A DNA stretch of 23,584 bases from Promethearchaeota archaeon (GTDB taxonomy: Archaea; Asgardarchaeota; Lokiarchaeia; Sigyniarchaeales; SOKP01): positions 1 to 23,584 of the forward strand of contig JAHLWH010000203.1 in NCBI GenBank assembly GCA_019058015.1, given 5' to 3'. The notes beneath the pieces are model-generated. The model did not search any database. It was not told where the DNA came from and was given only the letters and a program-made list of their open reading frames with translations. Both the position numbers and the translations under genes were made by a program. How positions within the stretch are numbered: the stretch's first letter is position 1; every line of letters starts with the position of its first letter. Of this stretch, positions 1-23,584 are shown piece after piece.

Positions 1-765
1 ATTGACTTCTGGTTAACGGATTTACATGTTCCGGAAATTGGAATATTCCAAAAACAGATACTCATGGCTAAATCCCGTCAGTTTCCTAAAAACTTAGATC
101 TATGTGGTTCTGTGAAGGAAGACAATGATGTTGTGGGATTTTTTGGTCTTATGAAGAAAGAGTGGGAAGAACAAGAAGATAATCCTTGTAAAAAGAGATT
201 AGTAATCAAATGGTTTGATTCCGATTCGATTGCTTGGCAAGGTACAATAGAGGAAATGGTTTTAAATAGTTTAAAAGCTACGTTTGGTGCAGAATATTCA
301 CTCCCTGAATTTAAAATGATGGTTAGAAAATACAAATATATCGTTGATTTGGCTAAGCAAAATCTGCGATTTCCAAAGAGATTATTTGGAGAAATTCATA
401 CATTTCCACTTTTAATGAATGAGAAGAAAAAAGAGTGGGAAATTTTTACATTTGATGAGGATGTACTATCTATCGGTAGTGATTGGGATATTTTTGATGG
501 ACAGGATAAATTAATTGCAAAAATTGATGAGAAAGTTGTTAATGTAGGTGGAAAGTATGTTGTTAAATTTTATACTGAAAAAGCATATGAAAATGAAACA
601 TTGAAGAGTATAATATTACTATTTACAATGATGCTCAAATTTTTACAACCGATCAAGCATAAATTACAAAGAACTAGAAAATTACTTAAAAACGGGAAAA
701 TTCCTTTGAATATCTCTGCCCAAGAAACAAAATTATATCGGAACCCTCGTGCTCTAAGGCGATAG
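1..765 (+). CDS. Hypothetical protein with LURP-one/scramblase (tubby C-terminal-like) domain, probably 5'-truncated by the window
   Basis: Frame is open from base 1 (IDFWLTDLHVPEIGIFQKQIL then MAKSR...). The C-terminal segment FDEDVLSIGSDWDIFDGQDKLIAKIDEKVVNVGGKYVVKF followed by a hydrophobic helix (IILLFTMML) resembles the LURP-one/scramblase barrel. Family call is by eye. Confidence 0.55.
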   Translation: MDFWLTDLHVPEIGIFQKQILMAKSRQFPKNLDLCGSVKEDNDVVGFFGLMKKEWEEQEDNPCKKRLVIKWFDSDSIAWQGTIEEMVLNSLKATFGAEYSLPEFKMMVRKYKYIVDLAKQNLRFPKRLFGEIHTFPLLMNEKKKEWEIFTFDEDVLSIGSDWDIFDGQDKLIAKIDEKVVNVGGKYVVKFYTEKAYENETLKSIILLFTMMLKFLQPIKHKLQRTRKLLKNGKIPLNISAQETKLYRNPRALRR

Positions 766-805
766 AATCTAATGTTAAAATAGAATCTTGGAAGAGTAAA
801 AAATA

Positions 806-1129
806 ATGGCCAGAAAAAAGATTTTAAAATATAGAGGGACTTTAATCAAGAGAGATATTTCAAAGTGGGCAAAAGATGATGAAAAAATACAAAAATTCTG
901 GGAAAAGATTAAAGATACTTTATTTTTTCTTATAGATGAGAAGGAAGCAATTATATTAAATACTAAGCTTGAGGATATATACCGTAAATTTAAAGGAAGG
1001 AGAGTAGAAATTGTAATACAGGAGGCTAAATCTAAACCAAAGATTAAGATTCCAGATTTAGATGAAGAATTTGATACAACTGAGACCATATTACAAAAAT
1101 TGAAATTATTTCTTCAAGATGATGAATAA
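806..1129 (+). CDS. Hypothetical protein (107 aa)
   Basis: ATG-started ORF co-oriented with its neighbours and followed by a T-tract; no recognisable motif. Confidence 0.7.
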   Translation: MARKKILKYRGTLIKRDISKWAKDDEKIQKFWEKIKDTLFFLIDEKEAIILNTKLEDIYRKFKGRRVEIVIQEAKSKPKIKIPDLDEEFDTTETILQKLKLFLQDDE

Positions 1130-1220
1130 ATTAAACTATTTTTTTTACTTTTATTATAGAAATTTGAAATTAACGAATTATTAAAAAATCTTAATTACTT
1201 TTTTTATACTTAATAAAATT

Positions 1221-2543
1221 ATGGACTTAGAAATATTTCCAATCAAAACTCTAAAAGGAAGAATTACAACCCCGCCGTCAAAAAGTCATTCTCATAGAGC
1301 TTTTTTTATTGCAGGGTTAACTGAGTCAATTTCAGTTATAAATAATCCTCTATCATTAGGAGATGTGGAGGTAACAATTAATGCTCTTAAGAGTTTAGGA
1401 GTTAAAATCCTAAAAGAAAAGGAGAATAAATTTTTAATAGATTTTCATAAAGCTAAACTTATTGCTCCCGAAGAGCCGATAGATTGTAGAAATTCTGGTA
1501 CAACTTTTAGGACCTTATGTGCTCTGGGATTATTAACGGAAAATGGAATCCGACTATCAGGGGAATTTTTAAAAAGAAAACGTCCAATCTTACCATTATT
1601 AGAAGCAATAAAACAATTAGGTGCAGAAATTGAGGTTAATGAGGATGAAATTAGTATCAAACCCGTTAATGTAATTCCTAAAAAAATAAAACTTCCAGGA
1701 GATATTAGTTCTCAATTTATAACAGCCTTACTACTCATTACACCACTATTGAAATGTAAAGGTAGGGATGCTACGATTATAGAGTTAACTTCCCCGCTTA
1801 CATCTCATCCATATATCTATTTAACATTGGATATGTTGGATCAAGCTGGAATAACAATTAAGCAAGAGATTTCAGAAGATTTAATGGGAAATTTAGTAAT
1901 TCCATGTTCTCAGTACTATCGTGGTCAAGTATATAATATTCCAGGAGATTTCTCATCAGCCGCTTACGTCTTAGGAGCTGCAACACTAGCGGAGAATGAA
2001 CCCGAAGTTATTATTTCCAATTTGGATTTTGATAGTCCTCAACCTGATAGAAAGATCTTTTCCTATTTAAAAGAGATGGGAGCCAACATATTAATAAATC
2101 CTCATGAAAAAATGGCAAAAATAAAAAAGGGAATAAGTAGAAGCCCTTTAGAAGACTTTTCAATTGACTGTAGGGAAACTCCTGATTTATTTCCAATTTT
2201 AGCAGTAATGGGTTGCTATACTAATAAGGTTTTGAAATTATATAATATTAAAAATCTAAGAAGTAAAGAATCAGATAGAGTTTCTGGGATATCTCGAGAA
2301 TTGAAAAAAATGGGAGCAAATTTAGAAGAGCATGAAGATCAATTGATAATAAAGGAGAATAAAAAATTAAATGGGGCAGATTTAAATCATGGTGATGATC
2401 ATCGCGTAGCCATGGCTTTAATTGTTGCTGCAATGTTTGCAGAATCAAACTCATATATTTCAAATGTAGAGATTATTAAAGATTCTTATCCAACATTTAT
2501 AGAGGATTTGCAAAAATTAGGAGCACACTTTAAAATCAAATAG
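1221..2543 (+). CDS. aroA: 3-phosphoshikimate 1-carboxyvinyltransferase (EPSP synthase)
   Basis: Motifs PPSKSHSHRA, CRNSGTT, SSQFITALL, PGDFSSAAY, RSKESDRV, DDHRVAMA, SYPTF. Confidence 0.97.
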   Translation: MDLEIFPIKTLKGRITTPPSKSHSHRAFFIAGLTESISVINNPLSLGDVEVTINALKSLGVKILKEKENKFLIDFHKAKLIAPEEPIDCRNSGTTFRTLCALGLLTENGIRLSGEFLKRKRPILPLLEAIKQLGAEIEVNEDEISIKPVNVIPKKIKLPGDISSQFITALLLITPLLKCKGRDATIIELTSPLTSHPYIYLTLDMLDQAGITIKQEISEDLMGNLVIPCSQYYRGQVYNIPGDFSSAAYVLGAATLAENEPEVIISNLDFDSPQPDRKIFSYLKEMGANILINPHEKMAKIKKGISRSPLEDFSIDCRETPDLFPILAVMGCYTNKVLKLYNIKNLRSKESDRVSGISRELKKMGANLEEHEDQLIIKENKKLNGADLNHGDDHRVAMALIVAAMFAESNSYISNVEIIKDSYPTFIEDLQKLGAHFKIK

Positions 2544-2548
2544 AATAA

Positions 2549-2956
2549 TTATCGGAAAGATTTTTGGCGTTTTGCTCTCGCTCCCTTCCCTCCGAATTTC
2601 TTCGGCTCTTTCCTTCGACTATCTCCACTTAATAATGAACTATCATATTCTTTAAATATATTGGCAGTGGATTTACGTCTTATGTATTTATAAATCACTC
2701 TTGCCAAAGCCATTCTAATAGCATCAGTTTGAGCCATTATTCCACCAGATTTGACTTTTACTTTTATATCAACTTCTTTAAGTTTTGGTTCTTCAAGGAT
2801 TTTAAATAATTCTTTAATCCGTTCTTTAGCAATTCTTGGTTCGTGTGCTTCTAGTGGAACAGAATTTATTTTAACTATTCCCTTTCCTTCAGTGTTTAAA
2901 ACGGCTCGAGCAATTGCAGTTTTTCTTTTACCTGATGCATTAAAATATTTAACCAT
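2549..2956 (-). CDS. rps9: 30S ribosomal protein uS9
   Basis: GKRKTAIARA, GGIMAQTDAIRMALAR, C-terminal RRKEPKKFGGKGARAKRQKSFR; conserved operon position. Confidence 0.98.
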   Translation of the reverse strand: MVKYFNASGKRKTAIARAVLNTEGKGIVKINSVPLEAHEPRIAKERIKELFKILEEPKLKEVDIKVKVKSGGIMAQTDAIRMALARVIYKYIRRKSTANIFKEYDSSLLSGDSRRKEPKKFGGKGARAKRQKSFR

Positions 2957-2960
2957 TTAT

Positions 2961-3425
2961 TTAAATCTCAACCTCTCTATTTTTCCATCCAATCCTCGTG
3001 CATAAAGTTTCAAGATGAATATATTTATTCTGCAATCTAGAAACGTCCGCATTTTGAATTTCAAGTGGAGTTAATTTTTGATATCGATGTTTAAATCGTT
3101 CAGGAACATCTGAAATATAAACATGAATTCTCGCAAATGCATCCCGACCCCTTCTATTCTTTGGGAGCATACCGCGTACAATTTTTCTAAAAAAACGATC
3201 CGGACGTCTCGGCCAAAAAGGACCGCGCCTCGGATTTGTGGCAGTATGAATATTAAGTTTCTCTAAATATTTCTTTTGAATTTGATCTTTTTTACCTGAA
3301 ATCACACAGTCTTTTGCATTAATGACGACAATAAATTCTCCTAAGAGCGCTTTTTTTGCGATTTGAGTGCAAGCTCTTCCAAGTATTTTATCTTTTACAT
3401 CTATTAATTTATATTCAACCATCAT
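2961..3425 (-). CDS. rpl13: 50S ribosomal protein uL13
   Basis: ILGRACTQIAKKALLGE, RRGPFWPRRPDRFFRKIVRGMLP; lies between rpl18e and rps9. Confidence 0.96.
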   Translation of the reverse strand: MMVEYKLIDVKDKILGRACTQIAKKALLGEFIVVINAKDCVISGKKDQIQKKYLEKLNIHTATNPRRGPFWPRRPDRFFRKIVRGMLPKNRRGRDAFARIHVYISDVPERFKHRYQKLTPLEIQNADVSRLQNKYIHLETLCTRIGWKNREVEI

Positions 3426-3442
3426 AGATTCATTTTTCTCAT

Positions 3443-3805
3443 TTACACAATTATTTTTACGTTAGATCCACTAGGATTCGTTGATAATAACTCTTGAATA
3501 GAAATAATTTTACTTTCAGTTGATGAATTTTCGATAATTTTTTTTACAGATTTCGAAGCATTTAAACAAGCAATTGTGACAGAATGATCAAGAGTACCCA
3601 TACCAAGAATTTTTCCGGGAACAACAATTACATCTTTGTTTTTAGTCTTATTATTAATTTTAAAGAGATTTACTTCTACTTTATTCTTTCTTGGTTTAAA
3701 AATTCTTTTTGAAACATCTCTCCAGATCCTTCTTTTAGTTTTCCACAGAGTCCGAGCTAATTTCCTTTTATAATAGTCGCTTGGACCCGTTGGTTTATGA
3801 GACAT
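3443..3805 (-). CDS. rpl18e: 50S ribosomal protein eL18
   Basis: IWRDVSKRIFKPRKNKVEVNLFKI, VIVVPGKILGMG, C-terminal NPSGSNVKII; directly downstream of rpoD. Confidence 0.95.
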   Translation of the reverse strand: MSHKPTGPSDYYKRKLARTLWKTKRRIWRDVSKRIFKPRKNKVEVNLFKINNKTKNKDVIVVPGKILGMGTLDHSVTIACLNASKSVKKIIENSSTESKIISIQELLSTNPSGSNVKIIV

Positions 3806-3884
3806 AATATTATTCCCTTAAAATTTATGAACTTTAATATTTTGCATTATTTTTTAAATTTATGAATATGATTACTTTAATAAT

Positions 3885-4724
3885 TTATTCTATTTCTATT
3901 TCCAAATTTTTTAATTGTTCTTTAAAATCATCAATTTTCTCTCTAAATATTTCCCAACTTTTGTTTAGAAGAGTATCAAACGGGAGAACTCCATCTGATT
4001 CAATTGAAAAAATGAATTTATTATCATCCCATTCGACTTTAATAGCCCCTTCAGGACATTCACGATAACATGCTTCACATAAATTGCAATGTTTCCAAAA
4101 ATCCGGAATTAATTTCGGATTACTTTCTTCAGTTTCAACTTCGAATAATTCTTTTGAGCAGTATTTTAAAGCTATACATTTTTGAGTACATTTTTCACAT
4201 TTACGTTCATCAATCTCAATTTTAGGATAAAATTTATATGCAATAGCAGCAACACTTTGGAATTTAGCGTGATCTTTAGCTCTTCCTAATACAGCAAATG
4301 CTTCAAATGTTAATGAAGAACCATGTTCTAATTTTACAATTGGAATATTAGGACTTACTGGGACAATTTTTGGATCATTTGAGATTAAATCTCCCGAGGT
4401 GACGAGAATGATTTCATCTGTATCGTTTTTTACATCACATGTCAACGTAACTGAACATAATGAGCACCCAGCTCCTCCACAAGAACATTCTTGTTGAAAA
4501 TTATAAATTTTTAGATCTGTAATTATTGGAATCATTGCAAGTCTATGTGTAAGAATTTCATCGTAAAGTGGACTATCATTCCTTAACATTATTACTTCAT
4601 CAATTGCCATTACGGGAATTTCAATTAAGATTATTCTTCTGAAGGCATTAGCCATTTCAATCGATACATCTGAAAGTACAAAACGATAAAGACGATCGCC
4701 TTTTTCAATAATTTCTATACTCAT
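3885..4724 (-). CDS. rpoD: DNA-directed RNA polymerase subunit D (Rpo3) with Cys loop and ferredoxin-like domain
   Basis: ANAFRRIILIEIPVMAIDEV, NDSPLYDEILTHRLAMIP, GRAKDHAKF, FIFSIESDG; Cys clusters CSCGGAGCSLC and CEKCTQKCIALKYC...CNLCEACYRECP. Confidence 0.97.
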   Translation of the reverse strand: MSIEIIEKGDRLYRFVLSDVSIEMANAFRRIILIEIPVMAIDEVIMLRNDSPLYDEILTHRLAMIPIITDLKIYNFQQECSCGGAGCSLCSVTLTCDVKNDTDEIILVTSGDLISNDPKIVPVSPNIPIVKLEHGSSLTFEAFAVLGRAKDHAKFQSVAAIAYKFYPKIEIDERKCEKCTQKCIALKYCSKELFEVETEESNPKLIPDFWKHCNLCEACYRECPEGAIKVEWDDNKFIFSIESDGVLPFDTLLNKSWEIFREKIDDFKEQLKNLEIEIE

Positions 4725-4844
4725 TAAAATTTTAAAAGTGGCAATAAAGATAAAATTTTTGATTTTTTTTTTAACTACTTTTCCATTTAAACTTGGTTAA
4801 ATCTAATTTAGAATTAAAAAAAAATGTAAAAATTATTTTTTTCT

Positions 4845-6122
4845 TTACTTGGTCAAATATAGGAATCGTTCTAAATAATACAACCAGACTTGACCAAAAT
4901 TTGTACTAAAAAATATATCACTTGCATGTCCCGCTAGGGGAAATAATAAATTACAGCATGTTATTCCCACGTTATCGCACGCATTTTTAATTTCAATAGA
5001 ATTAGAAAAATCAACAAGCTTATCACTCATACCTTGGTAAATTAAAATGGGAGGATCATTAGCATCGATAATGGCGGTCGATGAATATGCATCGAATAGT
5101 TCTGGGTCAGTTTCAGGACTACCTGGTAAAAGTCCACTCGCTCCAGCCCATAAAACATTACTTGGAGGATATAATGGAATTATTCCTTTAATATTTATAT
5201 TTTCACTAAAAGTTCCATTAAAATAATCCTCATTATAACCAAATCCAGTAACACAAGTTAAATGACCTCCCGCAGAATTTCCCATTATATAAACACTTTC
5301 AAGATTTGCATTATATTCTGCAGCATAATTGTTTTCTAAGAGTTTCGTGAAAATTCCAATTTGATTAACCATATCAATAAAAGTATAATTCCCAACAACG
5401 TTTTCTGGTGTAATGATTGCTAATGCACCTAATGAACCTGTATCTCTTAAGCCATATTGAATATCAAATACTACATATCCCTGAGCTGCAAGATATTTAT
5501 TTACAACTGGCATATTACCAGCGCTTTTATCTCCTGCAACCCAAGCTCCTCCGTGAATTTTAATGATTGTGCTTCTCTTTCCTGGTAAATTCTCATCAGA
5601 TTCCTTTGGCATATATACATCGAAATATAGGGTAACTTCCTCGTCTGGATCTTCATAATATGCAATATCTTCTATGATCTGGCATTCTTTATGTGGGACT
5701 CCTAAAAATTGTTGTGGAATATTAAAAGGTGAATGCATAAAAAAAGACTTAACGTCATCTGGAATTGTAATTTCCCAATTTTCACCAAATCCTGCGCTAA
5801 ATTCGGCATTTGCATTTGAAATCGAGACCGGTGTTAAAAGAAGTGGTACTGAGTTTAATCCTGCAATTGTAAAGCCAATTATCATAATCGCAAAAAATAT
5901 TTTTGGATGATTTCTTTTACCTATTAATTTTAATAAAAGAAATGTTGCAGCAATCACGATGAATAAGAGAAATTCACTAATTTGTGCCATAAACCAATTT
6001 ACAACGCGAGAAATTGCATCCGTTCCGCCCACATATATCTGAAAAATAGAATATACTCCTATTATAAATGCTAAAGCACAGAGAATTGCCAAAATGATTT
6101 TTACAATTCCTAGTTTATTCAA
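4845..6122 (-). CDS. Membrane-anchored alpha/beta hydrolase (HSL-like esterase/lipase)
   Basis: Three N-terminal hydrophobic segments; HGGAW oxyanion motif, GNSAGG nucleophile, QGMSDKLV Asp, AGHASD His. TTG at 6122 is preferred over the track GTG at 6134 because GAGGTG (6137-6132) lies 9 nt upstream of it. Confidence 0.9.
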   Translation of the reverse strand: MNKLGIVKIILAILCALAFIIGVYSIFQIYVGGTDAISRVVNWFMAQISEFLLFIVIAATFLLLKLIGKRNHPKIFFAIMIIGFTIAGLNSVPLLLTPVSISNANAEFSAGFGENWEITIPDDVKSFFMHSPFNIPQQFLGVPHKECQIIEDIAYYEDPDEEVTLYFDVYMPKESDENLPGKRSTIIKIHGGAWVAGDKSAGNMPVVNKYLAAQGYVVFDIQYGLRDTGSLGALAIITPENVVGNYTFIDMVNQIGIFTKLLENNYAAEYNANLESVYIMGNSAGGHLTCVTGFGYNEDYFNGTFSENINIKGIIPLYPPSNVLWAGASGLLPGSPETDPELFDAYSSTAIIDANDPPILIYQGMSDKLVDFSNSIEIKNACDNVGITCCNLLFPLAGHASDIFFSTNFGQVWLYYLERFLYLTK

Positions 6123-6561
6123 GATTCCATGCACCTCGATTTTCTAGATTCTTAATATTAAGATAGGCTAAACACATCCCAAAAAGGGCCATGCCGAAAA
6201 ACCCAATGTAAGTTATAAGACCAAGTATTGTAAACATAGCCATATCCGCAGTGTGAACTATGCTTGATAAACCGGTGTTTATTAATAAGAAAATCCAAGC
6301 TAAAACATAAAAGGCAAGACAGTAATAACAGAAATGATTGATTTTTTTACCAATCTTGTCAGGTTTTACGAGAATTAGATCATTAATAAAGATTAGCACA
6401 AAAGTCCCAAACCAAGCGATTATCATTATAACTCCGAGGATATCCCACAGTATTGAGTAAATTGGGTAAGCGAAATATATGATCCCTAGAATTACTGTTA
6501 TCAGATTTATTAATAGAATAAAAAAGTTGTAAATTTTAAATTGTTCTTTTTTTAATTTCAT
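6115..6561 (-). CDS. 4-TM integral membrane protein, translationally coupled to the hydrolase
   Basis: Four hydrophobic helices; its stop overlaps the hydrolase start region. Confidence 0.8.
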   Translation of the reverse strand: MKLKKEQFKIYNFFILLINLITVILGIIYFAYPIYSILWDILGVIMIIAWFGTFVLIFINDLILVKPDKIGKKINHFCYYCLAFYVLAWIFLLINTGLSSIVHTADMAMFTILGLITYIGFFGMALFGMCLAYLNIKNLENRGAWNLE

Positions 6562-6687
6562 TTCAAATAACCAACTTTTTTTTAATTATTATTTGAAGTT
6601 CAACTACTATTTGAAAATATCTTTTTTATTTCGGTTAGAACTCTTCAATTTCACAGCTATTAAAGAAATTCTCTATAACAAAAATAG

Positions 6688-6707
6688 AAAAAAAAATTCA
6701 AAAAAAA
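6688..6707 (-). terminator. Oligo-T tracts after glyA (probable archaeal intrinsic terminator)
   Basis: T8 and T9 runs on the minus strand immediately after the glyA stop. Confidence 0.45.
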
Positions 6708-6709
6708 GT

Positions 6710-8038
6710 TTAATAAAACTTGTGATATTCATAGGCTTCATTTGGTGATTGGAAGCAATATTTTACTTCTTGGAAATCCTTCCGAAACTCTTTAATTTCT
6801 TCTTTTACTTTATTTAGGTCTTTTTTATCGATGAGAACTTGTTTTATAAATTCTGCTATTTGGTCCATTTCCTTTTCTTTCATTCCCAAACGGGTAATTT
6901 CTGATGTTCCTATACGTAATCCTCCAGGATTTTGATAATGTCTTCCCTGCATAATATCCCATGGAAGAAGATTTCGATTGAGAATAATATTGGCTCTTTC
7001 TAAAAGTCCTTCAATATCTCCACCTAAACCCACTGTTTTTTCAAAACTAGTTATATCCAAAACTAATTGATGTGAAGCAGTATAACCATTTTCTTTTTGT
7101 AAGACGTTAATTCCACTATCATATAATGCTTTACCTAATGCCTTCGCATTCTTTATTATTTGCTCACAATATTCCTTACCAAATTCAATCATCTCAGCTA
7201 GTGCTACAGCTAAACCAGCAACGTTATGTAAATGATGATTTGATAATAATGCTGGAAATGCTGAGAATTTCAAATTTTCAACAAGACTTTCATCATCAGC
7301 TACAACCATACCATGTTGAGGTCCAGGAAGTGTTTTATGAGTGCTTAAACTCATTACTTCAGCTCCTTCACGAAGTGGATCTTGAAAGAATCCAGCACCA
7401 ATCAATCCAGCCACATGTGCGGCATCGTACGCAACATGAGCTCCTACTTCTTTTGCAACTTCACTTAACTCCTTTACTGGGTGTGGAAACAAGAAGACGG
7501 ATCCTCCAAATAAAATCAATTCTGGCTTAAATTCTCTCATTAACTCAGCAGAACCATCTACATCTAAATTCATTTTCTCTTGATCAAATTTAAAATATTC
7601 AATCTCTAATCCTCGAACTGTTCCTGCTGTTCCGTTAATTTGCATCCCTGATTTAGTGAACATAGGTGCATGACTGATATGACCACCTTTAGGGATTGGC
7701 ATAACCATCATTTTTCCATTATTACGAGATGTAAATGCATTATATAACGCTAAATTGGCAACTACACCAGATATTGGTCTTACATCAGCAAATTTTGCTT
7801 TGAAAAATTTTCTGGCAAGTTCCATGCATAAGTCTTCAATATCATCGATGAATTTGCAACCAGCATATACACGCTGACCACTCCAACCCTCTGCATATCT
7901 GTGTGAGAAGTCACAAGAACATGCTTCCTTTACAGCCGGGCTTGTAATATTTTCAGAAGCAATCAGAGGAATGCAATTTCGAAATAACTCATGATGATCT
8001 TGCATTATGGTTCTCATATTTTCAATTGTTTTTTTCAA
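6710..8038 (-). CDS. glyA: Serine hydroxymethyltransferase (archaeal type)
   Basis: LIASEN, RYAEG, GGHISH, YDAAHVAGLI, PLP-lysine motif STHKTLPGPQHG, GGLRIGT; TTG start (ATG 7 codons later is an alternative). Confidence 0.97.
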   Translation of the reverse strand: MKKTIENMRTIMQDHHELFRNCIPLIASENITSPAVKEACSCDFSHRYAEGWSGQRVYAGCKFIDDIEDLCMELARKFFKAKFADVRPISGVVANLALYNAFTSRNNGKMMVMPIPKGGHISHAPMFTKSGMQINGTAGTVRGLEIEYFKFDQEKMNLDVDGSAELMREFKPELILFGGSVFLFPHPVKELSEVAKEVGAHVAYDAAHVAGLIGAGFFQDPLREGAEVMSLSTHKTLPGPQHGMVVADDESLVENLKFSAFPALLSNHHLHNVAGLAVALAEMIEFGKEYCEQIIKNAKALGKALYDSGINVLQKENGYTASHQLVLDITSFEKTVGLGGDIEGLLERANIILNRNLLPWDIMQGRHYQNPGGLRIGTSEITRLGMKEKEMDQIAEFIKQVLIDKKDLNKVKEEIKEFRKDFQEVKYCFQSPNEAYEYHKFY

Positions 8039-8216
8039 GAATAACTCAATTCCTTCTTTATTTATAAATAGATAATTAATTTTTTTAAGAATAAGTAAAA
8101 CTGAAATTAAAGTTTATCCTTAAAATTTTTTATTATCAAATTCACAATTTTATTATTTAAATTCCAATTATGGGTAGTTTCTTAAAAAAAGATGCAAATT
8201 GCCTAAAAGAATATTT

Positions 8217-9107
8217 TTATTCTTCTTTAGTGCCTTTCTCTAATAAAAGGCGTGCTTCAAACATATTTAACCTCTGCCCTTTCTTTTGTTTTTCAATGGC
8301 AGCAGCTAAATTTTTTTTAATAATTTCATCTTCTATTGTTTTTCTTTCCATTTGTTTCTTATAAGCGTAATGTTTTTTTGGTTTCCTGACTCTCTTCTTT
8401 TGATTTAGCATTTTTATGAATAATTCATGGTATTCATCCGCTTTTACTTTATTGATGATTAATTCTTCTTCTTTAATTTTCCTCTGGTCATTAATGTAAT
8501 CTATTTCTTTATAGAGTGTTACCATTTTCTCATGGTATTCTTGAGATTCTTTTGATAAAACGTTAAAATTTTCTTTAATATTATCCAACTCAATTCCAAT
8601 AGATTCAATATCCTTTTCGATTTGAAATAATTCATCGTTTTCTTCCATGTATTTTAATAGTTCCTTCCGTTTTTCAGCTAATTCAGTAATTCGTTCAATT
8701 ATACGATTTTCTTCTTTAATGGTTAATTGATCAGTTTCAATACTTCGTTCTAAACGTTCAGTTTCTGCTTCGTATTTTTTTATTAATGAATAATTCTTAC
8801 CATTAGCTTTGTCTTTACTTTTCAGATTATTTCTTTTATTTTTATATTCCTTGATTTTATCTATTAATTCATATTTCTTTTTTTTTTTCTCTTTTATCTT
8901 TTGATTTATTTCGTCTCTATTTTTCCTTAAATCTTTTGCTTCTTTTCTGTATTGCTCAATCTCTTTATTTGTTGAATTAAGATATTTAAATAATTCTTTG
9001 GTTTTAATATTGTGTTCGTCCCGAAGTCTTTTGTAGTCATCTGCTTGAGACTGAATCTCACCGAATGAAAGTTGTTGCGACTGCCTACGAGAATTGTTTC
9101 TACTCAT
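8217..9107 (-). CDS. Archaeal long coiled-coil protein (COG1340-like)
   Basis: Nearly all K/E-rich heptads; family-like segments LTIKEENRIIERI, SQEYHEKM, KADEYHE and C-terminal KKGQRLNMFE. Confidence 0.8.
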   Translation of the reverse strand: MSRNNSRRQSQQLSFGEIQSQADDYKRLRDEHNIKTKELFKYLNSTNKEIEQYRKEAKDLRKNRDEINQKIKEKKKKKYELIDKIKEYKNKRNNLKSKDKANGKNYSLIKKYEAETERLERSIETDQLTIKEENRIIERITELAEKRKELLKYMEENDELFQIEKDIESIGIELDNIKENFNVLSKESQEYHEKMVTLYKEIDYINDQRKIKEEELIINKVKADEYHELFIKMLNQKKRVRKPKKHYAYKKQMERKTIEDEIIKKNLAAAIEKQKKGQRLNMFEARLLLEKGTKEE

Positions 9108-9215
9108 TTATTAAAATACCTTTAATTAGAAAAAGAAAAAATTTGCATTCTCTATTGTGAAAAAATTTTCCATTATTTTTTAAATTTTACATATTATTAT
9201 TTGAGAATAAAATTA

Positions 9216-9458
9216 TTAGAACAAATCAATCAACAAAATGTCTCCAATGGTAATGACTTTGTTAAAATTTACAATTAAATTTTTTTTATCTTCTATTTTT
9301 TTAGCCAATTTAATTTGTATATCATCAATTTTACCAGATTGGGGATTATAATTGAGATCAATAATCTTACCGATGATGTTTCCGGTGGCAATATCATAAC
9401 ATTGAAGGTTTAATAAATTTGAAGCCTTAATGACTTTAATATTTTTGCTGTTTTCCAT
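9216..9458 (-). CDS. PRC-barrel domain protein
   Basis: 80 aa with ASNLLNLQCYDIATGNIIGKIIDL...SGKIDDI...FNKVITIGDILLI, the typical PRC-barrel pattern. Confidence 0.8.
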   Translation of the reverse strand: MENSKNIKVIKASNLLNLQCYDIATGNIIGKIIDLNYNPQSGKIDDIQIKLAKKIEDKKNLIVNFNKVITIGDILLIDLF

Positions 9459-9607
9459 ATATTGACTTAAGAGTGAATTTGAATTTTATTTTCAATTCTA
9501 TAAGTATAGATTGAGTATCATGATTATTAAAATATTGAAAAAATTTAAACCATTACAAAACCTAACAATTAAATAATATAAAAATAAAATAAAAAATCGA
9601 CCTAAAT

Positions 9608-10462
9608 TTGAATATAATTAAGGATACTGACCATATCCTACTTATGTATGATGGAAAAAGGAAATGGCTGCTAAAAGTTCGACAAGGTGAGAATTTTGGG
9701 ACTCATAAGGGAATAGTCTATTTTGATGATATAATTGGAAAACAATATGGAACTTGTATTTTTACAAAGCCTCAAGGTTTTAAAATGAGAGTTTTTAAGC
9801 CACTGCCAAGTGATTTTATTTTAAAAATGGGGAGAACTACACAAATTCTTTATCCCGAAGATTGTGGATTAATTTTGATGTATACTGGGATTGGTCCTGG
9901 GTCTTTAGTTTTAGAAGCAGGAACAGGCTCTGGAGCTTTAACATGTATCTTAGGTAATTATGTTAAACCTAATGGTCATGTTTATTCGTATGATATAAGA
10001 GAGAAATCATTAAAACAAGCAAGAAATAACGTTCAAAAAGCTCACTTAGAAGATGTTGTATCGATTGAATATGGCGATATTTTAATAGATGTTGACCATC
10101 ATGAACTTGATGCTGTTGTTTTAGATCTTGCAACTCCATGGTTAGCGGTTAAAAAAGTAAAGAGTTTTCTGAGATTAAGCGGTGTTCTATGTTCATTTTC
10201 CCCAACGATTGAGCAAGTCAAAAAAACCGTAGAAGCCTTGGAAGGTAAAGAATTTTATGATATAAACACCTTTGAATTAATTAAAAGGAAAATAATTGTA
10301 AAAGAAAATGCAACCAGACCAACAACAAGAATGGTTGGCCATACTGGATATTTAACATTTGCTCGCAGGATTCAAGATATTGAAAACCCTTATCAAGGAA
10401 AAAAACCAGAAAAAGCAGAAAAGGTCGATTTATCAGATTTATCAGATTTAATAAAATTGTAA
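9608..10462 (+). CDS. trmI: tRNA (adenine-N1)-methyltransferase TrmI/GCD14
   Basis: GTHKGIV, RTTQILYPED, VLEAGTGSGALT SAM motif, VLDLATPW, FSPTIEQV, RMVGHTGYLTFARR; TTG start. Confidence 0.95.
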   Translation: MNIIKDTDHILLMYDGKRKWLLKVRQGENFGTHKGIVYFDDIIGKQYGTCIFTKPQGFKMRVFKPLPSDFILKMGRTTQILYPEDCGLILMYTGIGPGSLVLEAGTGSGALTCILGNYVKPNGHVYSYDIREKSLKQARNNVQKAHLEDVVSIEYGDILIDVDHHELDAVVLDLATPWLAVKKVKSFLRLSGVLCSFSPTIEQVKKTVEALEGKEFYDINTFELIKRKIIVKENATRPTTRMVGHTGYLTFARRIQDIENPYQGKKPEKAEKVDLSDLSDLIKL

Positions 10463-10474
10463 AAGGTTGTAATT

Positions 10475-10813
10475 ATGGAAATAACTTATGAAGAATTTAT
10501 GAAACTAGATCTTCGAATAGGTCTAATTAAAGAATGTGAAAGAATCCCCAAATCGAGAAATTTATTAAAAATGATGGTTGATTGTGGGGAAGACCAACCT
10601 CGTCAAATAGTTGCAGGCATGGCTCAAAATTATGCTCCCGAAGAACTTATAGGGCAAAAAGTAGTGGTGCTCCTGAATTTAAAACCTAGAAAATTAATGG
10701 GTGTTCAATCTAATGGCATGGTGTTAGCGGCAGATGTGGAAGATAAACCATTTCTACTTAAATTAGAGAAAGAAAAAAAAGATTTAGTTCCGCCTGGAAG
10801 TAAAATTAGATGA
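10475..10813 (+). CDS. Stand-alone OB-fold tRNA-binding protein (Trbp111/CsaA/MetRS C-terminal domain family)
   Basis: ITYEEFMKLDLRIG, RQIVAGM, NLKPRKLMGVQSNGMVLAA, PPGSKIR. Confidence 0.92.
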   Translation: MEITYEEFMKLDLRIGLIKECERIPKSRNLLKMMVDCGEDQPRQIVAGMAQNYAPEELIGQKVVVLLNLKPRKLMGVQSNGMVLAADVEDKPFLLKLEKEKKDLVPPGSKIR

Positions 10814-10817
10814 AAAT

Positions 10818-11243
10818 TCAAAATCCTTTCTTTTGAACTCCCATTTTCCATTCTTTCTTTTTTTTAAAGCGTGAAGTTTTAAAATTAAATTTCCCTATTC
10901 CACTTCCTTGAAGCATTTCCTCATATCTTCTTAAAATCTCTTCTAATACTTCTCTTGTATCTCGATTAAATACTTGTTTTGGCTTATTTAATAATCTTAA
11001 AACTTCTTTTTTTTTCGAATCTAATGTAAGGACTAAATTATCTAAAGGAATATGATAAGAGCGCACGAACCAGCCACCTTTCTCATCATGCGCTGTAAGC
11101 TTAAGAATATTTGAAGGCAATTTTTTTATTTTAAAATCAAATAATTTCTTACCTGGTTTGACTAAGATATTCAAATAATAAGGTAGGTCATTCTTGGGAT
11201 TTGTTATTTTACTTAAAAATTCCTTGAGTTTATCTTCGCTCAA
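10818..11243 (-). CDS. Hypothetical basic protein (141 aa)
   Basis: TTG-started ORF filling the gap, convergent with the Trbp111-like gene; no motif recognised. Confidence 0.7.
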   Translation of the reverse strand: MSEDKLKEFLSKITNPKNDLPYYLNILVKPGKKLFDFKIKKLPSNILKLTAHDEKGGWFVRSYHIPLDNLVLTLDSKKKEVLRLLNKPKQVFNRDTREVLEEILRRYEEMLQGSGIGKFNFKTSRFKKKKEWKMGVQKKGF

Positions 11244-11346
11244 AATCCAATCAAAATTAATTTTATTAAATATGCTTATTGATTAAGTTAATATTACAAA
11301 CTAATTAAATTAATATTATAAATAAATTCAATAGGTGTATGTTTAA

Positions 11347-11769
11347 ATGACTGTTCAAACTAAAACATTCTCAATTCGAACAAAAAGCTATTGTGATGTA
11401 GTTAATATTACGGAACAAGTTAGTAGCGCTGTAAAAGAAAGCTCTATAGAAAATGGGATCGTAAATATTCATGTCGCTGGCTCTACTGGAGCAATCTCAA
11501 CTGTAGAATATGAACCCGGATTAGTCAAACATGATATAGAGGAATTTTTAGAAAGGATTATTCCATATGATCAGAACTATAAACATCATAATACTTGGGG
11601 TGATCATAACGGAGCAGGGCATTTGAGAAGTTTCCTCTTAAAAACTTCGATCACGGTTCCAATTAACAATAGAAGACTACTATTGGGCACGTGGCAGCAA
11701 CTAGTTTTTGTAGAATGTGATGAGCACGCCCGCAATCGCGATATTTTTTGTACATTAATTGGGGAATAA
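11347..11769 (+). CDS. yjbQ: YjbQ/UPF0047 family protein (secondary thiamine-phosphate synthase enzyme)
   Basis: GSTGAISTVEYEPGL, HNGAGHLRS, LLLGTWQQLVFVECD. Confidence 0.92.
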   Translation: MTVQTKTFSIRTKSYCDVVNITEQVSSAVKESSIENGIVNIHVAGSTGAISTVEYEPGLVKHDIEEFLERIIPYDQNYKHHNTWGDHNGAGHLRSFLLKTSITVPINNRRLLLGTWQQLVFVECDEHARNRDIFCTLIGE

Positions 11770-11945
11770 TCAATTTCCTCTATGAATTTTTGATATTGGT
11801 CAGAATACAAAAAATTTTATATTTGTCAGAATTGTTAAAAAAGTAATTTTTATTTTCCATATGTTTAAATTGATATTTTTTTATTTAGATCTAAAATTTC
11901 TTTTTTTTTTGTTTCATTTTTAAAGTAATTGAAAAAGAAAATGAA

Positions 11946-12161
11946 TTAATTAAGTTTTTCAATCATTTTTTCTAATTCTGCCATAACTAACCTAAAATCA
12001 CTTCGACGCCTGATTAATTCCAGATTTTCTCCTATCTCTTGTACAGATTTTTTCATTCTTTCTAATTGACTTTTGTAAGATGTGTCTTTATTCAAAACAT
12101 TTTTCATTGAAAAAATTTGATATTGTAGTGATTCTAAAAAGCTATTTATAGAATAACTCAC
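11946..12161 (-). CDS. Small helical hypothetical protein (71 aa)
   Basis: GTG start preceded by an AGGTGG Shine-Dalgarno-like site; amphipathic helical composition. Confidence 0.6.
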   Translation of the reverse strand: MSYSINSFLESLQYQIFSMKNVLNKDTSYKSQLERMKKSVQEIGENLELIRRRSDFRLVMAELEKMIEKLN

Positions 12162-12337
12162 CCATAACCACCTTTTATTTTTTTTTTTACTTATTATATT
12201 TTGAGTTATAGAAAACTTCTCAACTCTTTATATAAAAGAACAAAATATTTGGATGTCTTGTACATAATACGTTGTGTTATTTGGATATTACGATATAAAT
12301 AGAAAATTAAAAATAATATGGAAAAAACAAATTATTT

Positions 12338-12685
12338 ATGAATGAAATTGAGGAGTTATTTAATTCCTGGAAAGATCTTAATATAAAAGTAGGAGCGAAA
12401 TTAGGGTCGTTCGAAATGACTGAGGTAAAAAAGCTTAGAATGGAACAAAGCAAGACTGAAGATGCAGTTTATGAGATATTAAAAGAGAAGGCTACTCCAG
12501 AGGTTGCAAAAATATTACCAGAAAAATGTGGGGATATGGAAATCGGCATTAATATTAGAGATAAAGAGTTTTATTTTGTTATGGAAGACCAAGACCCCGA
12601 GAGTGAAAAGCTAATGGCGATTGTTTTTGGAATTGATGAAAATATTAAAATTGTTAATGACTTTAATGTAGATGAATATGATTAA
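12338..12685 (+). CDS. Acidic hypothetical protein (115 aa)
   Basis: Clean ATG ORF co-oriented with and upstream of the GTPase; no motif recognised. Confidence 0.75.
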   Translation: MNEIEELFNSWKDLNIKVGAKLGSFEMTEVKKLRMEQSKTEDAVYEILKEKATPEVAKILPEKCGDMEIGINIRDKEFYFVMEDQDPESEKLMAIVFGIDENIKIVNDFNVDEYD

Positions 12686-12774
12686 GAGAAGTATTATTTA
12701 AAATGATAATAATATAAAGCAATTTTTTTATATATGATTTAAATCTATATTATTATTTTTAAAGGTAAAATATT

Positions 12775-13710
12775 TTGAGTGAAAGCAAAGATAATTTTGT
12801 TAAAATCATTTTTTCAGGCTTGGACAATGCGGGTAAGACGAGTGTGCTCACTGCTTTAGAGAAAAAATATAATTTTGAGAAGGAAATTTCGGAATTAAAA
12901 CCAACAATTAGAGTAAATTATCAGAGCACAAAATTTTTAGGAAATGACGTAAAATTTTGGGATATGGGTGGTCAGAGTCAGTATCGTGAGCTATATAAAG
13001 CGAAAGCAGAATTCTATTTTGCAGATACTGATTTATTGGTTTATTTAATAGATATTCAGGATAAACCAAGACTCCCCCAATCACTAGAATATTTAGGTGA
13101 GATTCTAGAATTTTTTTCAGATAATGATATGGACGTTCCTGTAATTGTAACCTTTCATAAATTTGATCCCGATTTGAGAATTGATGATAAATTAATAAAT
13201 TGGGTTATGAAATTAAAACAAAAGATTGCAGATGATTTTCCTGATTTAAAGATTTTATTCCAACAAACATCTATTTATGATATCATATCAATAGTGCAAT
13301 TGGTTTCATATGGACTCTCTCTGTTTGACGAGAAGTTTTTTGAGCTATCAGAGTTATTAGAAAAATATATAGGGATTTTAAATTGTTTATCGCTTATTCT
13401 TTTTGATAAAAATGGAATAATTATAAGTGAATTTTATAGTGATAATATCAATTCAGATACGTATATTGAGTTTTTAGAAGATATTAGAGAACATCTCTTT
13501 TTATTGAAGAGAATGGAAGAGGAAAACACTTTAATGAACGATCTTACAGATATGGAGGGGAATATTATTTCCTATTTATATAGAATTGAAGTAGGGAATG
13601 AGAATTTTTTCATTTCAAGTCTTTTTGATAGAGATTCAAAAGATAAGTTTGAAGGAGAATTTGTAAATTTAAAGGATGCAACTATTGCAATTTTAAAAGA
13701 GATTATATAA
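12775..13710 (+). CDS. Small GTPase of Rag/Gtr-like architecture (G domain plus C-terminal roadblock/longin-like domain)
   Basis: G1 GLDNAGKTS, G2 KPT, G3 WDMGGQ, G4 HKFD, G5 QTSIYD; C-terminal ~125 aa with LSELLEKY...LILFDKNGIIISE. TTG start. Confidence 0.88.
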   Translation: MSESKDNFVKIIFSGLDNAGKTSVLTALEKKYNFEKEISELKPTIRVNYQSTKFLGNDVKFWDMGGQSQYRELYKAKAEFYFADTDLLVYLIDIQDKPRLPQSLEYLGEILEFFSDNDMDVPVIVTFHKFDPDLRIDDKLINWVMKLKQKIADDFPDLKILFQQTSIYDIISIVQLVSYGLSLFDEKFFELSELLEKYIGILNCLSLILFDKNGIIISEFYSDNINSDTYIEFLEDIREHLFLLKRMEEENTLMNDLTDMEGNIISYLYRIEVGNENFFISSLFDRDSKDKFEGEFVNLKDATIAILKEII

Positions 13711-13718
13711 TTAATTAT

Positions 13719-13802
13719 TTATTCTATATTTAAAAGCATTCTCGCTCTGTCAATTAATTTTTCTTTCTTTTTCCTATGATCCTCAATAAAGTCTAAAAAT
13801 TC
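13719..13802 (-). pseudogene. Displaced duplicate of the trpS 3' end
   Basis: Minus strand reads EFLDFIEDHRKKKEKLIDRARMLLNIE*, versus ...VLKFIEDHRKKKEKLIDTAREILNIV* in intact trpS. No start codon; in-frame stop at 13803-13805. Confidence 0.92.
13750..13790. repeat. 41-bp perfect direct repeat, copy 1 (putative att core)
   Basis: TCAATTAATTTTTCTTTCTTTTTCCTATGATCCTCAATAAA, identical to 16315-16355. Confidence 0.95.
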
Positions 13803-13948
13803 TTATATTGCACTACACCGTTATATCTTCCTAAAAAATTTAAAGAAAACTATAAAGAAATCGATTTTAATTATGATTATCTTGATTTTACTCTAATTTG
13901 TTTTTCAGGTGGAAGTAGTTCAATAAAACGAGAAAATTGAGTAATACG

Positions 13949-14209
13949 TTATTTTTCTAACTTTTCTTTGACTTTATCCAATAATTCAAAGTAGAGTTTC
14001 TTAAAAAGGGCTAATTCTCGCTCGAGCTCTTGAATTTTATCATTTTTTACTTTACTCGAAAATATATGTTTTTTGAGCTTGTTCAAGGTCGTATTTGACA
14101 TTCCATTTCCAAAGTTAGCCTTCAGTCTTTCTTGAATTGTTAGATATGGAATACCTTCTTTTAACAGCGATTTTGCATAATCAATTTTTTTTTGACTCGA
14201 TTTACCCAT
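13949..14209 (-). CDS. Small basic protein, possible helix-turn-helix plus C-terminal coiled coil (86 aa)
   Basis: AKSLLKEGIPYLTIQERLKANFGNGMSNTTLNKLKK resembles an HTH unit; KIQELERELALFKKLYFELL is zipper-like. Starts 7 bp after the previous stop. Confidence 0.7.
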   Translation of the reverse strand: MGKSSQKKIDYAKSLLKEGIPYLTIQERLKANFGNGMSNTTLNKLKKHIFSSKVKNDKIQELERELALFKKLYFELLDKVKEKLEK

Positions 14210-14216
14210 ATTTCAT

Positions 14217-14555
14217 TCATCTCAAACTTTTTTCCTCTAATTGCTCAAGAATTTTAATGTGATCGTTGAGTAATTGTTCTTTTTTGATTTTTTCATGATT
14301 CTTTTTAATCTTAGCAAATATCCTACTCAGTTGAATTCCGAATAAAAAAGTGAAAGTCAGAAGACCCCCAACAAATAGAAGTGTGGGGATTAAAGGCCAT
14401 ATGTGAAATTTAATGTTTCTTGCGTGAATCGTGATAAAAGGAGCCGTTGCACTTGTGTATCTCAGCCAAATTCCCAATAAACAAAAGAAAAGTATAAGAA
14501 GTATAAGTATGCACCATATGTTCTTTTGAATTGTGATCATTTTAGTATCATTCAT
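14217..14555 (-). CDS. 2-TM membrane protein with charged C-terminal tail (112 aa)
   Basis: Two hydrophobic helices; ATG at 14555 overlaps the upstream stop (ATGAATGA), preferred over 14576. Confidence 0.7.
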   Translation of the reverse strand: MNDTKMITIQKNIWCILILLILFFCLLGIWLRYTSATAPFITIHARNIKFHIWPLIPTLLFVGGLLTFTFLFGIQLSRIFAKIKKNHEKIKKEQLLNDHIKILEQLEEKSLR

Positions 14556-16062
14556 GAGAAATTTCCGCCTGCTCATCTAATTGCCGTAGAACACCCTCAT
14601 ATTCGCTCATTAATTGTTTTTTTTGAATTTTTTTATCAATTTTTTTCTTATTGTAATAAATTAATATGGTGGAGATAATTATTATCAACACTGTATAACA
14701 GATGATACTGTTCACCAATGGAAATATAAAATACCAAAAAATAGGTACGTATAAGAGATAAGATTCACTCACAGATGTAATGATAATTTCTATAGGTATC
14801 AATATAAGAAGTATCCATAATTCGATTTTTCGTATTTTAACGACACTAATTTCCTCCATGAACATAAGAATAATTGCAATTATTAGATATAGGGAGGAAA
14901 AAATTGAAAAATCAAAGTTACCAGTTAAAAGGATTAATAAAATCCCGCATATGCAAATTATTAAAATCATATGTTTTTGAATTTGAAATTTTGTTGGAAA
15001 TATTTCCTTTATCCCTTTTCCTATTCCGATTACAATAAATATTATCCCTAAAAGTAATATAGGTTCTAATATAAATTTATTTTGAATAAAACCAAATGAT
15101 ATATTAGGAGATTCAAGATCAATAATTTGTAATAAATCATCTCCTGTCACATAGGCAAAATTCCCAGAAATATAAACGCTCTCTATGAACCCTCCATCTT
15201 TTATCTGGCTTAACTTTATTGGATTGTTCGGGTCGCTCACATTAATTAAGGTAAGACCGTCCCAGTCGGTCGCAATATAAGCAATATCTCTATATACATA
15301 AACATCCCAGGCAATATCTTCCTTTAAGTGCCATAATTCTATGGGATTACTTGGGTTTGATACATTAATCGCCCTTAATCCTTCATAAGCCTCCGCAATA
15401 TAAGCTATATTCCCAGAAATAAACATATTTTGTCCAATATGTTGTGGAGTTTGGTCATCCATAAAAGAGCCTAGTAAAGTTAGATTGGTTGGGTCGTTTA
15501 CATCAATCAATCTTATTAACTCTCTACCTCCAACTAAATAGGCGATATTTTCAGAAATAAACACATCTTTTATCCATCCATCATCATCAAATGTACCCAA
15601 GATCGTTGGTGAATTAGGATCATTGATATCATAGATTTCTAATCCCATTTCCTGGCCACAACCCCTCGCTGCATAGAGGATATTTTCAGAGACAAATGAA
15701 CACTCAATAAAATCAATATTCGCCAATTCTATTGGTTGACTTGGATTAGTGATATCGAGAATATGGAGCATACAATCTCCCCCAGTAACGTAAGCAATCT
15801 TTTCAGACACATATACTTTTTGCGCATTCATTATTGGATAATTACCTACTATTCTTGGAAAAATCGGGTTTGAAACATCGATGATTTGTAGTCCATTATT
15901 GGCATCGGCCACATAAGCAAAATCTTTGGATACATATATGTCCCATGAGCTTGAATGACCGACAATCTTTCCCACTGTTGAAGATGATAGTTTATTAGCC
16001 ACAATAATTGAAATGCAAATTATTCCAGCAATTATCACAATTTTTATTGATTTTGAGACCAT
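14548..16062 (-). CDS. LVIVD-repeat (7-blade beta-propeller) membrane protein
   Basis: N-terminal signal/anchor helix, then seven repeats of the type V-S-x-x-x-AYV...GL-x-IID-V-S-N-P-x-x-P, then about 5 TM helices and a charged tail. GGAGG SD at 16079-16075. Confidence 0.9.
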   Translation of the reverse strand: MVSKSIKIVIIAGIICISIIVANKLSSSTVGKIVGHSSSWDIYVSKDFAYVADANNGLQIIDVSNPIFPRIVGNYPIMNAQKVYVSEKIAYVTGGDCMLHILDITNPSQPIELANIDFIECSFVSENILYAARGCGQEMGLEIYDINDPNSPTILGTFDDDGWIKDVFISENIAYLVGGRELIRLIDVNDPTNLTLLGSFMDDQTPQHIGQNMFISGNIAYIAEAYEGLRAINVSNPSNPIELWHLKEDIAWDVYVYRDIAYIATDWDGLTLINVSDPNNPIKLSQIKDGGFIESVYISGNFAYVTGDDLLQIIDLESPNISFGFIQNKFILEPILLLGIIFIVIGIGKGIKEIFPTKFQIQKHMILIICICGILLILLTGNFDFSIFSSLYLIIAIILMFMEEISVVKIRKIELWILLILIPIEIIITSVSESYLLYVPIFWYFIFPLVNSIICYTVLIIIISTILIYYNKKKIDKKIQKKQLMSEYEGVLRQLDEQAEISHE

Positions 16063-16112
16063 ATTTAAAATTATCCTCCAAATAATAAAATAATTAATCG
16101 ACTATAAAAATG

Positions 16113-16211
16113 TTATCATAAATTATCATTATTACATTAAAAAAAAATATTAATTCTAATTTTTATGACCTAAGGGTGATAAATGGAGATAGAATTATCA
16201 TAAATTATCAT
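16113..16211. promoter_or_regulatory. Paired tandem TTATCAT motifs (putative protein-binding sites)
   Basis: TTATCATAAATTATCAT occurs at 16113-16129 and 16195-16211, with an inverted GTGATAA between them (16176-16182). Confidence 0.5.
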
Positions 16212-16283
16212 AAAAAATTAACAAAAAAATATTTAAGAAAATGAAACGTATACAAAATCTCCATTAGTATAATCTATTAATTT

Positions 16284-17384
16284 TTAAACTATATTCAGAA
16301 TTTCTCGAGCTGTATCAATTAATTTTTCTTTCTTTTTCCTATGATCCTCAATAAATTTCAAAACCTTCTCAACGCATTGTTTCTTATGATCTCCACACAT
16401 TAATGTGCCTGAAACGCATCTTTTATAGATTTCTTCTAATTTTCCATCATCTTTTTCAAAATGATACATTTCAATTTTATAGATCATACAAATGTCAGGT
16501 TGACCACCTAATTGTTCTTGCTCCTTTTTATCTTTGCGTCCACCAGTAAAAGCACCTTTTATTTTCTTTTCAATAGATTCTAGCGATTCGTTGAAATCAA
16601 AATAGCTATTCGGATTTCTCTTAGCCATTTTTTCAGAGCCATCAAGCCCTTGAAGTAATTTGTGATATGTTGCTCCTGGCACAAAAAAGTTTTTATAATA
16701 ACGTCGTGTTAAATCTCTGGTTAATCTAAGATGAGGATCTTGATCAATTCCGACGGGAACAATTGTAGGTTGCGGTCCATCTAATACTTGCGGTAAAACA
16801 ATATCACCAACTTGAATCAACGCCGCTAAATATAATCCAAAAGGTTTTTCTCCATAGATAGCATTCACCATATTTTGTGTTACTAATCTTCCTACTTTAA
16901 ATGCTACGTCCTTTACTATTCTTTCTTCAGATTGGCGCCAAATATAGGTTTTTTTTGGGTCAGGATCCAAACCTAATGCTAATATATCAGCTATATTATC
17001 AACGGCATCCGGTTCAGCGTCTTTATAAGAAATTCCATTATCTTCATAAGATTCTATATCCGCTACACAATAATACGCATGGGCGCCCATTTTTTGGAAT
17101 TCCACAATCTCTAATGCTGTTGTGAGCGTACCCAAGTGAAAGGGGCCGCTAGGTTTTATTCCTGACATAACTGCCCAAGGTTTTTTATTATCTATAGCTT
17201 TAAATATTGCATCCAAATCACGATGTCCAAAAATTATTTTTCTCCTAAAAAACCGATTTGTGCTCATTTTTTCCTTATCCGTAAAACTAACTTCTTGAAT
17301 ACCAAATTCTTTAATTAATCTCTCGTAGTCTTCATCATAAAGAACGGATGACCCCCATGGATCAATTCTGAAATCATCAGGCAA
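16284..17384 (-). CDS. trpS: Tryptophanyl-tRNA synthetase (archaeal/eukaryotic type)
   Basis: IDPWGS, FRRKIIFGHRD, SGIKPSGPFHLG (HIGH), VPVGIDQDPH, KMAK (KMSKS equivalent), AFTGGR, GG-x-PDIC, CVSGTLMCGDHK. TTG start. Confidence 0.96.
   Translation of the reverse strand: MPDDFRIDPWGSSVLYDEDYERLIKEFGIQEVSFTDKEKMSTNRFFRRKIIFGHRDLDAIFKAIDNKKPWAVMSGIKPSGPFHLGTLTTALEIVEFQKMGAHAYYCVADIESYEDNGISYKDAEPDAVDNIADILALGLDPDPKKTYIWRQSEERIVKDVAFKVGRLVTQNMVNAIYGEKPFGLYLAALIQVGDIVLPQVLDGPQPTIVPVGIDQDPHLRLTRDLTRRYYKNFFVPGATYHKLLQGLDGSEKMAKRNPNSYFDFNESLESIEKKIKGAFTGGRKDKKEQEQLGGQPDICMIYKIEMYHFEKDDGKLEEIYKRCVSGTLMCGDHKKQCVEKVLKFIEDHRKKKEKLIDTAREILNIV
16315..16355. repeat. 41-bp perfect direct repeat, copy 2 (inside trpS 3' end)
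   Basis: Identical to 13750-13790; encodes FIEDHRKKKEKLI(D) on the minus strand. Confidence 0.95.
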
Positions 17385-17519
17385 TTTTTTTCAAGCTTTT
17401 CATTTATATGTTTTTTAAAATCTGAACAATTGATTTATAGAAGATAATAAAAAATAAAAAAATTGTTTTTAAATGTTTTGTTCTCGATTTTTTTAAAATT
17501 TTTATTTATTTGAGAGGAA

Positions 17520-17675
17520 TTAAATTACTTTTCTAACCAACTCAGAAATATCAAGAGCTTTAATTTCATTATTTTTAATATTTGTTTTAAATTGGTTTAA
17601 ACAGAAAGGACAACATGAAACAATCGCCTCAGCTGCAGTTTTTTTTGCTTCTTCAATTCGTTCATTTGCTATTAT
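17520..17675 (-). pseudogene. Orphan C-terminal fragment of a CCG-domain Fe-S oxidoreductase (HdrD/GlpC-like)
   Basis: Not in the ORF track. Translates IIANERIEEAKKTAAEAIVSCCPFCLNQFKTNIKNNEIKALDISELVRKVI*, matching the R-x-x-E-A-x-x-T-G-A-x-x-x-V-x-x-C-P-F-C...D-I-x-E-L end of CCG domains. In-frame TGA at 17676-17678 precedes it. Confidence 0.8.
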
Positions 17676-17785
17676 TCAATTTTTGCTCATCTATATAAAA
17701 TTGAACTATTTGTTATTATCTTGTTTTTAATTTTAAGTTTATCTCTTAGATTTTTATATATATAGATTTGTTTGAATATTTTTTT

Positions 17786-17803
17786 ATCTTGATTTTTCAA
17801 GAT
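17786..17803. promoter_or_regulatory. Inverted repeat ATCTTGA-N4-TCAAGAT, possible operator
   Basis: Perfect 7-bp arms in the AT-rich divergent intergenic region upstream of the Lrp gene. Confidence 0.35.
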
Positions 17804-18006
17804 TAGTATAAATTATTATTAAAGGATAAGATCAATAATTGAATTTTAAGAGGATTAAAATTTGAAAATTTTTATTTTTTTGACTTATTATTTTAAGTTT
17901 TTTAATTCAATAGCAATTAATTGAAGAATATTTTAATAAATCCCACCAATTAAATATATACAAATATTTTTTGAAATAAAATTAAATTATTTTTGAAAAT
18001 ACTCAC

Positions 18007-18459
18007 ATGAAAGTAAAAACCGATGTTTTGGATTATGAAATAATTTCATCACTTCAAAAGGATGGTCGGAGACCATATAAGGAGATTGCCAATGACTTAG
18101 GAGTTTCAATTGGAACAATACACAATCGGATTACTAAATTAAAAAAAATTGGTATAATTAATGGATTTACTGTTAATATTCATAATGAAAAATTAGGGTA
18201 TAATCTCTGTTTTATAATTCTTCTCAGAATTGACGGAAAACATACTGCTGAAGTACTTGAGGGATTAAAGGAGAAAAAAGAGATTTTATCCTGTTTTCAT
18301 ATCACAGGAGAACAAAGTGCTGCTTTAATTTGTCGATTCGAAAATTTAAATGATGTTCAAAAGTTTATTCAGGATTTGAATAAAGAAAAATATATTCTTC
18401 GCACAGTTTCAAATATGGTACTTAAGGAATATAAAAATTCGTCAAATGTTCTATTATGA
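18007..18459 (+). CDS. Lrp/AsnC family transcriptional regulator
   Basis: DYEIISSLQKDGRRPYKEIANDLGVSIGTIHNRITKLKKIGIINGF HTH; RAM domain with HITGE and RTVSNMVL. Confidence 0.95.
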   Translation: MKVKTDVLDYEIISSLQKDGRRPYKEIANDLGVSIGTIHNRITKLKKIGIINGFTVNIHNEKLGYNLCFIILLRIDGKHTAEVLEGLKEKKEILSCFHITGEQSAALICRFENLNDVQKFIQDLNKEKYILRTVSNMVLKEYKNSSNVLL

Positions 18460-18582
18460 TTATTTAACATAAAATTAGATTGATTAAAAGGGAATAACTA
18501 TCATTTTTTTGGAATAATCGTTAGATTTTATACTAATGTTTGCAATAGATTTTCAATTCATTAGAATTTAAATATCTGAATG

Positions 18583-18596
18583 TTATAACGTTATAA
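18583..18596. promoter_or_regulatory. 14-bp perfect palindrome beside a TATA-like element
   Basis: TTATAACGTTATAA, about 56 bp upstream of the ATG at 18653, adjacent to TATATA. Confidence 0.4.
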
Positions 18597-18652
18597 TATA
18601 TACTTTTTTTTATAGTAATTCAAATATTCTTAGAAAAAGATGTGAAACTTTT

Positions 18653-19204
18653 ATGGCAAAAGCACCAAAATTCTGTCCCGAGTGCGGAGCGGAATTGGGC
18701 GGAAATAAAATATGTGAAAAATGCGGATATGAAACTTCTCAAACTGTAGAAAAGGAAGTAAAGACCCAACTAACTTCAAGTGGCGAAGGCAATCCCAATT
18801 GGCAAAATGTAGAACCATTTGTTACTCTACTTGGGAAATGGGCATGGGTAATTGCAGTTATAAATGGATTGGTTTACCTCTTTTTGGGGATAATGTGGTT
18901 TGCGTTTATACCCTTTTCATTTATGGATGCAACATATATATGTTATATCATAAGTGGAATTATAACAATAATAATTGCCATCATCATTGTAAAGCCAAGA
19001 TTTTCAAGTAGATGTGCTGCCAAGGATTGGGACTATCTGCTTAATGATGTCTTGACACTCGGAAATTTAAGAATTCCGTGGATGCTAATTTGGGGAATAT
19101 TAATTCAAATATTCGGAAATTGGTGGGGTGGTCTGCCAATCATAATTCCTGCATTACTTTTAATATTTATGGGTCCAAAACCTTATGACTGGACAACTGA
19201 CTAA
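18653..19204 (+). CDS. Zinc-ribbon membrane protein
   Basis: N-terminal CPECG...CEKCG, followed by 3-4 hydrophobic Trp-rich segments. Confidence 0.85.
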   Translation: MAKAPKFCPECGAELGGNKICEKCGYETSQTVEKEVKTQLTSSGEGNPNWQNVEPFVTLLGKWAWVIAVINGLVYLFLGIMWFAFIPFSFMDATYICYIISGIITIIIAIIIVKPRFSSRCAAKDWDYLLNDVLTLGNLRIPWMLIWGILIQIFGNWWGGLPIIIPALLLIFMGPKPYDWTTD

Positions 19205-19233
19205 AATTTTAGAATAAAAAAGAAAATATATTA

Positions 19234-19244
19234 TTTTTTTTTTT
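19234..19244 (+). terminator. T11 tract (probable terminator)
   Basis: Oligo-T run about 30 bp after the stop at 19204. Confidence 0.45.
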
Positions 19245-19461
19245 CATTTTAATCATTTCTTAAGTTAAAAATTTCCAAGTTTACCTAGAAATCAAGCAGG
19301 GTAAGATTAAAATAAAAACTTATCTATTTTTTATTTTTTTTAATGAAGTTCTAAATTCTTATCGACAAAAAATTTTTAATTTAAAGTGCATTTTAGATAT
19401 TAAAAATAATATCAAAACAATATATAGAAAAAATTTTAATTTTTAGAGGAATTAAAAAAAG

Positions 19462-21069
19462 ATGGTACAACCAATTATCATATTAAAAGAAGGAACTGAA
19501 GAGTCTGGTAAGAGAAATGCTTTAAAAGCAAACGTTAATGCTATTATTGCGGTTTCTGAAGCAATAAAATCAACTTATGGTCCAAAAGGTATGGATAAAA
19601 TGATTGTGGAGGCACTGGGGGACATTAAAATTACAAATGATGGATTTACTATTCTTGATAGCATAGATATTGAAAATGCTTCAGCAAAAATGGCAGTTGA
19701 TTTATCAAAAGTGCAAAATGATAAGATGGGCGATGGAACAACAAGTGTTGTGATATTTGCTGGTGATTTATTAAGAAGGGCTTTAGAGTTAATAGAAAGA
19801 GGGGTACATCCATCGATTATAATTAAAGGTTTTAATCTCGCGTTAAAAAGAACTTTAAAGGAATTTGAAGAAATTGGACGAGAAATTTCAGAAGATGATG
19901 AAAAATCACTTATTAATGTTGTTAAAACGACCTTAAATACAAAAAGTATTACTGGCTTGAATGAATATTTCGCTAAAATAATTCTAGATGCAGTTAAAAT
20001 AATTAAAGATGAAGGAGATATTTTTACAAAAGTTGAAAATATAGGCATTATAAAGGAGAAGGGAAAATCCCTACAAGAATCAGAATTAGTCAATGGAATC
20101 TATATACAAAAAGAAAAAATCAACGTAGGTATGCCAGATATTATTAATGATGCCAAGATCGCAGTTATAAAGAAGTCATTAGAAGTTAAAAAAACAGAAT
20201 TTGGAGCAGAAATTCAAATTTATAAACCTGAGGATATTCAAAAATTCGTTGATCAAGAAGTAGAAATTATGAAAGGTTATGCTGAGATATTTTCTAATTT
20301 AGGAGTTAATTTAGTTATTAATGAGAATTCAATTGACGACAAAGTCGCAGATTTTTTAAGTCAAGCAGGTATTGCTGCCATTAAGTCTGTTAAATCATCT
20401 GATGCTAAAGCAATTGTTAAAGCTACGGGGGCAAAAAAACTGGAAAAGATAGATGATTTAACTGAGGATGATTTAGGATTTGCCGGGAGAGTAGAATTTA
20501 CTAAATTAGGGGAAAATGATTATTGCTTTATTACAAAATGTAAAAATCCAAAAGCAGCGACTTTACTATTACGCGGTGGATTAGAACATAGCATAAATGA
20601 GGCAGAAATTGCAGTTAAAAGTGCAATTAAGGTTTTAGCTAAACTTATAGATACTAAGAAAATTGTTGGTGGTGGTGGAGCTTTTGAAATAGAACTTGCA
20701 AAAAGGATTAGAGATTTTGCCATTAATGCAGGAGGTAAAGAACAAATTGCTATTCAAGTATATGCTGATGCTATAGAGGAACTTCCCAAAACATTGGTAA
20801 GGAATGCTGGGATGGATGAAATCGATGTAATCGGTGAAATAAGTGCTGCTCATTCCAAATTGGGAAATGAGTTCGTCGGTATTGATATTTCAGATGGAAA
20901 AGTCGGAGATAACTTTAAAAAAGGAATAATTGAACCTGCAGCAATAAAATCACAATTGTTCAAGAGTGCAACAGAATTAGCTATGTTAATTCTTAGGATT
21001 GACAATATTATATCTTCCAAAAAAATGCAAGCACCAGGAGCTGGTGGTATGCCACCCGGTGGAATGTAA
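19462..21069 (+). CDS. ths: Thermosome subunit (group II chaperonin), divergent
   Basis: STYGPKGMDKM, ITNDG, GDGTTS, TLLLRGG, VGGGGAFE, ILRIDNII, GGMPPGGM tail; GAGGA SD upstream. Confidence 0.96.
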   Translation: MVQPIIILKEGTEESGKRNALKANVNAIIAVSEAIKSTYGPKGMDKMIVEALGDIKITNDGFTILDSIDIENASAKMAVDLSKVQNDKMGDGTTSVVIFAGDLLRRALELIERGVHPSIIIKGFNLALKRTLKEFEEIGREISEDDEKSLINVVKTTLNTKSITGLNEYFAKIILDAVKIIKDEGDIFTKVENIGIIKEKGKSLQESELVNGIYIQKEKINVGMPDIINDAKIAVIKKSLEVKKTEFGAEIQIYKPEDIQKFVDQEVEIMKGYAEIFSNLGVNLVINENSIDDKVADFLSQAGIAAIKSVKSSDAKAIVKATGAKKLEKIDDLTEDDLGFAGRVEFTKLGENDYCFITKCKNPKAATLLLRGGLEHSINEAEIAVKSAIKVLAKLIDTKKIVGGGGAFEIELAKRIRDFAINAGGKEQIAIQVYADAIEELPKTLVRNAGMDEIDVIGEISAAHSKLGNEFVGIDISDGKVGDNFKKGIIEPAAIKSQLFKSATELAMLILRIDNIISSKKMQAPGAGGMPPGGM

Positions 21070-21078
21070 AATCTAATA

Positions 21079-21092
21079 TTTTTTTCTTTTTT
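21079..21092 (+). terminator. Oligo-T tract between convergent thermosome and PEPCK genes
   Basis: TTTTTTTCTTTTTT starting 10 bp after the thermosome stop. Confidence 0.5.
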
Positions 21093-21106
21093 ATTAAAAA
21101 CTTAGT

Positions 21107-22996
21107 TTAATTAGAAAAGTAATCTGGCGGAATAATATTCAAATTAAATTTCTGTTTTGTTTCAAGAATTTCTTTTTTTTGGGATTTTAATAATCTCCAG
21201 AAAAATTTAGGTATTTGAATTTCTTCCCAATACATTTTCTCCATTCGCTCATATTTCTCTAACCATTTAGAAACGCGAATTGAGAATTGATAATTGTAAT
21301 CTTCTTCTTTATAGTTTTGATTTAGAATAGTTCGGAAGAGTTTTTTTAAATCTTCATATTTTGGAATAAAACCTATAGGTGTTTTTATTGTTTTAAATTC
21401 ACCATGCGTCCTTCCTTCAGCCCATAATACCCAAACTTTCTTATCAAGCATTCCATTACAATATTTACCGTCTTTTTTTAAGAAATAATTTGTAGCAAAG
21501 ATTTTTGGACAATGAATTAATCTATTTCCAAATTTTCGATGATTATCAAGGTATAACCCTAAAGGAATAACCATAAAATCTAAGTTAGCCATCGGACTCG
21601 GTTTTCTTATCCCCACCTTACCAAGAGTTGCAGAAGTAGATTCAGACTCAATAATTGCGCCATAAAATACTCCATGCTCCCAATTAAGACTTTCAAGAAT
21701 TGGCACCGAAGTATCTGAATCTCTACCCCCATATAAAATACCGCTCACTCTGATTCCGCCCGGATCATTTAATGCGGGATCCCAATTTTCAAGCTCTTTT
21801 ATTCTCATTGTATAACGAGCGTTCGGATGCGCAAGAGGTATTTTATTTCCTCCTTTATCTTTCTTTCCTTCAAACCATTCACCAGAGTGATTAATTCCCG
21901 ATTTAAATGGTTCTCGTCCATCACCGAGCCAAAAAGGTTTTCCATCTTTAATTAATACATTAGAAAAAATTAACTCTCTAGGTGATGTTAAGGCTTTAAA
22001 AATTAATGGATCATCAATCTCATTAACATCTCTTATAATTCCGAAAATTCCTGATTCTATATTGACTGCACGAGCATATCCTTCATTATCTTCTCTAATG
22101 TAAGCAATATCATCTCCAACAATTTGTTGACCGGGAATCATTGCAGTAGATGTTTTCCCACATGCACTTGGATAAGCTCCAGTAAAATAAGTTATGCGAT
22201 TTTTCCCCTCAGGTTTTACACCCATAATAAACATATGCTCTGTTAACCAATTCTCATGATTTGCTTTATATATTCCAAGTCGTAATGCTAACTTCTTCAA
22301 ACCTATGCTATTACCTGCATATTGATTATTTACAGATAAAACACGACTTTCTTTTAAGTCAATATATATTCTTCTATCATCGATATTTTTTGAAACATTT
22401 TTTTCTAAAGGTCCCGCTGAGTGAATAAAATAAAAAAAATCTTCAGATCCTTTAAGACGTTTAAATTCTTCATATCCTGTTCTATATAAGAGATCTTCAG
22501 AATGAGCAACATAAAATGAATCTGTTAATTGGAGAGCACATATTGAAAAATGAGAATTTGTTGGTCCAAGACAAAAAAAGCGAACAAGAACTTCCTTACC
22601 TCTCATCACACCATCCATAATTTGAAATATTTCGTTTAAACCTTCTTCCCTGCTTTTTGTATTAATTACTTTACTTAATTTAGTTCCTTTCCGTATTAAT
22701 ACAGCAGTATTTCCTACATCTCTCGCTTGGTCATAATACCCATCATAATGGATTGTATGACCTTCCTTAGTCAACTTTTCTTCTTCCCCCTCCCTAAGCG
22801 CACCTTGGCGGACATATTCAATTTCTTTTGGATTATCAATAATTACTTTAACTTTCGCTGGTTTACATAAATCTACAAATTCATTTACAATTTTCAATAC
22901 TTTTGGGTTCTTGAGAGCAACCAATTTTTGGAGATCTTCTTCCGATAAAAGGGTTTTTGTTGTTTCAGTTAAATTATCCAAATTAAAGTCTTTCAT
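21107..22996 (-). CDS. pckG: Phosphoenolpyruvate carboxykinase (GTP)
   Basis: QLTDSFYV, YAGNSIGLKK, WLTEHMFI, P-loop GAYPSACGKTSTAM, VGDDIAY, HPNARYT, GGRDSDT. Start placed at ATG 22996 (MKDFNL, 629 aa); the track's extra 46 aa are AT-rich intergenic read-through. Confidence 0.95.
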   Translation of the reverse strand: MKDFNLDNLTETTKTLLSEEDLQKLVALKNPKVLKIVNEFVDLCKPAKVKVIIDNPKEIEYVRQGALREGEEEKLTKEGHTIHYDGYYDQARDVGNTAVLIRKGTKLSKVINTKSREEGLNEIFQIMDGVMRGKEVLVRFFCLGPTNSHFSICALQLTDSFYVAHSEDLLYRTGYEEFKRLKGSEDFFYFIHSAGPLEKNVSKNIDDRRIYIDLKESRVLSVNNQYAGNSIGLKKLALRLGIYKANHENWLTEHMFIMGVKPEGKNRITYFTGAYPSACGKTSTAMIPGQQIVGDDIAYIREDNEGYARAVNIESGIFGIIRDVNEIDDPLIFKALTSPRELIFSNVLIKDGKPFWLGDGREPFKSGINHSGEWFEGKKDKGGNKIPLAHPNARYTMRIKELENWDPALNDPGGIRVSGILYGGRDSDTSVPILESLNWEHGVFYGAIIESESTSATLGKVGIRKPSPMANLDFMVIPLGLYLDNHRKFGNRLIHCPKIFATNYFLKKDGKYCNGMLDKKVWVLWAEGRTHGEFKTIKTPIGFIPKYEDLKKLFRTILNQNYKEEDYNYQFSIRVSKWLEKYERMEKMYWEEIQIPKFFWRLLKSQKKEILETKQKFNLNIIPPDYFSN

Positions 22997-23196
22997 TTCA
23001 TTTAAGTGAATATTACAAGATATATAAAAAAAATTATTTTTCTCAAAATAGTATATTCGGTAAAATTTATAAAACTTTTTTTCAATTTCGCAGAAAAAAT
23101 CGATTAAAAATAAAAAAAATTCTATTTTTTTCAATTAATATAAATAAAAACATAATGAGCAATAAAAATAGAAATAGGAAAAGAAAAAAAAAGAAA

Positions 23197-23583
23197 TTAA
23201 CCCTTAATTACTTCTATTAATTTCGGAAAGATGCGCGGATAATGAACAGCCATACAATGAACGCCACCCAATAGCTCTTTATTCTTGAGCTCCGTTATGA
23301 AAGGCTTGAAAAATTCATAATTAGCTTGGTCATATATTTCTTTTTGCTTGACTTTGTCCATTTTATAATCATTTTTGATGGATTTCCATTTCGCAAGAAT
23401 GTCCTTAGGTACATCAACTCCTGGAACAAAAGTATCAAAACCTTTTGCCATAGAGTACGACTTCATTGGAAAGATGCCCAATAACACCGGAACGTTATAT
23501 TTTTTAATTGCGGTAAGAAATTCTACTGTTTTTTCGAGATCATACGCAACTTGGGTTTGAATAAATTCGCATCCCGCCTCTAC
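23197..23583 (-). CDS. metF: Methylenetetrahydrofolate reductase, 3' part (5'-truncated by window)
   Basis: Frame is open to the window edge: VEAGCEFIQTQVAYDLEKTVEFL...VPVLLGIFPMKS...VPGVDVP...GGVHCMAV, matching the KxxAGAxFxQTQ and GvHxM motifs of MTHFR. Confidence 0.88.
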   Translation of the reverse strand, partial: VEAGCEFIQTQVAYDLEKTVEFLTAIKKYNVPVLLGIFPMKSYSMAKGFDTFVPGVDVPKDILAKWKSIKNDYKMDKVKQKEIYDQANYEFFKPFITELKNKELLGGVHCMAVHYPRIFPKLIEVIKG

Positions 23584-23584
23584 C

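What the first reader, a model, noticed from the sequence alone, without database searches (positions are those of the whole stretch)
13719..16355. Integrase-free mini-island at the 3' end of trpS that appears to swap the C-terminus of an essential tRNA synthetase
Seen: a perfect 41-bp direct repeat (13750-13790 = 16315-16355) brackets three accessory genes. Beyond the core the two copies stay colinear without gaps to stops at the same codon (19/31 nt identical): DRARMLLNIE* distal versus DTAREILNIV* in the intact gene. Several differences are synonymous (GAC/GAT, GCG/GCT, AGA/CGA, TTA/CTG), so both tails look shaped by selection as TrpS ends. The distal stop is 8 bp from the convergent GTPase stop. 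Established: site-specific integration into a gene 3' end restores the gene with an element-borne tail and displaces the native tail. Inference: the distal copy is the native end and a 2,565-bp circle integrated here. With no recombinase inside, it is either a non-autonomous cassette mobilised in trans or a reduced element. Targets are most often tRNA genes, so a tRNA-synthetase gene target in an Asgard-like genome is worth attention.
Basis: partly seen in the sequence, partly recalled or inferred. Interest (0 to 1): 0.85.

Follow-up and report, generated by a model that had tools for sequence, protein, structure and literature searches.

The report
Cargo island swaps TrpS tail
Three accessory genes (2.6 kb) were spliced into the end of the essential tryptophanyl-tRNA synthetase gene of a Loki-type Asgard archaeon, replacing the enzyme's last nine amino acids, and similar recombinase-free insertions sit behind other genes of the same genome.

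Summary
An exact 41-nt direct repeat (13750-13790 = 16315-16355) brackets three minus-strand genes, and the distal copy continues in frame to a stop 8 nt from the GTPase stop.

Three congeners (G004, G001, G003) and one metagenome contig have trpS abutting the convergent GTPase with no insert. G004 ends in RARMLLNIE*, as the distal copy does. G002 shares the insert. The trpS/GTPase adjacency is ancestral: 19 of 22 family loci. Independent contigs from three other studies bridge both junctions, and two of those studies also hold empty-site contigs.

The island has no recombinase. The 94%-complete bin has only a XerA-like gene and IS607-like TnpA genes.

The same architecture (intact gene, cargo, displaced 3' fragment, clean empty sites in G001 and G004) recurs at three or more other genes.

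Best reading: a circular DNA carrying a trpS-like arm integrated by a single crossover. The catalyst was host homologous recombination (about 0.45) or an integrase acting in trans or since lost (about 0.35).

This is a new variant of a known kind, of moderate interest.

The parts
16284..17384 (-). trpS (tryptophan--tRNA ligase, 366 aa). It is intact but chimeric: host body joined to a foreign last 9 codons. Single copy in the genome.
   Evidence: ORF. PF00579 1.5e-39. TIGR00233 217 bits > 176.75 and NF008926 351.6 > 320. 1 match in G000 at E<=1e-30.
16315..16355 (.). Proximal copy of the 41-nt exact repeat (attL-like core), inside trpS. It encodes FIEDHRKKKEKLI plus the first two bases of the following D codon.
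16284..16314 (-). Island-borne replacement tail of trpS (last base of the D codon, then TAREILNIV and the stop). 19 of 31 nt match the native tail.
   Evidence: The same tail is in G002. It resembles family-type TrpS ends.
16063..16283 (.). AT-rich non-coding arm of the island, between the trpS stop and the LVIVD gene. It holds two 39-nt imperfect direct repeats (16113-16151 and 16195-16233, 82% alike), each with the same exact 17-mer. It may be a promoter or operator; function untested.
   Evidence: family D4. The 17-mer occurs only at these 2 places in the genome. GC is 0.224 in the 500-nt bin 16001-16500 that contains it.
14548..16062 (-). Cargo gene 1: a 504-aa membrane protein. It has an N-terminal hydrophobic segment, LVIVD repeats, and a C-terminal block of hydrophobic segments (about residues 325-472).
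   Evidence: PF08309 LVIVD 2.9e-42. Hydropathy scan. The only close relative is in G002 (98%); the next best in 154 genomes is 51% over a repeat segment.
14217..14576 (-). Cargo gene 2: a 119-aa protein with 2-3 hydrophobic segments and no family. It overlaps gene 1 by 29 nt.
13949..14209 (-). Cargo gene 3: an 86-aa protein with a small three-helix N-terminal part and one long C-terminal helix. It has no family and is not a recognisable recombinase or excisionase.
   Evidence: No Pfam or NCBIfam hit. AlphaFold model pLDDT 92.2, helices 3-17, 22-33 and 39-85. Foldseek against PDB: 0 of 59 matches at E<=0.001. Relatives found in 10 of 40 other genomes, none of them in the 24 other genomes of its own family.
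13791..13948 (.). Non-coding distal end of the island.
   Evidence: It has no counterpart in the empty sites.
13750..13790 (.). Distal copy of the 41-nt exact repeat (attR-like core).
13719..13749 (-). Displaced native trpS tail (last base of the D codon, then RARMLLNIE and the stop), now an orphan fragment.
   Evidence: It matches the live trpS end of G004 in sequence and in its 8-nt distance to the GTPase stop.
12775..13710 (+). Convergent small GTPase (311 aa, Arf / Gtr1-RagA type). It is the ancestral downstream neighbour of trpS.
   Evidence: Pfam Arf 3.4e-22 and Gtr1_RagA 2.1e-20. Convergent and adjacent to trpS in 19 of 22 loci of the family.
13750..16314 (.). The inserted unit as one repeat period (2565 bp): one core, the replacement tail, three genes and two non-coding arms.
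   Evidence: A contig joint skipping exactly 2565 nt (13749->16315) is present in run X5.

Best explanation
A 2,565-bp cargo-only island was inserted by ONE reciprocal crossover (Campbell-type) between the chromosomal trpS 3' end and a circular DNA. The island holds an operon for an LVIVD-repeat membrane protein, a small membrane protein and a small helical protein. The circular DNA carried a diverged, roughly 90-nt trpS-3'-like arm.

The crossover fell inside a 41-nt stretch where the arm and the gene were identical. It left three things: a complete trpS whose last 9 codons come from the arm; the cargo; and an orphan fragment made of the arm's left part, the core and the native tail, next to the GTPase gene.

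The island encodes no recombinase. I think the crossover was most likely made by the host's homologous-recombination machinery acting on the arm. That is the mechanism proposed for Rhs C-terminal displacement, and it would also explain the other look-alike islands in this genome.

Shown: the insertion, its polarity, the tail swap, the lack of a recombinase gene, and the recurrence. Inferred: the circular intermediate and the catalyst. In this MAG the island may simply have been inherited from the common ancestor with G002, or received from a related strain.

The confidence of 0.45 is for the whole statement including the catalyst. The insertion with tail swap alone I hold at about 0.95, and a single crossover of a circle at about 0.85.
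For: Insertion and polarity:
- Empty sites in G004, G001 and G003, and an occupied site in G002.
- An empty metagenome contig.
- trpS and the GTPase are convergent and adjacent in 19 of 22 family loci.
- G004's live tail equals the window's orphan tail.

Structure is real:
- X11's 4661-nt contig spans 12779-16508. X9 contigs bridge attR and attL, and an X5 contig bridges attR.

No recombinase:
- The three cargo proteins have no recombinase domain.
- The genome has one PF00589 gene, next to orc1/cdc6 and conserved in G001, G002 and G004 (XerA-like), plus a 27-residue fragment.
- The three PF00239 genes are about 200 aa. One (C45) sits beside a 429-aa ORF that I read by eye as TnpB-like; one (C29) has a TGA inside its match. 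I call them IS607-type from recall.

For homologous recombination as the catalyst:
- A self-blastn scan listed 52 direct-repeat pairs. About 16 of them are an intact gene plus a partial copy of its own 3' end 0.8-5.7 kb downstream.
- Three of these (C117, C195, C272) have clean empty sites in both G001 and G004.
- Four-way alignments show the same layout. The proximal copy is host left flank plus island right flank. The distal copy is island left flank plus host right flank.
- Their arms are 172-228 nt and 88-92% identical to the resident gene. One arm includes about 70 nt of homologous downstream spacer.
- Crossover positions differ: inside the coding sequence in C272, at the stop codon in C195, and a mosaic in C117.
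- The cargo is ordinary and heterogeneous: a ferredoxin-type protein with an 80% nt paralogue elsewhere in G004, a ParB/DUF488 protein, and a GT87-like protein.
- None of these islands carries an integrase.
Against: - No circular junction was seen, but only assembled contigs could be laid.
- The trpS arm is about 60% identical outside the core and 100% identical inside it. That looks more like a dedicated attP than a random piece of a relative's chromosome. A 41-nt core is also within the usual size range of archaeal att sites (29-69 bp in crenarchaea, PMC6563490).
- The island sits at the same site in two backgrounds. The window's orphan tail is of the G004 type (RARMLLNIE). The about 5%-divergent lineage in X5, X9 and X11 has the G001 type (RARELLNIE). 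Repeated insertion at one site fits a site-specific enzyme.
- 3'-downstream duplications outnumber 5'-upstream ones by about 16 to 2. That is typical of integrase targets, although selection for keeping the promoter could give the same bias.
- The bin is 94% complete and MGEs are often unbinned. Sister genome G002 holds a 407-aa tyrosine recombinase on an element of at least 16 kb.
- 41 nt of identity is short for efficient homologous recombination.
Confidence: 0.45

Rival explanations
1. The island is a non-autonomous or reduced site-specific integrative element. A tyrosine (or other) integrase, encoded elsewhere on a helper element or once present in the island and since deleted, recombined an attP with the trpS 3' end (attB). 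The attP consisted of the 41-nt core plus the element's own tail.
For: - It has the classic signature: an exact core, an element-borne replacement tail with its own stop, and empty sites in relatives.
- Core length is in the known archaeal att range, and 14 of 68 thaumarchaeal elements use 3'-distal parts of protein genes (PMC6563490, passages).
- Arm identity drops sharply from 41 of 41 to 19 of 31 at the core edge.
- The island is in two flank backgrounds at the same site.
- An MGE-type integrase exists in sister genome G002.
- Integrase-free islands moved by host-supplied functions are documented: the E. coli MccH47 island (PMC3191183, passages).
Against: - There is no integrase or fragment of one in the island. 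The non-coding arms of 158 and 220 nt are too short to hide one.
- There is no MGE integrase in the 94%-complete bin.
- No second element was found at trpS in the 28 relatives' loci examined.
- The 41-mer is at no other place in 154 genomes of the order, and not in IMG/VR.
- The look-alike islands at other genes have long diverged arms, variable crossover points and a conversion-like mosaic. A fixed-site enzyme does not predict these.
Confidence: 0.35
2. The occupied state is ancestral, and the empty sites in G001, G003, G004 and the metagenome contig are deletions by recombination between the two repeat copies.
For: Recombination between the 41-nt copies would indeed regenerate an empty site. 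Empty and occupied contigs coexist in X5 and X9.
Against: - trpS and the GTPase are convergent neighbours in 19 of 22 loci across many genera of the family.
- The cargo has no close relative in any of 154 genomes except G002.
- The 86-aa protein family is missing from the 24 other genomes of the family searched.
- A deletion would leave either tail at random, yet all three empty congeners carry genus-type native tails.
Confidence: 0.03
3. The repeat and the island's position are an assembly artefact: a chimera of two strains, or a free circular episome wrongly threaded through the shared 41-mer.
For: In run X1, probably the source sample, Logan contigs break at both repeat copies. The 41-nt piece has about double depth (24.2 against 10-11.4). 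That graph alone cannot tell an integrated island from an empty site plus a circle.
Against: - In the divergent lineage the two copies differ, so assemblies cross them. X11 has one contig over 12779-16508. X9 records 22 and 26 bridge attR and attL. X5 record 15 bridges attR.
- G002's independent k141 contig runs from the LVIVD gene through the core into trpS.
Confidence: 0.02

Closest known systems
[quoted passage not shown] 2019, PMC6563490; passages read)
   Same: Both have flanking direct repeats and an insertion in the 3' end of a protein gene. In both, the element supplies a new stop codon, and the insertion is verified by an empty site in a related genome. Sizes go down to 2.6 kb.
   Different: Those elements carry an integrase by definition, and their att sites are short (median 17 bp). 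Here there is no integrase. The exact core is 41 nt inside a diverged homologous arm of about 90 nt, and the host is a Promethearchaeia (Loki) archaeon.
[quoted passage not shown] 2009, PMC2935791; passages read)
   Same: In both, an incoming piece carries a fragment of the gene's conserved part plus a new end. The gene gets the new end, and the old end is shunted downstream as an orphan fragment with a copy of the conserved part. No integrase is involved, and a single crossover of a circle is the proposed route.
   Different: Rhs tips are toxin/immunity modules and build long arrays. Here the gene is a housekeeping aminoacyl-tRNA synthetase. Only 9 residues change, conservatively. There is one displaced tail, and the selected payload is the downstream cargo rather than the new tail.
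Microcin H47 genomic island of E. coli (Azpiroz et al. 2011, PMC3191183; passages read)
   Same: It is a small island flanked by long imperfect direct repeats (148/144 bp, 76% identical) with no recombinase gene of its own. Crossovers occur in several stretches of identity, and the functions come from the host.
   Different: It is bacterial. Its excision and integration were shown experimentally and occur without homologous recombination. It was not described as swapping a gene's end.
Known Asgard integrated elements: Heimdallarchaeum aloposons and HeimV1 (PMC8813620), and Atabeyarchaeia integrated MGEs with the 2,644-bp 'mini-Yucahu' (PMC11529989); passages read
   Same: They are integrated elements in Asgard genomes. 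Some coexist as integrated and excised forms in one sample. One 2.6-kb sub-element carries no integrase of its own.
   Different: Aloposons have giant tandem genes and sit at tRNA genes. HeimV1 and the Atabeya elements encode tyrosine integrases and use tRNA sites or an 11-bp motif. In the passages I read, none is reported to replace the end of a protein gene.

Membership tests
Site-specific integrative element (tyrosine-recombinase type iMGE / cryptic integrated element) | Flanking direct repeats (attL/attR) that are hybrids of host and element sequence | tested here: met
   Exact 41-nt copies. The proximal copy continues into island DNA and the distal copy into host DNA identical to G004's empty site.
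Site-specific integrative element (tyrosine-recombinase type iMGE / cryptic integrated element) | Empty target site in related genomes | tested here: met
   G001, G003 and G004 (3 of 4 congeners) and 1 metagenome contig.
Site-specific integrative element (tyrosine-recombinase type iMGE / cryptic integrated element) | An integrase gene inside the element | tested here: not met
   Pfam and NCBIfam scans of all three ORFs found no recombinase domain. The fold of the 86-aa protein has no significant match.
Site-specific integrative element (tyrosine-recombinase type iMGE / cryptic integrated element) | An excised circular form with attP | tested here: inconclusive
   No back-joining joint is listed among contigs of 4 runs. 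Contigs drop rare forms and raw reads were not available.
Homologous-recombination 'displacement' cassettes (Rhs-type C-terminal displacement model) | An intact gene with a new end, plus a downstream orphan fragment that keeps a copy of the conserved part and the old end | tested here: met
   The same layout is at C117, C195 and C272.
Homologous-recombination 'displacement' cassettes (Rhs-type C-terminal displacement model) | The arm is a homologue of the target gene over its whole length, with crossovers at variable positions within it | tested here: inconclusive
   For trpS the arm is about 90 nt at 84%, with one 41-nt identity block. For the other three islands the arms are 172-228 nt at 88-92%, with different crossover points and one mosaic. 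Only one event per locus can be seen.
Homologous-recombination 'displacement' cassettes (Rhs-type C-terminal displacement model) | Dependence on the host recombinase (RecA/RadA) and independence of any integrase | not testable with these tools
   This needs genetics or raw-read junction spectra.
Transposon / insertion sequence / casposon | Terminal inverted repeats and a target-site duplication made by staggered cutting, plus a transposase or Cas1 | tested here: not met
   No inverted repeat at the island ends appears among the 25 longest of 85 pairs. The repeat is flanked by homologous but diverged sequence on both sides, which a fill-in duplication cannot produce. There is no transposase or Cas1 domain.
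Integron gene cassette | An IntI integrase with attI next to an array of attC-bounded cassettes | tested here: not met
   The only full PF00589 gene of the genome is the XerA-like one next to orc1/cdc6 on another contig. The island sits in a gene's 3' end, not in an array. attC structure was not modelled.
Xer-exploiting element (IMEX) | Integration at the chromosomal dif site by the host Xer recombinase | not tested
   No dif model was available. The look-alike islands use four unrelated genes as targets, which argues against one dif-like site.
Aloposon (Asgard) | Tandem giant genes (3,000-6,000 aa), tRNA target, MinD/ParA-like gene set | tested here: not met
   The largest cargo ORF is 504 aa. 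There is no tRNA in the window. The definition is from PMC8813620.

The most novel reading that the evidence does not exclude
In this Promethearchaeia genus, accessory genes are routinely gained by an integrase-independent 'homology-arm cassette' route. Circular DNAs that carry a copy of the 3' end of a resident gene integrate by the host's own recombination into that gene. This restores the gene with a foreign tail and leaves the native tail as an orphan. The trpS island would be one of at least four proven and about 16 candidate cases in a 3.8-Mb genome. [quoted passage not shown]
Probability: 0.35. Interest if true: 0.75.

Novelty: new variant of a known kind. Interest (0 to 1): 0.55.

Why it matters
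The finding shows, with empty-site proof, that an essential aminoacyl-tRNA synthetase of an Asgard archaeon works with a C-terminal end supplied by incoming DNA. It also shows that the insert is polymorphic among closely related lineages in marine-sediment and cold-seep metagenomes.

Taken alone, that is a new example of a known phenomenon: integration into the 3' end of a protein gene with restoration of the gene.

The same recombinase-free layout is repeated behind several unrelated genes of the same genome, each with empty sites in congeners. If host recombination drives this, it would be a simple route for gene gain in Asgard genomes, whose expansion by transfer and duplication is an active question. 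It can be tested directly with raw reads and closed genomes.

Tried and rejected
Searches for relatives of the island that found nothing:
- The 41-mer, the 86-aa protein and the 504-aa protein in IMG/VR: 0 loci each.
- The 41-mer in metagenome contigs: only 1 record, an empty site.
- The 504-aa protein in 154 genomes of the order and in genome contigs: only G002's 2577-nt contig is close.
- blastn of the island against its own genome: only itself.
- The 17-mer of the internal 39-nt repeats: only its 2 copies.

RNA: no tRNA and no Rfam family at gathering score in the window.

The 86-aa protein:
- No Pfam or NCBIfam family.
- A confident model (pLDDT 92.2), but 0 of 59 Foldseek matches at E<=0.001. 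The best match, at E 0.9, is a transposase HTH over 45 columns. I make no claim from that.
- In 7 of 8 places examined in other families' genomes, its relatives directly follow a 357-395-aa ORF on the same strand. By eye, these ORFs start with hydrophobic residues; this was not tested. That speaks for a regulatory pair rather than an MGE gene.

Circle junction: no back-joining joint was listed in the contigs of X1, X5, X9 or X11. This is no evidence against a circle.

Coexistence of empty and occupied contigs in X5 and X9 may reflect different strains or species. I do not count it as excision.

Other candidate islands that were NOT clean:
- C110: the right flank is not syntenic in G004.
- C228: empty in G001, but the boundaries are not collinear.
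- C240: a 10.5-kb G000-specific stretch.
- C10: nested differences between G001 and G004.
- C62: a similar structure is also present in G001 and G004.
- C184, C210, C264, C267, C70 and C84 were not compared with relatives.

Integrase hunt:
- G002's 407-aa recombinase lies on an element of at least 16 kb. The element starts 104 nt past a thioredoxin gene, and its far end runs off the contig. I found no flanking repeat.
- The element is unrelated to trpS. Its integrase has no match in G000.

Readings rejected: transposon or target-site duplication, integron cassette, aloposon (see the membership tests), ancestral presence, and assembly chimera (see the rivals).

Tools not available:
The 23 members of the TrpS cluster of P0001 could not be listed, so the attL of the divergent lineage remains unseen.
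- The look-up of encoding contigs was declared closed and was not called.
- Supplementary files of the papers were not consulted. Table S2 of PMC6563490 may list aminoacyl-tRNA synthetase targets that I could not see.

Literature searches behind 'not reported':
- ('aloposon').
- I found no paper describing trpS as an integration target, or recombinase-free 3'-arm islands in Asgard archaea. These were word searches of open-access text only.

Full report
OBSERVATION

The window is a whole 23,584-nt contig (C207) of a 3.84-Mb, 283-contig, 94%-complete MAG. Names given by sources to TrpS relatives place it in Promethearchaeota/Lokiarchaeota, and the sister contig is titled 'Promethearchaeota archaeon'.

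- An exact 41-nt direct repeat lies at 13750-13790 and 16315-16355, 2565 nt apart. These are the only two copies in the genome.
- The proximal copy is inside trpS (16284-17384, minus strand, 366 aa). trpS matches PF00579 at 1.5e-39 and TIGR00233 at 217 bits over its cut-off. It gave a single match in the genome.
- TrpS ends ...FIEDHRKKKEKLIDTAREILNIV. The distal copy continues in the same frame to ...DRARMLLNIE*.
- Beyond the core, 19 of 31 nt are identical. The distal stop is 8 nt from the stop of the convergent GTPase gene (12775-13710; Arf and Gtr1/RagA domains).
- Some likeness also extends about 15 nt on the other side of the core, giving about 91 nt at 84% overall.

THE CARGO

Three co-directional minus-strand ORFs fill the interval.

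- A 504-aa protein has LVIVD repeats (PF08309, 2.9e-42), an N-terminal hydrophobic segment and a C-terminal block of hydrophobic segments.
- A 119-aa protein has 2-3 hydrophobic segments.
- An 86-aa protein has no family. Its model is confident: pLDDT 92.2, two short helices and a 47-residue helix. It has no significant structural match: 0 of 59 at E<=0.001.

None is a recombinase. Composition does not differ from the surrounding sequence. There is no tRNA or Rfam RNA in the window.

POLARITY: THE DISTAL TAIL IS NATIVE

TrpS was found in 36 of 41 genomes searched, a count that includes G000; four of these are congeners.

- In G004, G001 and G003 the GTPase gene follows trpS directly and convergently, and none of the three cargo proteins gives a hit.
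- G004's trpS ends RARMLLNIE*, followed by the same 8-nt spacer and GTPase end as the window's distal copy.
- G001 ends RARELLNIE* and carries the exact 41-mer. G003 ends KAREILGID*.
- G002 (TrpS 98% identical) has the replacement tail DTAREILNIV* followed by the LVIVD gene. Its 2577-nt contig ends inside that gene.
- A 168-kb metagenome record also shows an empty site.

Among 28 further trpS loci, the GTPase is the convergent neighbour in 19 of the 22 loci of the same family. It lies upstream in 1 locus and was not found in 2. It is absent from all 6 loci of other families. So adjacency is ancestral and the island is an insertion.

The replacement tail resembles the family-wide consensus (for example ...DKAREILNID and ...DTARDILNID), whereas RAR(M/E)LLNIE is confined to the genus. 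The arm therefore descends from a trpS of another lineage.

INDEPENDENT ASSEMBLIES AND POPULATIONS

Twenty runs of 9 studies hold part of the stretch. I laid Logan contigs of four of them.

- X11: one 4661-nt contig covers 12779-16508, that is both junctions, with 193 differences.
- X9: contigs bridge attR (13625-14676) and attL (14767-16379).
- X5: a contig bridges attR.
- X5 also has a contig joint that skips exactly 2565 nt (13749->16315).
- X9 also has a contig that runs from the GTPase flank through the core straight into trpS. Its 24 loose letters equal window 16356-16379.
- In both X5 and X9 the island's depth (about 38 and about 18-22) is below that of the flanks.

So both alleles occur in the same samples. 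This may reflect different strains and is not proof of excision.

In X1, probably the source, contigs break at both copies and the 41-nt piece has double depth.

The divergent occupied lineage has 10 substitutions in 13738-13782. Its orphan fragment reads FIEDHTKNKEKLTDRARELLNIE*. Its native tail is thus of the G001 type (GCT..GAG), while the window's is of the G004 type (GCG..ATG). The island therefore sits at one site in two backgrounds, either through independent insertions or through later exchange of the flank.

The 5 core changes (three of them non-conservative) are either decay or the island's own arm sequence. Its attL could not be seen. Table 3 was cut, so further differences there cannot be excluded.

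Between G000 and G002, the island is less diverged (12 of 1035) than the trpS body (30 of 1029; Fisher p = 0.005). The same holds at the dinB island: cargo 97.9% against gene body 95.0%. This hints that the islands are younger than the genomes around them.

WHO MADE THE CROSSOVER?

The genome has few candidates.

- There is one full tyrosine recombinase (310 aa). It overlaps the end of an orc1/cdc6 gene and has equal-scoring counterparts in G001, G002 and G004. This is what one expects of the chromosomal XerA. That identification rests on context and on my knowledge of archaeal XerA; it was not tested.
- There is also a 27-residue fragment at a contig start.
- There are three serine-recombinase genes of about 200 aa. 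One (C45) sits beside a 429-aa ORF that I read by eye as TnpB-like; the large ORFs beside the other two were not tested, and one (C29) has a TGA inside its match. I call them IS607-type from recall.
- G002 has a 407-aa tyrosine recombinase on an element of at least 16 kb beside a thioredoxin gene. The element is absent from that site in G000.

MGE integrases thus exist in the genus, but none is linked to trpS. Nothing related to the island was found in IMG/VR, in 154 genomes of the order or in genome contigs.

THE SAME ARCHITECTURE ELSEWHERE IN THE GENOME

A self-blastn scan of the laid genome listed 52 direct-repeat pairs (>=40 nt, >=78% identity, 0.8-40 kb apart). I sorted them by hand from the printed table.

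- About 16 are an intact gene with a partial copy of its own 3' end 0.8-5.7 kb downstream.
- 2 are 5' fragments lying upstream and 4 are 5' fragments lying downstream.
- The rest are tandem paralogues or intergenic repeats.

I compared nine candidate loci with the congeners (C210's locus was fetched but not compared). Three are clean.

| Contig | Host gene | Cargo | Empty in |
|---|---|---|---|
| C117 | enoyl-CoA hydratase | ParB/DUF488 protein plus two unknowns | G001, G004 |
| C195 | nucleotidyltransferase | GT87-like protein, MobA-like fragment, IS630-type HTH | G001, G004 |
| C272 | dinB | ferredoxin-type protein | G001, G004; occupied in G002 at 97% |

Four-way alignments show the trpS layout each time. 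The proximal copy is host left flank plus island right flank. The distal copy is island left flank plus host right flank.

- The arms are 172-228 nt and 88-92% identical to the resident gene.
- The crossover lies inside the coding sequence in C272, where the tail changes from TVP* to TIP*.
- It lies at the stop codon in C195, where there is no tail swap.
- It is a mosaic in C117, whose arm also includes about 70 nt of homologous downstream spacer.
- None of these islands has an integrase.

The other six loci were not clean; see 'tried and rejected'.

MECHANISM

All four proven islands are what a single crossover between a circle carrying a homologous arm and the resident gene produces. Two catalysts are possible.

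An integrase acting in trans, or since lost, would explain:
- the exact core of typical att size;
- the sharp drop of identity at the core's edges;
- the 3' bias;
- the use of the same site in two backgrounds.

Host homologous recombination would explain:
- the complete lack of integrases in all the islands and in the bin;
- the long, uniformly diverged, clearly orthologous arms;
- the differing crossover positions and the mosaic;
- the ordinary cargo.

Once an island is flanked by such repeats, recombination between them would regenerate an arm-bearing circle. That circle could integrate in any relative whose gene matches the arm. This is the model proposed for Rhs C-terminal displacement (PMC2935791, passages).

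I put about 0.45 on homologous recombination, about 0.35 on an integrase, and the rest on other or mixed routes. For example, an integrase may have founded the arms and recombination may have spread them. The circle itself has not been seen.

COMPARISON WITH WHAT IS KNOWN

- Insertion into the 3'-distal part of protein genes, with a new stop from the element, is documented for 14 of 68 thaumarchaeal integrated elements, all with integrases (PMC6563490).
- Recombinase-free islands with long imperfect repeats exist in E. coli (MccH47, PMC3191183).
- In the passages I read, Asgard integrated elements described so far use tRNA genes or a short motif and encode integrases (PMC8813620 and PMC11529989).

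So the single trpS case is a new member or variant of a known kind. The recurrence of recombinase-free 3'-arm islands in one Asgard genus is the part I did not find described (word searches; open-access text only; supplements not seen).

VERDICT

- Observation: confirmed.
- Insertion with a tail swap of an essential synthetase: shown.
- Mechanism: open between two readings.
- Novelty: new variant of a known kind.
- Interest: 0.55. It is not lower still because the genome-wide recurrence without integrases makes a concrete, testable case for an integrase-independent route of gene gain in Asgard archaea.

LIMITS

- Only contigs, not reads, could be laid.
- The classification of the 52 repeat pairs used crude ORF calls and my reading of the table.
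- G002's distal junction is unassembled.

Noticed in passing
G000 contig C117 (locus L086): repeat copies at contig positions 13130-13357 and 16466-16693: A second recombinase-free island sits behind an enoyl-CoA hydratase gene. A 228-nt copy of the gene's 3' end plus downstream spacer lies 3336 nt downstream. The cargo is a ParB-N/HTH-ParB/DUF488 protein and two unknown proteins. Clean empty sites in G001 and G004. G002 holds the cargo at 81% identity on another contig.
   Followed up: yes
G000 contig C195 (locus L087): 11750-11954 and 15083-15287: A third island sits behind a Pol-beta-type nucleotidyltransferase gene (206-nt arm, 92%). The crossover is at the stop codon, so there is no tail swap. 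The cargo is a GT87-like membrane protein, a MobA-like fragment and an IS630-type HTH protein. Empty in G001 and G004.
   Followed up: yes
G000 contig C272 (locus L095): 9347-9518 and 11101-11272: A fourth island sits behind dinB (172-nt arm, 92%, 78-nt exact block). The DinB tail changes from TVP* to TIP*. The single cargo gene is a 4Fe-4S protein with an 80% nt paralogue elsewhere in G004. Empty in G001 and G004, occupied in G002 (97%).
   Followed up: yes
G000 contigs C10, C62, C110, C184, C210, C228, C240, C264, C267, C70, C84 (coordinates): Further candidates with a gene plus a partial 3' copy 0.8-5.7 kb downstream. Several carry toxin-antitoxin-like pairs (PIN/AbrB, HEPN/nucleotidyltransferase, recognised by eye). 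Five were compared with congeners and were not clean. Six were not compared.
   Followed up: partly
G000 contig C110 5892-6248 (locus L085): A repeat of about 355 nt has 6 near-full copies in G000 (80-91%) and many copies in G002 and G004. It has no significant Rfam match (best E 0.026, below gathering score). It may be a non-autonomous element or an RNA gene.
   Followed up: partly
G000 contig C195 12104-12205 (locus L087 3605-3706): A 102-nt element with complementary ends (MITE-like) has 6 copies at 92-97% in G000 and copies at 87-97% in G002 and G004. One copy lies inside the C195 island near its left junction.
   Followed up: partly
window 16113-16151 and 16195-16233: Two 39-nt imperfect direct repeats (82% alike, 82 nt apart), each with the same exact 17-mer, lie in the island's non-coding arm upstream of the LVIVD gene. 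They are unique in the genome. They may be an operator or promoter, or protein-binding sites.
   Followed up: partly
Loci L058-L064 (genomes G026, G028, G036, G038, G040 of two other families, f2 and f3): Relatives of the 86-aa protein are multi-copy (up to 8 per genome) in families f2 and f3 of the order. None was found in the 24 other genomes of the window's own family. In 7 of 8 places they directly follow a 357-395-aa ORF, and in two places they flank ABC-transporter-like genes. This is an undescribed small-protein family.
   Followed up: partly
G002 contig C465 (loci L112, L114), about 14761-15984: A 407-aa tyrosine recombinase sits at the edge of a block of small unknown ORFs at least 16 kb long. 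The block starts 104 nt past a thioredoxin gene. The site is unoccupied in G000 (C129), and the far end runs off the contig.
   Followed up: partly
G000 contigs C45 (1637-2239), C29 (1771-2358), C130 (7104-7730): Three serine-recombinase genes of about 200 aa sit next to large ORFs of about 430-835 aa. Only the C45 neighbour was read, by eye, as TnpB-like; the C29 match has a TGA inside it. I call them IS607-type from recall.
   Followed up: no
window 12338-12685: A 115-aa ORF without any Pfam family is conserved upstream of the GTPase in G001, G003 and G004 (56-92% identity). It is probably a partner of the Arf/RagA-like GTPase.
   Followed up: no
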